Assembly: GCA_045655565.1 (NCBI GenBank)
Contig: JAZOPN010000062.1
Span: 10,546-74,545 of the forward strand
Reading direction: 5' to 3'
From: Eubacteriales bacterium
Lineage (GTDB): Bacteria > Bacillota > Clostridia > Oscillospirales > CAG-272
DNA: 64,000 nt
Shown here piece by piece: positions 1-64,000 of the stretch. Positions within the stretch are counted from its first letter, which is position 1. Each line of letters begins with the position of its first letter. Under the pieces are notes generated by a model that worked only from the letters and a program-made list of their open reading frames with translations, had not been told where the DNA came from and did no database searches. Position numbers and translations under genes: made by a program.

Positions 1-2
1 AC

Positions 3-479
3 AGGATAATAGACAAGCTCGTAGCGTCCGACAGAGGATATGTCCTTACCTCTAAGAGCGGTAGGCTCACCCTCGGTGGCACAGCAGAGCCTCTGCTAGT
101 GACTACGCCCGAGGCTGTGGCTATGCGTGATGGCAAGACTGTCGAGCGCGGCAGCTTCGCTGTGGCGGCGGTAGCCGAGCTAACACGCGAGAGTGGCGAG
201 AGCGCGGCTGTGTTCGTGCTTCCCTCAGTCCTGCTCACAAACGCAGACCTCTTGTCTGCTAACGGCTATACTAACAAGGAATTTATGTATTCTCTATTCG
301 AGGAGGCATTTAATTCTTCACTTGGCATATATGGCACGAACAGCGTAATGTTCGATGCAGGAATTGTTGAGAATCTCACACAGAGAACCTCAATTGTATA
401 TACAGTCATACTGCTTCTTATACCGGTAGCGATTGCTATTTTCGGAGCTGTTATGATTATAAGGAGAAAGAATAGGTAA
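3..479 (+). CDS. C-terminal part of a GldG-like ABC-transporter auxiliary membrane protein (5' end outside the window)
   Basis: The frame is open from the window edge, with no stop between nt 3 and 479, so the GTG at 99 in the ORF track is probably internal. It ends in a hydrophobic helix plus basic tail (IVYTVILLLIPVAIAIFGAVMIIRRKNR), the same anchor as the next gene. The stop at 479 abuts the ATG at 481. Confidence 0.5.
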   Translation, partial: RIIDKLVASDRGYVLTSKSGRLTLGGTAEPLLVTTPEAVAMRDGKTVERGSFAVAAVAELTRESGESAAVFVLPSVLLTNADLLSANGYTNKEFMYSLFEEAFNSSLGIYGTNSVMFDAGIVENLTQRTSIVYTVILLLIPVAIAIFGAVMIIRRKNR

Positions 480-480
480 T

Positions 481-2154
481 ATGAAAAACAGTATTTTTTC
501 GGGAAAGACCTCTCGAACAAAAATAATAACATTTATTACTGTCATTGCTATTATTCTCATATTTGCGTTAAATCTACTCTTAACCTATTTCGCTAGAGAG
601 GGGCAGATGTTCGTTGACCTAACACCCGAGGGGCTTTACTCTCTCACAGGAAAGATGGTAGAATACTGCTCGGATGTCCTAGATGGTAAGGAGGGTGGCG
701 TTGAGAGGGATATCAATGTAAGGATACTTTTCTGCGCCGACCCCGATGTCCTCGTCGGATCGAGCGTTTTGCGACCGTCGTACTTTATGGCGCTCCAGCT
801 TCGCAACAGATTTGGCAACGCTATAACGGTTGAGACGGTGGACGCCGTGGGCAACCCTGCGCTTGTCGCACAGTATTGTACCGCTTCGAGACAGGAAATC
901 CGTGCGACGGATATGATAGTATCATATGACGGCAGATATATGATAGCCGACCTAACGACATTCTGGACAGAAAACTCCTTTTCCTACAACGGTGAATACA
1001 GAATGGCGTCGATACTAGCTTCTATAACCGCAAAGGACGCACCTTCGGTCTACTTCACGAGTGGTCACGGTGAGGAGTATTTCGATATAAACAACCCCGA
1101 CAGCGAGATGAGCCGGAAATATAGTTCGCTATACGACCTTATCACCGAGCGTGGACTTGAAATCAAGACAATCGACCTCTCTGACCCCGAGATAAATGAG
1201 GTGCCGAGCGATTGCGCCCTGATTATAGTAAATAACCCCAAGACCGACTTCGTCTATGACGAGAACTCGCTAAGCAGCTTCTACTACCGCTCCGAGCTTG
1301 AAAAAATCGACAGATTTCTTGCTAGTCACTCCGGCGCGATAATCGTGAACAAGGCATACGATGTTAAACTTCCCGTGCTTGAGGACTATCTAAAGGAGTG
1401 GAACATCGTCTTTGGCGATGGCGTGGTAAAGGATGAGACCAACTCCCCTGTCGGCATAGATGAGAATGGTACCGCTCTTTGGGGTGTGTACGATATAGAC
1501 TCTGTCGGAGGCGCGTACTACTATGAGTATGCCAATCTTGCCTCCTCACCGAGGATGCTCTTCACAAACTCGGGATATGTCTACAACCTCAACCCGGATA
1601 GCACGATAACCGAGCCGGGTGGCCACAATACGCAGAGAATATATTCGAGCTTTATCGGCACAACCGATAATGCGGTCGCGTATAAGGATGCGACCTCTAC
1701 TGTCTTTGCATCGGATAAGGGCTTCAAGTCTCTTGCGGCTATGACAACCAGAACCTGTCTTGATACATCGACTGCCGAGACTACCTATTCCTATGTCTTT
1801 GCATCGAATAGCGAGGACTTCTTGTCGAATAACATGCTCGCTAATTCATCCTATGCAAACTATAATGTGCTTTCCTCCCTTATTAGCAACATATCACGTA
1901 CGGATAGATACGCATCCATCGACCTCGGCGGTACTTCGCTAAACTCCCCGAGCTATGGTGGTAAGCAGCTGGTTAGCACAACGCTCAGCGCGACTACAAA
2001 CAAGGTTTATGACCCCGCTACCAAACAGGTTGTTAAGGTAAACTATGCCTTTGGCACGACGCAGCAGGTGATATTTACCATTCTTGCAGCAGCGCTACCA
2101 ACGATGGCACTCGTTATGTGCCTTGTAATGTTCATCAAGAGAAGAAATCTATAA
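481..2154 (+). CDS. GldG-like / ABC-type uncharacterized transport system auxiliary protein
   Basis: An N-terminal TM (IITFITVIAIILIFALNLLL) and a C-terminal TM plus basic tail (ILAAALPTMALVMCLVMFIKRRNL) bracket a large external domain. That domain contains VYFTSGHGEEYF, which I recognise as GldG-family-like. The call is from memory and was not searched. Confidence 0.65.
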   Translation: MKNSIFSGKTSRTKIITFITVIAIILIFALNLLLTYFAREGQMFVDLTPEGLYSLTGKMVEYCSDVLDGKEGGVERDINVRILFCADPDVLVGSSVLRPSYFMALQLRNRFGNAITVETVDAVGNPALVAQYCTASRQEIRATDMIVSYDGRYMIADLTTFWTENSFSYNGEYRMASILASITAKDAPSVYFTSGHGEEYFDINNPDSEMSRKYSSLYDLITERGLEIKTIDLSDPEINEVPSDCALIIVNNPKTDFVYDENSLSSFYYRSELEKIDRFLASHSGAIIVNKAYDVKLPVLEDYLKEWNIVFGDGVVKDETNSPVGIDENGTALWGVYDIDSVGGAYYYEYANLASSPRMLFTNSGYVYNLNPDSTITEPGGHNTQRIYSSFIGTTDNAVAYKDATSTVFASDKGFKSLAAMTTRTCLDTSTAETTYSYVFASNSEDFLSNNMLANSSYANYNVLSSLISNISRTDRYASIDLGGTSLNSPSYGGKQLVSTTLSATTNKVYDPATKQVVKVNYAFGTTQQVIFTILAAALPTMALVMCLVMFIKRRNL

Positions 2155-2164
2155 GGAGGATGGC

Positions 2165-5100
2165 TTGAAAAAGGTAGAAAAAAGGCGCCTATCCGGCGCG
2201 CATATAACAATGATTGTCCTTGCCTCCTCGTTCGTGCTTCTTCTTGCGGCGTACTTTATCATAACTGCAATAGCAGCGAGTCTTAACTCAAATGATAGTA
2301 CGAAAAATCCGCCCGATGTCCGTGAGGAACTCGGCGAGGCAATATATCTCAACTCCGCGATAGCATATCCACAGCTTGAGGAGTCCGAGATATTGCACAT
2401 CTATGTGGACAATAAAAACGGCAGTTATGACCTTATCCGTATGAATGACGGTAATGGTCCGTTCTGGCTTCTCTACACCGACCCGACCGGTAAGGAAGAG
2501 CTAATTCCTTACACGCCCCCCATCCTTGACGCTGAGAACAGCATGTCATATGAGGAGCTGTACGCCCTGGAGAAGAACGACGGATACGGCACGATTTATA
2601 AGCTGTCCTATCTCTGCTCTGCTCTTGGTACTCCCTATTTTAATACACGCATTGACCTACCGACAGGCACAGATGCTGAGAGCCTTGCTAAGAAGCAGGT
2701 TATGCTCGAAAAGTATGGCTTCGGTGAAAAAGAGGAGCGCGTATCCTTTGAGTGGGGTGAGAGGGATAAGGATAATAAGCTCACAGGAAACGGTGGCTTC
2801 CATCACATCATAATCGGCGGCAAGGCGTTAAATGGCGTTGGCTACTATTATCGCGTCGATGGCAGAGACTGTATCTATTATACCTCCAGTAACTACTACG
2901 ATTACGCCCTTGCCGGCTTCCATTCCTTTGTTAACGGTATGCTGGTATCTAAGGGACTTGCCGAGGACTCGGCATACGGCCCCCTGCTAACCACCGAGTT
3001 TAAGGAGTGGATGAACACCGTTTATAAAGAGGGCGCGGTTATTGACGATGCAAATGTGATTACCTGGTCGGATGTTACCACACCCATCAAGGAATCTCTG
3101 GAATACACCCCTGACCCCTCAACAGGCGGCTATCTTACTAAGGAAAATATCTCGCTGGATTTTGACCTTAGTGATAAGAGCAATATAAACTATAAGCGTC
3201 TTATGACGCTTCTTGTGGGAAAGAATGTTGGTGATTATGGTGCAGGCGAGCTTGCGCTGACATATATTAAGTCGATTTATGATTCGTCGAATATGATTAT
3301 CGACTACTCGGGTGCAAGAGAGGTTAAGTACACCTACTCGATAAGCGAGATTGAGGCGATAACCAACTATCCGAGCGGTAGCACAACCATAGAAAATACA
3401 ACCGTGGGAACCTCTATCGGCTCCACCTCTAAAATACGCATTAAGTACACCTATTCGGTCGATGGCGTGCCGTCCGGCGAGACAGTAACCGATGTTATAG
3501 CGGTTAATTCGAACGAGCTGCCAAGCGATGTTCGTTCTGCTCTTCGCGCCTCTAAGGTTGGGCCGCTTCCGTCGCCGATAGAGTTTGATATTACCCATTC
3601 TGTCAAGGAATACGAATACACAATAACCGCTATCGAGGCGATAATCGGTGATACCGAGGAGATAACCATAGCGGGTGCTACCGTTGGTGCTAACAACCTT
3701 GTTCGTGTGACATATTCCTATAAGATTGATGGCACACAGGTGAATACCATTAATCGTCACGCGGTGCTTGATTTGTCGGCACTCGGCATACCTGCTGACG
3801 CGCTTGAGATGCTTCGCGCATCGACTGTTGGAACGCTTCCGTCGCCCATAACCTTTAGCGTAGAATACACCGGAACCGCCTCGGCTATGAAGCACGGCTT
3901 CGTAAAGTCGGAGTATGTTAGGGACGCGCTCGTCTTATCGAGCATTGTCGGTATATACGATAAGAACGGTGCTACCGTCAGCAAAATTACCGATGAAACA
4001 ACAGTTCTCTTTAAGTATTATAAGGTGGTCAATGGCAAGGAGCAGGAGCCTGTTCTTGTTACTCGCGCTATGAAGGATATAAAGGATAACGAGTCCTGGG
4101 GCGCACTGTATGATGTCCTGCTTGGCAAGGGTGTTGCCACCGCGATGAATACCACTATTTATGAGACGGTGCGCGACTATGAGATGCTGCGCGACTTTGA
4201 TATCCGTAAGATTAACACCATCAGGCACTTTGTTAAGTCCGAGCTTGTCGTATCCTTTAAGTTTGCTAACGCATCGGAGCGTGACCCGTTCTATGGCGAG
4301 TCATTCTTCGAGAATACGATGGATAGCAAGTATGAATTATACGGTCTTAACGCAAATGTTGCCGAGAGCGTTGTTAAGGTGCTCGGTGGTATCGGCGAGA
4401 CCGCGACCAGTGCCGATGGACTTGCCGGCGATACGGTGGCAGTAGGTCTCTACAACTTCAATTTCGATGACGATGTTGTTGCGATAGGCCTAGACCACGA
4501 GATGATGCTCAAGTACAATCTCTACGACTACAAGATATTCTTCGAGGTGCCTCGCGGAATATATGATAAGAACGAGGTTGAAGGCACCGCATCCGAGGAT
4601 GAATTGTCCGACTACGCTTGGCAGAGCACCCTAGCCTTTACGCTGTATGTCAGCCGTGAGGACCCCGAGACGGGTAAGAGATATGTTGGCTCGGATATGT
4701 ACAACCTTGTGGCGGAGGTTGATGGCGATAAGCTCGAGTTTCTAAACCATTCCTTCACCGAGTTCTGGGCGAGAAAGTACCTATTCCTTATGGATGCTAT
4801 CAACATAGACACGTATGAAGTAGACTTAAATATGGATGATGTCTATGGTAAGTATTCATTCGATATAACCGGCAAGTATGTGTATGTCGGCAAGGACAAG
4901 AACGGTAAGCTTGTTGTGCACGATGAATACAAAGAGGGCATATCTACCTCCACGACTCCCCAGCTTAAGTTCTGGGTTGATGTGCTTCAGCACGAGGGTG
5001 CTATGCCTACCACCGAGCTTGCGAAGCTTCTGGATAGGCTCGGTACAAACGAGATATCCGTATCAGAGCTTTATAACGAGGTAATGGGTGGCGGTAAGGA

Positions 5101-5500
5101 GCTTTACCTGCCGAACAACTCTATTGAGACCGTCGGTGTATCTAACTTTATCCTTACGGTTAGAGTTCTTGAGAATATGATGTACACCGGCACTCTTACA
5201 GAGGAGGAGCAGGCGGCGGCTCTCGCGACAGAAAAACTTATGTCGATCAAGGTAAAGACCACGGGTAAGAATGCCTCCCCCTACTACTATGTGTATGAGT
5301 TTTACCGCGCTACCGACCGTAAGATTATGGTTAGACTATATCAGGTTGACGGCTCCGGAGCGGTTAAGACGGCACCCGTGTCTGATTTTTACCTATCAGC
5401 ACAGGCATTTAAGAGGATTGTATATGCTCATCTCACTCTTCTAAATGCCGAGGATATCGACTTCGAGATACCGTATCCCGATGAGGTGAATGGTGGCTGA
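2165..5500 (+). CDS. Large membrane-anchored extracytoplasmic protein (possibly DUF4340-type partner of GldG-like proteins)
   Basis: A TTG start lies 5 nt after AAGGAGG. There is one N-terminal TM (ITMIVLASSFVLLLAAYFIITAIAA). The gene sits directly after the GldG-like genes, where DUF4340-type proteins usually occur, which is a weak assignment from memory. It contains an internal tandem duplication. Confidence 0.55.
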   Translation: MKKVEKRRLSGAHITMIVLASSFVLLLAAYFIITAIAASLNSNDSTKNPPDVREELGEAIYLNSAIAYPQLEESEILHIYVDNKNGSYDLIRMNDGNGPFWLLYTDPTGKEELIPYTPPILDAENSMSYEELYALEKNDGYGTIYKLSYLCSALGTPYFNTRIDLPTGTDAESLAKKQVMLEKYGFGEKEERVSFEWGERDKDNKLTGNGGFHHIIIGGKALNGVGYYYRVDGRDCIYYTSSNYYDYALAGFHSFVNGMLVSKGLAEDSAYGPLLTTEFKEWMNTVYKEGAVIDDANVITWSDVTTPIKESLEYTPDPSTGGYLTKENISLDFDLSDKSNINYKRLMTLLVGKNVGDYGAGELALTYIKSIYDSSNMIIDYSGAREVKYTYSISEIEAITNYPSGSTTIENTTVGTSIGSTSKIRIKYTYSVDGVPSGETVTDVIAVNSNELPSDVRSALRASKVGPLPSPIEFDITHSVKEYEYTITAIEAIIGDTEEITIAGATVGANNLVRVTYSYKIDGTQVNTINRHAVLDLSALGIPADALEMLRASTVGTLPSPITFSVEYTGTASAMKHGFVKSEYVRDALVLSSIVGIYDKNGATVSKITDETTVLFKYYKVVNGKEQEPVLVTRAMKDIKDNESWGALYDVLLGKGVATAMNTTIYETVRDYEMLRDFDIRKINTIRHFVKSELVVSFKFANASERDPFYGESFFENTMDSKYELYGLNANVAESVVKVLGGIGETATSADGLAGDTVAVGLYNFNFDDDVVAIGLDHEMMLKYNLYDYKIFFEVPRGIYDKNEVEGTASEDELSDYAWQSTLAFTLYVSREDPETGKRYVGSDMYNLVAEVDGDKLEFLNHSFTEFWARKYLFLMDAINIDTYEVDLNMDDVYGKYSFDITGKYVYVGKDKNGKLVVHDEYKEGISTSTTPQLKFWVDVLQHEGAMPTTELAKLLDRLGTNEISVSELYNEVMGGGKELYLPNNSIETVGVSNFILTVRVLENMMYTGTLTEEEQAAALATEKLMSIKVKTTGKNASPYYYVYEFYRATDRKIMVRLYQVDGSGAVKTAPVSDFYLSAQAFKRIVYAHLTLLNAEDIDFEIPYPDEVNGG
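3320..3874 (+). repeat. Intragenic tandem duplication, two units of about 95 aa
   Basis: Unit 1 (3320-3607) reads EVKYTYSISEIEAI...IRIKYTYSVDG...LRASKVGPLPSPIEF. Unit 2 (3608-3874) reads EYEYTITAIEAI...VRVTYSYKIDG...LRASTVGTLPSPITF. The shared blocks were aligned by eye. Confidence 0.8.
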
Positions 5501-5555
5501 TATATTCAAATTTGCATACTGCGTATATTTTGCGAAATATTTTATAAAAAAGTAT

Positions 5556-5584
5556 TTGCATTTTTAACAAGAGTATGTTATAAT
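5556..5584 (+). promoter_or_regulatory. Sigma-A-type promoter candidate for the lipoprotein gene
   Basis: TTGCAT (5556-5561), a 17-nt spacer, then TATAAT (5579-5584), about 55 nt upstream of the ATG at 5641. Confidence 0.5.
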
Positions 5585-5640
5585 GATATGCGACACAAAT
5601 ATATTAATAATAAAAAATAGTAAAATAAAGGAAAAACAGT

Positions 5641-7734
5641 ATGAAGACAAGAATTATCAGCTTAATCCTTGTTCTCGTTATGACAGTGCTGAGCCTCGCA
5701 GGTTGTGCATACAACTATGCGGCTAATGATATGACTCAGTATGTGTCATTTGACGAGGATGAGTTCAAGAAGGCGCTATCCGCTCTCAAGATTGACGATG
5801 CTGACTTCGGCACCGATGAGGCGAAGCGCTGGGATAAGGTTTGGGACACCATCTTCTCGAGTCTTGCAAAAGAGGTGGAGAGTGATGACAAGGTTACCGA
5901 GGGTAAGCCCGGTGTCTATGACCTTTACTACTACTGCTACTATGCAACCTATACCAAGGACGGCAAGGAGATTGTAGTATTCTCTAAGAAGATGAATGCA
6001 GGCTCGCCCACTAGCCTCCAGCTCGGGCTCTCGAGTCTTGAGGACCTCAACAAGAAGATTGCAGAGGCGATTAAGGATGTTGAGCTTACAGAGAACAATG
6101 TATACACCGTCGACAGCACCACAACTACCAAGGCTGATCTTGGCAATATGGTAGCGGTTTCCTATAAGGAGGCTTATACCGAGCCGGATGGCAAGGGCGG
6201 TACAAACAAGGTTACCAACACCGTTACCAATATGATAGTTACCCTCCCCGCAGCTGCACCCGCAGATGGCGTTGAGGCCACTATCCTTGACAAGCTCGTT
6301 GGACTTAATGTTGCCGGTGAGAAGAAGTCCTTCGACATCTATCGCGATATCAATGGTGATGGCACTATTGATAAGGAGGGCGATGATGCCGAGAAGGTCG
6401 AGTATACCAACGTTGTTGTAGACTGGGTAATCAAGTCCGGTGTTAACGAGTATGGAGAGAGTGGTATCACTGTTACCGACAAGACCTATACCGCAACCAA
6501 GACCGAGACCGATGTATACGGTAAGAGTCAGGACCTCAAGGATGTCGAGCTTACCTATCACATCTTCCCCATTGGCTTTATTAAGGTTGCTGATGATAAG
6601 GATGATGTATCCGCTAAGGTTATCCTTGACACTCTTATTGGTGACGCAATCAAGGCACCCAACGATGTTGATGGCGATGGCGTTATCAAGGAGGAGAAGG
6701 ATGCCAACGAGAACGGCAAGATAGACGATGACGAGAAGAGCGAGGAGTATGCAGGTACTCTCGATGTCTTCCACGACAAGGATTACAAGAAGGGCGATAA
6801 GAAGATTGCCGAGCTTGTTAAGGAGCTTGTTGACTTTTATGCCGACCTTGCTGAGGCAGAGACCGATTTCGATGAGAAGCAGACTGCCTTTGATAAGGCC
6901 GATAAGGTTGTAAAGGATAAAGAAGCTAAGAACGAGACCCCGACCAAGGAGCAGTTAGACGCTCAGTCTACCGCCTCTACCAACCTTGAGACCGCAAAGA
7001 AGGCTAAAGAGGGCGCTGAGAAGGATGTAAACGATAAGATAGCAGATATACTTGCTTGCACTAAGGAAGGTGACGATAAGGGCATTGAGGCTGTTATCAA
7101 GGAGCAGTATAACGAGAGTGTATACGAGGGCCTTGAGAATACCTACAAGAGTGCCATCAAGAAGAACCTTGCTAAGGAGATCTACGCTACTGTTGAGAAG
7201 CTCTCTGAGTTCAAGAAGGACGATAAGGGCTGGTGGATTCTTCCGAGAGCCGCAGTTGACGAGGCCTACAAGCGCGTTCTTAACAACTATAAGTATTCCT
7301 TCTACGAGGGTGACTTTAACTCCTCTACCAGCAACTACACCAAGTATGCCGGTGACTTCTACAAGTTCCTAAGAGAGGATACTACAAACGGTCTTGGCCT
7401 TGGTAAGGATGCTACCATGCAGGACATCTACAACGCACTTGGTGCTGAGGCAGAGCAGTCGGTAAAGGATGCTATCATCGTTTATAGACTTGCTGCACTC
7501 TACGGTGATGATGTTAAGGTGACAGAGGCTGATATCGACGCATTCAAGAAGACATACAACTACTTCCTCCTTCAGTATAGCCTTGGTTATGGCAATGAGG
7601 TTAAGTCCGAGTATTATATGACCGCTCTTCAGCTCAACAAGGTTCTTAACTACCTGCTCGAGGAGAACGAGGAGACCGACGACAATCTTCTTGACTATGT
7701 ACGCATCCAGTACACCTTCAACGAGAAAAAGTAA
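5641..7734 (+). CDS. Acidic lipoprotein with trigger-factor-C-domain-like C-terminus (putative envelope chaperone)
   Basis: It has a signal peptide with the lipobox LSLAG|C and a K/D/E-rich mature part. The C-terminal ~230 aa align by eye with the protein at 8334-10130 (WWILPRAAVDEAYKRV vs RWIPEREVLAYYEDYV; AIIVYRLAALYGDDVKVTEADIDAFKKTY vs KLVFYYVLKREGFTPSSEEYEKIYNDI). Confidence 0.6.
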   Translation: MKTRIISLILVLVMTVLSLAGCAYNYAANDMTQYVSFDEDEFKKALSALKIDDADFGTDEAKRWDKVWDTIFSSLAKEVESDDKVTEGKPGVYDLYYYCYYATYTKDGKEIVVFSKKMNAGSPTSLQLGLSSLEDLNKKIAEAIKDVELTENNVYTVDSTTTTKADLGNMVAVSYKEAYTEPDGKGGTNKVTNTVTNMIVTLPAAAPADGVEATILDKLVGLNVAGEKKSFDIYRDINGDGTIDKEGDDAEKVEYTNVVVDWVIKSGVNEYGESGITVTDKTYTATKTETDVYGKSQDLKDVELTYHIFPIGFIKVADDKDDVSAKVILDTLIGDAIKAPNDVDGDGVIKEEKDANENGKIDDDEKSEEYAGTLDVFHDKDYKKGDKKIAELVKELVDFYADLAEAETDFDEKQTAFDKADKVVKDKEAKNETPTKEQLDAQSTASTNLETAKKAKEGAEKDVNDKIADILACTKEGDDKGIEAVIKEQYNESVYEGLENTYKSAIKKNLAKEIYATVEKLSEFKKDDKGWWILPRAAVDEAYKRVLNNYKYSFYEGDFNSSTSNYTKYAGDFYKFLREDTTNGLGLGKDATMQDIYNALGAEAEQSVKDAIIVYRLAALYGDDVKVTEADIDAFKKTYNYFLLQYSLGYGNEVKSEYYMTALQLNKVLNYLLEENEETDDNLLDYVRIQYTFNEKK

Positions 7735-7774
7735 TAATTGACTTGTGGCAGAGCCACAGACACCATAATGGAAG

Positions 7775-7811
7775 AGGACTGTTCATAACCAAATAGGGCA
7801 GTCCTTTTCTT
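7775..7811 (+). terminator. Intrinsic terminator
   Basis: Stem AGGACTG (7775-7781) / CAGTCCT (7799-7805), followed by TTTTCTT. Confidence 0.6.
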
Positions 7812-7834
7812 ATCTATGATGTCGGGAGATTAAT

Positions 7835-8296
7835 ATGAAGGATGTTTTTATATATACAGACGGAGCATGCCGCGGTAATCCGGGGCCCGGTGGCTGGGGT
7901 GCTATCCTGGTGTGGGGCAAATACGAGCGCGAGCTGTCCGGTGGCGAGCCAATGACGACCAACAACCGCATGGAGCTTCTTGGCGCAATATCAGCTCTTG
8001 AGGCGTTAAAGGAGTCCTGCCACGTTACCCTCACCTCAGACTCAAAGTATGTTATCGATGCCTTTACACTCGGCTGGGTGGAGAATTGGCGCGAGCACGG
8101 TTGGAGGCGCGGTAAGGACGAATTAAAGAACCCCGACCTATGGCAGAGGCTGTATGAGCTATGCAAGACGCACACCGTCGACTTCGTATGGGTTAAGGGT
8201 CACGCAGGCCACGAGTATAACGAGAGATGCGACCGCCTAGCGACCGCCTATGCCGACAGCTTTGGTACTGCTGACCCCGGTGAGAAACCATTCTAG
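7835..8296 (+). CDS. rnhA: Ribonuclease HI
   Basis: Classic RNase H1 blocks are present: [34 protein letters not shown] and [17 protein letters not shown]. Confidence 0.95.
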
Positions 8297-8333
8297 GCAC
8301 GCGCGCATATAATATATACTTAAGGAAGAGATA

Positions 8334-10130
8334 ATGGCAAAAAAGAAAAGAAATGGCGGAGCAGGCACAGACGGTGCCGGGAGACCTAATAGATCGACGA
8401 AAAAGGCACCCGTGAGTGTTTCCAGACCTCGCACAAGACGCGAGATTGAGGCAGAGTGGGAGGCACGCCGTAAGAAGCAAGCGAAGATAATCAAGATAGT
8501 GGCGATCGTCCTTATAGCTGTTGTTATCGCGGGTATTATTGCTATGGCGATATACAGTGCTATTATGGGGCACGAGATAGACTATGATAATGATGATATA
8601 TCAAGGTATGTATACATATCCGAGGAGGACTATAAAAACATAGCCCTCAGCGTGAAGCTTGACCCTGTCGATGACCTTGCGATTGACGATGCGTTGATTA
8701 AGATACTCTACAACTTCAGGACGTTTGACCCGGATTATGAGGGTAAGACGATGACCAGCCTTAGGGCAGGTGACGTGCTCGGTGTTGGTGACGATACCAG
8801 CCTATTCTACCTAGGATATATGAAGAATGACGATGGTAGCATCTCCTACTTCAACGGTGGCTCTAATATACACCAATACACAGGCTCGCTGAATGATGTA
8901 GGTGATCCGTGTAAGATTGGATACACCTCGAGCGGTAGTGGCAAGGGCGAGATGATACCCGGATTTGCGCTCGGCCTTATCGGTAAAAATCCGAGCGACT
9001 ACTCGAAGCTCACGATTATTAAGGATCGAGCGGTAGCACCGGGTGACCTGATATCCTTTACCTACTTCCCGTTTGAGGATGATGTGGCAGACGCTGATAG
9101 CACAACCCCGATTACTATAACCGTTCATATTGGTAGCGAGGAGTGTGAGAAGCTGTTTGGCGAGGGCTTCACCGACTTTATCATTGGCCGCGAAATTGGC
9201 GAGATAAAGGAGACCTTTACCAAGAATGTCGATGGCAAGAAGACCTATTATACCAAGATGAAGGTTAATGCTATCTATGATAAGGGGGATAATCCCCTGA
9301 CCGTTACCGCCCGCTTCCCTATAAATTATGCTTCGGAGGAGCTGGCAGGCAAGGTTGTGTATTTTGACCTTTATGTGCGCGAGATGACGCTCTATGATGT
9401 GCCCACGGTGAACGAGGACTTTATTAAGGAGCGTATAGGTATGACCTTAGAGCAGCTTAACGAGTACGCCGAGGATACCAGCACTACCATATATGACAAA
9501 TTCCGCGACTATGTGCGCTCGGAGGTTGTTGCCGCTAACAAGCTGATTATCGACGAGGCGGTAGAGGAAAAAATGTGGGAGGTCTATCTCGAAAAGGCAG
9601 AAAAAAGATGGATACCTGAGCGTGAGGTGCTAGCCTATTACGAGGATTATGTATCGGAGATAGAGGCGGGATATGCCACATCGGAGCAGAATAACGGCAC
9701 AGGTGATATAGACGGCTATGCACTAACCTACCTCGGACTTGAGGCCGGGGATGATTGGCGAGAGCATCTGCGAAACACTGCAATTCGCGCTGTGACCGAG
9801 AAGCTTGTATTCTATTATGTCCTTAAGCGCGAGGGCTTCACGCCGAGTTCCGAGGAATACGAAAAAATATATAACGACATTATTGATGAGGTTTTGGGAG
9901 AGTATCTTCTTAAGGTTTCCTGTAACCGAGAGGATTTCGCATCGGATGCCGAGTATGAGGCAAAGCTTGCCGAGCACAGACAGACTGTTATAAATCTGCA
10001 AGGCGAGCAGTACTACCACGAGAATGCAATCTATCTCTATGCGCTAGAGAAAATGCTGGATATGGCTGATGTTACCAAGGTAGTATCAGAGCCTGTTGGC
10101 AGTGATATATACACCCCTATTGTGTTGTAA
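8334..10130 (+). CDS. Membrane-anchored trigger-factor-like protein (FKBP-type PPIase-like region plus helical C-domain)
   Basis: A basic N-terminal tail is followed by one TM (IVAIVLIAVVIAGIIAMAIY). IPGFALGLIGK resembles the trigger factor PPIase motif IPGFEEGLxG. The C-terminus is paralogous to the lipoprotein at 5641-7734. The call rests on motif memory only. Confidence 0.55.
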   Translation: MAKKKRNGGAGTDGAGRPNRSTKKAPVSVSRPRTRREIEAEWEARRKKQAKIIKIVAIVLIAVVIAGIIAMAIYSAIMGHEIDYDNDDISRYVYISEEDYKNIALSVKLDPVDDLAIDDALIKILYNFRTFDPDYEGKTMTSLRAGDVLGVGDDTSLFYLGYMKNDDGSISYFNGGSNIHQYTGSLNDVGDPCKIGYTSSGSGKGEMIPGFALGLIGKNPSDYSKLTIIKDRAVAPGDLISFTYFPFEDDVADADSTTPITITVHIGSEECEKLFGEGFTDFIIGREIGEIKETFTKNVDGKKTYYTKMKVNAIYDKGDNPLTVTARFPINYASEELAGKVVYFDLYVREMTLYDVPTVNEDFIKERIGMTLEQLNEYAEDTSTTIYDKFRDYVRSEVVAANKLIIDEAVEEKMWEVYLEKAEKRWIPEREVLAYYEDYVSEIEAGYATSEQNNGTGDIDGYALTYLGLEAGDDWREHLRNTAIRAVTEKLVFYYVLKREGFTPSSEEYEKIYNDIIDEVLGEYLLKVSCNREDFASDAEYEAKLAEHRQTVINLQGEQYYHENAIYLYALEKMLDMADVTKVVSEPVGSDIYTPIVL

Positions 10131-10151
10131 TTTCATATTAGTAAATGAGAG

Positions 10152-10186
10152 AGGTCGCAGAGTGTTATGCTCTGCGACCTTTTCTA
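10152..10186 (+). terminator. Intrinsic terminator
   Basis: An 11-bp stem AGGTCGCAGAG / CTCTGCGACCT with a 7-nt loop, followed by TTTTCT. Confidence 0.8.
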
Positions 10187-10350
10187 TAAAGCAAACTTGA
10201 CTGAAACTCTACTCATTTTTGTATAAAGCGTCGCGAGGTGCAGATGCCCACAATCTTGTTAGTGTAAAAGCCCTAAAATACCGGTATCATCTCCCCTTTC
10301 TGTATAAAAACACCTCCCTCGGTTCAAAATACCAAAGGGAGGATAAAGAA

Positions 10351-10539
10351 ATGTTTTTTAAGAAAAAAGAACCAAGAGGGTGGCATCCGTGCTTAGTTAT
10401 CGCAATAGGTGCGCTTACTGTGGTGGGTGCTGTCAGTGTAGCAAATAATGCCAAAAGTCTTATAATGAAGGCAAAGGATAAAATGATGTCCGTCTTCTCT
10501 TCCTCTACCTCCGGGTGTGAGTTTGGAGAGGAAAACTAA
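10351..10539 (+). CDS. Small single-TM membrane protein (62 aa)
   Basis: The ATG at 10351 lies 7 nt after AAGGGAGGA. The sequence is MFFKKKEPRGWHPCLVIAIGALTVVGAVSV... The longer 106-aa track ORF has no RBS at its start. Confidence 0.4.
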   Translation: MFFKKKEPRGWHPCLVIAIGALTVVGAVSVANNAKSLIMKAKDKMMSVFSSSTSGCEFGEEN

Positions 10540-10562
10540 ACTACCAAGTTTTTGAGGCTAAA

Positions 10563-11339
10563 ATGACTATAAAGGCTTATGAGCGCAGTGTGCGCTCCGA
10601 CATCTGTGAGAGGATGCTGACCAGGTGTCCTCTCACAAGAAGATTTGAAAGGATAATTATTCTTCCCATACCGACATCGAGAGATGGTGTGCATATCGGT
10701 GGCTCGGATGTGACGGTTTTTGAGGCTGTCGCGGGCGCAGATGCTAGCACTCTTGTTGTTGGATATGGCATACCGCAGAATGTGCGTGATGAGTTGCATC
10801 TTGTGGGTAGCGTTGTTTGTGACAGTCTATATGACGAGGAGTTCCTCTTGGAGAATGCGGTGTTGACCGCCCTCGGCACTCTCGGCGTTATTCTCACCAC
10901 GGAGACGCGCTCTCCCTCGGATATGAAAATAGGTATAGTAGGCTATGGCAGGATAGGTAAGCAGCTGACGCGTATGCTTATGTATCTCGGGTCACAAATC
11001 ACGGTGTTTACCTCTCGTGAGGGCGTGCGCCTTGAGCTATGCGAGTGCGGCGTTGAGGCGAAGATGAGCCTCGCAGATACCGAGCTTGGCTCGCTTGACC
11101 TACTTATAAATACTGCGCCCGCACAGATATTTGATACCACAGAGGGGGGGATGTTTCCGTCCTCGCTGCGCGTTATAGATTTGGCGTCGGGGGTTAATTT
11201 CCCGGGTATTGGCACTGTCGAGAAATATCCGTCACTGCCTGCCAGGCGTTTTCCGCATAGCGCGGGGCATGTGTGGTTTAACTCGGTAAGACGCTATCTC
11301 TTGGGTGGTGAAAACTTTATATCGGAGGCTCTAAAATGA
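10563..11339 (+). CDS. dpaA: Dipicolinate synthase subunit A (SpoVFA-like)
   Basis: It has a Rossmann motif KIGIVGYGRIGKQL, is about 260 aa, and overlaps the unmistakable dpaB by 4 nt. Confidence 0.75.
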   Translation: MTIKAYERSVRSDICERMLTRCPLTRRFERIIILPIPTSRDGVHIGGSDVTVFEAVAGADASTLVVGYGIPQNVRDELHLVGSVVCDSLYDEEFLLENAVLTALGTLGVILTTETRSPSDMKIGIVGYGRIGKQLTRMLMYLGSQITVFTSREGVRLELCECGVEAKMSLADTELGSLDLLINTAPAQIFDTTEGGMFPSSLRVIDLASGVNFPGIGTVEKYPSLPARRFPHSAGHVWFNSVRRYLLGGENFISEALK

Positions 11340-11932
11340 GATTTAAGAAGATTGGCTATTGTATAACCGCCTCGCATTGCACCTTTTCACATAGCCTTAA
11401 GGCGCTGATGGGGCTTATTAATATGGGGTATGAGGTTGTGCCTATTATGAGCGAGAATGCCTATTATACCGACACGCGCTTCATCCCTGCCGAGGAATTT
11501 TCAAGACAGGTCGAGGAGGTGTGTGGCAGGAGCGTTATACATACCATAAAGGATGCCGAGCCACTAGGGCCAAAAGAGCCGCTCGATCTCCTTGTTGTTG
11601 CGCCTTGCACAGGCAACACCCTAGCCAAGATGACGGCAGGGATTACCGACACAGCCGCCACAATGGCGATAAAGGCGCATCTGCGCGCCGATCGCCCTAC
11701 CCTGCTTGCAATAGCGACAAATGATGCGATGTCATCAAACCTCGCTAACATCTCAAGGGCACTAATGCGCAAGTCGGTGTATCTTGTCCCGATGCGCCAG
11801 GATGACACCGTGGGCAAACCGCATTCGCTTGTTGCCGACTTTCGCCTGATACCCGAATGTGTAAAAAGGATTGAGGACTTCTCCCCCCTCGCCACAGCAC
11901 AGATGCGCCCACTATTTCTTCTCAGTGAGTAG
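11336..11932 (+). CDS. dpaB: Dipicolinate synthase subunit B (SpoVFB, flavoprotein)
   Basis: SpoVFB-typical blocks are present: IGYCITASHCTF, LLVVAPCTGNTLAKMTAGITDT, TNDAMSSNLANI and GKPHSLVADF. Confidence 0.85.
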   Translation: MRFKKIGYCITASHCTFSHSLKALMGLINMGYEVVPIMSENAYYTDTRFIPAEEFSRQVEEVCGRSVIHTIKDAEPLGPKEPLDLLVVAPCTGNTLAKMTAGITDTAATMAIKAHLRADRPTLLAIATNDAMSSNLANISRALMRKSVYLVPMRQDDTVGKPHSLVADFRLIPECVKRIEDFSPLATAQMRPLFLLSE

Positions 11933-12107
11933 CCGGCTTCGTTGGGCTAGACATAGAGTGCGCTCACCGGTTCTCCTGTGCGAGTAGACCACCTCGTTGG
12001 GTAAAGCGTAGTTAGGCGTGCTGACAACCCTAGCGCAAGTAGCGCGCCGATGGGTGCGAGCTTCTATATTAATTGTATAGCCGATGGAATACCATCGGCT
12101 AATTATA

Positions 12108-12136
12108 TTGACATTTAACCTCGAATTTGCTACAAT
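12108..12136 (+). promoter_or_regulatory. Strong sigma-A-type promoter
   Basis: TTGACA (12108-12113), a 17-nt spacer, then TACAAT (12131-12136), 38 nt upstream of the ATG at 12174. It is preceded by a 10-bp hairpin TAGCCGATGG/CCATCGGCTA at 12078-12101. Confidence 0.7.
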
Positions 12137-12173
12137 GAAATAGTAAAATTGTAAAGATTAGCAGAGGTATGAT

Positions 12174-14219
12174 ATGAGAAGAGGGGATGCGCTGCCGGAG
12201 CTGCTTGCTCCCGCGGGGGATATGGAATGCCTAGTTGCCGCGGTGCGCGCAGGTGCTGATGCCGTTTATGTTGGCGGCAAGCTGTATAGTGCGCGTGCAT
12301 ATGCCAAGAATTTCGATATAGAGGAACTAACCCGTGCGGTTGCATACTGCCATTTACATGGCGTCAGGCTCTATGTTACGCTTAATACACTGCTTTATGA
12401 CACCGAGATCGCCCCTGCGGTGGATTTTGCGCGCGAGCTTTACAGAATTGGCGTGGATGCCCTCATCATTGCAGATCTCGGACTTATAAAGCTATTAAGA
12501 GAGGTGCTTCCCGACCTCGAGCTGCATGGCTCAACACAGATGTCGGTTCACAATTCGCTCGGTGCCGACACTGCCGCGTCGCTCGGTGTCAGTCGTATCG
12601 TTTTGGCCCGTGAGTTAAGCGGCGAGAATATCCGTCGTGTTACAGAGACGTGCAGTATTGAGTGCGAGGTTTTTCTACACGGTGCGCTCTGCGTATCGCA
12701 CTCCGGGCAGTGCCTATTTTCCTCGATGGTCGGTGGCAGAAGCGGTAATCGTGGCGAGTGCGCACAGCCCTGCCGTCTGCCATACTGTGGCGATAAATAT
12801 CCGCTTTCTCTACGCGATATGTCGCTCGCTCACCATATAAATGAGCTTATTGATAGCGGTGTAGCATCCTTGAAAATTGAGGGGCGTATGAAGTCGGCGG
12901 ACTATGTATACATCGTCACATCGACCTATCGCCGTCTGCTCGATCAGCACAGGTCATCTAATAGGCGTGAGGACGAGGCACTCGCTCGCATATTCTCGCG
13001 TGGTGGCTTTACCGACGGTTATTTCCGCGGGCTGTTGGAAAACGGTATGACGGGAATAAGGAGCGAGGCAGATAAGGAAGCAAGTCGTGGTAGTGAGCTT
13101 GGCACATATACCCCCGACCGCATATCCGTGCGCGCCGAGGTTGAGCTTTGCCTCGACAAGCCCTCGAAAATGACCATTATGCCAAAGGATGAGAGCTTGT
13201 CGCAGGGTGCCGTTACGGTGTATGGTGATGTGCCCGATGTTGCTAGGAATGCCCCACTCTCACGAGAGACGGTGCTCACAAGGCTTGCCAAGATGGGCAA
13301 CACATATCTATCCCTCGACCCACTTGACATAGATCTGCATCTCGATGATGGGATTAACCTCTCGCCGGGTGCGATTAACGCGCTAAGAAGAAGTGCTGCG
13401 CTCGCTTATGAGGTAAGAGAACGCGCCGTTTCAGACTATACCCTACCACCCGTGTCGAGTTTCCCACCTAAAAATGGCTATAAACGCACCGCAATGGTGT
13501 ATAATGTCGATGCGCTCAATCGCTCGAGGCGTGCTACCGATTACTTTGATAAGATATTTATACCGCTCTGTATGCTTAATGAGTGCGTTATTCCGAGTGT
13601 AGGCGTAGCACTACCGCCTGTGATTATGGAGGACGAGATTGCCATAGTCTCTGATATGCTTGCCTCGGCTAAGGCTCGTGGTGTAACCGATGTCCTAGTG
13701 GGAAATCTGGGACATATTCCGCTCTCTAAGCAATACGGCTTTAATATCTCCCTAGACTTCAGACTAAATGTATGCAATTCCTATGCTTGCGAGTTGCTTT
13801 ATAACCTATGCGAAGCTATTCCTATGCTCTCGCCCGAGTTAAATATGCGCGATGCAGAGGCTATCGACGGACGAGAGATTATATACGGTAGAATTCCCCT
13901 GATGCTAACCGAGAGGTGCTTCATCAAGGGGAACTTCGGATGCAAGAATTGTGGTAAAACCGCCCTTACCGATAGGAGAGGCTACTCATTCCCCATTATG
14001 CGAGAGTGGCAACACCGAAATGTAATATTCAACTCTGCGGTGACCTATATCGGCGACAGTAAAAGGGATGTTAAAAGGTTTAATTATACCCACTTTATAT
14101 TCTCCTTGGAGAGTGAAAAAGAAATGGATGATGTTATATCCGCCTATGAAAACTCGCTCTCGCTTCCACTTGATGCCCCTATGCGTAGGATAGGAAAAAG
14201 AGAGGCGAAAAAGCCTTAA
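12174..14219 (+). CDS. Peptidase U32 family protein
   Basis: The N-terminus LLAPAGDMECLVAAVRAGADAVYVGG and the U32 signature EVFLHGALCVSHSGQC are present. Confidence 0.85.
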   Translation: MRRGDALPELLAPAGDMECLVAAVRAGADAVYVGGKLYSARAYAKNFDIEELTRAVAYCHLHGVRLYVTLNTLLYDTEIAPAVDFARELYRIGVDALIIADLGLIKLLREVLPDLELHGSTQMSVHNSLGADTAASLGVSRIVLARELSGENIRRVTETCSIECEVFLHGALCVSHSGQCLFSSMVGGRSGNRGECAQPCRLPYCGDKYPLSLRDMSLAHHINELIDSGVASLKIEGRMKSADYVYIVTSTYRRLLDQHRSSNRREDEALARIFSRGGFTDGYFRGLLENGMTGIRSEADKEASRGSELGTYTPDRISVRAEVELCLDKPSKMTIMPKDESLSQGAVTVYGDVPDVARNAPLSRETVLTRLAKMGNTYLSLDPLDIDLHLDDGINLSPGAINALRRSAALAYEVRERAVSDYTLPPVSSFPPKNGYKRTAMVYNVDALNRSRRATDYFDKIFIPLCMLNECVIPSVGVALPPVIMEDEIAIVSDMLASAKARGVTDVLVGNLGHIPLSKQYGFNISLDFRLNVCNSYACELLYNLCEAIPMLSPELNMRDAEAIDGREIIYGRIPLMLTERCFIKGNFGCKNCGKTALTDRRGYSFPIMREWQHRNVIFNSAVTYIGDSKRDVKRFNYTHFIFSLESEKEMDDVISAYENSLSLPLDAPMRRIGKREAKKP

Positions 14220-14365
14220 AATGTAAAAAACAGTTTGCATAACCAATGTTTTTTCATTAGTTGGAATTATTAATCATAACACACCTGCGTTTTTATGTCA
14301 TTAAGCGGAGATGTTTTGTTAAAAAATCTCCCCCATTCTTTTGCTAATCTTCATTTTTATCATTT

Positions 14366-14411
14366 AAGCGGTTGATGTTTTTAGCTTTTGACCGCTTTTC
14401 TTGTTGTTTTT
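14366..14411 (+). terminator. Putative intrinsic terminator
   Basis: Stem AAGCGGT (14366-14372) / ACCGCTT (14391-14397) with an 18-nt loop, followed by a TTTCTTGTTGTTTTT tail. The large loop lowers confidence. Confidence 0.45.
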
Positions 14412-14462
14412 GTATATTTTTCCCTATAACGTGGAAAAATGCACTAAAAAGAGGTGGGGAAA

Positions 14463-15875
14463 ATGAGACTGTCAGAAAGATATATTGATAATGTTGTGAA
14501 AATACGCGAGGCGCTCTGTGTTGATAAGAACTTTGACTCTATTGAGCGCCACCTCACGGTCGGTGGGCGCGAGTTGACTATGTTTTATATTGACGGCTTC
14601 GTTAAGGATGCCGAGCTTCAGCGCATAATGCAACAATTTCTTTCTAAAAACGAACTCGGCACAGCCGAGGATGTAATACGTACAATGCCTTATGTTGAGG
14701 TCGATAGGGTTGATGATATCGACAGGGTTGTAACCGCCGTTTTGTCCGGTCAGACAGCAATTCTTGCTGATAGTTTTTCGTCCGAGGCGGTGCTGGTGGA
14801 TGCGAGGACATATCCTGCGCGGTCTGTCGCAGAGCCTGACTCTGATAGGGTTATGCAGGGCGCGCGTGATGGATTTGTTGAGACACTTGTCATGAATACC
14901 GCGCTTATCAGGCGCAGAATACGCGACCCGAGACTACGCGTAGAGCATATGACGATAGGCTCATCCTCTCGTACAGATATAGCGGTCTGCTATATGGATG
15001 GGGTTGCCGATAATAAGCTTGTTTCCGATATAAAATCACGGCTTAGCTCAATTCGCCCGAAGTCCTTGACCCTCGGTTATCAGTCGCTTGCAGAGAGTTT
15101 AATTAGACAAGGATGGGGAAATCCGTTTCCCAAAATACGCACAACAGAGCGTCCCGACACCGCCTCGGCACAGATTATGGAGGGGTCGGTGATAGTGATA
15201 TGCGACACCTCACCCCAGGCTATGATACTGCCGACCTCTATCTTCGACTATCTTCAGCAGACCGATGACTACTACTTCCCGCCTCTGACAGGCACATATC
15301 TTAGGATTGTACGCACTGTTATACTGCTCCTTTCTATGGTGGTGACACCCTTATGGTATCTAGCGGTAGAAAACTCGGCGATACTGCCCCCTGCCCTCGC
15401 CTTTCTTGTTCCCGACGAGCCGGGTGCGCTACCGATTATTATGCAACTTTTGCTTGTCGAGGTGGCGATAGACGGACTTAAGATAGCCTCGATGAATACA
15501 CCGGATATGCTATCCAACTCACTATCCGTCATAGGCGCTCTAATTCTTGGTGATTTTGCCGTTTCTGTCGGCTGGGTGTGCGAGGATGTCATACTGTATA
15601 TGGCATTTGTCGCCCTAGCCAACTTCGCACAACAGAATGCCGAGTTAGGCTACGCTATAAAATTCGTCAGAGTGTTAACGCTCCTGTTTGTGTTCGGCTT
15701 TGGCGCGTGGGGGCTGCTGCTTGGGTCTGTGCTGTTCATACTGCTGGTAGCCACCAATCGCTCGGTAACCGGGAAATATCACTACCTCTATCCGCTTATC
15801 CCCTTTGATGCTCGCGCTATGGGACGTCTCATATTCAGAAAGAAAAAAGAGGACTTCGAGCCTGACGCAAAATAA
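14463..15875 (+). CDS. Spore germination protein, GerA family (SpoVAF-like)
   Basis: The sequence ...HLTVGGRELTMFYIDGFVKDAELQRIM... plus a C-terminal multi-TM region is the GerAA/SpoVAF architecture. I prefer the ATG at 14463 (after AGAGGTGG) to the GTG at 14454. Confidence 0.75.
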   Translation: MRLSERYIDNVVKIREALCVDKNFDSIERHLTVGGRELTMFYIDGFVKDAELQRIMQQFLSKNELGTAEDVIRTMPYVEVDRVDDIDRVVTAVLSGQTAILADSFSSEAVLVDARTYPARSVAEPDSDRVMQGARDGFVETLVMNTALIRRRIRDPRLRVEHMTIGSSSRTDIAVCYMDGVADNKLVSDIKSRLSSIRPKSLTLGYQSLAESLIRQGWGNPFPKIRTTERPDTASAQIMEGSVIVICDTSPQAMILPTSIFDYLQQTDDYYFPPLTGTYLRIVRTVILLLSMVVTPLWYLAVENSAILPPALAFLVPDEPGALPIIMQLLLVEVAIDGLKIASMNTPDMLSNSLSVIGALILGDFAVSVGWVCEDVILYMAFVALANFAQQNAELGYAIKFVRVLTLLFVFGFGAWGLLLGSVLFILLVATNRSVTGKYHYLYPLIPFDARAMGRLIFRKKKEDFEPDAK

Positions 15876-15907
15876 AATTAAAAACCTAGTATGGGGTAAG
15901 ACCTATA

Positions 15908-15936
15908 TGGCGGATGGGTATTGCCCACCGCCTTTT
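15908..15936 (+). terminator. Intrinsic terminator
   Basis: Stem GGCGGATGGG / CCCACCGCC with one bulge, followed by TTTTCG. Confidence 0.65.
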
Positions 15937-15964
15937 CGCTATTATAAGTGCCGAATATATCCTA

Positions 15965-16008
15965 TTGCATATAAAATTTATTTGTGATATAATAGTATCA
16001 CAAATAAA
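15965..16008 (+). promoter_or_regulatory. Promoter with an overlapping perfect palindromic operator
   Basis: TTGCAT (15965-15970), a 17-nt spacer, then TATAAT (15988-15993). A 13-bp inverted repeat TTTATTTGTGATA / TATCACAAATAAA (15977-15989 / 15996-16008) straddles the -10 element. Confidence 0.6.
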
Positions 16009-16034
16009 AAACAAATCCTACCTTTGGAGGTTCT

Positions 16035-16727
16035 ATGCGTATACTTGTTGCTGATGATGAAAAGGATATAAGGCGCGTCTTGAAGCTCGTTCTTGAAAAC
16101 GTGGGATACGAGGTCGTTCTGGTAAAGGACGGTGCCGCTGCTATCGAGGCTGTTAAGTCGGATGCCACTATTGATTTATGTGTTATGGATATAATGATGC
16201 CGAGGCTGTCGGGTATTGAGGCGACGACTGAAATTCGTCGTTTTTCCTCTGTGCCCGTCCTTTTTTTGACCGCGCGTTCATTCGACTCGGATAAGGAGAG
16301 CGCATATTCTGCGGGCGGTGACGACTATATCGTCAAGCCATTCTCTACAAAGGAACTATTAATGAAGGTTGATGCTCTGACACGCCGATATAACTCCTAT
16401 GGTGCAAAGGATGCTAAGCTATCCGGCGCCGAGAGGCTTGAGAGCGGTGTTCTCGTGAATGTGGACACGCGCACAGTAGCCAAGAATGGAATAACGCTCG
16501 ATTTGCGTGACAAGGAGATAGATGTGCTTATCTACCTTGTGAAGAATAGGGGCAGGACGGTCTCACCTGAGGAACTCTATGAGGCGGCGTGGGGTGAGAT
16601 ACCGCTACCGTCCTCTAGCAATAATGTGACCGTTCATATACTTAACCTAAGACGCAGGCTTGAGGATAATCCGTCCTCGCCGAAGATAATACGCACCGTA
16701 TGGGGAAAGGGGTATCAGATTGACTAA
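16035..16727 (+). CDS. OmpR-family response regulator
   Basis: The receiver domain shows ILVADDE..., VMDIMMPRLSG and YIVKPF. The C-terminal winged helix shows RTVWGKGYQI. Confidence 0.9.
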   Translation: MRILVADDEKDIRRVLKLVLENVGYEVVLVKDGAAAIEAVKSDATIDLCVMDIMMPRLSGIEATTEIRRFSSVPVLFLTARSFDSDKESAYSAGGDDYIVKPFSTKELLMKVDALTRRYNSYGAKDAKLSGAERLESGVLVNVDTRTVAKNGITLDLRDKEIDVLIYLVKNRGRTVSPEELYEAAWGEIPLPSSSNNVTVHILNLRRRLEDNPSSPKIIRTVWGKGYQID

Positions 16728-18174
16728 GAGAGAAAAGGCACGAGAGAAGCTCCTCTCGCTTAAGACTACGATGGCGCTTACAATCACCTTTGGACTTGTG
16801 TTCGCTGTGCTTGTGTACTTCCTTGTCGAGATGGTCGGTACATACGTAATCAACGAGGTTTACCTATCCGAGGAGAACAGGACAGAGCGCGAGGAATACT
16901 ATGTCGATGCCCTGCAACAGTATGTTGTAGCCAACTCGCTGACAGGCGAGGATGCCGCAGCCTTTGCATCCTGGGCGAGGGGTAACAGATATGTCTATCT
17001 GATGGTATATAAGGATGACCAGCTATTCTTTGACTCGGGTGCCCCCGAGGAGAAGCCACCTGAGCAGTCACCCTCCGACGATAATGTTGAGGGAGGTGAC
17101 ACCACCACAGGGGGAGGTGCTGAAAATGGCGAAAATACAGGCTCCGGTTCCGGTATAACCGTCCGCTTTCCGACGCGAGAGGAGCTTATAGAGTACGCCG
17201 AGGCAAATGACGCACACATTATCAATACTTCTGATGACAAGGTGCTCGTTGTCAATATGGCGGACTACACCGAGTACCTATATTACGATATCATAAATAT
17301 TGCTGCCATAGTGTCAGCTGTTATTGTGCTCTTTATAATAATAATGCTTCGATTTCACGGTGTGACCGAGAGAATTAGCAGGCTTGCCAGGTCGGTGAGC
17401 GTGGTTGCGGACGGTGATATGCAACACTCGGTGGGCATAGAGGGATATGACGAGATTGCTGACCTGTCGCGAAATGTTGAAAATATGCGTACTTCGATAC
17501 TTGAGAGCGTTGAGAGTGAGCGCGCGGTTATGGACGCTAACGCAGAGTTAATAACCTCGATGTCTCACGATATAAGAACGCCTCTAACTGTGCTTCTCGG
17601 CTATCTCGGAATGATGAAAGAGCGCGCCACAGAGGACAGAGTTATGACCGAGTATGTCGGAGCATCCGAGAAGACAGCACTAAGGTTGAAGAAACTCTCG
17701 GATGACCTTTTTGCCTACTTTCTTCTGTTCGGTACGGGTGCTGCGGATGTGAAGATGGAGAGGTATGGCGTGCATATGCTATTCGACCAGATGCTCTCAG
17801 AGTATGTTCTTCTTCTTAGGGAGCAGGGGTATACCGTCGAGTTTGATATAGGCGAGGTCGATGCCGAAATATCCACCGACCCCTCGCAGATGATGCGAAT
17901 ATTTGAAAACCTGATATCAAATATCCTGAAATATGCCGACAAGTCCCACCCCGTGTCAATTATTGCTATGCCGAGTGGTGATAAATTCAGCCTTAGACTT
18001 ACTAATAAAATCAAAGAAAACCGGGATAGTGCCGAGTCTAACGGTATAGGCCTTAAGACCTGTAATAAGCTCTCACAGATGCTCGGTGTAGGCTTCGCTG
18101 CCGAGGAGCACGGGGATATGTTTTTAGTAGAGATTAATTTCGATGTGCAGGCAGCTGATGGGGAGGATATATAA
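16720..18174 (+). CDS. Sensor histidine kinase
   Basis: There are two TM segments, an H-box SHDIRTPLT, an N-box ENLISNILKYA and a G-box NGIGLKTC. It overlaps the regulator gene by 8 nt. Confidence 0.9.
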   Translation: MTKREKAREKLLSLKTTMALTITFGLVFAVLVYFLVEMVGTYVINEVYLSEENRTEREEYYVDALQQYVVANSLTGEDAAAFASWARGNRYVYLMVYKDDQLFFDSGAPEEKPPEQSPSDDNVEGGDTTTGGGAENGENTGSGSGITVRFPTREELIEYAEANDAHIINTSDDKVLVVNMADYTEYLYYDIINIAAIVSAVIVLFIIIMLRFHGVTERISRLARSVSVVADGDMQHSVGIEGYDEIADLSRNVENMRTSILESVESERAVMDANAELITSMSHDIRTPLTVLLGYLGMMKERATEDRVMTEYVGASEKTALRLKKLSDDLFAYFLLFGTGAADVKMERYGVHMLFDQMLSEYVLLLREQGYTVEFDIGEVDAEISTDPSQMMRIFENLISNILKYADKSHPVSIIAMPSGDKFSLRLTNKIKENRDSAESNGIGLKTCNKLSQMLGVGFAAEEHGDMFLVEINFDVQAADGEDI

Positions 18175-19094
18175 TGATTAGTTTTAAGATTCTTAGTGAG
18201 GATAACCTTGATAATCTGTCGTGTGACCTAGGCGAAAGGCTAGGTGACGCGAAATATGTTGGCGAAATACTCTCTTCATTTATGGAGTTGGTTTCGGAGG
18301 GCGTGGAGATTGCTCTCTCGGATGTCACGGGTTGTCTTTTGACGCGCATTTATGATGATGGCAGATACTCATTCGTATATCCCATTCAGGTATGTGAGGA
18401 TGCAAATGTATCCTCGGCACTTATAGCGGTATCCGAGTACACGAGGCGCGAGATGATACCGCTATTCTTTACCGATGCTCCGCGCGATGAACTAGGTCGG
18501 CTGGGTGAAATCTTCCCGCACATCGAGGCTAGGGCGTACGACGAGGACGAGGACGGCTTTGTTGTGTCGGTGCTCTCAGAGTGTGATATGCTGGAGGGTA
18601 TTCCAAACAGCTCGTATGCTCGGATTAGCCTCGGTGAGTTGTTACCCGGTGATGCCGTGTCATACGCGCGCCTATGTCGTGACGAGGAGGTAAACCGCTA
18701 TTGGGGTTATGACTACAAGGAGGATGCACCGTATGCCGATGCAGAGTATTTTGTGCGTGTTGCCGAGGTTGAGTTTAGGCGTGGTATCGCTCTAACTCTC
18801 GCGGTGCGACTTAGCGAGGGTGACGGGTCGCTCATTGGCGAGGCGGTGCTTTTCGACTTTGATTATTTCGGCTCGGCAATGCTTGCTATACGCCTGCTCT
18901 CCGAATACCAGGGGCATGGGCTAGGAAAAGAGGTGTTAATCGCCTCGCTTAACATTGCGAGGAGTATTGGGCTTAAGCGCGTACGAGCGAGAGTAAAACG
19001 CGAGAATATCCCATCTATTAGAATGGCCGAGAGCGCAATGACGCGTCACGCTGACGAGGGCGATGAGGCGGTGTTCTCTGTTTCGCTTGAATAA
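18174..19094 (+). CDS. GNAT-family N-acetyltransferase (C-terminal domain) with an unassigned N-terminal domain
   Basis: The C-terminal block LSEYQGHGLGKEVLIASLNIARSIGLKRVRARVKRENIPSIRMAE resembles the GNAT acetyl-CoA motif. The ATG overlaps the kinase stop by 1 nt. Confidence 0.6.
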   Translation: MISFKILSEDNLDNLSCDLGERLGDAKYVGEILSSFMELVSEGVEIALSDVTGCLLTRIYDDGRYSFVYPIQVCEDANVSSALIAVSEYTRREMIPLFFTDAPRDELGRLGEIFPHIEARAYDEDEDGFVVSVLSECDMLEGIPNSSYARISLGELLPGDAVSYARLCRDEEVNRYWGYDYKEDAPYADAEYFVRVAEVEFRRGIALTLAVRLSEGDGSLIGEAVLFDFDYFGSAMLAIRLLSEYQGHGLGKEVLIASLNIARSIGLKRVRARVKRENIPSIRMAESAMTRHADEGDEAVFSVSLE

Positions 19095-19153
19095 TATCTG
19101 CTTTGACTTTCTACGTCTAATAATTGCCTTTGGGGTTGCCCTCTACAATAAAA

Positions 19154-19188
19154 GGAGCGATTGCATACGCAGTCGCTCCTATATTTTA
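19154..19188. terminator. Bidirectional terminator between convergent genes
   Basis: Stem GGAGCGA (19154-19160) / TCGCTCC (19173-19179), flanked by AATAAAA upstream and TATATTTTAT downstream. Confidence 0.6.
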
Positions 19189-19261
19189 TATAAGCATAGT
19201 AACGTGGCTTGAGCTCACCTATTGTAGGATTGGGCTACATTGGGGGAATATAGATTGTCGC

Positions 19262-20071
19262 CTAGGATATAGTACAGAGCGAGCCCATCCTCTTGTACCC
19301 GACACCGATATAGCAGGCATTTGATGCTGAATAGTCGGCATCGGTGTATAGTACGGGCGACCTGCCACTCGCTTGCGCTAGGCGCGTTACCTCGTATACC
19401 ATTCTGGCAGCGTGACCGAGCCTGCGTTTATTTGGTATGGTGTAAACCGAGCCGATTGCCGCCTGTCCATCGAATAGAGTGAGGGTACAGCACGCCGCGA
19501 CCTCACCCGACTTGTCTATAAGCAGGTAGAAGCAACCGTCATCTATCAGTGACTTTGCCTTTTTGCGGTAAGTCTGCATATTCGTCTTATCTATGCTCGC
19601 CTCGCGGTGAAACTCGTCGATTAACCTCACGACCAAGTCGAGATCGCTCGTAGTGGCTTTGCGCAGATGACTATTTGCACTACGACTTGGCGGGATTGGC
19701 TTATCACAGGTGTATGCGTGCATATTTGCCGATATGGATAGGCTACTACCATCCTGCTCTGCCCGTCTAATAAAGTAATCCGCGTGGACGTACTTTATAT
19801 TGAAGCGGTGTCCCGACGAGAAGCCTAGGTTATCACGCACTATCTCATACGCACGTCCAAGCTCTACCTCGCTCGCGTCATCGGGTAGCCAAACCCAGAC
19901 GGGATAGGGGTGCGCGTAATAGCAGACAATTAGTCTTTTGCCGTCGGTTATCGTGAGTTCGCACTCGCCCCCTAAAATACGCGTCAAGACCGAAAAGCAA
20001 TACTCATCGGCCTTGAGAATTCTTGTATCTATAGGGCAGATACACCCCTCGTATTTTTCCACTTCTTTCAT
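19262..20071 (-). CDS. GNAT-family acetyltransferase
   Basis: The C-terminal block GSVYTIPNKRRLGHAARMVYEVTRLAQASG is Q/RxxGxG/A-like. Confidence 0.6.
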   Translation of the reverse strand: MKEVEKYEGCICPIDTRILKADEYCFSVLTRILGGECELTITDGKRLIVCYYAHPYPVWVWLPDDASEVELGRAYEIVRDNLGFSSGHRFNIKYVHADYFIRRAEQDGSSLSISANMHAYTCDKPIPPSRSANSHLRKATTSDLDLVVRLIDEFHREASIDKTNMQTYRKKAKSLIDDGCFYLLIDKSGEVAACCTLTLFDGQAAIGSVYTIPNKRRLGHAARMVYEVTRLAQASGRSPVLYTDADYSASNACYIGVGYKRMGSLCTIS

Positions 20072-20487
20072 ATTTGCCCTATACGCTCCTTGAGCATTCT
20101 AATCAGTATGTCATTATCCACCACGCTGACCGTAGTGACATCAAACCTATTGTACTTTATGTTTATGTGCTCCAAAGCGCACTTTAGCGAGACCATCGAG
20201 TCGGCATAAAACCGCCTCTCCTTCCTAACTCCACGGATTTTCTCATAAGGGATTTCTTTCTTTTGTATAAGTCCGAATTTTATATATACCACTCTCTCGC
20301 GAAGCTCCACATAGCCAAACAGCGGTGTTATGAAAAAGTAGAGTGTGAAGCAATCCGCAAGTATGATAAGAATACTTGATATGAGCGCAGGATATATAAA
20401 GACGAGGGCAGTAGCGACCGCGAGGAATACCAGCGTCGGCACTGTAATAAGAAAATACATTTTATCAACAAGTGGACGAAATCTCAT
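20068..20487 (-). CDS. Membrane protein with a bacterial PH-like (YdbS/YdbT-type) domain
   Basis: Two N-terminal TM helices are followed by an ~80-aa domain (YVELRERVVYIKFGLIQKKEIPYEKIRGV). This is a weak family call. It overlaps the downstream GNAT gene by 4 nt. Confidence 0.45.
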   Translation of the reverse strand: MRFRPLVDKMYFLITVPTLVFLAVATALVFIYPALISSILIILADCFTLYFFITPLFGYVELRERVVYIKFGLIQKKEIPYEKIRGVRKERRFYADSMVSLKCALEHINIKYNRFDVTTVSVVDNDILIRMLKERIGQI

Positions 20488-20604
20488 ATCTTCTCCTATC
20501 TCACCTCGTGGTGGCGATATTTAATCTAAAGCCATTATAGCATATTTCTTGGTGATATACAATACACCAAGCTCTATAAAATGCCGATAATTTTACACGG
20601 GTAA

Positions 20605-20796
20605 CTACTTATTTTGACTGCTTCCGTCATTAATATCTAGTCTAACGAGTGTGTATTCAATAATCTTAATCAATAATCCATCATCGGTTATAACTAATTC
20701 AACCGTATTACCAAAGCCAAGCCGTTTTCGGATGTCTTTCGGAATATGTAGTCTACCTAATGAGTCTATTTCCTTAATAACGCCTAATTCCTTCAC
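20605..20796 (-). CDS. AbrB/MazE/SpoVT-type DNA-binding protein (63 aa)
   Basis: IDSLGRLHIPKDIRKRLGFGNTVELVITDDGLLI is the typical swapped-hairpin AbrB-domain pattern. Confidence 0.75.
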   Translation of the reverse strand: MKELGVIKEIDSLGRLHIPKDIRKRLGFGNTVELVITDDGLLIKIIEYTLVRLDINDGSSQNK

Positions 20797-20904
20797 AATA
20801 ATTGCCTTTCATTTTTGTATTGCACCTATATAAGTGCAAATATATTTTACCACGCGAGTATAATGATGTCAAGAGTTTGTTCTCAAATAGGTGCGAGGTA
20901 AGAT

Positions 20905-21135
20905 ATGAACGCCACAGTAGAAAGAAAAATAGGAAGCAATATACGTAGGCTTCGCGAGAGGGCGGGGCTAACACAGGAGCAGGTCGCAGCAAGGCTTCAA
21001 ACAAAGGGATGCGATATAACGAGGAGCGCTGTTGCAAAAATTGAGGTTGGGCAACGTCACCTCTACCCCGATGAAATAGTGCTCCTAAAGGAGATACTCT
21101 CGGCAGACTACGAGGAAATTTTTGATTTAGAATAA
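20905..21135 (+). CDS. XRE-family helix-turn-helix regulator (76 aa)
   Basis: IGSNIRRLRERAGLTQEQVAARL...SAVAKIEVGQR is a Cro/C1-type HTH. It is divergent from the AbrB-like gene. The shared intergenic region holds TTGCAC-N8-GTGCAA (20820-20839) and a TATAAT. Confidence 0.85.
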   Translation: MNATVERKIGSNIRRLRERAGLTQEQVAARLQTKGCDITRSAVAKIEVGQRHLYPDEIVLLKEILSADYEEIFDLE

Positions 21136-21142
21136 AACGAAA

Positions 21143-21176
21143 AGAGAGATAGCTCACAAGGGCTATCTCTCTTTTG
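21143..21176. terminator. Bidirectional intrinsic terminator (XRE gene; ancestrally also the tRNA)
   Basis: An 11-bp stem AGAGAGATAGC (21143-21153) / GCTATCTCTCT (21162-21172). There is a T-run on the plus strand (TTTTG) and one on the minus strand (TTTTCGTTTTATT). Confidence 0.8.
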
Positions 21177-21196
21177 TTGGTGGACCATCTAGGACT
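21177..21196. repeat. 20-bp direct repeat, a displaced copy of the tRNA 3' end (old att scar)
   Basis: TTGGTGGACCATCTAGGACT is identical to 36281-36300. Confidence 0.9.
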
Positions 21197-21340
21197 GCGA
21201 CTCTCGCGCGAACTGCGCGCTCAGTCAGTCACGGCTCTGACAGCCGTTTAGGCTGTCATTCACTACCGCTCCCCTTCGAGTCCCAGACGACCCAAAAGAA
21301 AAAGCCAAAATCAAACCACAAGGATCTGCTTTTGACTTTT
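21197..21340. other. 144-bp GC-rich orphan segment between two att-like repeats (probable remnant of an older insertion)
   Basis: It has no ORF. It contains the hairpins ACGGCT/AGCCGT and TGACAGCC/GGCTGTCA. It is bounded by the 20-bp repeat on the left and the 9-bp CTTGGTGGA core on the right. Confidence 0.5.
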
Positions 21341-21373
21341 CTTGGTGGAGCAAGCTTAACGAAAGTCGAACCT
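21341..21373. repeat. attL: 9-bp core CTTGGTGGA plus the left terminal inverted repeat
   Basis: CTTGGTGGA (21341-21349) also occurs at 36280-36288. CAAGCTTAACGAAAGTCGAACCT (21351-21373) is the reverse complement of 36261-36283 with one mismatch. Confidence 0.8.
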
Positions 21374-21460
21374 TGATCTTTAATAGCAATCAGCCTGCTG
21401 CTTTTCGCTGAAAAAGTGTGAATAGAGTGAATAAAAAGTGAAAAAATACTGAAAATTCAC

Positions 21461-21490
21461 TTGACAAGCGTACTATCGTGCGTATATAAT
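21461..21490 (+). promoter_or_regulatory. Promoter of the first island gene, preceded by phased GTGAAWA repeats
   Basis: TTGACA (21461-21466), an 18-nt spacer, then TATAAT (21485-21490). GTGAATA, GTGAATA, GTGAAAA and CTGAAAA start at 21418, 21427, 21438 and 21449. Confidence 0.6.
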
Positions 21491-21522
21491 ATGTTTAGAT
21501 TATTATGTGGAGGTATCGGGTT

Positions 21523-22824
21523 ATGAACTTCGAAACTGAAAATATTGAATTCAAACTGCAATTTACCGAGGATTTATACAAGGAGGTAATTGCTTTCGCT
21601 AACACCGATGGTGGCGTCATCTATATTGGAATTAACAATGACGGAGAGGCTGTCGGAATAGATAACGTTGATGAGAATTATACCCGCATCACAAACGGAA
21701 TCCGTGATGCGATAATGCCTGACGTTACCATGTTCGTGCGATATACAATTCAGGAGAACAAGGTTGTTAAAATTTCGGTCGGCGAGGGCTCGTGTAAGCC
21801 TTACTATTTAAAGTCAAAGGGACTTAAGCCCAGCGGTGTATTTGTCAGACAAGGTACATCCACTGCTCCCGCATCTCCCGAACAGATACGTGCGATGATA
21901 AAAGAGTCGGATGGCGACAATTTTGAGGCTATGCGTTCTATGAATCAAGACTTAACCTTCGAGAATGCAAAATCGGCGTTCAAAAAATATGGTATTGAGT
22001 TCGCCGAAAATAAGTATAGAGCATTAGGTGTCACACATCCCACCGAGGAGCTATACACCAATCTTGCCCTTATTATCTCGGATCAGTGCTCCCACACGAC
22101 CAAGGTTGCTGTGTTTGGAGATGATGCGAACACCGAGTTTAGGGATAGCAAGGAGTTCGGTGGCTCAATATTCAAGCAGCTTGACGATACCTATTCGTAT
22201 TTAACCTTGTGCAACAAAAAGGTTGCAATCTTCCAGGGGCTTGAAAGAATAGAAAAGGCAGATTACCCGGATGCGGCTCTTCGAGAGGCATTACTCAATG
22301 CCCTCGTTCACAGAGATTATAGCTTTAGCGGCAGTGTCATTATAAACATTAACGATAATGAAATGGAATTTATCTCCATAGGCGGACTTCTTCCCGGACT
22401 TTCCCCTGATGATATCCGTAGCGGTATTTCTCAGCCGAGAAATAAAAATCTTGCTGATATATTCCATCGCTTGCATCTTATTGAGTCATATGGAACAGGT
22501 ATAAGAAAAATATATAATCTCTATGCTGATTGCTCCATTCAACCTCGAATTGAGGTTACCTCGAATACCTTTAAAATCATTCTTCCCAATATGAATGGTG
22601 CGAAGGTATCAAACTTACAATTCCCTGCAATCCTTGCAATATCCCCGCAAAAGCAAACCATACTTGACTTTATTGGCAAAAACGGTTTTGTTACCGAACA
22701 GCAAATTATGGAACTAGTGAATGTAAAAAAGACAAGAGCATATAACATAGTTAAAGAAATGTGTGCCGAAGGACTGATCAAACCGATCGGCCGCGGAAGT
22801 GCTAAAAGATATGTGCGAGCATAA
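21523..22824 (+). CDS. AlbA_2 (Schlafen-like) plus HATPase_c_4 plus C-terminal wHTH protein ('RecG-like' putative regulator)
   Basis: The ATG at 21523 follows GGAGG. ENIEFKLQFTEDLYKEVIAFANTDGGVIYIGINNDGEAVGI is AlbA_2-like. ALREALLNALVHRDYSFSG is the HATPase_c_4-like block. The C-terminal ILDFIGKNGFVTEQQIMELVNVKKTRAYNIVKEM is wHTH-like. Confidence 0.7.
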   Translation: MNFETENIEFKLQFTEDLYKEVIAFANTDGGVIYIGINNDGEAVGIDNVDENYTRITNGIRDAIMPDVTMFVRYTIQENKVVKISVGEGSCKPYYLKSKGLKPSGVFVRQGTSTAPASPEQIRAMIKESDGDNFEAMRSMNQDLTFENAKSAFKKYGIEFAENKYRALGVTHPTEELYTNLALIISDQCSHTTKVAVFGDDANTEFRDSKEFGGSIFKQLDDTYSYLTLCNKKVAIFQGLERIEKADYPDAALREALLNALVHRDYSFSGSVIININDNEMEFISIGGLLPGLSPDDIRSGISQPRNKNLADIFHRLHLIESYGTGIRKIYNLYADCSIQPRIEVTSNTFKIILPNMNGAKVSNLQFPAILAISPQKQTILDFIGKNGFVTEQQIMELVNVKKTRAYNIVKEMCAEGLIKPIGRGSAKRYVRA

Positions 22825-22854
22825 AAAGATGGTTGATAGATAAGGAAAACAATT

Positions 22855-25299
22855 ATGGCAATCAAAAAGAATGAATTATATAGCTCGCTGTGGGCAAGCT
22901 GCGATAAACTTCGCGGAGGTATGGATGCTTCGCAGTACAAGGATTACATCCTTACCCTTCTGTTCGTAAAGTATGTAACAGATAAGTTTAAGGGTGTTAA
23001 ATATGCAGATATCACCGTTCCCGAAGGTGGTAGCTTTGATGATATCGTAGCACTTAAAAATAACCCTAATATTGGCGAGGAAATGGATAAAGTTATTGCT
23101 AAACTTGCAGAAGCAGGTAGCAATCAGCTTCATGGAGTTATAGACAATGCCCACTTCAACGATGAATCTAAGCTTGGCAAAGGTCAGGAAATGGTAGACA
23201 AGCTTACCGGACTTATCGGTATTTTCCAGCGCCCCGAGTTTGACTTTAAAAATAACAAAGCGAACGGCGATGACATTCTCGGTGATGCCTACGAATATCT
23301 CATGCGCAACTTTGCAACCGAAAGCGGCAAGAGCAAAGGACAGTTCTACACTCCTGCCGAGGTTTCCCGTATTCTTGCTAAGGTTATAGGTATCGATAAG
23401 GTTGACGATCCCGACACATCCGTCTACGACCCTGCGTGCGGTTCGGGCTCACTCCTTATCCGCGCAGCCGATGAAGCACCTATTGACGTTGCAATTTATG
23501 GTCAGGAGAAGGAAATTACAACCGCAGGCCTTGCGAAGATGAACCTCGTTCTCCATAACAAAGCAACCGGCGAGATTTATGCAGGAAACACCTTCGCTGA
23601 TCCTAAATATAGAGATGAACACGACAACGACGTGCTTCGTCGCTTCGATTTCATTGTTGCAAACCCGCCCTTCTCACTCAAGAACTGGACAGATGGCCTT
23701 AAAGAGTTCGGTAGATTTGACGGATACGGAGACAGACCTCCCGAAAAGAACGGCGACTTCGCATGGATGCTTCATATTCTTAAATCCTTAAAGCAAACCG
23801 GAAAAGCAGCCGTTATTCTTCCTCACGGAGTTTTGTTCAGAGGAAATGCTGAAGCAACGATACGCAGAACCATTATTGACAAGGGTTATATCAAAGGCAT
23901 TATAGGTCTTCCCGCCAACCTTTTCTATGGCACAGGTATACCTGCGTGTATCATAGTTATCGATAAAGAGGATGCCGACGAGCGCGAAGGCATCTTTATG
24001 ATCGATGCAAGTCGCGGATTTGTTAAGGATGGAAACAAGAACCGTCTTCGTGAGCAGGACATTTACAAGATCGTAACCACGTTTAACGAACAGATCACAA
24101 CCGATCCAAAGTATGCTCGTTTTGTACCCAACGACGAGATAAAGATTAAGAACGATTACAATCTTAATATCCCTCGCTACATAGATAGCTCAATACCCGA
24201 AGATCTCCAGGATATAGATGCACATCTGCATGGTGGAATCCCCGCTATTGATGTTGATTCTATGGAGAAGTATTGGAGTCTTTTCCCGAAGCTTAAGGAA
24301 AAGCTCTTCTCCCCGTTACGCGAGGGTTATTATCAGCTTAACGTTCCCAAGGACGAAGTTCGTATCACCGTTTATGCAGATGATGAGTTCTCAGCATACT
24401 CTGAACGCATTGATATGGCATTTGACGCATGGACAAACGATGTGGACAAAGGTTTACGTAATATAGATGAGTTCGTAGAGATCAAAAAATACATTGTAGA
24501 GCTTTCAGAAATCCTCATCGCAAAATATGCTGATATCGAGCTTGTAGACAAGTATGACGTATATCAGGTGCTCCTTTCCTATTGGCAGGAAGTAATGGCT
24601 GATGACGTTTACGTGCTTGTCCAGGACGGATATGAGGCAGGTCGTGAAACCGAGGATATTTACGAGATTTCCGAGGACAAAAAGACCAAGAAGGAAAAGA
24701 GAAAGTACAAAGGGTGGGAAGGCAAGCTCATACCCAAAGCTTTGATAGAAGCGGCGTTCTTTGCTGAGGAGCGTCAAAAGATAAACGATGCACAAGCTAT
24801 CGCTGAAGCAACAGAAGCACGCATTGAGGAGTTGGAAGAAGAATACACAGCAGAAGACGGCATTCTCGCCGATTGCTTAAACGATAAGGCTGCTGTAGAT
24901 GAAAAAGCGGTTAAGGCAAAACTTAAAGAGCTGAAAAAATCAGCTCCTAAAAGCGAAGAGCATTCGATTCTTTGCGAGTACATCGAGCTTTGCGACAAGG
25001 CAAAGGATTATAATAAGATAGTTAAAGAGTTGAATGCCGCCCTTGATGAAGCATGCAAAGCGAAGTATGAAGATCTTACTATCGACGAAATCAAGGAGCT
25101 TCTTATCAATCGTAAGTGGTACTATACCATATTTAAGGGAATCAAGGAACTCTACGTAACCACATCGCATGAAATTGCAGGTCGCATTGCAGAACTTGCC
25201 GAAAGATACGAGGATACTCTGCCGAACCTTGAAAGCGATGTAAATACTTATGAAGCAAAAGTCAAAGCACATCTTGAGAGGATGGGATTTGTATGGTAA
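22855..25299 (+). CDS. hsdM: Type I R-M system methyltransferase subunit, long form (814 aa)
   Basis: It has an HsdM N-terminal block (LWASCDKLRGGMDASQYKDYILTLLFVKY), motif I VYDPACGSGSLL and motif IV FIVANPPFS. An extra ~300-aa C-terminal region has a charged coiled-coil-like stretch. Confidence 0.95.
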   Translation: MAIKKNELYSSLWASCDKLRGGMDASQYKDYILTLLFVKYVTDKFKGVKYADITVPEGGSFDDIVALKNNPNIGEEMDKVIAKLAEAGSNQLHGVIDNAHFNDESKLGKGQEMVDKLTGLIGIFQRPEFDFKNNKANGDDILGDAYEYLMRNFATESGKSKGQFYTPAEVSRILAKVIGIDKVDDPDTSVYDPACGSGSLLIRAADEAPIDVAIYGQEKEITTAGLAKMNLVLHNKATGEIYAGNTFADPKYRDEHDNDVLRRFDFIVANPPFSLKNWTDGLKEFGRFDGYGDRPPEKNGDFAWMLHILKSLKQTGKAAVILPHGVLFRGNAEATIRRTIIDKGYIKGIIGLPANLFYGTGIPACIIVIDKEDADEREGIFMIDASRGFVKDGNKNRLREQDIYKIVTTFNEQITTDPKYARFVPNDEIKIKNDYNLNIPRYIDSSIPEDLQDIDAHLHGGIPAIDVDSMEKYWSLFPKLKEKLFSPLREGYYQLNVPKDEVRITVYADDEFSAYSERIDMAFDAWTNDVDKGLRNIDEFVEIKKYIVELSEILIAKYADIELVDKYDVYQVLLSYWQEVMADDVYVLVQDGYEAGRETEDIYEISEDKKTKKEKRKYKGWEGKLIPKALIEAAFFAEERQKINDAQAIAEATEARIEELEEEYTAEDGILADCLNDKAAVDEKAVKAKLKELKKSAPKSEEHSILCEYIELCDKAKDYNKIVKELNAALDEACKAKYEDLTIDEIKELLINRKWYYTIFKGIKELYVTTSHEIAGRIAELAERYEDTLPNLESDVNTYEAKVKAHLERMGFVW

Positions 25300-27140
25300 A
25301 GCAAGGATATAAGCAAACGGAAGTGGGCTTGATTCCGGAAGATTGGGATATAAGGAAAATTGGCGATTTCACGGATGCAACCGCTGGAGGAACTCCAAGC
25401 ACCGCTCATACTGAATATTGGAATGGCGAAATTCTTTGGATGAGTTCTGGAGAATTAAATAACAGAAGGATTCATAACGTACTTGGTAGAATAACGGAAG
25501 TTGGTTATAACAACTCCAGTACACATATGATACCAAAGAATTGTGTGCTAGTCGGATTGGCGGGTCAAGGAAAGACTAGAGGAACAGTTGCCATAAATTA
25601 TGTAGAGTTATGCACAAATCAATCCATTGCTGCAATTTTTCCGTCAAAAGAACATGACTCGGAATACCTGTATCAAAATTTATTGAGCAGATACGAAGAG
25701 TTGCGTGAATTGTCTTCTGGTGATGGCGGCAGAGGAGGATTAAATCTTACAATCATTAAAAACTTTTCCTGTGCTTTCCCAAAATTACAAGAACAAAACC
25801 AAATTGCCGAGGCACTTTTGGATGTGGATAGCATGATCTCCTCTCTTGAAAAACTGATTGCGAAGAAAAAAGCCATCAAGCAAGGTGCAATGCAGGAACT
25901 GCTCATAGGTAAAAAACGCTTGCCCGGATTTACTGGGGAGTGGAAAGATTTCACTATAGGTAAAATGGGGGAGTTTTATAGCGGTCTATTTGGCAAGAGC
26001 AAGAAGGATTTTGATTTTGGAAAAGCACGATATATAACATTCCTAAATGTTTTATCGAATGTGAAAATTGACACATCAATACTAGCCCCTGTTGATGTCA
26101 GAGAAAACGAATCTCAGAATGCTGTTAAAAAGGGAGATTTGTTTTTCAATACATCTTCTGAAACTCCTGAAGAAGTAGGTATGTGTGCTGTTTTAGATGA
26201 AGACCTTGATAACACCTATCTTAACAGTTTTTGCTTTGGTTTTAGATTGACGGATAGCAACCATAATCCATTGTTCTTATCCTATTATTTGAATAGTGAG
26301 ATTGGAAGAAAAATAATGAGTGTTTTGGCGCAGGGAGCAACAAGATATAACTTGTCAAAAAACAACTTTGCAGAAACAATCATAAGATTGCCTAACAAAG
26401 ATGAACAAACTGCAATTGCCTCTATTCTCTCCGATATGGATAATGAAATTGAAGCATTAAAGCGGAAACTAAACAAAACCCGCCATGTTAAGCAAGGTAT
26501 GATGCAGCAACTGCTAACAGGAAAAATTAGACTTGTTTCAGCAAGCGCAGATAACAAGCCTATTGAGGTTGTATCGAAGCCACGCCACAACCATCAGTTT
26601 GATGATGCAGTTGTAATAGCAGCTATTGTAAACGCATTTTATGCCGATACGTTACCCCTCGGCAGAAAAAAGGTGCAGAAGCTTTTATATCTTCTGCGAC
26701 GAAAACAAGAAGCCGACACCTCTTCATTTAAGAAAAAGGCCGCGGGACCTTATGCCGACGAAGTTCGCTATAAGGGTGGTGAACCTATTGCAGTTCGTAG
26801 TAAGTATGTTGAGAAAAAGCAAGGGCCGAAAGGCACCACCTTCTCAAAAGGTGAAAATATAGAATCGGCTCTTGAGTACATTGAGAAATGGGAAATGACC
26901 GACGATATCAATTGGCTCGTTTCGACGTTCAAATACACTAAAACCACCGATCTCGAGTTGTTCGCTACCATCGATATGGCAATGTGCGATTTGATAAACG
27001 CAGGAGAGCAAGTTTCAGTGGCATCGATTAAAAATCTTATCGCATCTAACAAAGAATGGAAAGATAAGTTGTCAAAAACCTACTTTTCCGATAACGATAT
27101 AGCAAGAGCAATAAGATTCTGTCAAAATACATTCAATTAA
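25293..27140 (+). CDS. hsdS: Type I R-M specificity subunit fused to a ~200-aa C-terminal Panacea/DUF4065-like domain
   Basis: Two TRDs are separated by the conserved helices LQEQNQIAEALLDVDSMISSLEKLIAKKKAIKQGAMQELL and KDEQTAIASILSDMDNEIEALKRKLNKTRHVKQGMMQQLLTGKIRL. The ORF then continues for ~200 aa (from nt 26538) with ...LPLGRKKVQKLLYLLRRK...AAGPYADEV... It overlaps hsdM by 7 nt. Confidence 0.9.
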   Translation: MVKQGYKQTEVGLIPEDWDIRKIGDFTDATAGGTPSTAHTEYWNGEILWMSSGELNNRRIHNVLGRITEVGYNNSSTHMIPKNCVLVGLAGQGKTRGTVAINYVELCTNQSIAAIFPSKEHDSEYLYQNLLSRYEELRELSSGDGGRGGLNLTIIKNFSCAFPKLQEQNQIAEALLDVDSMISSLEKLIAKKKAIKQGAMQELLIGKKRLPGFTGEWKDFTIGKMGEFYSGLFGKSKKDFDFGKARYITFLNVLSNVKIDTSILAPVDVRENESQNAVKKGDLFFNTSSETPEEVGMCAVLDEDLDNTYLNSFCFGFRLTDSNHNPLFLSYYLNSEIGRKIMSVLAQGATRYNLSKNNFAETIIRLPNKDEQTAIASILSDMDNEIEALKRKLNKTRHVKQGMMQQLLTGKIRLVSASADNKPIEVVSKPRHNHQFDDAVVIAAIVNAFYADTLPLGRKKVQKLLYLLRRKQEADTSSFKKKAAGPYADEVRYKGGEPIAVRSKYVEKKQGPKGTTFSKGENIESALEYIEKWEMTDDINWLVSTFKYTKTTDLELFATIDMAMCDLINAGEQVSVASIKNLIASNKEWKDKLSKTYFSDNDIARAIRFCQNTFN

Positions 27141-27151
27141 GAAAGGCATAT

Positions 27152-27466
27152 ATGAAAAGATCAGCAACAAGTATTATAGCAGCATTAGTTTTTATTCTTT
27201 TGTTCGGTGGATGGGGAATGTTTGCCGAAGCACTTGGCGTAATAGGAGAGGTGTTTATTGCCTTCTTCCCGGTTTTCTTCAACGTAGCTAAAAGTTCGAT
27301 TGAGGACTATCTGGCTTCCCCATATTTTATAACTGGAGTTGTTATGTCTATAGCTTCTGCCTTTGGCATCTGGTTTGGTGCTAAAGGCGGAAAGTTGCTG
27401 TTCTTGGTTATCTCAATAATCTGTGAAGTTATAAGCCTTGCAAGTATTTTAATGAATGTTATTTGA
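27152..27466 (+). CDS. Small membrane protein with four hydrophobic segments (104 aa), no family recognised
   Basis: It starts 11 nt after the hsdS stop, behind GAAAGG. The hydrophobic segments are SIIAALVFILLFGGWGMF, LGVIGEVFIAFFPVFF, YFITGVVMSIASAFGIWFG and LLFLVISIICEVISLASILMNVI. Confidence 0.6.
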   Translation: MKRSATSIIAALVFILLFGGWGMFAEALGVIGEVFIAFFPVFFNVAKSSIEDYLASPYFITGVVMSIASAFGIWFGAKGGKLLFLVISIICEVISLASILMNVI

Positions 27467-27520
27467 CTTTCACCAGTATAAATAATTAATCACGATTTCA
27501 TATAATAAGGAGATGATCAT

Positions 27521-27859
27521 ATGAAAATAGATATTAAGAATGGTGATTTAGTATTATTCAAATCCGATACCATTATAGTTCACGAAAGTTCGGATGTTTC
27601 CTTAACATTTGACGAAGAACTTACACTAACTTTTCGATTCATCGAAGATTCAACTACGAAAGATCAAAAGATGGAGTTTGTTCCTCAAGATAAAACAGTA
27701 ATAATTAAGCTGGTTAATTTTAACAATCCAATTGGAACTACTACATCAAATCATATTCCTTTTGCTACGGCTGATGATAAAGATCTATACATTTCTTTTG
27801 CTATTTATTCAGTAGGAAAATCTAAAGTTCTCCATTACAATATTTATACAGAGCAGTAA
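27521..27859 (+). CDS. Small soluble beta-rich protein (112 aa), no family recognised
   Basis: A strong RBS AAGGAG lies 8 nt upstream. The alternating pattern (DLVLFKSDTIIVHESSDVSLTFDEELTLTFRFIED...VIIKLVNF...LYISFAIYSVGKSKVLHYNIY) suggests a beta-sandwich-type fold. It has no TM segment. Confidence 0.65.
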   Translation: MKIDIKNGDLVLFKSDTIIVHESSDVSLTFDEELTLTFRFIEDSTTKDQKMEFVPQDKTVIIKLVNFNNPIGTTTSNHIPFATADDKDLYISFAIYSVGKSKVLHYNIYTEQ

Positions 27860-27865
27860 AGGATA

Positions 27866-28270
27866 ATGACGATGGCAAAAACTAAGAATAGCAAAATAAG
27901 AATCCAAGCTTTGCTGGAAAGACCCGATGTTTCTGTAACTGCGAATATTGAAGAAAATTATATTATCACTACGGAAGATAAGATAAGGATATTATACAAC
28001 GAATACAACGAAGCGAGAAAATATTCAGGAGAATTCTGGACATTTTTAGGCTTGTTTGTAGCATTATTAACAACCATACTTACTTGTGAGTTTAAGTCCA
28101 TTTTGGGCGTATCTGAATTCGTTTTTGAAGCAATATTTATACTTGCTACAGCAATTGCATTAGTATTAACGATATGGGCGGGAATTCAGTGGGGTATAAA
28201 TCACCAAAAACTCACTTTTGATCATTTCATAAATCAAATACGAGGTAACAACTCTGATGACAAAAATTGA
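27866..28270 (+). CDS. Small 2-TM protein with a polar N-terminal region (134 aa; alternative start 27872), no family recognised
   Basis: It starts 6 nt after the previous stop. The polar N-terminus of ~55 aa is followed by FWTFLGLFVALLTTILTCEF and FVFEAIFILATAIALVLTIWAGIQW. The last 14 nt overlap the hsdR start. Confidence 0.6.
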   Translation: MTMAKTKNSKIRIQALLERPDVSVTANIEENYIITTEDKIRILYNEYNEARKYSGEFWTFLGLFVALLTTILTCEFKSILGVSEFVFEAIFILATAIALVLTIWAGIQWGINHQKLTFDHFINQIRGNNSDDKN

Positions 28271-31200
28271 TGCAAAAGAAAAGATAACACAAAATCGTGT
28301 TATAAAATTCTTTGTGGACAAGCTCCATTATACATATCTTGGCGATCTGCATGACGGTGATAATTATAACGTCATGATTGACCGTCTTTACGCATACCTC
28401 ACGGGCAAAGGCGGTTATTCTCAGGCTTTGGCAAAGAAAGCTCTTGAAGTACTTATTCATGCGGCAAACAATCTTCAGTCCGGACTTTATGATGCCAATA
28501 AAGAAGTATACAGCTTGCTTAAATATGGTGCAAAAGTCAAGGAAAACGTAGGAGAACCCGAGAAAACTGTGTATTTCATAGATTGGGGCGATCCTACTAA
28601 AAATGATTTCTATATTGCCGAAGAGGTTACCGTAGTCGGCAATCATACAAAACGCCCTGATATAGTTGTTTATGTAAACGGCATTGCTCTTGCCGTTTTA
28701 GAGCTCAAGCGTAGCAGCGTGTCCGTTGCAGAAGGAATTCGCCAAAATCTCACAAACCAGAAAACTAATTTTATTGAGAGATTCTTTACTACCGTGCAAT
28801 TCTGCATGGCGGGTAATACCAGCGAAGGACTGCGTTACGGAACTCTTCTGACACCCGAAAAGCATTATTACGAATGGCAAGACGACGGCTTCAAGCAGTT
28901 CGATGAAGAACGTGATGAAACCGATGTTCTTATAGAGGAAAAGTGCAAAAGCTTCGATGAAAAGCTTGAAAAGCAGCTGTTTTCAATGTTCTATAAGAAG
29001 CGCTTCCTTGACCTCGTTCATAACTTTATTGTTTTTGATAAGGGTATAAAGAAGGTTTGCCGCTATAACCAATACTATGCCATCAAGCGTGCACAGCATC
29101 GCTTGACCGATGAAAAGCGTGGCGGCATTATCTGGCACACCAAAGGAAGCGGAAAGACCTTGACTATGGTATGGCTCTCAAAATGGATTCTTTCAAACAA
29201 TCCTAAGGCGAGAGTTCTCATTATCACAGACCGCGAAGAGCTTGACGATCAGATAGAAAAAAGCTATCGCGGCGTTGATGAAACGATAGTTCGCACCAGA
29301 AGCGGCAAGGATCTTATTGAACGCTTAAATTCTTACGAGGCCAGCTTGATTTGTTCGCTTGTCCATAAGTTTGGAAAACGCGGTGGCGAAGCTACCGGAG
29401 ATGATTATCAAAGGTATATAGAGAATCTTCTTGCATCTCTACCTGCAAATTACTCCGCAAAGGGTGAAATATACGTCTTCGTTGACGAGTGCCACAGAAC
29501 CCAGTCCGGTAAGCTCCATGCAGCGATGAAGACCATAATTCCTAATGGAATATTTATAGGTTTTACCGGTACTCCTCTGCTTAAGAAAGACAAGAAAACA
29601 AGCCTTGAAACCTTCGGTGGATATATACATACTTACAAGTTTGACGAAGGTGTAAGAGACGGAGTAGTTCTCGATCTTAGATATGAATACCGCGAGGTTG
29701 CTCAAGAGCTCAAATCTCAAGACAAGATCGATATGTGGTTTGATATTAAGACCAGAGGTCTTACTCCTCGTGCTCAGGCAAAGCTGAAATCTATGTGGGC
29801 AACCAAGCAAAAGGTTTTGTCCTCAAAATCCCGTCTTGAGAAAATCGCACTTGATATTCAGTTCGATTTTGAAACCAAGTCGCGTTTGATGGACGGAAAC
29901 GGAAATGCAATGTTGGTTGCAGGATCGGTCTATGAAGCATGCAAGTATTATGAAATTTTCCAATCACTTGGATTTAAGAAGTGTGCCATTATTTCTTCTT
30001 ACGAGCCTCAAACTGGAGATCTTCGTACAGATACGGTAAGTGACGAGGAAGAGACCGAAACATTTGAGAAATACGAAATTTATACACAAATGCTCGGTGG
30101 TTCCTCTGTTGAAGACTTTGAAACAAACGCAAAGAAGAAATTTGTAGAAGAGCCTTACAACATGAAGCTTTTGATAGTTGTTGATAAGCTTCTTACAGGA
30201 TTTGATGCACCCCCGTGTACTTATCTTTACATCGATAAAGCTATGCATGACCACGGTTTATTCCAGGCGATATGCAGAGTTAACCGACTTGATGATGAAA
30301 GCAAAGATTTTGGTTACATCGTAGACTACAAGCAGCTTTTCGGTGATCTCGCTGATGCAATAAGCACCTATACTTCAGGCGCTTTTGAAGCTTATGACGT
30401 AGAGGACGTTGCAGGTTTAATCAAGGATCGCACGGAAGAATCTGCAAAATACTTCAAGGATACGCTGGATGCACTTAATGAACTTTGCGAAGGTGTTGCT
30501 ATGCCTCGTGCAGAGCTTAATTACATTCATTATTTCTGCGGTGAAAATGGTGTTGACCTTGATAGTGATGAAGCCTACGCAAGAATGCGCGAAAAGCTTT
30601 ATAAATTGGTTTCTCGACTTGTAAGAGCTTTCGCTGAATTCAAACCGAGAATGGACGATGCCGGAATATCCAAAGACGAGCAGGCAAACCTTGATATACG
30701 CGTAAATGAATATTTGAAGCTTCGCGAAGTTATAGGCCGTGCAAGCGGTGACTTTCTTGATATGAAGCAGTTCGAGCCGGGAATGCGTTATCTCATTGAT
30801 AACTATATAGTTGCAGAGGATGCTGAGAAGCTCGCTATGTTTGATGACTTCACTCTTCTTGATTTCATTCTTACGAAAGAATCCCAACTCTCCGGAGATG
30901 GCAAGAATAACGAACAAGAAAGTGCGGCCGAAGCAATTGAGAACAATATACGTAAAAAGGTTGTTCAGAAGATTGTTATAAACCCTGCATATTACAGCAA
31001 AATGTCCGAGGTTCTTGAACAGTTGATTCTTGACCGTAAGCGTGGCGTTATTGCATACAAGCAGCTTTTGGAACGTTATATTGAATTAGCTAAAAATGTT
31101 ACTCTTCCCGAAAACAATACCAGATATCCGGAGTCCATTCGTTCAAGCAGTGCGATGAGGGCATTCTATGACAACTGCGGAGAAGATGAAGCATTAGCGA

Positions 31201-31358
31201 TAAAGCTTCACAAGGCAGTTATGTCTTCCAAAATGAACGGCTTCCGAAACAATCCTGCCAAGGAAAACAGAATCAAAAGCGCAATCTTCAAGATTGTTAA
31301 GGACGAGGAAATGGTTGAAAGCCTTTTCAAGATTATAGTTGAACAAGAGGAATACTGA
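28257..31358 (+). CDS. hsdR: Type I R-M system restriction (helicase/endonuclease) subunit
   Basis: It has an HsdR N-terminal nuclease-like region (RPDIVVYVNGIALAVLELK), helicase motif I HTKGSGKTLTMV, motif II VFVDECHRTQSG and the later block LLTGFDAP. Confidence 0.95.
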   Translation: MTKIDAKEKITQNRVIKFFVDKLHYTYLGDLHDGDNYNVMIDRLYAYLTGKGGYSQALAKKALEVLIHAANNLQSGLYDANKEVYSLLKYGAKVKENVGEPEKTVYFIDWGDPTKNDFYIAEEVTVVGNHTKRPDIVVYVNGIALAVLELKRSSVSVAEGIRQNLTNQKTNFIERFFTTVQFCMAGNTSEGLRYGTLLTPEKHYYEWQDDGFKQFDEERDETDVLIEEKCKSFDEKLEKQLFSMFYKKRFLDLVHNFIVFDKGIKKVCRYNQYYAIKRAQHRLTDEKRGGIIWHTKGSGKTLTMVWLSKWILSNNPKARVLIITDREELDDQIEKSYRGVDETIVRTRSGKDLIERLNSYEASLICSLVHKFGKRGGEATGDDYQRYIENLLASLPANYSAKGEIYVFVDECHRTQSGKLHAAMKTIIPNGIFIGFTGTPLLKKDKKTSLETFGGYIHTYKFDEGVRDGVVLDLRYEYREVAQELKSQDKIDMWFDIKTRGLTPRAQAKLKSMWATKQKVLSSKSRLEKIALDIQFDFETKSRLMDGNGNAMLVAGSVYEACKYYEIFQSLGFKKCAIISSYEPQTGDLRTDTVSDEEETETFEKYEIYTQMLGGSSVEDFETNAKKKFVEEPYNMKLLIVVDKLLTGFDAPPCTYLYIDKAMHDHGLFQAICRVNRLDDESKDFGYIVDYKQLFGDLADAISTYTSGAFEAYDVEDVAGLIKDRTEESAKYFKDTLDALNELCEGVAMPRAELNYIHYFCGENGVDLDSDEAYARMREKLYKLVSRLVRAFAEFKPRMDDAGISKDEQANLDIRVNEYLKLREVIGRASGDFLDMKQFEPGMRYLIDNYIVAEDAEKLAMFDDFTLLDFILTKESQLSGDGKNNEQESAAEAIENNIRKKVVQKIVINPAYYSKMSEVLEQLILDRKRGVIAYKQLLERYIELAKNVTLPENNTRYPESIRSSSAMRAFYDNCGEDEALAIKLHKAVMSSKMNGFRNNPAKENRIKSAIFKIVKDEEMVESLFKIIVEQEEY

Positions 31359-32074
31359 TGCATACTGAAATTTCAGGTATTACAATTGAAATTATAAAAA
31401 AGAATATAAAGAATATGCATCTTTCCGTTCTTCCTCCAAATGGTAGAGTAAGAATATCTGCACCGCTTCACATGTCCGATGAGAGCATTTTAATGTTTGC
31501 CAGAACAAAACTTTCGTGGATCAGAAAGCAGCAAGAGAAGTTTGCAGTTCAAGAGCGACAATCGGAGAGAGAATACGTTTCAGGGGAAACACTTTACGTG
31601 TTCGGACAACAATATTTTCTGCGCGTTGAGTATAGCTACAAGGGCAATGCGCTTGTTCTTTCCGGTAACGAAGCTATACTCACAGTCAGAAAGGAAAGTA
31701 CTGCCAAACAGCGCGAAGCATTTGTAAATGAATGGTATCGTGCCTTGCTTAAAGAAAAGATTGATGTCTACTTGCCTAAGTGGGAAAAGATTACGGGATT
31801 GTATTGTGATTCTTGGCAAACCAAGTATATGACAACCCGTTGGGGTACGTGCAACACCAACAGTCGCAAAATATGGCTTAATCTTCAATTGGCCAAAAAA
31901 CCGATAGAGTGTCTCGAATATGTTATTTTGCATGAACTTGCGCATCTTAAAATCAAAGGTCATGGTAAGGAATTTGTTGCACTTCTCGACCAATATATGC
32001 CGTATTGGAGAGAAACCAGGAAACTTCTCAACGAACTAAAACTTGATTATATGGAGGACGATAAAGATGGCTAA
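31358..32074 (+). CDS. DUF45/YgjP-like zinc metalloprotease (M48/SprT-like)
   Basis: WGTCNTNSRKIWLNLQLAKKPIECLEYVILHELAHLKIKGHGKEF carries the HExxH motif. The ATG overlaps the hsdR stop (TGATG). Confidence 0.8.
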   Translation: MHTEISGITIEIIKKNIKNMHLSVLPPNGRVRISAPLHMSDESILMFARTKLSWIRKQQEKFAVQERQSEREYVSGETLYVFGQQYFLRVEYSYKGNALVLSGNEAILTVRKESTAKQREAFVNEWYRALLKEKIDVYLPKWEKITGLYCDSWQTKYMTTRWGTCNTNSRKIWLNLQLAKKPIECLEYVILHELAHLKIKGHGKEFVALLDQYMPYWRETRKLLNELKLDYMEDDKDG

Positions 32075-32729
32075 CGGAGTAATTTATATTCTTACTAATC
32101 CGTCATTCCACGAGTACGTAAAAATCGGATATGCGGATGATATTGAGAAAAGACTAAGCCAGTTGAACAGAAGTGAATGCATCCCCTTTGCTTTTAGGGT
32201 GTATGCTACATATGAGGTTAACTCTCGTTTGTCTGATTTGAAGATTCACTCTATAATAGATAAACTGAACCCGAATTTGCGTTCAATTGACAACTTTAAT
32301 GGTCAAAAACGTATAAGAGAGTTTTATGCGATGCCTCCGGAAGATGCATATGCGATTTTAGAAGCTATCGCAGAAATTCACGGATGTGCGGATAAGCTTA
32401 AGCTCGCCAAACCCAGCGAGGATGAACTTGTTGCCGAAGAAACTGCACGAGAAATCGTTGAGGAAAGCAAAGAACGCGCAGCTCCGTTCAGATTCTCCAT
32501 GTGTAATATTCCTATGGGTTCAGAAATCGAATTTTACTGTCGCGGAAACGAAAATACCGGAAAGATCTGCACCGTAGTGAATGATCGTCATGTAAGCTAT
32601 GAAGGTAGAGTCTTGTCCCTTTCCGCTCTTGCTTCAGAGCTGACCGGAAAGACCCCGGTTCAAGGTACAAGTTATTTTAAATACAATGGCGAATGGTTGA
32701 ACGATATTAGATCTAAAAACGGATTTTAA
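32067..32729 (+). CDS. GIY-YIG (T5orf172-type) domain protein with an extra C-terminal domain
   Basis: The ATG at 32067 follows GGAGG and overlaps the previous gene by 8 nt. GVIYILTNPSFHEYVKIGYADDIEKRLSQLN ... REFY is the GIY-YIG/T5orf172 pattern. The ~80-aa C-terminal domain is unassigned. Confidence 0.7.
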   Translation: MANGVIYILTNPSFHEYVKIGYADDIEKRLSQLNRSECIPFAFRVYATYEVNSRLSDLKIHSIIDKLNPNLRSIDNFNGQKRIREFYAMPPEDAYAILEAIAEIHGCADKLKLAKPSEDELVAEETAREIVEESKERAAPFRFSMCNIPMGSEIEFYCRGNENTGKICTVVNDRHVSYEGRVLSLSALASELTGKTPVQGTSYFKYNGEWLNDIRSKNGF

Positions 32730-32956
32730 TTAACGCTTTATTTCACGTTGGCACCGTGGCGTGTGCTTGTCTTGATACAAGTCGGCGTCGCTTCGCTCCG
32801 CCGAGCCAAGCACACGCCACGAAAAACTGAATACACGGAAAAACGAAAATCCAAAGCCGACCGATGCGAGGTCGCACGCTGATCCGCTTGATGCGACGCT
32901 CGCATTAACGCTCTCGGCACTTTTAGGATTTCACTCGTTTTACGCCGCTACTTATC

Positions 32957-32996
32957 AACCGCTGGGATTTTTCTCCCGGCGGTTTTTTCTTTTTTA
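32957..32996 (+). terminator. Strong intrinsic terminator ending the R-M operon
   Basis: Stem AACCGCtGGGA / TCCCgGCGGTT, followed by TTTTTTCTTTTTT. Confidence 0.85.
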
Positions 32997-33258
32997 ATGG
33001 TGAAACAAAGCTTCACCTTTAACCTTTATAATTTTCTCAAGTCAATTTTTAATTCGGACAAAAACTTTCCGGTTTAAAAGTTATACTCGTATCGGTCAGC
33101 ACATATTAGGGGCTATCTCAAAGACACTGCTGTAACACTTTTGTAAGAGCTTGTAAATCTCACGGCAAGTAAAAACCCAAAAGTGTCCAGCCGTATCAGT
33201 TGTTTACTCAAAGAATATTTGCTAACCTTTTAACAGTAACAAAAAAGGAGGTAAAAGC

Positions 33259-33402
33259 GTGAACGAAATTCAAATCATCACAGACGAAAAAGTAAGTGTC
33301 GAGAGCTTGAGCGAAGCAGAACAGCGCTCGTTTTATATGAGTATGCTCACTCAGATTCTCGAGCTTCACAGACAAGAAAAAGAACGAGAGGGGGTGAACT
33401 AA
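33259..33402 (+). CDS. Small ORF (47 aa) upstream of and coupled to the Rep-like gene; function unknown
   Basis: A GTG start lies 8 nt after AAGGAGG. The stop TAA shares its last A with the Rep ATG (TAATG). It is below the ORF-track length cutoff. Sequence: VNEIQIITDEKVSVESLSEAEQRSFYMSMLTQILELHRQEKEREGVN. Confidence 0.5.
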   Translation: MNEIQIITDEKVSVESLSEAEQRSFYMSMLTQILELHRQEKEREGVN

Positions 33403-34274
33403 TGAGCTTCAAAGCAACAAAGGTTTACCGCGAGGGCTACCACTACGTAGCAATCCCCTACAAAGAAAATCCGACCGCAAAGAAACGTGGCGGTGTTACA
33501 GATTTGGAAAAGGACGAAAAGAAAAAAACCTTTGATACGGCAAACAAAGGCATAAAGACTAAAGGCAAAAAGAAACGTGCTAAAGAATTGGTTGCGGAAC
33601 TTAGACCGCATTTTGAAACGGAAGAACAGACAGCCGAATTTGTAAGGGCTGAAATGGAAAGAACTGAACGAAATAGAATGGTACGATGGTTAAGGCTACA
33701 AAGAAAAATAGATCTCGGTGAATGGGATTATTTTTGCACCTTTACCTATGATGATAAAAAGCATACGGAAGAAAGCTTTAGGAGAAAGCTCTCGGATACG
33801 TTTAAAAAACTACGGCAACGATACGACTGGGAATATCTCGGGGTGTATGAACGCTCCCCCGAAAATGACCGCTTGCATTTTCACGGACTTTTTAACATAC
33901 CGAAAATGAAAGGCGAGCTTGTAAAACGGAGAGATTACAGCACCAAAGAACACCGTATGCAGACAACCTTGCAAAATACTTATTTTACGGAACGCTTCGG
34001 CAGAAATGACTTCGCCCCTATAAGTAAAGTAGATTTAGAGCATACCGCTTCGTATTTGATGAAGTATATCGAGAAATCTGGAGAACGCATCGTGTGTTCC
34101 AAAGGCGTAAAAACATTCTTTATATCCGATATTATGGATGATGACGTAGTATGCACCATTGGAAACGAGGATAGAAAGCTATTGCTATTTGACAATTTCT
34201 CTTGCTTTGATGAAGGCATATACGTAGGAGAGGTCAGCCCCGAAACAATAAAACAAATGCGAAAGACGAACTAA
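33402..34274 (+). CDS. HUH-superfamily rolling-circle replication initiator / relaxase-like protein
   Basis: The three RCR motifs occur in canonical order: FCTFTY (motif I), RLHFHGLF (HUH) and ASYLMKYIEK (YxxKY). Confidence 0.75.
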   Translation: MSFKATKVYREGYHYVAIPYKENPTAKKRGGVTDLEKDEKKKTFDTANKGIKTKGKKKRAKELVAELRPHFETEEQTAEFVRAEMERTERNRMVRWLRLQRKIDLGEWDYFCTFTYDDKKHTEESFRRKLSDTFKKLRQRYDWEYLGVYERSPENDRLHFHGLFNIPKMKGELVKRRDYSTKEHRMQTTLQNTYFTERFGRNDFAPISKVDLEHTASYLMKYIEKSGERIVCSKGVKTFFISDIMDDDVVCTIGNEDRKLLLFDNFSCFDEGIYVGEVSPETIKQMRKTN

Positions 34275-34462
34275 ATTTTATCTTTCGCCCGGCAGAGCTT
34301 AAACGAAACCACCGTCGAGGTCAAGGGGGTGAAAATATTGCTTAAAATTCAAAATCAAAAGACATTTCTACAATATTTTCGCCTGATCCCTTGACCTCTC
34401 CCGGTGCTTCCGTTTTGGTCGCTCTTGTCGAAAGACAAAATAAAAATAATAAGGAGTTTAGT

Positions 34463-35992
34463 ATGAAAACAGCAGTAATTTATGCACGTTACAGTAGTAA
34501 CAGCCAAACAGACCAATCAATCGAAGGACAGCTTACAGTTTGCCAAAAATACGCTCTCGATAACGGACTTCAAATCGTTGAAACCTATATCGACAGAGCA
34601 ATGACGGGAACGAATGACAACAGAGTTGCCTTTCAGCAAATGCTCGCAGACAGCGAGAAAAATTCCAAGTGGGAAATCGTACTTGTATACGCTCTTGACC
34701 GCTTTGGAAGAAATGCCACAGAGGTAGCCGTTAACAAACAGCGTTTAAGGAAGAACGGCAAAACGCTTATATCTGCCACACAGAGAACTTCTGTAAATAT
34801 TGACGGCTCACGCAACCTTGATGGTATCTTGCTTGAGAACGTATACATCGGACTTGCAGAATACTATTCAGCCGAGCTTTCCGAAAAAATACAGCGTGGA
34901 CAGAAAGAAAATCGCAGAAAAGGACTCCATTGTGGTGGACATATAGCATACGGATATAAGAGCATTGATCGTAAGCTTTATGTTGACGAATATGAAGCCG
35001 AAGCCGTGAGATTTATCTTTGACCAATACGGACACGGTGTTACAGTACCCAAAATTATTGAACAGCTTACCGAAAAGGGATATATGCACGATGGTGTGCC
35101 CTTTCAGCCGTCTTGCATTTACAGTATATTGCGAAATAAAAACTACGTAGGCATTTATGAATATAAGGGCGAAGTATTTACCGATATTTATCCTCAAATC
35201 ATATCCGATGAAGCGTATACCAAAGTCAGAGAAAGAATTGACGCTAACAAAACAGGCTCACGTAGCGTACAAACAGTATATCTACTTCGAGGCAAGCTGA
35301 AATGCGGATATTGCGGTATGCCAATAAGTGCCGAAAGCGGAACTTCACGCACACAGGAGAAGAAATACTACTATAAGTGTCACGGTCGCAAAAAATACAA
35401 GAACGGTTGCACCAAGACCACGATCAAAAAAGAACTCCTTGAAGAATTCGTAGTTGAATTCATTTTAGGAGAGCTTAAAAGAAGCGAAAATGTTGAAAAA
35501 GCCGTTAATGCAATTATGAGTTTGCAAGAAAAATATCTCCGCGATAACCCCAATTTGAGCATACTTAAAAAGGAGAAAAAGCAGGTTGATACAGCCCTTA
35601 ATAATCTTATGCGAGCTATTGAAGCTGGTATTATATCCGCTACCACTCAAAGAAGACTCAATGAGCTTGAAGAACAGCAAGTTGAGCTTGAGCGTAAAAT
35701 CCTCATTGAAGAAAGCAAACAAGCGGTGCTTCTTGACAGAGAGCAAATCGAAAAGTATTATCTCAAAGCATTAACAACAGACCCCGAAAGACTTATAAAC
35801 ACGATAATTAAAGAAATTGTGCTTTACAATGACAAAATTGAAATTTACTTGAATAGCCCACTAAGAACGAGTCCCGATGACAATCGGGGCTTTTCTTTTT
35901 ATACAGAAGTCGTAAATATGCCAACCGAAAGACACGCTACAAGAGGTACAAAATATAAGAGAATTACACTTCAAATGCTTGTATATCGGTAA
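34463..35992 (+). CDS. Large serine recombinase (integrase)
   Basis: The ATG at 34463 follows AAGGAG. It has the resolvase catalytic domain AVIYARYSSNSQTDQSIEGQL, a recombinase domain, a zinc ribbon CGYCGMPI...YYKCHGRKKYKNGC and a coiled-coil C-terminus. Confidence 0.9.
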   Translation: MKTAVIYARYSSNSQTDQSIEGQLTVCQKYALDNGLQIVETYIDRAMTGTNDNRVAFQQMLADSEKNSKWEIVLVYALDRFGRNATEVAVNKQRLRKNGKTLISATQRTSVNIDGSRNLDGILLENVYIGLAEYYSAELSEKIQRGQKENRRKGLHCGGHIAYGYKSIDRKLYVDEYEAEAVRFIFDQYGHGVTVPKIIEQLTEKGYMHDGVPFQPSCIYSILRNKNYVGIYEYKGEVFTDIYPQIISDEAYTKVRERIDANKTGSRSVQTVYLLRGKLKCGYCGMPISAESGTSRTQEKKYYYKCHGRKKYKNGCTKTTIKKELLEEFVVEFILGELKRSENVEKAVNAIMSLQEKYLRDNPNLSILKKEKKQVDTALNNLMRAIEAGIISATTQRRLNELEEQQVELERKILIEESKQAVLLDREQIEKYYLKALTTDPERLINTIIKEIVLYNDKIEIYLNSPLRTSPDDNRGFSFYTEVVNMPTERHATRGTKYKRITLQMLVYR

Positions 35993-36260
35993 CGCTGACG
36001 ATTTATTCCACGGTACTCTTGACACGAGCCTCTCGGGAGTGTGGGTGCAAGGCAAAGAAGCCAACCACCCAGCCCCGAGGGGCTGTTTGTTTGCCTGTGG
36101 CACGAAAGCCTACCACACTCCCTGCTCCTGTCAAGAGTCTTTCGCGGCATAAAGCCGTCACCGAGAGAGGACAAAAAGGCTCTAAGGCGGACAAAAAGAA
36201 AAAAGCCCTCGGCAGATACCAAAGGCAGATAAAAACAAAACGAAAACCAACCCTCTTTCG

Positions 36261-36307
36261 AGGTTCGATTTTCGTTAAGCTTGGTGGACCATCTAGGACT
36301 CGAACCT
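36261..36307. repeat. attR: right terminal inverted repeat, 9-bp core and the tRNA-derived B' arm
   Basis: It comprises AGGTTCGATTTTCGTTAAGCTTG (36261-36283), CTTGGTGGA (36280-36288) and TCGAACCT (36300-36307). Confidence 0.8.
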
Positions 36308-36358
36308 AGGACCGACCGGTTATGAGCCGGTAGCTCTAACCAACTGAGCTAATGGTCC
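36282..36358 (-). tRNA. tRNA with CAT anticodon (elongator Met or lysidine-type Ile2; not distinguishable by eye)
   Basis: The 77-nt cloverleaf read on the minus strand is GGACCAT-TA-GCTC-AGTTGGTTA-GAGC-T-ACCGG-CTCATAA-CCGGT-CGGTC-CTAGG-TTCGAGT-CCTAG-ATGGTCC-A-CCA. All four stems are fully paired and the CCA is encoded. Confidence 0.9.
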
Positions 36359-36923
36359 AAATAAATATTTAGTTTTAGTGTTTGGTGGCGTGCTGTGCCG
36401 ACCGGTTATACTCCTTGTGAGCTTGCCGCCTTCGTCGGCGGTGAAACCGACTATTTGCGCGTCTTGTAATAATGCATTTGAACTTATATTCCATAACGAA
36501 AATGCTATTCACAACACGGCTAATATATTATAGCAAATAATAGTGAACAATATGTTAACAAAATATTAACAAATAATAAAATAGTGGCATTAAGATTAGT
36601 GTCTTTTTACCGGGATTGTTTTGTCGTGATTTGGGGAGCGAAAACGGCTTTTTTCATTTGCTATGAGGCTTTTCATCGGTGTGTATTTTGCTAGTGGGGG
36701 TGCTGTAATATCGGGTGCGTGTTTTGTGGGCGTGTCATCCGGCTATTATTTGGTGCGTTTTTGCTTAATCGAATTTCGTATGCGCGCAAATAAAAGAGCA
36801 AATTATGCTAATTGGTGGTTGTAAAAGCGACTATGTTATGCTAAAATAGTATTGAATAAATGGAACAAAACAAAAAGCGTCGAGCAAAAGGACGCTTTCA
36901 CTCTAATGAAAAGGAAATAAAAA

Positions 36924-37646
36924 ATGAAAAGATTAATAGCTGCAATTCGCCTTGTCGCGCTGCTTGTTGTCTCTCTTTGCAGTTGCGCGATGGGAAAGCT
37001 TGATAGCCTCGGCAATGTCCTGCTTCTCGGAGATAGTTTCTCTACATTCGAGGGCAGCATTCCCGAGGGCTATGCCTGCTTTTACAAAAATACCGGTTAC
37101 GGTGGCGTAACATCCGAGGAGCATACCTGGTGGCACCGCCTTATTACAATGACAGGCTCGCACCTGCTACTGAACTCTAGCTACTCGGGCAGCACAATTT
37201 GCCACACGGGATATAGCGGAGAGGACTATTCTGACATATCATTTATAACTAGGCTTCGCGAACTGATTTCCGATGGCTTCTTTGAGAGGAATTCTGTCGA
37301 CACTTTCATAGTGTATGGCGGACTAAACGACTATTGGGCATCGGCACCACGTGGCGAGATAAAATATGACGGCATCACCGAGGCAGACCTCTATTCCGTC
37401 TACCCCGCCTTGTCATTAATCTTCAGCCTTGTGCGAGAGGCTTCGCCCGACACGAGGATAATTTTCATCATCGAGGATATGCTTGATGACGATATGTCGG
37501 GGACAATAAAGGAAATCGCGGCGCACTACGGTGTCGACACCATAGAGCCGAGGGATATAGAAATGCAGGACTCTCACCCCAACTACAACGGAATGAAGTC
37601 GCTAGCAGAGCAGATTGTTGTTGCTCTTCGGGAGATGAAAAAGTAA
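36924..37646 (+). CDS. SGNH/GDSL-family hydrolase, probable lipoprotein
   Basis: It has a signal peptide with cysteines (VVSLCSCAMG) and the block I motif LLLGDSFS. The later DSHPN is the SGNH block V. Confidence 0.7.
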   Translation: MKRLIAAIRLVALLVVSLCSCAMGKLDSLGNVLLLGDSFSTFEGSIPEGYACFYKNTGYGGVTSEEHTWWHRLITMTGSHLLLNSSYSGSTICHTGYSGEDYSDISFITRLRELISDGFFERNSVDTFIVYGGLNDYWASAPRGEIKYDGITEADLYSVYPALSLIFSLVREASPDTRIIFIIEDMLDDDMSGTIKEIAAHYGVDTIEPRDIEMQDSHPNYNGMKSLAEQIVVALREMKK

Positions 37647-38108
37647 AAGCCTAAAAAACGGGTAGAAAAAACTCACGCGACCGCACATTGGGTGATATCC
37701 TTAGCGGAGAATTTACAACTTACCAAAAGTGCAAGCATCGCATTTGTCTGGACAAATGCAAAAGGGCTAAGCCCAACCCCATATTACAAACAGAAAGAGA
37801 GAACAAATCGGCTTAAATCCCGAAAAGTTCTCTCTTTGTCTGTTAGCGATGTTTTTGCTGATGCAAAAGTGATGTTATGCTCCGCATAATGATGTTTCTC
37901 GCCATTTGATAAGCAAATACAAGCTCGAGGTGATGTTTGCCCACTGTGCCGAAGGCACAACATCATTCACGCAGTGACCATCACTGCCGAAGGCAACATC
38001 ACTTGCCCGTAAGGGCAAACATCGTTTAGCGTGAATGCTCCGTTAATAGCATCACGCTATTGGCGCGTGAGTTTTTTAATTTTATAACATCTTTGCCAGC
38101 CACCCGTG

Positions 38109-39134
38109 TTAAATTAATGCGAGGTAAACGATGAGGGGCATAGTGATAATGCAAAGAATTGTTGACACCACGACGAGACGGCTTGTGTAGACTGCGTCGC
38201 AATCATATTTTTCGGCGAACATAGTCGCGCTGGATGCCGCAGGGGTGGAGGCGAGGATGATGGTAACTAGGGTGGACACCTCGTTAATCGGGGCGATAAG
38301 TCCTGCAAGCTTGATTATCCCGAGCAGGGCGAGGGGGAGCACCAGGTGCCTTAGAGCTAGGAATAGGTACATATAGCCATCCGTAAAAAGCCCATTAAAC
38401 TTGATCTCGGCAAGTCTAAGACCTATGACAACCATAGACAGGGGTGCGACAAGTGCCTTAATCATATTCAGTGTTTCGGTGATTAGGCTCAGGTTGACTG
38501 TGGCTAGCAGGTCGGCATTCACACCGGCAACAAGGCATATAACGCCTATTATAGATGCGAGGGTAACCGGGTGTAAGAGCACCTTGAGTAGACCGCCTGC
38601 CTGCTTGGTTTCCTTGACCGCGCTGATATATCTGTCGGTGATATCGTGGTCACCGTCACCGTCCATATCGACGCCATCCCTCACTGTGCACAGATGCACA
38701 CCAAGTGTCCATAGGAATAGGTTAAATGTAATGTTGTATATAGAGGCGTAAATTGCTGCCTCAGGGCCTATTATCGCGTCAATAAGCGGAATGCCCATAA
38801 ATGCCGCGTTAGCAAATATGGTCACAAATCTTAGCATACGGCGTCTGCCCTCTTCTGCGCCGCGGAAGAGCAGTAGCGCAACCACCGAGAAGAGAACGTG
38901 AGCCACCACCGACAGGACAAACACAACTATTATGTTTAGCCAAATGTGTGAGAAGTCGACATCGCAATTTATATATGCCGCAACAATCAATACAGGCTGT
39001 GCAATATAGAGTATGAGGTTGGATAGCCCCTTGCCGAAGCCATCGGGTACAAGGCGCGCCTTTTTGAGCACGACGCCCGGCACCATCATAACAAAGAGTA
39101 ATGCAACTTGAAAAATTAGTTTGCTAATGTCCAT
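38109..39134 (-). CDS. AEC (auxin efflux carrier) family transporter
   Basis: It has about 10 TM segments. The N-terminus MDISKLIFQVALLFVMMVPGVVLKKARLVPDGFGKGLSNLILYIAQPVLI is typical of the AEC family. Confidence 0.8.
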   Translation of the reverse strand: MDISKLIFQVALLFVMMVPGVVLKKARLVPDGFGKGLSNLILYIAQPVLIVAAYINCDVDFSHIWLNIIVVFVLSVVAHVLFSVVALLLFRGAEEGRRRMLRFVTIFANAAFMGIPLIDAIIGPEAAIYASIYNITFNLFLWTLGVHLCTVRDGVDMDGDGDHDITDRYISAVKETKQAGGLLKVLLHPVTLASIIGVICLVAGVNADLLATVNLSLITETLNMIKALVAPLSMVVIGLRLAEIKFNGLFTDGYMYLFLALRHLVLPLALLGIIKLAGLIAPINEVSTLVTIILASTPAASSATMFAEKYDCDAVYTSRLVVVSTILCIITMPLIVYLALI

Positions 39135-39146
39135 TTGAAGTCCCTT

Positions 39147-39803
39147 TTAGAGTGTTAATAGCTGTTTATATGCCGAATAAACCGCGCGGTATGTCTTCTC
39201 ATCGACAACCGGTATCAGGGTTAGCGCGCCATCCCTGCCGTCACGTGGCCTTATCTCGTAGGCGTAGGTGTAGCCCTCGCCATCCTCTTTTGCCTCGGCA
39301 AGTAGCGCATATCGCTTGCCTAGGCAATCAACCGTCGCAACCTGCTTCAGCGTCATCGTGGTTATGCCATCATCGAGGGTGACATCCCTTGCCGTTGTCG
39401 GGTCGAGTATGCTCTCAAGTGCCGCGGCAGCCGAGATGTGGTAAATCTCTCGCCTCTCTGAAACCGAATACTCTATGCGATCCCCGGAGCGTGTGCCTAT
39501 CCCGCGAACAAGAGCAACGAACTCGCGCACAAAAGAGATAAGCATAGTTACAGGCGCGACAAGATAGAGCGAGAATATTACCGCTATGATGCGTGCCAGG
39601 GCGGCTTTCTTCGTGCGCCTCGCTACCCATTTGTTGACGCAAATGAGCAACGGTATTGACAGAAGAAAACACAGCGAGTGTATGACAAGATATGCTATGA
39701 ATGTATGGTTTTCTTCAAGGAAAAAAATGTTGATACCGGCAACTATGGTCGCAATTGATAATATGAGATATAATACTCTGCCGACAGTCTTTAGTGCCCT
39801 CAT
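39147..39803 (-). CDS. Membrane protein with a DUF1292-like C-terminal domain
   Basis: I prefer the start at 39803 (ATG 4 nt after GAGGGAGGA). Three or four TM helices are followed by LKQVATVDCLGKRYALLAEAKEDGEGYTYAYEIR...LTLIPVVDEKTYRAVYSAY, which is DUF1292-like from memory. Confidence 0.45.
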   Translation of the reverse strand: MRALKTVGRVLYLILSIATIVAGINIFFLEENHTFIAYLVIHSLCFLLSIPLLICVNKWVARRTKKAALARIIAVIFSLYLVAPVTMLISFVREFVALVRGIGTRSGDRIEYSVSERREIYHISAAAALESILDPTTARDVTLDDGITTMTLKQVATVDCLGKRYALLAEAKEDGEGYTYAYEIRPRDGRDGALTLIPVVDEKTYRAVYSAYKQLLTL

Positions 39804-39955
39804 AGCATCCTCCCTCGTTGTTTTTACAAAATACATTTTACAATATCGAGAGCCAAAAGTCAAGAGCAATATATACTTGACTTTTAATATAAATTAGTGT
39901 AAAATATATTACGCCGCGCAATTTTGATGCGCGAGATTTATTTAGGAGGGTGAAA

Positions 39956-40906
39956 ATGCGCCATTTAGCATTGCTTAATATTGAGCACGGCACTCATGGT
40001 GGGATATTTGAGTTTTTGCACGAGAGCTTCGGCGAGTTCGGTGTATTCCTTGATGAGGTTGTCCTTCACGGTCTTATCGAGATGCTGACAATAGTACCCT
40101 TCCTATTTTTGACCTATCTTTTGATGGAATTTATTGAGCATAGGGCATCCGACAAGGTTAGCGGATTCATGCAGGGGGCGGGCGTTCTCGGCCCTCTTGT
40201 CGGTGGTGCTCTCGGTGCTCTGCCACAGTGTGGCTTCTCTGCCTCGGCATCAAATCTTTACACGGGTAGGGTCATAACCCTCGGCACACTTGTGGCGGTA
40301 TTCCTCTCCACCTCGGACGAGATGTTGCCGATATTCCTTGCCGGTGATGTCGACATCCTTAAGGTTGTGCTAATAATTATTTACAAAATTGTCGTGGCTA
40401 TCATAGTTGGCTTTGGCGTGGATTTCGCCATGCGCCTCATGCGACGCGATAAGGGCGATATTAATATTGACGAGATATGCGGTGAGGATGGCTGCCACTG
40501 CGAGCGTGGAATTCTGCGCTCCGCCCTGCACCACACGCTCTCGGTCTCTCTCTGGTGCCTTGGCATCATACTGCTTCTCAACGCAGTTGTGTACTTTGTT
40601 GGCGAGGAGGTAATAGGTGCGATTATAATAGATGTGCCTGTTCTCTCGCACCTGATATGCGCCATCGTCGGACTGATACCGAACTGTGCGGCATCGGTCG
40701 CACTCTCTCGCTTAGCACTCTCGGGCTTCATCTCCACGGGAGAGATGCTCTCGGGACTATTCTCTGCTGCGGGCGTCGGAATGTTCGTCCTCTTTAAGAT
40801 GAACAAGAGAGTAAAGGAAAATCTTATGGTTGTCGCGATTGTGGTTATCGCGGGTGTTTTCTTCGGGCTTATAGCCGATCTTTTGCCTTGGCTCTCCATT
40901 GCATAA
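39956..40906 (+). CDS. ArsP_2-like putative 10-TM metal (manganese) transporter
   Basis: The ATG at 39956 follows AGGAGGG. LIEMLTIVPFLFLTYLLMEFIEHRA and GALPQCGFSASASNLY match my memory of this family. Confidence 0.55.
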   Translation: MRHLALLNIEHGTHGGIFEFLHESFGEFGVFLDEVVLHGLIEMLTIVPFLFLTYLLMEFIEHRASDKVSGFMQGAGVLGPLVGGALGALPQCGFSASASNLYTGRVITLGTLVAVFLSTSDEMLPIFLAGDVDILKVVLIIIYKIVVAIIVGFGVDFAMRLMRRDKGDINIDEICGEDGCHCERGILRSALHHTLSVSLWCLGIILLLNAVVYFVGEEVIGAIIIDVPVLSHLICAIVGLIPNCAASVALSRLALSGFISTGEMLSGLFSAAGVGMFVLFKMNKRVKENLMVVAIVVIAGVFFGLIADLLPWLSIA

Positions 40907-41035
40907 ATAATTAGGGTCGATTATTCGGCCCTTTTTATAAAATATTTTTACTTGTTACAAAATATACTATATTTTTCGTGTCTTTTGTGCTAAAATATTC
41001 TTAAAGAAATCAAACGAAAAAGAGAGGGGTCGCAT

Positions 41036-43069
41036 ATGGAAAAATGGGTGAAAAAGGCAATATCTCTTGCTGTCGGTCTTGCTTTTACTAACAAGCATAA
41101 CCCCTCTGTTATACCCTATTATCCGCAGAAGACCGAGGTTTCGGGTAAAGAGGAGAGATATTTTCGCCGTTCTACCCCGGAGCATGTGGGTATTAGCTCG
41201 GGTAGACTGCTTGCTATGCTGACCGCCCTCGAGCGCGAGCGCCGTGCCAATATACACAACCTGCTCGTCATCAAGGATGGCCTTGTTATATGCGAGTGCT
41301 CACATCCCGGATATGACACAAATGTGTGGCATCTCTCTCACTCTATGTCGAAGTCGCTGACGGGGATGGCTATCGGTCTATTGGTGGATGACGGGCTAAT
41401 CTCGCTAGACGAGCATATCGTGGATATATTTCCCGAGGTGCATTATAAGGATCCGAAATTTAAGGATATCACCATACATCACCTGCTTTCTATGACTGCG
41501 GGTGTCGGCTTTGCAGAGGCGGGTGCTGTCAGCGAGGCTAAGTGGACGGAGGCGTTCTTTGAGTCGGCTGTCGCATATACGCCCGGCGATGCCTTTAACT
41601 ACAACAGTATGAACACATACATCCTCGCGCGTGTCGCGGTACTTCGCGCGGGTAAGTCGCTCACCGAGCTTGTAAAGGAAAGAATTCTAGGCCCCCTCGG
41701 CATAACCAACTTCTTCTGGGAGGTCGGCCCTGAGGGCGTAGAAAAGGGCGGATGGGGCGTGTATATGTCGCCTGAGAGCTGGGCAAAGCTCGGATATATG
41801 ATGCTTAACGATGGCGTTTTCGAGGGGAGGCGTATCCTCTCATCAGAATGGGTGAAACTAAGCACTTCGTTACACGCCAAGACCCCCGACATCATCGGCC
41901 CATATAACTATGGTTATCAGCTGTGGGTGTCCCGAAAGACATCGACATTCCTCTTTAACGGTATGCTCGGTCAGAATGTGTGGATATGCCCGACAAACAA
42001 CATTGTCGTTGTCATAAATTCCGGCAACAACGAGATTTTCCAGAATAGCCCGGCGATGGCTATAATGGAGAAATATCTATCGTTTGACCTGTCGGGTGAC
42101 CGAAAGGACTCCTGCTTCGTTGGTGACCACGGTGACCTTAAGCGCAAGGAAGAGAGCTTTTTCGTGCGCCGTCATTGGGTGCGTCCGTATGAGCCTTTGC
42201 GCGGCATATCCTACCGCCTCGGTCTGCGCGACGCTACACCATATCCCGAGGAGTGGGACGAGCTAATCGGCAAGTATCACTTCGTCAAGAATAACTACGG
42301 AATTCTCCCCCTGTTTATCAGAGGTATGCAGAACAACCTGAAGAACAGCATTGATGGCGTTGAGTTCGAGCGTATCGATGACAGAATATTTTTCACATTT
42401 TACGAGGGTGGCGAGAGCTATCGGTTAGAGGTTGGCTTCTATGACTTCAAGACCACCGTCATTGATTACCACGGGGAAAAATACATTCTAAAGGTCATCG
42501 GTGAGGCAATGGAGGACGAGGACAGAGAGATGCTCTACAAGCTCGAAATACTTCTGCCCGAGATGCCCAATACGAGAATGATTAAATTTTCCTTTATCGA
42601 GGGTGGCAGGCTCCTTATGCGTATGAGCGAGATGCCGAACCATAAGATAGCCGATGTATTCTTAGCCGAGATGAGCTTCACGGACCATCGTATGGCGTTC
42701 CTTATCAGCCTGCTTGAGAATAGGATTGGTAAAAACTTTATGGCGAAGAAGGTCGAGGAGGTGTTCTCGCCCCGTCTTATCGGCGCTAAGGTTGGTTCTG
42801 AGGATTACACCGCGATAATGGACGAGGAGCGCGAGAAGCTCAAGGCAAATGAGAAAACCATTAAGTTCATAGATGGAATAGTGAAAAAGTTCTTCCACGA
42901 TGAGGAAGAGGAGCTTCGTGACGAGTGCCGTGAGAAGAGCAGTCTCAGAACACTCCTTACTGACATCGTAGACAGGATTAAGTCTAAGTTGCCCTCGAAG
43001 CGTGGCGCGGAGGAATTGCCGACGACTGCCGAAATTCCGGCACTTGAAGCACCTGTACCCGAGGATTGA
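41036..43069 (+). CDS. Beta-lactamase-family serine hydrolase with a long C-terminal extension
   Basis: It has the SxxK motif in WHLSHSMSKSLTGMAIGLL and a later YNSMNTY (YxN). Confidence 0.8.
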   Translation: MEKWVKKAISLAVGLAFTNKHNPSVIPYYPQKTEVSGKEERYFRRSTPEHVGISSGRLLAMLTALERERRANIHNLLVIKDGLVICECSHPGYDTNVWHLSHSMSKSLTGMAIGLLVDDGLISLDEHIVDIFPEVHYKDPKFKDITIHHLLSMTAGVGFAEAGAVSEAKWTEAFFESAVAYTPGDAFNYNSMNTYILARVAVLRAGKSLTELVKERILGPLGITNFFWEVGPEGVEKGGWGVYMSPESWAKLGYMMLNDGVFEGRRILSSEWVKLSTSLHAKTPDIIGPYNYGYQLWVSRKTSTFLFNGMLGQNVWICPTNNIVVVINSGNNEIFQNSPAMAIMEKYLSFDLSGDRKDSCFVGDHGDLKRKEESFFVRRHWVRPYEPLRGISYRLGLRDATPYPEEWDELIGKYHFVKNNYGILPLFIRGMQNNLKNSIDGVEFERIDDRIFFTFYEGGESYRLEVGFYDFKTTVIDYHGEKYILKVIGEAMEDEDREMLYKLEILLPEMPNTRMIKFSFIEGGRLLMRMSEMPNHKIADVFLAEMSFTDHRMAFLISLLENRIGKNFMAKKVEEVFSPRLIGAKVGSEDYTAIMDEEREKLKANEKTIKFIDGIVKKFFHDEEEELRDECREKSSLRTLLTDIVDRIKSKLPSKRGAEELPTTAEIPALEAPVPED

Positions 43070-43078
43070 AATAAAAAA

Positions 43079-43105
43079 ATGGGCAGAAAACGAAAGTCTC
43101 TGCCC
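43079..43105. terminator. Bidirectional terminator
   Basis: An 8-bp stem TGGGCAGA / TCTGCCCA, flanked by an A-run upstream and TTATT downstream, between convergent genes. Confidence 0.65.
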
Positions 43106-43119
43106 ATTATTGATATGGA

Positions 43120-43344
43120 TTAGTCGAGGTTGAGCTTATTAAGCATATCGCGAAGCGCTCTTGCCTCTTCTTGGGAAATGGTAACGCCCTTACCCATCTT
43201 TTCGTGATCGGGAGACCAGGTACGAATATCGTAAACAGGCTCTCTGTCATTCCAGCTGATAAGGTTAAGTTCCTTGTTCCAACCGTTGTTGCCCTCGCTA
43301 ACGATACCGATCTTGTCAACTACCTCATACTTGATTTCAGGCAT
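43120..43344 (-). CDS. YdbC / PC4-like single-stranded DNA-binding protein
   Basis: GWNKELNLISWNDREPVYDIRTWSPDHEKMGKGVTIS closely matches the YdbC (DUF2128, PC4-like) family as I remember it. Confidence 0.8.
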   Translation of the reverse strand: MPEIKYEVVDKIGIVSEGNNGWNKELNLISWNDREPVYDIRTWSPDHEKMGKGVTISQEEARALRDMLNKLNLD

Positions 43345-43641
43345 GCTCGTTTCCTCCTTATATTATTTAATTATTATTAAAAAATATGTATTTTAATACA
43401 TTTTATCATAGCAATTATTTCTTGTCAATAAAAATAGCAAAAAAATGTGAATAATTTGAAAATTTTTCATACTTTGTCGCAAAATAACATCTATATACCG
43501 AAAAATGCTGTTTTGGATGTGGTCGTATGCTGTTTTTTCTATGATAATTAAGTTCTGATTGTGAATTAGTGATATTGAATTTTAGGATTTTTTTGCGATA
43601 TAATAATATATAAAAAATACTAACTATTGGGGGTCTGGTAT

Positions 43642-45072
43642 ATGTATGATATTGCCATTGTCGGTGCCGGCGTTGTCGGCGCTATGGTAGCGCGCGAGAT
43701 GATGCGATATGGCATGTCGGTGTGCATTCTTGAGCGCGACTATGATGTTAGTATGGGTTCGACCCGTGCCAACAGCGCGATTGTGCACGCGGGCTTTGAT
43801 GCTAAGGAGGGCAGCTTAAAGGCGAGGCTCAATGTCCGTGGCTCCGAGATGATGGAGCACGTGGCAGAGGAACTTGGTGTAAAATACAACAGGTGTGGTT
43901 CGCTCGTTGTCGGATTTACTGCCGAGGATAGGGCTACTCTTGAAGAGCTTCGAGTACGCGGTGAGAAAAACGGCGTAGATGGACTCCGGGTGCTGGAGAG
44001 AGATGAACTGGTCAAGATAGAGGGCGGTGTTGGTGATGATGTAATATGCGCCCTATACGCGCCCACAGGTGCTATAATATGCCCGTATGAGCTGACGGTT
44101 GCCGCCATAGGTAATGCTATGGATAACGGTGCTGCCCTTATGACCGAGTTTTGCGTCGAGAAAATCGAGACGGTAGATGGCGGTTATGAGCTTTACTCAG
44201 GTGAGAGGAGCGTTTCTGCCAGATATGTTATCAACTGCGCCGGTGTCTATGCAGATGAGGTGGCGAGGATGGTCGGTGACGACAGCTTCAAGATAACCCC
44301 GAGGCGTGGCGAATATATGCTTCTCGACCGCGAGTGTGGCGGTGTGGTGTCGCATACCATATTCCGTTGCCCATCCAAGATGGGTAAGGGTGTCCTTGTT
44401 ACACCGACCGTTGACGGTAATCTTCTTCTCGGCCCGACTGCCGAGGATATAGAGGACAAGGAGGATACCTCCACCACGGCACAGGGACTTGCCAAGGTGC
44501 GCGCTCTTGCGTCGGCACAGGTGTCGGGTATTGATTTTAGCAAGGTTATAACCTCATTTACAGGCCTTAGGGCAACAGGTTCGACAGGTGATTTCATAAT
44601 CAACTCGCCTAGGGCAGGCTTCATCAACTGTGCCGGCATAGAAAGTCCCGGTCTATCCTCTGCCCCCGCTATTGCTGAATATGTTGTTGATATGCTACGC
44701 GAGATGGGTGAGGCACTTGCGGTACGCGAGGACTTTAATTCGCGTCGCGAGCCTATGCATCTCTTCCACGAGATGAACATAGACGAAAAGCGCAAATATG
44801 TTGCCGAGCACCCCGAGTATGGTCACATAATATGCAGGTGCGAGCTTGTGACAGAGGGCGAGATACTCGCCGCAATACGCGCGAATCCGAAGCCTCGCGA
44901 TGTTGATGGTGTTAAGAGACGCACCCGTGCTACAATGGGACGCTGTCAGGGTGGCTTCTGCACACCATATATAATCGACCTCATCAGCCGAGAACTGGGT
45001 CTAGACTATGCCGATGTTAAAAAGTCCGGCGGCAACTCCTACATCAATCTCGGAAAGACTAAGGAGGTGTAA
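43642..45072 (+). CDS. FAD-dependent oxidoreductase, GlpA/glycerol-3-phosphate dehydrogenase-like, with a BFD-like [2Fe-2S] domain
   Basis: It has the FAD fingerprint YDIAIVGAGVVGAMVA and the C-terminal CRCELVTEGEI...GRCQGGFC. Confidence 0.8.
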   Translation: MYDIAIVGAGVVGAMVAREMMRYGMSVCILERDYDVSMGSTRANSAIVHAGFDAKEGSLKARLNVRGSEMMEHVAEELGVKYNRCGSLVVGFTAEDRATLEELRVRGEKNGVDGLRVLERDELVKIEGGVGDDVICALYAPTGAIICPYELTVAAIGNAMDNGAALMTEFCVEKIETVDGGYELYSGERSVSARYVINCAGVYADEVARMVGDDSFKITPRRGEYMLLDRECGGVVSHTIFRCPSKMGKGVLVTPTVDGNLLLGPTAEDIEDKEDTSTTAQGLAKVRALASAQVSGIDFSKVITSFTGLRATGSTGDFIINSPRAGFINCAGIESPGLSSAPAIAEYVVDMLREMGEALAVREDFNSRREPMHLFHEMNIDEKRKYVAEHPEYGHIICRCELVTEGEILAAIRANPKPRDVDGVKRRTRATMGRCQGGFCTPYIIDLISRELGLDYADVKKSGGNSYINLGKTKEV

Positions 45073-45075
45073 ACT

Positions 45076-46344
45076 ATGGCTTGCAATTTACCTAAATCCG
45101 GATATGTAGACCTTGTAATCGTGGGCGGTGGCCCTGCCGGAATGGCGGCTGCGGTTTCCGCGCGTGAGGCAGGACTTCAGGACATTCTTATAATAGAGCG
45201 CGATACATCGCTTGGCGGTATATTGAGGCAGTGCATACACAACGGCTTTGGACTACACCGTTTTGGCGAGGAGCTGACAGGCCCCGAGTATGCGTACAGA
45301 TATGAAAAAATGGTCGAGGAAAAGGAAATTTCCTACCTTACCGACACAATGGTAATAGAGGTGGATGGCGAGCGCAGACTTACCGCTATGAGCAAGGAGC
45401 TCGGTGTATTCACTCTTAATTGTGGCGCGATCATCCTCGCTATGGGTTGTCGCGAAAGGCCTCGCGGTGCTCTAAATATTGCGGGTACACGCCCTGCCGG
45501 TGTATATACTGCCGGTACTGCGCAGAAATATGTAAATATGAAGGGATATATGCCAGGTCGTGAGGTCGTTATACTCGGCTCGGGAGATATAGGCCTTATT
45601 ATGGCTAGGCGAATGACGCTCGAGGGAGCTAAGGTTAAGGCGGTTTGCGAACTTATGCCCTACTCGGGTGGTCTTGCAAGAAATATAGAGCAGTGCCTGA
45701 ATGACTTTGATATTCCGCTTCTCCTCTCTCATACTGTAATAGAGATTATGGGCAAAGATAGGGTAACGGGTGTTAAAATTGCAAAGGTTGATGAAAATCG
45801 CAGACCCATCCCCGAGACCACCGAGACCATACCCTGTGATACGCTTTTGCTCTCATGTGGCCTAATACCCGAGAACGAACTAACTAAGGGTGCGGGAATA
45901 ACCCTCGACAGAGTGACAAACGGTGCTGTGGTTGACGGAAGCAGAGAGACCTCGATACCCGGTGTTTTTGCGTGTGGAAATGTACTCCATGTGCACGACC
46001 TTGTCGACTATGTATCCGAGGAGGCGGTTATAGCGGGACGCGCCGCTGTGGACTTTGTGCGCGGAAATACTGTGCGTGACACAGATATAACTCTTCACAC
46101 CGACGGGCGCGTCAGATATACCGTTCCCCAGAGGATAACAAGCCTTGCCGATACAACCGTCTACTTCCGTGTTGCCGATGTATATCGCGACAAGGCGGTA
46201 GTCGTTAAGAGTGGGGGGCGTGTCATATTAAAGCGCAAAAAGCAGAAGCTTGCACCCGGTGAAATGGAGACTGTAAAACTCACGCGTGATATGCTTCTTG
46301 GCGTAACAGATGGCAAAATCGAGCTATCAATTGAGGAGGTGTAA
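45076..46344 (+). CDS. NAD(P)/FAD-dependent pyridine nucleotide-disulfide-type oxidoreductase
   Basis: VDLVIVGGGPAGMAAA and the second dinucleotide fold VVILGSGDIGLIMA are present. It is the middle gene of the conserved GlpA-like / oxidoreductase / DUF1667 trio. Confidence 0.75.
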   Translation: MACNLPKSGYVDLVIVGGGPAGMAAAVSAREAGLQDILIIERDTSLGGILRQCIHNGFGLHRFGEELTGPEYAYRYEKMVEEKEISYLTDTMVIEVDGERRLTAMSKELGVFTLNCGAIILAMGCRERPRGALNIAGTRPAGVYTAGTAQKYVNMKGYMPGREVVILGSGDIGLIMARRMTLEGAKVKAVCELMPYSGGLARNIEQCLNDFDIPLLLSHTVIEIMGKDRVTGVKIAKVDENRRPIPETTETIPCDTLLLSCGLIPENELTKGAGITLDRVTNGAVVDGSRETSIPGVFACGNVLHVHDLVDYVSEEAVIAGRAAVDFVRGNTVRDTDITLHTDGRVRYTVPQRITSLADTTVYFRVADVYRDKAVVVKSGGRVILKRKKQKLAPGEMETVKLTRDMLLGVTDGKIELSIEEV

Positions 46345-46703
46345 TGATGAAAAAAAGAGAATTAACCTGCATCATATGCCCGAGGGGATGCTCGCTTTCC
46401 GTAACCCTCCAAGATAATGGCGAGGTGCTGACGGTAGAGGGCAACGCCTGCCCTAGAGGTGTCGTGTATGCTACCGCAGAGTGCACCAATCCTGTGCGCA
46501 CCGTTACTACTACCATAAGGTGCGATAATGGCGAGGTTTTACCTGTTAAGACTGATAGACCCGTACCCAAATCACGCGTGTTTGATGTTATGGTGGCAAT
46601 AGCGAAAACCGTTGTACCTGCTGATTCTGGGATCGGTGATGTAATAATATCTCGCGTTGCGGACACCGATGCTAATGTAGTGATTACAGGCAAAATGCCG
46701 TAA
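46344..46703 (+). CDS. DUF1667 domain protein
   Basis: LTCIICPRGCSLSV...GNACPRG is present. The start overlaps the previous stop. Confidence 0.8.
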   Translation: MMKKRELTCIICPRGCSLSVTLQDNGEVLTVEGNACPRGVVYATAECTNPVRTVTTTIRCDNGEVLPVKTDRPVPKSRVFDVMVAIAKTVVPADSGIGDVIISRVADTDANVVITGKMP

Positions 46704-46780
46704 TAAAGTAAATAATAGTGGTCAAAAATGTCATTATTTGGCTGATATAAAATAGCGCGAAGGCGCAAAAGAGAATAAAA

Positions 46781-46823
46781 ACAGGACAGAGAATTTCGGG
46801 CTTAGCCTCATTCTCTGTCCTGT
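46781..46823. terminator. Bidirectional terminator
   Basis: A 14-bp stem ACAGGACAGAGAAT / ATTCTCTGTCCTGT, flanked by AAAAA upstream and TTTTTT downstream. Confidence 0.85.
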
Positions 46824-46826
46824 TTT

Positions 46827-49709
46827 TTATAACTCTAGTGTATTGTAGTCTTCAAGAGTATCAAACAGGTTTTTGGGGCCAACTACGGTGTAGGTGGCGT
46901 CCTTGTATGCCTCATCTATTACATCACATATGTTGCGAAGCGACTTTACATCGGTATTTATTATAGAGTGCCACAGCCCTGCATTGAAGCTTGGGGAGTA
47001 GCCTATAAGATAAAACCTTGCTGCATCGGTTGTGTCTAGGTATGGCGTGGATGCTTGCATAAAGTGCGTGCCAAGCGAGCCTATGATGAAGCCCTCGAGG
47101 CTTTCTACCTCATCGAGAATGCTACGCACGTTCGCGGTTGCTTCCCTGAATACCATTATTGATCTTGCAGGCGATGGATCGCGATAAGAATAGTAGAAAC
47201 TACCGCCGCTGCGTAGCCTCGTGTTAAATCCTGTTCCGTATGCACCACCACTAACTCTTATCCTGTCCCACAGAACCATATTGTTCATAATGTTTGCAAT
47301 CACTACATATCCGCCCATATCCTCTCGTCTCTCGCTTGTCGGGATTGTTGTGGCGAGTGTGGCGTATGCAACCTGGGACGACACCGGAATAACCTCGTTG
47401 ACGCGTTTTAGCGTTGCACGCTCGCATCGTTTCTCGATGCGCTTTCCGTCCTTGATTATTGATACGGTTTTGACGGCTGTATCAAGTGCTGACGACCCCA
47501 CTACAATCATAGTGAGGCGGGGGCGTGCCAAGATTTCGCGGTGTATCGACTTCATTTTCTCGATGAGAATTGGCATTAATTCCTTGCCCCGTTCGACATA
47601 TTCTTTTAGCGCGATGTATGCCTCATATCCCGAAATTGCCTCTTTAATTGCCTCGGGCGCACTGTATCTTGCCATTGCGCGTCTGATTGCGTATGAGTGA
47701 CCGCTATTTAATATTCCAATCTTGTGTGCGTGTAGGAGTTGAGACAGTTTTCTTGTAATCTGTTCCTCGTTATCAAATACAATTTTGTATAAATATTCTT
47801 CCAACACCTCGAGCGCGCGCTCTCTGTGCCTATCCAGCGAGGAGAGCTTCACAGTGAAGAATAGACGCTCGCCCTCGTCGTCTTGTATTACATCATAACC
47901 TGTGCTCAGGCTGCCGAGGATGGATTTTGCGATTCGTGAGAATTCGTTTGCGTTGTGCTCTGTTGTGTCTAACTCACTATATACCCTTGCCATAAGCCCG
48001 AGAATGTGAATATCCTCGTTCGGTATATCCGACACATCAAAGAGTAAATCTGTGTAGGTTATACCGCCCGTGTCAACATCGCGAGTAATGGCTGTTACAC
48101 CGTCCAAATCCTTTATTTCCAAAGGAATCTGTGCCGGTGGCTCGCCTATGTCGGATAATGTCAGTCGTGGCAGAGATGACTTTATCTCATCAGTGTCGGG
48201 TGTGGCCTGCCATTGGCGAAATCTCTCGCACCATACCTTGAGCTGCTCCATTCCCCTCTCGCCAAGCTCTGACTTTGCCTCATCAAGCTCCAGCCTTATC
48301 TTTGCCTCGTTTTCTGCCGAGAGCGCCGCGGATGGGCGCAAGATTACAACCGCCCTTTTACCGTTCGTTACCCTCTCTAGTAGATTATTGTAATACTCTG
48401 TTCCTAGTCTTTCTCGCTGCTTTTCATAAATAAATGAATAATTCAGTGCAAGCGATGGGTCAACCCCTGCGTGGTGGAATGAGAGCACAGAGGACATCAT
48501 TCCTATTCCCCTGGGGGTAGAGCCAAAGTCGCACTCTCGATACTTGAATTCACTCAGGTCGATGGTTGCCTCGAGTATGTCATCAGCTATACCGTCTGAC
48601 AAAAGGGCTTTTACGCATTTATCAAAGTGAGAAAGCAGCTCCGCCTCTTTACCATCCTTAACCTCGCTGAACACGATGTCGAGAGAGCCCCATGTGTGAG
48701 GAGCATTTGTGGTAATAGAAACATTTTTGCATAGTCCCGACTCAAGTATCGCGTGCTTTAGCGGTGAGGAATTGCTATCTGCCACCGCGTCTGTAATGAG
48801 CGAAACATCCTCCGGGGTGAAAAGGTAGTCAGCCGTGTCTATATCATAGGATATCCCGATATAGATCTTGTCTTCGGTGTCCTCGCCCTCCGCCATCTCA
48901 TAATACTCTACGGCGGGCGTCTCTATAATCTCGCCTCCACGAAGAATTATGTGCTTTATATCTCGTCTTTCGTATTCGGAAAGATATTCGTCCAAAAGCG
49001 GAAATAAATCATCAATATCGATTCTGCCATCAAGATAGATGCACGCCTCCGACGGATGATAGAACTCGTTATGTGCGCTGACAAAATCCTCATAGGAAAG
49101 AGTAGTAATAGCACCAGGGATGCCACCCGACTCATAGGAATATGTGCCTGAGGGGTACATTTGTCGTGAGAGATACAGGTTTAACAGTTCCATAGGAGAG
49201 GAGAACACACCCTTCATCTCACTATATACTACACCGTTATAGTCGAGGTTTCCGTCATCGTCTATTTCATATCTCCACCCCTCCTGACGGAAGATGTTTT
49301 CGCACTCTAAGGCACGCGGATGAAGCACTGCATCCATATATATATCGACTAGGTTATGGAAGTCTTTTGCGCTTTTACTCGACACGGGGTACACCGTCTT
49401 GTCAGGATAGGTCAGCGCATTGAGGTAGCAGTTGGGAGATGTCTGCATAAGGTCGGTGAATGGCTCTTTCAGTGGAAATTTGCGGGAGCCGCATAGCACC
49501 GAGTGCTCAAGAATATGGAAAACGCCGGTATCATCGGTCGGTGGTGTGGGGAATGATATAGCAAAGGTGCGGCACTCGTCATCGCGATCAATGTATATCA
49601 TTTTTGTGCCACATTTCTCATATTCTAGGATGTACATTGTAGCCTTTGTGTCGATGATTTTCTTCACATCGCGCACTATCCAGCCGTACAATTTATCGTT
49701 TAATTGCAT
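46827..49709 (-). CDS. M16-family (insulinase/PreP-like) zinc metallopeptidase
   Basis: It has the inverted zinc motif HILEHSVLCGS (HxxEH) and is about 960 aa, typical of the PreP/M16C subgroup. Confidence 0.9.
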   Translation of the reverse strand: MQLNDKLYGWIVRDVKKIIDTKATMYILEYEKCGTKMIYIDRDDECRTFAISFPTPPTDDTGVFHILEHSVLCGSRKFPLKEPFTDLMQTSPNCYLNALTYPDKTVYPVSSKSAKDFHNLVDIYMDAVLHPRALECENIFRQEGWRYEIDDDGNLDYNGVVYSEMKGVFSSPMELLNLYLSRQMYPSGTYSYESGGIPGAITTLSYEDFVSAHNEFYHPSEACIYLDGRIDIDDLFPLLDEYLSEYERRDIKHIILRGGEIIETPAVEYYEMAEGEDTEDKIYIGISYDIDTADYLFTPEDVSLITDAVADSNSSPLKHAILESGLCKNVSITTNAPHTWGSLDIVFSEVKDGKEAELLSHFDKCVKALLSDGIADDILEATIDLSEFKYRECDFGSTPRGIGMMSSVLSFHHAGVDPSLALNYSFIYEKQRERLGTEYYNNLLERVTNGKRAVVILRPSAALSAENEAKIRLELDEAKSELGERGMEQLKVWCERFRQWQATPDTDEIKSSLPRLTLSDIGEPPAQIPLEIKDLDGVTAITRDVDTGGITYTDLLFDVSDIPNEDIHILGLMARVYSELDTTEHNANEFSRIAKSILGSLSTGYDVIQDDEGERLFFTVKLSSLDRHRERALEVLEEYLYKIVFDNEEQITRKLSQLLHAHKIGILNSGHSYAIRRAMARYSAPEAIKEAISGYEAYIALKEYVERGKELMPILIEKMKSIHREILARPRLTMIVVGSSALDTAVKTVSIIKDGKRIEKRCERATLKRVNEVIPVSSQVAYATLATTIPTSERREDMGGYVVIANIMNNMVLWDRIRVSGGAYGTGFNTRLRSGGSFYYSYRDPSPARSIMVFREATANVRSILDEVESLEGFIIGSLGTHFMQASTPYLDTTDAARFYLIGYSPSFNAGLWHSIINTDVKSLRNICDVIDEAYKDATYTVVGPKNLFDTLEDYNTLEL

Positions 49710-49907
49710 AATTGCCCCCTAAATCGATTAAAGTAATAGCAGTGATAATAGTATACCACGAGAAAAAGAAAAGGTCAAGCAATGCCGACCTATACTTATT
49801 AAAACTTCTCGCCGGAAGAATGATAACGCAAAAAAATAAGTCCAAAAACGCTTTTATTCGACTGCTTAAGGTGTAATAATCATAGTGCTAAAAAGTCTTT
49901 TGCCCTC

Positions 49908-49936
49908 TTGACAAGGGGGAGTATATAGTGTAAAAT
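49908..49936 (+). promoter_or_regulatory. Sigma-A-type promoter candidate for rubrerythrin
   Basis: TTGACA (49908-49913), a 17-nt spacer, then TAAAAT (49931-49936). Confidence 0.55.
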
Positions 49937-49985
49937 AATGGCAGAGAATATTAATTCTAAAATATAACATATAGGAGAAAATGAA

Positions 49986-50522
49986 ATGAAAGATCTTAGA
50001 GGTACAAAGACCGAGCAGAACCTTATGACCGCTTTTGCAGGCGAGTCTCAGGCTAGAAACAAGTACACCTATTTCGCATCCGTAGCAAAGAAAGAGGGTT
50101 ACGAGCAGATCGCTGCTATCTTCCTCCAGACCGCCGAGAACGAGAAAGAGCACGCTAAGCTCTGGTTCAAGCATCTTGGTGGACTTGGTGATACCGCTCA
50201 GAACCTTGTAGCAGCAGCAGAGGGTGAGAATTATGAGTGGACGGATATGTATGCTAAGTTTGCAGAGGAGGCAGAGGCAGAGGGCTTCACCGCTATCGCA
50301 TTCCAGTTCCGCGCAGTAGCAGCAATCGAGAAGGCTCACGAGGAGAGATACAGAGCGCTTCTCCACAATGTTGAGATGCAGGAAGTATTCGCAAAGGGCG
50401 AAATGACCATGTGGGAGTGCCGCAACTGCGGTCACCTCGTTATGGGAATGAAAGCTCCGGCTGTTTGCCCTGTATGTGCGCATCCGCAGAGCTTCTTCGA
50501 AGTCCGCAAAGAAAACTATTAA
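49986..50522 (+). CDS. rbr: Rubrerythrin
   Basis: [23 protein letters not shown] and [10 protein letters not shown] are the diiron four-helix motifs. WECRNCGH...CPVCAHP is the C-terminal rubredoxin-like domain. Confidence 0.95.
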
Positions 50523-51443
50523 TCGTATCTTTTGCGTATCTTGTGCGAATGTCGCCTAGCTCACCGTAGGTCACTACGGCTTCGGGTTCCGTTCGCGCAA
50601 TCTTCATCAAAATCTACTGATTAATCCCACGCAAAGCCCTGACGAGAGTTGGGGCTTTTCTTTGTATAACGAAAACCACGCGACTGTCGCGTGGTTCTAA
50701 AAAGGTTAACCGATGAATTAAAGTAAAGAAAAATGGGAAAATGCAAACTTCTGTGGACGGGTGAACGCCACTTTAAGCGCAAGGGAAAATGATATAAAAT
50801 GGATATAATTCCCCACTTAGAAAATATAAATGCGCAATAATTGAGGTATTGCCCCCACAAAATCAAATATAATGTTGTATTATCGACAATAAATCCCCAC
50901 ATATTAAAAAATACACTAGGCGATAAGTTTTTGCACCCCGCTTAGGTCAAAAATATGCTGTTTTTAGGTAAATAGCCCCAACGGCGAGCTTTTTTGGTAG
51001 TTTTGCGCTTGCCAATGTATAGATTTTTAAGTAAATTTAGCCATTTTGGGCGGTTTTCTCTCGACTTTGCCTTATATAAAACATTTAGAGAAAATGCACA
51101 AACATTAATCCCAAAATTTTAAAGCGTCATGACTTATTTCTAGGCTTATTTAATTGAAATTAATACCCAATTATGTTAAAATATTTATATAAAATATCCG
51201 GTGTGTGAGCAGATTCTCTTGTTTGCGAATATTTACACCCATCCGCGTGGAGCTCTGTTGCTATTATGTCTTGTGCTCTTTGCCACGAGCATTAAGACCT
51301 CGTACATCTCATCCCCTTGTGATAGAATGCCTGCATACGCATTCCGGTATTTAAGGAATATTGTCAAGATGATAAAACTATTGCGAGTGTGACGGGTATG
51401 CCCTGTGCTATATTCAGCATAAGAAACTAAGGAGATATATAGA

Positions 51444-53129
51444 ATGAAAAACAGTTTAATAATAGCGATAGTGCTACTTCTATCGCTTCTCCTTGTCGCT
51501 TGCACCCCTGCACCCACACCCTGCCCGCCTCACTTTGACGAGGATAGGAACAGCGTCTGCGATAAGTGCGGTGAGGAGTTTGTACCGGGTGATGTCGTGT
51601 CTATACTTGAGGATGTCGACCTCTCCTCGATTAGGTTTAACAAAAAGAATGTAACCTATAATGGCGAGGCGCACTCCATTGCGATACAGGGAGATCTGCC
51701 GACCGGTGTTAGCGTTCGGTATGAGAATAACGATAAGGTGAATGTGGGCGAATACTCTGTTGTTGCTAAGTTCTATTATCATAGCGATACATACAATAAG
51801 GACTACTACATCGATGGCGAGGACAAGACCGCAACCCTCACAATAAAGCGCGCAAAGTACGACCTCTCTAACATCTTCTTCGGCGGTGCATCGGTTGTGT
51901 ATAATGGCGAGGCGCATAGTCTTTCTGTTAAGGGCGCGCTTCCCGATGGAGTTAGCGTATCTTACGATGGAAACGGTAGGAGCGAGGTTGGTGAATACAC
52001 AGTCATTGCGAACTTCGCGGTTGACACAATGAACTATGAGACCCCCGAGGCGCTTGTTGCTAGGTTGAATATAGTTGAAGGCCCTGCATCGCTGGGTGGT
52101 GTCAGGCTCGAGGATAAAATGGTTATGTTTGATGGCGAGTCGCACTCGCTTGAGCTTGTAGCCGAGGGTATAGACCTCAGCGCGGTTACCGTCGTCGAGA
52201 GAGGTAATGATGTTTCTTATATCGGCGAGAATGTCGTTAAGCTCACACTTACCGTCGGTGGCGAGAGCGCGACGCTCGAGGCAAAGCTCATAGTAGAACG
52301 CGGCGAGTTTGTAGGCACAGATGGCTTGGTATATGAGAAGATAGGCGGTCAGATAGTGGTTGTCGGCTATACCGGAAGTGCTAAGTGCGTCGTCATCCCC
52401 GAAAAACACACTGTTAATAATTATCCATATAATGTAGTGAAAATCGCAAACGGCGCATTCGCTGGCAACACTGCGATAGAGTATGTTGTGTTACCAAACA
52501 ATGTTACCACGGTTGGCAATAACGCGTTCCGGGGTTGTACATCTCTTAAGAGAGTTGACCTCGGCAGCTTTGTGACCGGAATCGGAGGTCTCGCATTTGA
52601 CGGATGTGCGCTCGATGATATTGTGCTCCCCGACTCGCTTGTCGCGATAGGAAAGGCAGCACTCCGTGGCAACCCCATAACTAGGATAACCTTACCATTT
52701 ATCGGTGGCAGCGCAGGCTTATCTAATAGCTATCTCGGCTACCTCTTCGGTGCTGATGGCTACGCGGGGAATGCGCTGTATGTCCCCGAGACCCTTACTA
52801 CCGTGGTTCTCTCTGATGTCTGCACGGTCGTGCCTGCATACGCTCTTCGCGACTGCTCTTCTGTTGCCGAGATTATCCTTGGCAAGAATACGAGTAAGAT
52901 AGGTATATCCGCATTTGAGGGTACATCTATTACCGAGATATTCCTACCCGCCAGTGTTGTCGCGATACCCGCTGCGGCATATAATTATAACTCTCCGTTC
53001 TATAACACATCGAAAGACCTCGTTATTAGGCTTGAGGCATCATCCCTGCCTTCCGGCTATGGTGCTATGTGGTGTGTTATCGACAAGACCGGTGCTACCG
53101 CTACGGTAGAATACGGCAAAACCAGATAA
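51444..53129 (+). CDS. Surface lipoprotein with repeated MBG-like modules and BspA-type leucine-rich repeats
   Basis: It has the lipobox LLLVA|C and three modules with YNGEAHS...GVSV.Y...VGEY.V.A.F. The LRR block is IANGAFAGNTAIEYVVLPNNVTTVGNNAFRGCTSLKRVDL... Confidence 0.75.
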   Translation: MKNSLIIAIVLLLSLLLVACTPAPTPCPPHFDEDRNSVCDKCGEEFVPGDVVSILEDVDLSSIRFNKKNVTYNGEAHSIAIQGDLPTGVSVRYENNDKVNVGEYSVVAKFYYHSDTYNKDYYIDGEDKTATLTIKRAKYDLSNIFFGGASVVYNGEAHSLSVKGALPDGVSVSYDGNGRSEVGEYTVIANFAVDTMNYETPEALVARLNIVEGPASLGGVRLEDKMVMFDGESHSLELVAEGIDLSAVTVVERGNDVSYIGENVVKLTLTVGGESATLEAKLIVERGEFVGTDGLVYEKIGGQIVVVGYTGSAKCVVIPEKHTVNNYPYNVVKIANGAFAGNTAIEYVVLPNNVTTVGNNAFRGCTSLKRVDLGSFVTGIGGLAFDGCALDDIVLPDSLVAIGKAALRGNPITRITLPFIGGSAGLSNSYLGYLFGADGYAGNALYVPETLTTVVLSDVCTVVPAYALRDCSSVAEIILGKNTSKIGISAFEGTSITEIFLPASVVAIPAAAYNYNSPFYNTSKDLVIRLEASSLPSGYGAMWCVIDKTGATATVEYGKTR

Positions 53130-53136
53130 ACAAAAA

Positions 53137-53170
53137 GGCAAATCAGTTTCGCTGATTTGCCTTTTCTCTT
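53137..53170 (+). terminator. Intrinsic terminator
   Basis: A 10-bp stem GGCAAATCAG / CTGATTTGCC, followed by TTTTCTCTT. Confidence 0.8.
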
Positions 53171-53226
53171 CGTAAAAAACAAAGTTGTTGAAGCCTGAGT
53201 AGATGATGAGGTTTACGCCTTATACA

Positions 53227-53898
53227 CTACCGCTTTTCCACAATCTCTTGAGCGCTCTTATAAATTGAGTTTTTGGGTATAAAGCCACGCACCATAGATA
53301 AAGGATAGATGTTGGTCTGTCTTGATACGATAGTGCCCGGGTTGAGAACACTTCCGCATCCGACCTCGACCAGGTCTGCAAGAATTGCACCAAATTTCCT
53401 AAGACCAGTCTCTATTCTTTTGCCATCTATCCAGATTGTGACATTAGTTTTGTCACTCTTTACATTTGATGTGACAGCCCCGGCGCCCATATGCGACCTA
53501 AATCCTAGTATTGAGTCGCCGATATAGTTGAAGTGGGGTACCTGCGCCCCGTCAAAAAGTATACAGTTTTTGAGCTCGGTTGAGTTACCGACAACAGCGC
53601 CTCTGCCGACCAAGGCCGAGCCACGAATGAAGGCGGAGTGCCTGATTTCTGCCCCCTCCATTATGATTGTAGGCCCTGCGATATAGGCGGTGGGGGCAAT
53701 GCTTGCTTTCTTTGATACCCAAATACCCGTGTCGAGTTTTTCATACTCTTCCTCGGACAGAGATTCCCCAATTTCGAGGATTATATCCTTGATTTTCGGT
53801 ATAACCTCCCAGGGGTATTTGTATTTCAGGATATAGGAGTATGCGATGCTTGCGTCTTCCTCTTGGAATAACTCTCTTGTGGTTAGCTCACGCATCAC
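53227..53898 (-). CDS. Left-handed beta-helix (hexapeptide) acyltransferase resembling the GlmU C-terminal domain only
   Basis: The hexapeptide repeats are IAGPTIIMEGAEIRHSAFIRGSALVGRGAVVGNSTELKNCILFDGAQVPHFNYIGDSILG. There is no nucleotidyltransferase domain. The start overlaps the glmM stop by 4 nt. Confidence 0.6.
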   Translation of the reverse strand: MMRELTTRELFQEEDASIAYSYILKYKYPWEVIPKIKDIILEIGESLSEEEYEKLDTGIWVSKKASIAPTAYIAGPTIIMEGAEIRHSAFIRGSALVGRGAVVGNSTELKNCILFDGAQVPHFNYIGDSILGFRSHMGAGAVTSNVKSDKTNVTIWIDGKRIETGLRKFGAILADLVEVGCGSVLNPGTIVSRQTNIYPLSMVRGFIPKNSIYKSAQEIVEKR

Positions 53899-55241
53899 AC
53901 CAACCCCACCTTTCGCCTTATCACGCTGGCAACGGTCTCTGCCATCTCCCTTGATATCTCGTCGCTTTCTGCCTCGACCATAACTCTGACGAGTGGCTCT
54001 GTTCCGCTCTTTCTAAGGAGTAGTCTGCCACCGTCACCGAGCCTCTCTTCTACCGTTTTCGCGGCGAGGCGCACCTCGGGGTCCTCTATGACCGCCTTAT
54101 CCTCTGTTCTGATGTTTATTAGCACTTGTGGGAACATTTTGACCGGGGAGGCGAGCTTCGATAGCGGTAGCTTTGCCTTTATAACCGCTTCCATAACCTT
54201 TATCGCGGTTAGGATGCCGTCACCTGTGGTAGCGTATTTTGAGAGGATGGTGTGCCCCGATTGCTCACCGCCCAGCACATATCCCGACTCTCGCATTCTC
54301 TCCGCCACATATCTGTCGCCCACCGCGGTCTTCTCGTAGGCTATCCCCGCCGCATCGAGCGCACGGTATAATCCAAGATTTGACATAACGGTTGTGACAA
54401 CTGTGTTGCCGTGTAGTTCACCCGCTGCCATCATAGAGCGAGCCAGAATGTAGATTATGTGGTCACCGTTAACCACATTACCGCATTCGTCGACAGCGAT
54501 ACATCTGTCTGCATCACCGTCGAAGGCGAAGCCTATGTCTGCCTTTACCTCTCTAACATACTTCGAGAGGTTCTCAATGTGTGTCGAGCCGACACCATCG
54601 TTGATATTCCTGCCGTTTGGCTCAACGCCAACAGCGTGTACTCGTGCGCCGAGTGCCTCGAATACCGATTTTGCTATCATCCACGCGCCACCGTTAGCGC
54701 AGTCGAGCGCCACATTGTAGTCGCGGAATGAGTGACGTGATAACGATATCAGATAGCCGATATATCTGTTTCTACCTGCGTAATAATCGACAATCTCGCC
54801 CACATCACATCCTGTGGCAGGCGATGGCAGAAGCTTCTTGTCGTCCATCATCCTCTCTATCTCGTCTATCACTGCGTCCGACAGCTTTTCGCCGCGTGTA
54901 TCCACAACCTTGATGCCGTTATCGTAGTAGGGGTTGTGGCTCGCCGATATCATAATTCCGATATCGAACCCGTCATTCACAGTAACATATGACACGCTTG
55001 GCGTCGTTGTAACGTGGAGCATATGCGCATCAGCTCCAGCCGATGCCAGTCCAGATGCTATCGCATACTCCAGCATATAGCTTGACCGCCTAGTGTCTTT
55101 GCCGATGACCGCCCTTGTGCGTCTGCCGTCATCTCTCTTAAAATATGAGCCGAGCACCTGCCCTAGTCTGAACGCGTGCTCTGCGGTGAGGACTACCCCT
55201 GCCTCTCCGCGAAATCCGTCTGTACCAAAATATTTACCCAA
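53895..55241 (-). CDS. glmM: Phosphoglucosamine mutase
   Basis: KYFGTDGFRGEAG and the phosphoserine loop SASHNPYYDNGIK are present. I prefer the TTG start at 55241 (7 nt after GAAAGGAA). It gives 449 aa, the usual GlmM size, whereas the track ORF adds 64 implausible residues. Confidence 0.9.
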   Translation of the reverse strand: MGKYFGTDGFRGEAGVVLTAEHAFRLGQVLGSYFKRDDGRRTRAVIGKDTRRSSYMLEYAIASGLASAGADAHMLHVTTTPSVSYVTVNDGFDIGIMISASHNPYYDNGIKVVDTRGEKLSDAVIDEIERMMDDKKLLPSPATGCDVGEIVDYYAGRNRYIGYLISLSRHSFRDYNVALDCANGGAWMIAKSVFEALGARVHAVGVEPNGRNINDGVGSTHIENLSKYVREVKADIGFAFDGDADRCIAVDECGNVVNGDHIIYILARSMMAAGELHGNTVVTTVMSNLGLYRALDAAGIAYEKTAVGDRYVAERMRESGYVLGGEQSGHTILSKYATTGDGILTAIKVMEAVIKAKLPLSKLASPVKMFPQVLINIRTEDKAVIEDPEVRLAAKTVEERLGDGGRLLLRKSGTEPLVRVMVEAESDEISREMAETVASVIRRKVGLV

Positions 55242-55464
55242 TCGGTAATTCCTTTCTGTATCGTTCTCCTTCTTATTATATCCACAAACTCGTTTGACGA
55301 CACAAGGGATGAAAAAATCCGTCACACCGAGGGACGAAGCCTCTCTACCCGTCCATAGGACCTTGCGTCCCTGGCGAGGGTAATATGAGGCAACACCAAC
55401 CCGCCGTACTTGGGTAGTGACGACGAGGGGCAACCCGAAAGAAGGAATGTATTAGTGCGATATT

Positions 55465-55493
55465 ATTATACCACGGGACAAGTGCGATGTAAA
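55465..55493 (-). promoter_or_regulatory. Promoter candidate for glmM (minus strand) that would give a ~215-nt leader
   Basis: On the minus strand: TTTACA (55493-55488), a 17-nt spacer, then TATAAT (55470-55465). Confidence 0.5.
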
Positions 55494-55707
55494 GAGAAAA
55501 ATATTATGCACATTGCTGAAATACTTTGGTACTTTTATAAGAAAAAACGACCGAAGCGGTTAAAAAGTTAACAAACGCCTTGACTATTTACGCGCCTGTG
55601 TGCTAAAATTTATGAGAGATTGGGTATTGTTACCCATGCTAAGAAGTATTTTTGCCCGGGTGGGCGCGATCTAGTCCGCATAGTGCGGCTGGCAGCAAGG
55701 AGGAATT

Positions 55708-57675
55708 ATGATTATTACAGAGAAGCAATTTTACCTAGAGGAGCTTGATTACAATATTCCCGAGCTTGCTCGTGTTAAGGAGCTATACCTTGCGGGTGAC
55801 ACCGTGGGGGCTGAGGCGGCTTTTGCCGGCTTCTTTAGAAAATCGCTCAATGCGGAGCACTACTTTGCGATGGATGGTGCTGCTGCGGCAGAAAAGAGCA
55901 AGGCAGACCGTGATAGCAAGATAGAGTATGCAGACCGTATATGCCGTGGCATTGTTCGCTCTTGCAAATTTGAGTATGACTACGGTGGGGAGATAGATTG
56001 GAACTTTAACGGTGCGCCGGACGGATATCGCGAGTGGCTCTGGCAGCTTAACCGCCACAGTATATTCAGACAAATCGCCTATGCCTACCTTGAGACCGGG
56101 GACGAGAAGTATGCCGACGCCTTTAATAGACATATGACCGGCTGGATAGCACAGGCGGAGTGTCCGCAATGGCCCGTTCCATACAAAAGCACTGCTGTAC
56201 CCACTTGGCGTACTATATCCGCGGGAATTAGAATGCTCGGAAACTGGCAGTATGCTCTCCACGCCTTCAAGAACTCGCCCAGTATCCCTGACAGAACTTG
56301 GGTGCTTATCGCTATGTCGATATGGGAGCACGGGCAGCTGCTTATGAATAGCCCCACAGCGCTTAACTGGCTTGATATCGAGATGAGCGGACTTCACGCG
56401 CTCTCTACAATACATAGGTTTTATAGACTTAGCGACACCTGGCGCAACTTTGCGATTGACACGATGGCTCGCGAGCTTACTACACAGATATATGATGACG
56501 GCTTCCAGTGCGAGCTGACAACAGGCTATCAGCATGTGGTCATTGTTACATATGGCGGCATATACAGGCTGGCACGGCATTATGGTATGCCCGTTTCGGA
56601 TGAGTATTACAAGGGCTTCAGAAAGCTCTTTACAATGTATCCGAAGCTTATGCGCCCTGATGGTAGAACGCCCTGTACCAACGATGGCGAAAATGTATCT
56701 ATTTCCGACCGTATGCGTGAGGCGCTCGGCTACTACCCCGATGACCCTGAGTTTACCAAGATACTCGAGGGCAGGGTAGGCGAGGTATATCCTCGTGATG
56801 TTGTAATGCCCTATTCGGGTATGATTACTATGCGTACAGGCTGGGGTGAGGATGATGTGTGGCTCTTCTTCGAGTCGGCACCCTTTGGCGCAGGACACCA
56901 GCACGATGATAAATTGAATATCGACCTATTTGCGTACGGTAAGAATTTAATTGATGTAATGGGTAAATTCGCGTATGATGGCTCGCAGATGCGTAGATTG
57001 TGCGTACGCACTCGCGGACACAACACGGGTCTTGTTGATGGCAAAGGACAGAATGCAAGGCCTACGCACACCAAGTGGTCGCCTGAGCAGGTGCATATAA
57101 AGTCCGATCTAGAGGTGAATATCACCGAGGATACAGTGGTAGCCTATGGAAAGTATAACCGTGGTTACGGCGATGAATTAATAGATGTCACCCACGAGAG
57201 AAAGGTTGTATTCTTCCGTCACGGTCTCGGTGGCTCGAAGCCATTCTTCGTGCTTCTTGATACATTCACCGCAGGGGATGACGAAAATCATAAATATGAA
57301 CTATCCTTCCTGCTTTACGATATGCCTCTCACTCTCCGTGGCAGACGCGCGACAGTAGACGCTGGCGATGGTGTAACACTTGAGATTGTGACACACGCGA
57401 CCCTCGCTACTACGACCGCGGCATACTACCCTGAGTATATGGGCTTCCGTCCCTCTGAGGACAGACTTGCCGAGGAGCATATTCCGGCACCTGTTGTCAG
57501 TATTTATGATTATGGCAAGACCTGCCACCTTGCTACGATACTCTATCCGACACCCGATGGCGTAGCACCCCAGATGACGGTTAAGTGTGATGCCGAGAGT
57601 TTCACCGTCACTCTTGATGGCGTGGACTATGCTTTTAATCGCGATGATGACTTCCTAGCGACCGAGAAGGTCTAA
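55708..57675 (+). CDS. Heparinase II/III-like family protein (polysaccharide lyase-like)
   Basis: The N-terminal alpha/alpha-toroid-like block is WLWQLNRHSIFRQIAYAYLETGDEKYADAF. The C-terminal block GHQHDDKLNIDLFAYGKNLIDVMG resembles the heparinase II/III signature GHxHxDxLSF. Confidence 0.7.
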   Translation: MIITEKQFYLEELDYNIPELARVKELYLAGDTVGAEAAFAGFFRKSLNAEHYFAMDGAAAAEKSKADRDSKIEYADRICRGIVRSCKFEYDYGGEIDWNFNGAPDGYREWLWQLNRHSIFRQIAYAYLETGDEKYADAFNRHMTGWIAQAECPQWPVPYKSTAVPTWRTISAGIRMLGNWQYALHAFKNSPSIPDRTWVLIAMSIWEHGQLLMNSPTALNWLDIEMSGLHALSTIHRFYRLSDTWRNFAIDTMARELTTQIYDDGFQCELTTGYQHVVIVTYGGIYRLARHYGMPVSDEYYKGFRKLFTMYPKLMRPDGRTPCTNDGENVSISDRMREALGYYPDDPEFTKILEGRVGEVYPRDVVMPYSGMITMRTGWGEDDVWLFFESAPFGAGHQHDDKLNIDLFAYGKNLIDVMGKFAYDGSQMRRLCVRTRGHNTGLVDGKGQNARPTHTKWSPEQVHIKSDLEVNITEDTVVAYGKYNRGYGDELIDVTHERKVVFFRHGLGGSKPFFVLLDTFTAGDDENHKYELSFLLYDMPLTLRGRRATVDAGDGVTLEIVTHATLATTTAAYYPEYMGFRPSEDRLAEEHIPAPVVSIYDYGKTCHLATILYPTPDGVAPQMTVKCDAESFTVTLDGVDYAFNRDDDFLATEKV

Positions 57676-57696
57676 ATAAGTAAAAGGAATGGATTA

Positions 57697-59793
57697 ATGA
57701 AAATGGAAGAGAAAGCAATGAGTGCAATGGACCCCAAATACGCTCCCCTATTTACTCCGTGGAAGATAGGCAATGTCGAGATAAAGAACAGGATAGTTCT
57801 TTGCCCTATGGGCGGTACATCCCTCTTTGGCTGGATGGAGCATACAGGCAACCATTTTGATAAGGAAGCCGCTAAATTCTTCCTTGAACGAGCTAAGAAT
57901 AATGTCGGTCTTATTATACCCGGCATCGCACCCATCAAGAGCACATTTATGAACCAGTGGCTCTACCAGAACAAGAAAATGTTCGAGGAGCTAAAGGAGT
58001 TTATGACCGAGATACACAAGACGGGGGCAAAGCTCTTCGTGCAGATCACTGCAGGTATGGGACGCTCTTGGGCTATTCCCACACCGCTCGTAATGCTTCA
58101 CAATATGCCCATCGTGCGCGATATCATAAAGCCGATAATCAATATTCCATATCAGTCTGCATCCCCAAGCCCGCTTCCCTCACGCTGGTCGGATAAGGTT
58201 ATGACACGCGCTATAACCAAAAAGGAGATTGCCGAGATTGTAGATGCATTTGCCAAGACTGCGGAGCTTTGTAAATGTGCCGGTGTTGACGGTATTGAGG
58301 TGCACGCGGTGCACGAGGGCTATCTTCTTGACCAGTTCACGCTTCAATACACAAACAAGCGTACAGACGAGTATGGTGGCACTTTCGAGAACCGTTACCG
58401 CTTCGCAACCGATATCGTTAAGGCTATTAAGGCTAAATGCGGTGCTGACTATCCCGTATCTCTACGCTACTCGGTTAGGTCATATGTTAAGGACTTCTGC
58501 GTAGGCGCTGTACCCGGTGAGGAGTTCACTGAGATTGGACGTGATATGGAGGAGTCGATTAAGGCTGCACAGCATCTTGAGGCGGCAGGATATGATATGC
58601 TGAACGCAGATAACGGAACATATGACTCCTGGTATTGGGCGCATCCGCCGATGTATATGCCACAGAACTGTAACCTCGAGGATGTTTCGGCTATCAAGCA
58701 GGTTGTTAATATCCCTGTTGTTTGTGCCGGCCGTATGGAGCCGGATGTCGGTGCTGAGGCAGTTGCAGACGGAAGGATTGACGCGGTTGGTGTTGCTCGT
58801 CAGTTCCTCGCAGACTCCGAGTGGATAACCAAGCTTATCGAGGATAGGCTTGAGGATGTCAGACCCTGCATCTGCTGTCACTCCGGTTGCTTCAATATGT
58901 CGCATTACAAGGGTGTTGCTAACGCACAGTCCATTCACGATGCATCGCATATCGCGCGATGTGCGCTCAACCCCGAGGTAATGCAGTCGGATAAGTATTA
59001 TATTAAGCCTGCTAAGAAAAAGAAGAATATTGCCGTTATCGGTGGAGGTATCGGTGGTATGGAGGCTGCTATCGTGTGCGCTAAGCGTGGCCATGCCGTA
59101 ACCCTTTATGAGAAGTCGAATGAGCTGGGCGGTGTATTCATTGCGGCGGCTGCCCCCTCATTTAAGGAAAAAGACCGCGGACTTATCGCGTGGTATCGCA
59201 GAGAGATAGCTAAGCATCCTGCAATAACCATCAAACTCGGCGTGGAGGTGACCGATATTTCTTCTCTCGGTGCTGATGAGGTTATCGTTGCGACAGGCTC
59301 TGTCGCAAACCGTATTCCCGTGCCCGGAGTTAAGGAGTATGGCATTGAGGCGGTTGACTTCCTGCTCGGCAAGGTCGAGGTTGGCGAGAATGTCGTTATC
59401 GTCGGTGGCGGTCTTACAGGATGTGAGATTGCTTACGAGCTGTATCTCAATGGCAAGAAGCCTGTTATTATCGAAATGCAGAACGACCTCATTGTATCTA
59501 AGTCCATCTGCCTTGCCAATACATCATTCCTGCGCGACTTCTTCGCGGCAAACAATGTTGAGGTACACCTGGAGACCTCTCTTGTTGAGGTGCATGAGAA
59601 TGGCGTAACCGTCAAGAAAAAGGATGGAGAACTAGTTCACATCGAGGCGGACAACATCATTATGTCCACAGGTTATAGGCCCGCCCCCATCACCAAGAAG
59701 CGGAAGCATGTTCATCTTGTCGGCGACTGCCACAAGGTCGGAAATCTCCGCACCGTTATCTGGCAGGCGTGGGATGTAGCGATGAAGCTGTAA
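57697..59793 (+). CDS. OYE-family NADH:flavin oxidoreductase fused to an FAD/NAD(P)-binding domain (2-enoate / 2,4-dienoyl-CoA reductase-like)
   Basis: NRIVLCPMGG and HAVHEGYLLDQF mark the TIM-barrel OYE domain. The Fe-S motif is CICCHSGC. The dinucleotide folds are IAVIGGGIGGMEAA and VVIVGGGLTGCEIA. Confidence 0.85.
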   Translation: MKMEEKAMSAMDPKYAPLFTPWKIGNVEIKNRIVLCPMGGTSLFGWMEHTGNHFDKEAAKFFLERAKNNVGLIIPGIAPIKSTFMNQWLYQNKKMFEELKEFMTEIHKTGAKLFVQITAGMGRSWAIPTPLVMLHNMPIVRDIIKPIINIPYQSASPSPLPSRWSDKVMTRAITKKEIAEIVDAFAKTAELCKCAGVDGIEVHAVHEGYLLDQFTLQYTNKRTDEYGGTFENRYRFATDIVKAIKAKCGADYPVSLRYSVRSYVKDFCVGAVPGEEFTEIGRDMEESIKAAQHLEAAGYDMLNADNGTYDSWYWAHPPMYMPQNCNLEDVSAIKQVVNIPVVCAGRMEPDVGAEAVADGRIDAVGVARQFLADSEWITKLIEDRLEDVRPCICCHSGCFNMSHYKGVANAQSIHDASHIARCALNPEVMQSDKYYIKPAKKKKNIAVIGGGIGGMEAAIVCAKRGHAVTLYEKSNELGGVFIAAAAPSFKEKDRGLIAWYRREIAKHPAITIKLGVEVTDISSLGADEVIVATGSVANRIPVPGVKEYGIEAVDFLLGKVEVGENVVIVGGGLTGCEIAYELYLNGKKPVIIEMQNDLIVSKSICLANTSFLRDFFAANNVEVHLETSLVEVHENGVTVKKKDGELVHIEADNIIMSTGYRPAPITKKRKHVHLVGDCHKVGNLRTVIWQAWDVAMKL

Positions 59794-59859
59794 TGCTTAA
59801 TCGAAAAAATAAAATATCCCAAAAGATAGAGTTTTATAAAGCCTGTTACACGCATAAAA

Positions 59860-59886
59860 ACGCTCCGCGAATTCTTCGCGGAGCGT
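59860..59886. terminator. Bidirectional terminator
   Basis: A 12-bp stem ACGCTCCGCGAA / TTCGCGGAGCGT, flanked by AAAAA upstream and TTTTTAT downstream. Confidence 0.85.
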
Positions 59887-60016
59887 TTTTATCTATAGTA
59901 AAATCATTTGCTTTATAAGGTTATAATAGATGAAAGAAGCATTCGGTGTAACCGATCAAACCTCACAACCTGCCTCTAGGCAAACATAACTGCCCTTATG
60001 GGATTAAGCCTGTGGC

Positions 60017-60997
60017 TTACTCCCATTCAATCGTGCCAACAGGCTTTGGTGTTAGGTCATAGCATACGCGGTTGATACCCTCAACCTCGGCTGTGATACG
60101 ATTTGTAATGTGGTGCAGAATGGCGTAGGGTATCTCCTCTATGGTTGCAGACATAGCGTCGGTGGTGTTCACCGCGCGAATAATAGCCGCCCAGCCCTCA
60201 TAGCGCTTGCCGTCACGCACACCTACCGACTTAAAGTCTGGGATTGCGATAAAATACTGCCATACAGTGCTTGCGAGGCCCGACTTATCAAACTCCTCGC
60301 GAAGAATGGCATCTGCCTCACGCAGTGCCTCTAGCCTGTCGCGAGTGATAGCTCCAAGGCAACGCACGCCAAGACCCGGGCCGGGGAATGGCTGGCGATC
60401 AACCATAGCGTCGGGCAGACCGAGTGCGCGCCCAACCTCTCTTACCTCGTCTTTGTAGAGAAGCTTCACAGGCTCGACCAACTCAAACTGCAGGTCCTCG
60501 GGCAGACCACCGACATTGTGGTGAGCCTTAACACCCTTGGACTCTATAATGTCGGGGTAGATAGTACCCTGTGCGAGGAATTCGATGCCCTCGAGCTTGC
60601 GAGCCTCCTCCTCGAATATTCTGATAAACTCGCCGCCGATAATCTTTCTCTTCTCCTCGGGTGCTGATACACCCTCAAGCTTTGCAAGATATCTATCGGT
60701 AGCATCAATGTAGATGAGGTTTGCGTTGAGCTGCTTCTCGAACACCTCTATAACCGCCTCACTCTCACCCTTTCGCATAAGGCCGTGGTTTACGTGCACG
60801 CATACTAATTGTTTACCAATAGCCTTTATGAGCAGAGCTGCCACAACAGAGGAATCCACACCACCGGATAGCGCGAGAAGCACGCGCTTTGTACCGACCT
60901 GCTCTCTAACCTTGGCAACCTCGACCTCGATAAAGGCCTCTGCTAACTCTCTTGTGTTTATACGAGCCATATTATCTGGCCTTTTGTTTGCATCCAT
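60017..60997 (-). CDS. guaA: GMP synthase ATP-pyrophosphatase plus dimerisation domains only (no glutamine amidotransferase domain)
   Basis: It has the PP-loop LLALSGGVDSSV and the canonical GuaA C-terminus KPVGTIEWE. It is only ~326 aa (start at 60997 after GGAGGG; alternative 61015), against ~510-520 aa for the fused bacterial enzyme. Confidence 0.85.
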   Translation of the reverse strand: MDANKRPDNMARINTRELAEAFIEVEVAKVREQVGTKRVLLALSGGVDSSVVAALLIKAIGKQLVCVHVNHGLMRKGESEAVIEVFEKQLNANLIYIDATDRYLAKLEGVSAPEEKRKIIGGEFIRIFEEEARKLEGIEFLAQGTIYPDIIESKGVKAHHNVGGLPEDLQFELVEPVKLLYKDEVREVGRALGLPDAMVDRQPFPGPGLGVRCLGAITRDRLEALREADAILREEFDKSGLASTVWQYFIAIPDFKSVGVRDGKRYEGWAAIIRAVNTTDAMSATIEEIPYAILHHITNRITAEVEGINRVCYDLTPKPVGTIEWE

Positions 60998-61135
60998 AAC
61001 TAATCCCTCCGTCATTTACAATCAAGATACTACAATTATACAATATAGTCTTGCTATTTACAAGAGAATTTTTTCACAAATATCATTTTTTTTCATAAAA
61101 TGTTGGTGTACAAAATTACAAAAGAGGGTGAAAAA

Positions 61136-61723
61136 ATGCTTGTTATAAAGCCATACCTTAGAGAGCGAGCGGTTGAATATGCGAAAAAATATGCCTTTTC
61201 ACAAAATCCTTTGTTTGGCAATTTCCGTGGCATAGGTGGAAACTGCACAAATTTTGTCAGCCAATCAATTTATGCCGCCGCCTGCGTTATGAACTATACG
61301 CCTACCTTTGGGTGGTATTACATCTCGCTCGATGACCGTTCCCCGTCCTGGACGGGCGTTGACTATTTCTATAACTTTATGACTACAAACAGGGATGTCG
61401 GCCCCTTTGCCACCGATGTGTCACTGGATATGACTGAGGTTGGCGATGTTATACAGCTAGGCAGGAATGATGACGGTTTTTATCACACCCTGTTAATTGT
61501 GGGCTATGACGGTGATGACCCACTTGTTGCGGCACAGACCGATGACGCTCTAAATCGTCCGCTATCCACATATACCTACGACTTCGCAAGATACCTGCAT
61601 ATAAGTGGCGTGCGAATAGAGATAGCCGATCAGCCCGACTGCTTCGAGCGCGTGCTCGCAGGTGAGCCACTATCCACCGACTCACCGTCTGACACCGCCA
61701 ATAGTCAGGACGCCGCGCAATAA
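61136..61723 (+). CDS. Putative amidase-domain protein (Amidase_6-like)
   Basis: The ATG at 61136 follows GAGGG. GGNCTNFVSQSIYAA, SWTGVDYFYNF and GDVIQL...FYHTLLIV match the putative-amidase family as I remember it. Confidence 0.6.
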   Translation: MLVIKPYLRERAVEYAKKYAFSQNPLFGNFRGIGGNCTNFVSQSIYAAACVMNYTPTFGWYYISLDDRSPSWTGVDYFYNFMTTNRDVGPFATDVSLDMTEVGDVIQLGRNDDGFYHTLLIVGYDGDDPLVAAQTDDALNRPLSTYTYDFARYLHISGVRIEIADQPDCFERVLAGEPLSTDSPSDTANSQDAAQ

Positions 61724-62107
61724 AAACCGCTAAGAACTTGACACGGGTGTGGGGATATAGGCTATTCTTGTGAATAAATCAAAAAACGAAGATAAATGGG
61801 GTAGTAGGGTAGCCTAGTGCCTCTTTTGTCATCTTATGTCATTTCCTTTGCATTTTATGAGTAGCCATCGGTTTATATTATGAGGGAGAATGCCTCGCGC
61901 AGAAAAATGACGCAAAAGCTACTTCGATATAAAATATTGCTTAGATCTGTGCTATTTACACAGATATCTGTTGGTTAATATAGTGTAATGCTACAAATAT
62001 TTTTTATATCCTTGTATTTTTTTGCGCGTGTAATAAAATGAAGGTGTTACTGCTAAATAAACAGCATTTGTGCCTTGACGGTTATCCCGTGGCAGAAAGG
62101 AAGTTTT

Positions 62108-64000
62108 ATGAAAAAAAGATTGGTTACGCGAATACTCTGCTTTATTCTCGCCCTAACTATGCTTGTTACAGTGCTCCCTCTTACTGTTTTTGCAGAGGAG
62201 CTGGGTGAAGTAACAGAGGGTACTACTCCGGATATCGAGGGTGATGTGCCCGAGGGCGACGAGGAGGAAGAAATCGACCTCAGTACGGCAGTGGATGTTG
62301 GTTCGCCTTACTCTCTTGAAGCACAGCTTGCAATCGGCACTCCTATCATTCGTATTGTTGGTGATTTCCTTGTAGACAGAACATTCTTTGTCACCTCTGA
62401 TACCATTATCTTTGCTGATGATACACACACGCTAACCCGTGCTGTCGACTTTGGCGGTGATATATTTGTTGTCGGCGAGGACAAGGATGGCGTGCGTAGC
62501 GAGCAGGGCGTGAAGCTCAGTCTCGGCAGTCCGCTCTCCACTGATGCTGACAAGCTGATAATAGACGGCAACAGTGCTGCTATGACGGTTGGCGTTGTGG
62601 GCACGGTGGTATTTGTTGTCGAGCTTTCGCACGCTAATTTTTATCACGGCTTAACGATAAAAAATGCGACAAAGGTTGGCAACGAGAGAGTTCTTGACCA
62701 CACCGTTTCCTATCACTCTCGCGTTGGTGGTGCAATCGCCATACTTGCCAATAAGGCATCGATGAATATCTACGGTGGCTCTTATCTTGACAGCCGAGTA
62801 AATGATATAACCGACTCAAGCACCGAGGATGGAATGGTTTCCTCGTACGGTGGTGCGTTCTATAACTACGGTACGCTGAATGTATACGGCGGTCTTTTTG
62901 AGGCTAACCACGCAGGGCGCGGTGGCGCATTCTACAACTACCGTACACTAAATCTTTATCGCGCCACGATAAATGGCAATACCTCGTCTACCGTTGGTGG
63001 AGCAATCTATGTACCTGCCAGCACCGTTGCCTTTACCTATATCGGCGAAGAAAACGACGTTGTTGAGCCGGAGGTTGTATTCGAGGGCAACAGCGCGAGT
63101 GGCGCAGGTGCAATATATTTCTCTAATATAGGAACAATCAGCAACACCACTTTCCGTGAAAATGTTGCTTCAACAAGTTACGGCGGTGCGCTCCAGCTTC
63201 GTAGTACTACCGTAAAAATCGAGCAATGTAACTTCATTGATAATGCTGCGATTGCATCTCAGGGCGGTGCTATATATGCAACCGGCTCGAATGACAACGA
63301 GGATGAGCGCGAGGTCGAGATTGGCAACACCGTCTTTAGTGGCAACGTGGCAAATAAAAACGGTGGTGTTATCTACATTTCGGGTGGTGCGAGAGTCAAT
63401 ATCTCGGGTGGTAATATGACCGCCAACAAGGCTACTAACGGCGGTGCGGTTTACATAACGTCATCGACAATAAATCTAAACGGTGTCACAATCGACAATA
63501 ATATCGCCTCGGCGTGCGCCGGCGCGGTATATGCAACCGGAGCAACCGCCGATTTGAATGGCGTTACGGTTTCCGGTAACACCACGACGGATAATGGCGG
63601 CGCAATTCTCGCAATTAATGCTTCCACCATAAGAATGAACAAGGTGAATGCCTCTGGCAACAGTACCCCTGAGAGTGGTGGATTTACCTATGTTGAGTCT
63701 GCGCACCTAGAAATTTATAATAGCACCATAACCGGCAACTCTGCAGGAGTACACGGTGGAGCCGTATACCTGTGGTACGGCGCAACAGGGAACATATATG
63801 CTACTACATTCAAAGAGAATACAGCAAATAGCAACGGCGGCGCGCTCGCAACCTACCCTAACGACACCCTTTCTACCCTGGTGCACAGCTGTACCTTTGA
63901 GGCTAACACGGCGGGCAACTACGGCGGCGCAGTATGGTCATCTGGTAAAACACAGATTGAGCTGTATAACACCACAGCAACAAATAACGATGCCGCGTAC
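62108..64000 (+). CDS. Secreted polymorphic-membrane-protein (Pmp)-repeat / right-handed beta-helix protein, 3' end outside the window
   Basis: It is absent from the ORF track because it has no stop inside the window. The frame was checked by hand and is open from the ATG at 62108. The signal peptide is MKKRLVTRILCFILALTMLVTVLPLTVFA. There are more than 15 repeats of GGAIY/GGAVY/GGAFY followed by N-rich turns. Confidence 0.8.
   Translation, partial: MKKRLVTRILCFILALTMLVTVLPLTVFAEELGEVTEGTTPDIEGDVPEGDEEEEIDLSTAVDVGSPYSLEAQLAIGTPIIRIVGDFLVDRTFFVTSDTIIFADDTHTLTRAVDFGGDIFVVGEDKDGVRSEQGVKLSLGSPLSTDADKLIIDGNSAAMTVGVVGTVVFVVELSHANFYHGLTIKNATKVGNERVLDHTVSYHSRVGGAIAILANKASMNIYGGSYLDSRVNDITDSSTEDGMVSSYGGAFYNYGTLNVYGGLFEANHAGRGGAFYNYRTLNLYRATINGNTSSTVGGAIYVPASTVAFTYIGEENDVVEPEVVFEGNSASGAGAIYFSNIGTISNTTFRENVASTSYGGALQLRSTTVKIEQCNFIDNAAIASQGGAIYATGSNDNEDEREVEIGNTVFSGNVANKNGGVIYISGGARVNISGGNMTANKATNGGAVYITSSTINLNGVTIDNNIASACAGAVYATGATADLNGVTVSGNTTTDNGGAILAINASTIRMNKVNASGNSTPESGGFTYVESAHLEIYNSTITGNSAGVHGGAVYLWYGATGNIYATTFKENTANSNGGALATYPNDTLSTLVHSCTFEANTAGNYGGAVWSSGKTQIELYNTTATNNDAAY

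Follow-up and report, generated by a model that had tools for sequence, protein, structure and literature searches.

The 64-kb stretch of DNA analyzed here (hereafter, the window) encodes a type I restriction-modification (R-M) operon whose specificity subunit, HsdS, continues into an additional C-terminal domain. The end of hsdM overlaps the start of hsdS (25299 versus 25293), three small open reading frames (ORFs A–C) separate hsdS from hsdR, and a metallopeptidase gene closes the operon. The features of the locus, all on the forward strand, are as follows.

20905–21135, + strand: small Xre-type helix-turn-helix (HTH) ORF of 76 aa, upstream of the operon (from the ORF list; putative controller)
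21461–21490, + strand: sigma-70-like promoter, TTGACA-18-TATAAT, likely start of the operon (identified purely as a 12/12 consensus match)
21505–22824, + strand: AlbA_2/HATPase_c_4/winged-helix protein of 439 aa, an accessory defense-type gene 5′ of hsdM (Pfam)
22855–25299, + strand: hsdM, 814 aa, of the long form (full-length match to PADLOC MTase_I PDLC03027)
25293–27140, + strand: HsdS plus extension, a single unbroken frame of 615 aa
25293–26537, + strand: hsdS core, aa 1–415, with two target-recognition domains (TRDs) and conserved helices (Pfam Methylase_S twice; PADLOC Specificity_I)
26538–26591, + strand: flexible linker, aa 416–433, SASADNKPIEVVSKPRHN (pLDDT <50 in the AlphaFold2 model)
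26592–27140, + strand: predicted DarG-C-terminal-domain-like module, aa 434–615 (NCBIfam and PADLOC DarG, hhalign, BLASTP, AlphaFold2 model)
27152–27466, + strand: ORF-A, 104 aa, very hydrophobic, with ~4 transmembrane (TM) segments (hydropathy)
27521–27859, + strand: ORF-B, DUF6864 protein of 112 aa, soluble and acidic (Pfam PF21732, E=5e-20; phrog_32866, E=7e-9)
27866–28270, + strand: ORF-C, 134 aa, a soluble N-terminal part followed by two TM helices (phrog_32870, E=5e-10; hydropathy)
28257–31358, + strand: hsdR, 1,033 aa (49% identity to EPEC RRDM HsdR over 1,030 aa)
31358–32074, + strand: YgjP-like/M48-type metallopeptidase of 238 aa, last gene of the operon (Pfam PF01863, E=1e-59)

The 76-aa HTH ORF lies in the position that RptR occupies in the EPEC RptR-RMS-DarTG-M48 (RRDM) island, and it is a possible controller. 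BLASTP gave no alignment between its product and EPEC RptR, and we dropped the idea that the two are homologs. Small HTH genes are also present 5′ of hsdM in two further loci, L001 and L006.

Over the whole of residues 1–415, HsdS matches models of type I specificity subunits, with two Methylase_S matches (E=1e-39) and a Specificity_I match spanning the entire region (E=1.6e-95); its two TRDs with conserved helices, and the presence of hsdM and hsdR at the same locus, mark it as an HsdS. The core terminates in ...KQGMMQQLLTGKIRLV, and nucleotide 26538 corresponds to the codon of residue 416. An initial annotation made from the DNA alone had described a complete two-TRD HsdS ending in the usual conserved helix and then running on without a stop for ~200 aa (26538–27140). 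This description was borne out in full: the coordinates are exact, the frame is uninterrupted, and the motif strings that were quoted (HQFDDAVVIAAIVNAFYADTLPLGRKKVQKLLYLLRRKQEADTSSFKKKAAGPYADEVRY) occur in the extension. An AlphaFold2 model of the extension (pLDDT 84.5, pTM 0.81) comprises a disordered linker of ~18 aa, which differs in length and sequence among homologs, followed by a two-lobed folded domain of ~180 aa with QKLLY and GPY motifs in its N-lobe and LELFATIDMA, EW..KL, and F.D.DI..AI motifs in its C-lobe. The extension is, on this prediction, a real folded domain and not the product of read-through, and since the fused ORF recurs in ~50 independent assemblies, we ruled out a sequencing or frameshift artifact. 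With a pI of 8.7 and a net charge of only +3, the domain is mildly basic, which makes an acidic DNA-mimic role like that of Ocr or ArdA unlikely.

Several profile methods connect this domain to the C-terminal domain (CTD) of the antitoxin DarG. The NCBIfam DarG model matches the extension at model positions 161–335 of 338 (E=7e-8), although its score, 32 bits where the equivalog cut-off is 250, is far too low for an equivalog; the PADLOC DarG model matches at positions 164–324 of 329 (E=5.6e-11) and is matched by all 17 extension members tested. Both matches span the entire CTD. By hhalign, the extension-family profile aligns to EPEC DarG with 94.9% probability (E=4.3e-8; 161 columns, DarG residues 171–352 of 355), while BLASTP of the extension against the EPEC DarG CTD returned E=4e-4 with only 22% identity. 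The EPEC domain itself matches the solved CTD of Mtb DarG (7YK3_B; E=1.6e-13). The extension is also similar in size (~180 aa) to the DarG2 CTD (EPEC DarG residues ~127–355; M. tuberculosis 7YK3 chain B), with which it shares the motifs QKLxxLLxR, GPYAP, LELLATVD, W..K/R, and F.D.N[IL]..AI. A Foldseek search with the predicted structure did not place 7YK3 among the top 50 matches; its best matches were weak, non-significant ones (E≥0.1) to winged-helix proteins (ROQ, MarR, and F-93 domains). Searches of PDB sequences, run with the domain alone and with two profiles of its family, matched HsdS helices only, and not 7YK3. On balance, the nearest relative of the extension appears to be DarG, and we hold it very probable, taking identity and evolutionary placement jointly, that the extension is homologous over both lobes to the DarT-sequestering CTD of DarG2 antitoxins.

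The DarG CTD binds protein: it sequesters the DarT toxin and is sufficient alone to neutralize it (Lawaree 2020, PMC7003065). Unlike DarG2, the extension is fused to HsdS and not to a glycohydrolase, and it has neither a macrodomain nor a DarT partner. The DarG model matches cover the C-terminal part only, and tblastn with the EPEC macrodomain found nothing in the window or in 54 loci collected by a genome scan (L010–L063). A tblastn search for DarT (E≤0.01) likewise found none in the window or within ~7 kb in the 54 loci.

The initial annotation had likened the extension to Panacea/DUF4065 (PF13274), the family of the PanA antitoxins and SocA, on the strength of a motif. We rejected the PF13274 assignment, as none of 65 extension members matched the profile (the window domain and 47 distant members at E≤1, and 17 close members at E≤10). 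That motif (F-D-x-A...KKVQKLLYLL plus GPY/GPV) nonetheless marks a real superfamily. A validated PanA profile matches the N-lobe of DarG (residues 168–252) with an hhalign probability of 93.1%, 14 of 35 PanA proteins match only the PADLOC DarG model, and the top PDB match of the PanA model is 7YK3_B. Direct hhalign comparison of the extension with the PanA profile yielded a probability of 4.7% (P=0.0085), with the QKLLY...GPY motif aligned. Together, the alignments of the extension and of PanA to DarG provide indirect support for a relation between the extension and Panacea. The resemblance to Panacea thus appears to be real but indirect, with DarG as the link, and QKLLY...GP[YV] appears to be a signature common to the three families. 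What the extension has in common with Panacea is this N-lobe signature; its C-lobe is DarG-type and not PanA-type. In addition, Panacea antitoxins show a conserved two-gene pairing with a toxin, whereas no toxin gene is conserved beside the extension, and a regex scan of all collected loci for stand-alone Panacea-like genes found the extension family only. Of the proposal that an antitoxin-like domain sits on an R-M specificity subunit, then, the membership in DUF4065 falls away and the affiliation with an antitoxin-type, toxin-binding lineage stands.

The extension is not peculiar to this locus. A profile built from the extension alone matched 632 protein clusters at E≤1e-3; tightening the threshold to E≤1e-10 left 459, spread over many phyla, and 264 remained at E≤1e-30. 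Among the top 150 profile matches, 112 of 144 newly retrieved proteins are at least 550 aa long, and ~50 of the 54 genome-scan loci, which come from several phyla, contain an intact fused ORF of 575–640 aa. Bartonella apis PEB0122, Holdemania sp. Marseille-P2844, and Paenibacillus alkaliterrae DSM 17040 are among the carriers available in culture. When the window is compared with its closest relative, the extension has a dN/dS of 0.051, similar to the 0.038–0.046 of HsdM, HsdR, and the M48 peptidase. A broad-profile homolog search returned the HsdS-fused family only and no other architectures, and a DNA search for the extension in E. coli genomes gave no match. Extension members do, in addition, match two further PADLOC models in their C-terminal parts, one for HsdM (MTase_I PDLC03039, positions 517–675 of 708) and a second one for HsdS (Specificity_I PDLC03196). 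We did not find a description of an HsdS–DarG-CTD fusion in the searchable literature. By these comparisons the fusion is an accessory of its type I family that is widespread and under strong selection, although not every member carries it.

The EPEC RRDM island has the same backbone as the window system (small HTH, long hsdM, hsdS, cargo slot, hsdR, and M48), and its HsdM and M48 proteins are 52% (over 812 aa) and 43% identical to their counterparts in the window. The two systems appear to belong to one type I family, characterized by a long HsdM, an HsdR of ~1,030 aa, and an M48 peptidase gene at the end; tblastn detected the last of these in 47 of the 54 loci from the genome scan. EPEC HsdS, at 453 aa, lacks the extension, and a complete darT-darG pair fills the slot behind it, whereas in the window the DarG-type domain is inside HsdS, three unrelated small ORFs occupy the slot, and there is no RptR homolog. 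The extension is encoded immediately 5′ of the hsdS–hsdR junction, the location of darT-darG in EPEC; in the type I family, as in EPEC, the DarG-type domain is found directly upstream of hsdR. The EPEC island restricts phage (PMC12255303), and because such extension-less relatives are functional, the extension is dispensable for basic R-M activity.

This shared slot could reflect an origin by deletion: darT and the macrodomain would have dropped out of an ancestral hsdS-darT-darG-hsdR locus, leaving the CTD fused to hsdS in frame. On this view the extension would be an orphan, "anti-addiction" DarG remnant, still neutralizing DarT-type toxins that are encoded elsewhere or arrive on mobile elements, and its presence would have let cells drop or exchange the DarTG cassette without post-segregational killing. 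Homology to a domain proven to sequester DarT without help, together with the common R-M family and the common position upstream of hsdR, speaks for this history. We nevertheless think it unlikely, if credible: DarT is missing from the window and from the surroundings of all 54 loci, 22% identity to the EPEC DarG CTD is not that of a recent deletion product, and strong purifying selection acts across phyla where no toxin is linked. A one-off deletion also leaves unexplained the related domain in the C-terminal part of the PADLOC HsdM model, and the transfer may have run in reverse, with DarG2 acquiring its domain from HsdS.

The genes between the extension and hsdR are variable. hsdR is conserved after the extended hsdS in related loci, and in 31 of the 53 genome-scan loci where the distance was counted it follows within 30 bp, with no downstream gene between them. 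Elsewhere the slot is filled by DUF3800, DUF2971, AbiTii, FRG, TIR, RhuM, SIR2+HATPase, YhcG, or AlbA_2 genes, and in EPEC by DarTG, such that varied, unrelated defense genes lie between conserved flanks, as in other R-M-embedded cargo. The AlbA_2 kind of gene, which lies 5′ of hsdM in the window, fills the slot behind the extended hsdS in locus L002. The hsdS–hsdR junction has been recognized as a defense-gene hotspot, and cargo is found there in systems without the extension as well (PMC12255303).

ORFs A–C, which have no PADLOC match, fit this pattern. ORF-A starts 11 nt past the hsdS stop and is part of the backbone common to the window and its nearest relative; a 94% identical homolog is present in L010, and others follow an extended hsdS in L067 and an HsdS that ends in ...IRLV and lacks the extension in L066. 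Profile searches including Pfam, NCBIfam, PADLOC, and phrog assigned ORF-A to no family and revealed no similarity to known toxins. ORF-B and ORF-C constitute a cassette that has been swapped, with exact boundaries at the ORF-A stop (27465) and the hsdR start (28255), and their homologs are absent from all related loci examined. A DUF6864 plus 2-TM pair also occurs on the 2.5-kb Pantoea plasmid pT88c_D, which was the sole informative match in searches for close ORF-B and ORF-C relatives; viral contigs, metagenomes, and phages yielded nothing useful. ORF-B and ORF-C appear to form a two-gene module of their own, in which ORF-C is probably a membrane effector, and because the pair is self-contained on a 2.5-kb plasmid, ORF-B is more likely the partner of ORF-C than the extension is. 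All three small ORFs are, judging from these comparisons, slot cargo and not cognate partners of the extension.

Insertion of cargo always immediately downstream of the extension, and the partner promiscuity for which the Panacea lineage is known (Kurata 2022), would be compatible with the extension being a promiscuous docking hub that tethers any slot effector to the R-M complex, empty loci representing vacant sockets. This seems quite improbable to us, given that the same kinds of cargo (RhuM, YhcG, AbiTii, DarTG, and others) are found at junctions without the extension (EPEC, L071; PMC12255303), that most loci are empty yet the extension is strongly constrained, and that the cargo proteins are structurally unrelated.

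The initial annotation had proposed a more specific partnership, in which the extension neutralizes a downstream toxin; this toxin would be ORF-A or the membrane protein ORF-C, and loss or inhibition of the methylase complex would free it. There is precedent for such logic in PrrC-EcoprrI, where a type Ic R-M complex keeps the anticodon nuclease PrrC, encoded between hsdS and hsdR, inactive and effector activity is tied to the state of that complex. PrrC is a separate protein, its HsdS has no antitoxin-like domain, and it bears no sequence relation to the window system. With PrrC-EcoprrI and the EPEC DarTG-in-R-M island both using the hsdS–hsdR slot, the addiction or guard design that had been thought to differ from classical type I loci is less unusual than supposed. 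The antitoxin-type ancestry of the extension, the inclusion of small membrane proteins among Panacea-paired toxins (Kurata 2022), and the proximity of ORF-A to the extension, maintained in L010 and L067, fit neutralization of a downstream toxin. Our survey of other extended HsdS proteins argues against it: the extension is commonly found with no small ORFs downstream, the cargo elsewhere is unrelated, ORF-B and ORF-C are a swapped cassette whose DUF6864 and 2-TM proteins subsist as a pair on a plasmid, and ORF-A, which is unlike known toxins, also occurs beside an extension-less HsdS. We regard an antidote role toward these ORFs as highly doubtful. Equally doubtful is a nucleic-acid-binding winged-helix appendage providing an extra DNA or RNA contact or autoregulation, to which the winged-helix-like N-lobe, the ROQ, MarR, and F-93 matches, and the mild basicity lend some plausibility, for none of those structural matches is significant, the homologous DarG domain binds protein and not DNA, and the net charge is small.

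The explanation we favor, with a probability of roughly 0.4, is that the extension is a DarG-CTD-like accessory domain tethered to HsdS that functions in the R-M complex. Its proposed role, tethered as it is to the methyltransferase core, is to sequester another protein; we make this proposal because the domain is conserved with or without cargo, because related domains occur in one HsdM model and a further HsdS model, and because no DarT is nearby. The protein to be sequestered would be a constant component of the system, a potentially toxic DNA enzyme, with HsdR as the most likely candidate; the extension would then be a built-in "antitoxin" restraining or regulating restriction, for instance that by free or mis-engaged HsdR, or serving restriction alleviation, as opposed to an antidote to the genes that follow it. 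Control of HsdR in particular we advance tentatively. As a counterpoint, HsdR and HsdM have the same length with or without the HsdS extension, with no obvious extra docking domain. The working relatives that lack the extension, and the absence of 7YK3 from the top Foldseek matches, also weigh against the proposal. A further counterpoint is that DarT is the only demonstrated partner of the homologous domain, which favors an anti-DarT role.

A broader and decidedly speculative version of this sequestering function takes the HsdS fusion and the related domains in an HsdM model as a "Rosetta stone," by which DarG-type CTDs would be the physical link between type I methyltransferase cores and toxic DNA enzymes. 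Where DarG is a separate protein, as in EPEC RRDM, its CTD would mediate docking on the M2S1 complex or control by it; where the domain is fused, it would retain HsdR or pass it on to the conserved M48/SprT-like peptidase, as SocA delivers SocB to ClpXP. If true, such coupling would constitute a dedicated restriction-alleviation or guard mechanism, and it would explain the frequent embedding of DarTG2 in type I operons, a question left unanswered in 2016.

Type I R-M systems are usually regarded as assemblies of three subunits in which nothing but host proteases controls the toxic R subunit. In hundreds of systems from many phyla, HsdS is joined to a domain whose sole characterized relative sequesters a DNA-modifying toxin, and it is so without that toxin and under strong selection. 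ORFs A–C are best treated as independent cargo, ORF-A alone and the DUF6864 and 2-TM pair together. The fusion itself offers a handle on two questions: what accounts for the frequent placement of DarTG2 inside type I operons, and what keeps restriction in check in families without ClpXP-dependent alleviation.

The type I restriction-modification (R-M) genes of the window belong to one operon-like series of plus-strand genes, which begins with an AlbA_2/HATPase_c_4/winged-helix gene and ends with a YgjP-like/M48 peptidase gene; three small ORFs (ORF-A, ORF-B and ORF-C) occupy the slot between hsdS and hsdR.

20605–20796, minus strand: AbrB/SpoVT-like ORF, 63 aa, judged by eye
20905–21135, plus strand: Xre-type HTH ORF, 76 aa
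21461–21490: perfect sigma-70 consensus promoter (12/12 matches; consensus match only)
21505–22824, plus strand: AlbA_2/HATPase_c_4/winged-helix gene, upstream of hsdM
22855–25299, plus strand: hsdM
25293–27140, plus strand: hsdS, 615 aa
27152–27466, plus strand: ORF-A, small ORF
27521–27859, plus strand: ORF-B, small ORF
27866–28270, plus strand: ORF-C, small ORF
28257–31358, plus strand: hsdR
31358–32074, plus strand: YgjP-like/M48 peptidase gene

The AbrB/SpoVT-like and Xre-type ORFs both lie upstream of the promoter; by sequence comparison the latter lacks similarity to RptR. The related loci L001 and L006 likewise have small HTH genes ahead of hsdM, and in a third (L002, 1064–2452) the AlbA_2/HATPase_c_4/winged-helix gene type directly follows the fused hsdS.

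Residues 1–415 of HsdS match specificity-subunit models end to end, finishing in ...KQGMMQQLLTGKIRLV. Residue 416 falls at nucleotide 26538, so the coordinates and strings quoted in the initial annotation for the remaining part, the extension, are exact. An AlphaFold2 model built with a 57-sequence alignment (pLDDT 84.5, pTM 0.81) comprises a disordered linker (aa 416–433) followed by two lobes, a winged-helix-like N-lobe and a helical C-lobe, and on the strength of this predicted fold we regard the extension as a real domain. Within the core, TRD1 (25302–25922) is 62% identical to TRD2 of HsdS (aa 246–452) from the RptR-RMS-DarTG-M48 island of E. coli EPEC, pointing to TRD shuffling and perhaps to a half-site in common; between the window and L010, its nearest relative, the TRDs differ despite ~88% identical backbones. 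In two related loci (L006, 6900–8723; L007, 4152–5975) hsdS is divided between two ORFs, a Methylase_S ORF of 328 aa and one of 240 aa that carries the last conserved helix and the extension. The short product falls in a cluster of 82 member sequences, and the division may reflect a frameshift, phase variation or a truly two-part hsdS.

Pfam yielded no family match within the extension. NCBIfam (antitoxin_DarG, E = 7e-8, model positions 161–335 of 338) and PADLOC (DarG, E = 5.6e-11, positions 164–324 of 329) independently assign it to the C-terminal part of DarG, the antitoxin to the DarT toxin, and 17 of 17 extension family members tested match the PADLOC model. Using the experimentally studied EPEC DarG (from NC_011601) for comparison, we obtained a BLASTP match at E = 4e-4 (22% identity over 184 aa, DarG 172–347) and, with the extension family profile in hhalign, 94.9% probability (E = 4.3e-8, 161 columns, DarG 171–352 of 355). 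The two have the motifs QKLxxLLxR, GPYAP, LELLATVD, W..K/R and F.D.N[IL]..AI in common, and a search with the EPEC domain hits 7YK3_B, the solved C-terminal domain of Mtb DarG, at E = 1.6e-13. This domain of DarG (aa 127–330) is without glycohydrolase activity, binds DarT and alone suffices to neutralise it (Lawaree et al., PMC7003065).

The initial annotation had likened the extension to the Panacea (DUF4065) antitoxin domain. Membership of that family is not upheld: PF13274 was unmatched by the window extension in Pfam, by 17 close relatives at E ≤ 10 and by 47 distant relatives at E ≤ 1. As a validated PanA reference we took YP_863932.1 from Burkholderia prophage phi52237 (Kurata 2022), whose homologues supplied a 35-member PF13274 alignment for a PanA profile. 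Aligned directly to this profile by hhalign, the extension gave a weak match (4.7% probability, P = 0.0085) that pairs PLGRKKVQKLLYLLRR...AAGPY with TNLAIQKLAYFCHGW...RFGPVLP, exactly the stretch singled out in that annotation. The PanA profile matches EPEC DarG residues 168–252 (93.1%, E = 3e-7), PADLOC DarG is the sole PADLOC model matched by 14 of the 35 PanA proteins, and 7YK3_B is the top, albeit weak, PDB match of the PanA AlphaFold model (probability 0.77, TM 0.46); DUF4065 proteins have been stated to be homologous to the DarG C-terminal domain (2026 paper, PMC13621843). These observations, together with the extension–DarG matches and the aligned motif, indicate an N-lobe common to the extension, the DarG C-terminal domain and PanA. 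Because the C-lobe is also common to the extension and DarG, the extension is DarG-type, not PanA-type.

Searched against 1.84 billion representatives, an extension-only profile retrieved 632 clusters at E ≤ 1e-3; stricter thresholds of 1e-10 and 1e-30 leave 459 and 264, respectively. Of the 144 newly retrieved proteins among the best 150 matches, 112 are at least 550 aa long with the domain C-terminal. A genome scan yielded 54 loci from Bacillota, Spirochaetota, Bacteroidota, Pseudomonadota (including Bartonella apis, Desulfovibrio and Accumulibacter), Lentisphaeria and others, nearly all with an intact fused ORF of 575–640 aa and the order hsdM, hsdS-extension, hsdR, M48. Judged by dN/dS between the window and L010 (0.051 for the extension domain; 0.038, 0.041 and 0.046 for HsdM, HsdR and M48), the domain evolves under strong purifying selection rather than decaying as a remnant. 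It is nonetheless an optional part of HsdS. EPEC HsdS (453 aa) lacks it, and one from a metagenome (L066), near-identical in its C-terminal helix, ends without it at ...LLTGKIRLV-stop. Some extension members also match C-terminal positions of PADLOC MTase_I PDLC03039 (517–675 of 708) and Specificity_I PDLC03196 (610–723 of 792), and therefore related domains appear to be fused to HsdM or other HsdS families. On a Tunicatimonas pelagia plasmid (NZ_CP120684; L009, 5043–6489), a stand-alone 268-aa protein that received no Pfam assignment resembles the extension in its C-terminal half (28% identity, E = 3e-4); a 203-aa hypothetical gene lies upstream, and helicase and DNA-methyltransferase genes are neighbours.

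It had further been proposed that the extension neutralises a toxin encoded by the downstream small ORFs. The slot, taken as the distance between the stop codon of the extension and the start of hsdR, is ≤30 bp in 31 of 53 loci, and it is 4 bp in L001; the extension is thus common in HsdS proteins without such ORFs, which argues against this pairing. Filled slots hold unrelated defence-type genes, namely DUF3800 (a recurrent 1185-bp insert), DUF2971, AbiTii, FRG, TIR and RhuM, and also SIR2 plus HATPase, YhcG/DUF1016, an AlbA_2 protein and a weak Abi_alpha match. The junction has been described as a probable recombination hotspot for defence systems (PMC12255303). The locus of E. coli 2013C-4991 (L071, 3683–11459), a relative of this R-M family with no annotated hsdM, likewise shows cargo at this junction in the absence of the extension: two DUF262 genes fill the slot between an HsdS fragment of 156 aa and hsdR, which M48 follows.

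Judged by gene arrangement, none of the three small ORFs depends on the extension. ORF-A, ~4 TM segments long, adjoins it in L010 and L067, and a homologue of ORF-A lies at the same 11-nt spacing behind the L066 HsdS, which lacks the extension. ORF-A dS between the window (27152–27466) and L010 (7576–7890) is only 0.21, against 0.8–1.0 for the extension, hsdM and hsdR and 0.57 for M48, suggesting more recent ORF-A exchange or constraint on synonymous sites; a 16-bp stem-loop lies inside the gene (27355–27392). No related locus contains a homologue of ORF-B or ORF-C. Window and L010 DNA are 84–88% identical over hsdM, the HsdS conserved regions, the extension and ORF-A to nt 27464, and identity restarts at 28256, the hsdR start; a DUF2971 gene lies between in L010, which on this alignment identifies ORF-B and ORF-C as an exchangeable cassette. 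With that cassette swapped and ORF-A found after an extension-less HsdS, the downstream-toxin claim is unsupported. ORF-B is a DUF6864 protein (E = 5e-20) matching phrog_32866, and ORF-C matches phrog_32870. Since the 2.5-kb Pantoea agglomerans plasmid pT88c_D (L065, 15–700) carries a DUF6864 gene followed directly by that of a 109-aa two-TM protein, ORF-B and ORF-C would most simply be an autonomous soluble-plus-membrane pair. The recurrent two-gene module (window 27521–28270; pT88c_D) may be an exclusion or abortive-infection pair. GC of 0.30–0.37 over the three small ORFs (27000–28500), against 0.41–0.46 in hsdM and hsdR, is consistent with acquired cargo.

The EPEC island (52%, 49% and 43% identity to the window in HsdM, HsdR and M48) carries darT-darG between hsdS and hsdR. 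Relative to hsdR, the DarG-type domain of the extension family is positioned like the DarG C-terminal domain of EPEC, except that it is part of HsdS. No DarT, macrodomain or RptR homologue was found in the window or the 54 loci. Relatives of the domain bind and inactivate a toxic enzyme; in the extension family it is conserved regardless of cargo, tethered to methyltransferase-core subunits and strongly selected. We therefore favor, at a probability of about 0.35, the reading that the extension could act as a tethered module that sequesters or regulates some constant component of the R-M system. HsdR would be the first candidate target, because it is the only always-present "toxin" of the system. 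Against this reading, relatives without the extension restrict normally, and their HsdR and HsdM show no distinguishing partner-specific feature. The main rival, which we consider rather unlikely, sees the extension as an orphan anti-DarT domain, either a leftover of an embedded DarTG2 or the product of exchange with one; it draws on the EPEC arrangement and must accommodate loci devoid of DarT. Three further readings are less probable: that the domain is a hub for variable cargo, that it is a nucleic-acid-binding winged helix (its pI is 8.7), and the downstream-toxin model.

The full-text literature searched holds no description of an HsdS or type I restriction fusion with a DUF4065, Panacea or DarG domain, an absence that is not proof because its coverage is incomplete. 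What appears to be new is a domain of the DarG/Panacea lineage in a widespread new architectural context, a fusion relevant to R-M and toxin-antitoxin specialists.
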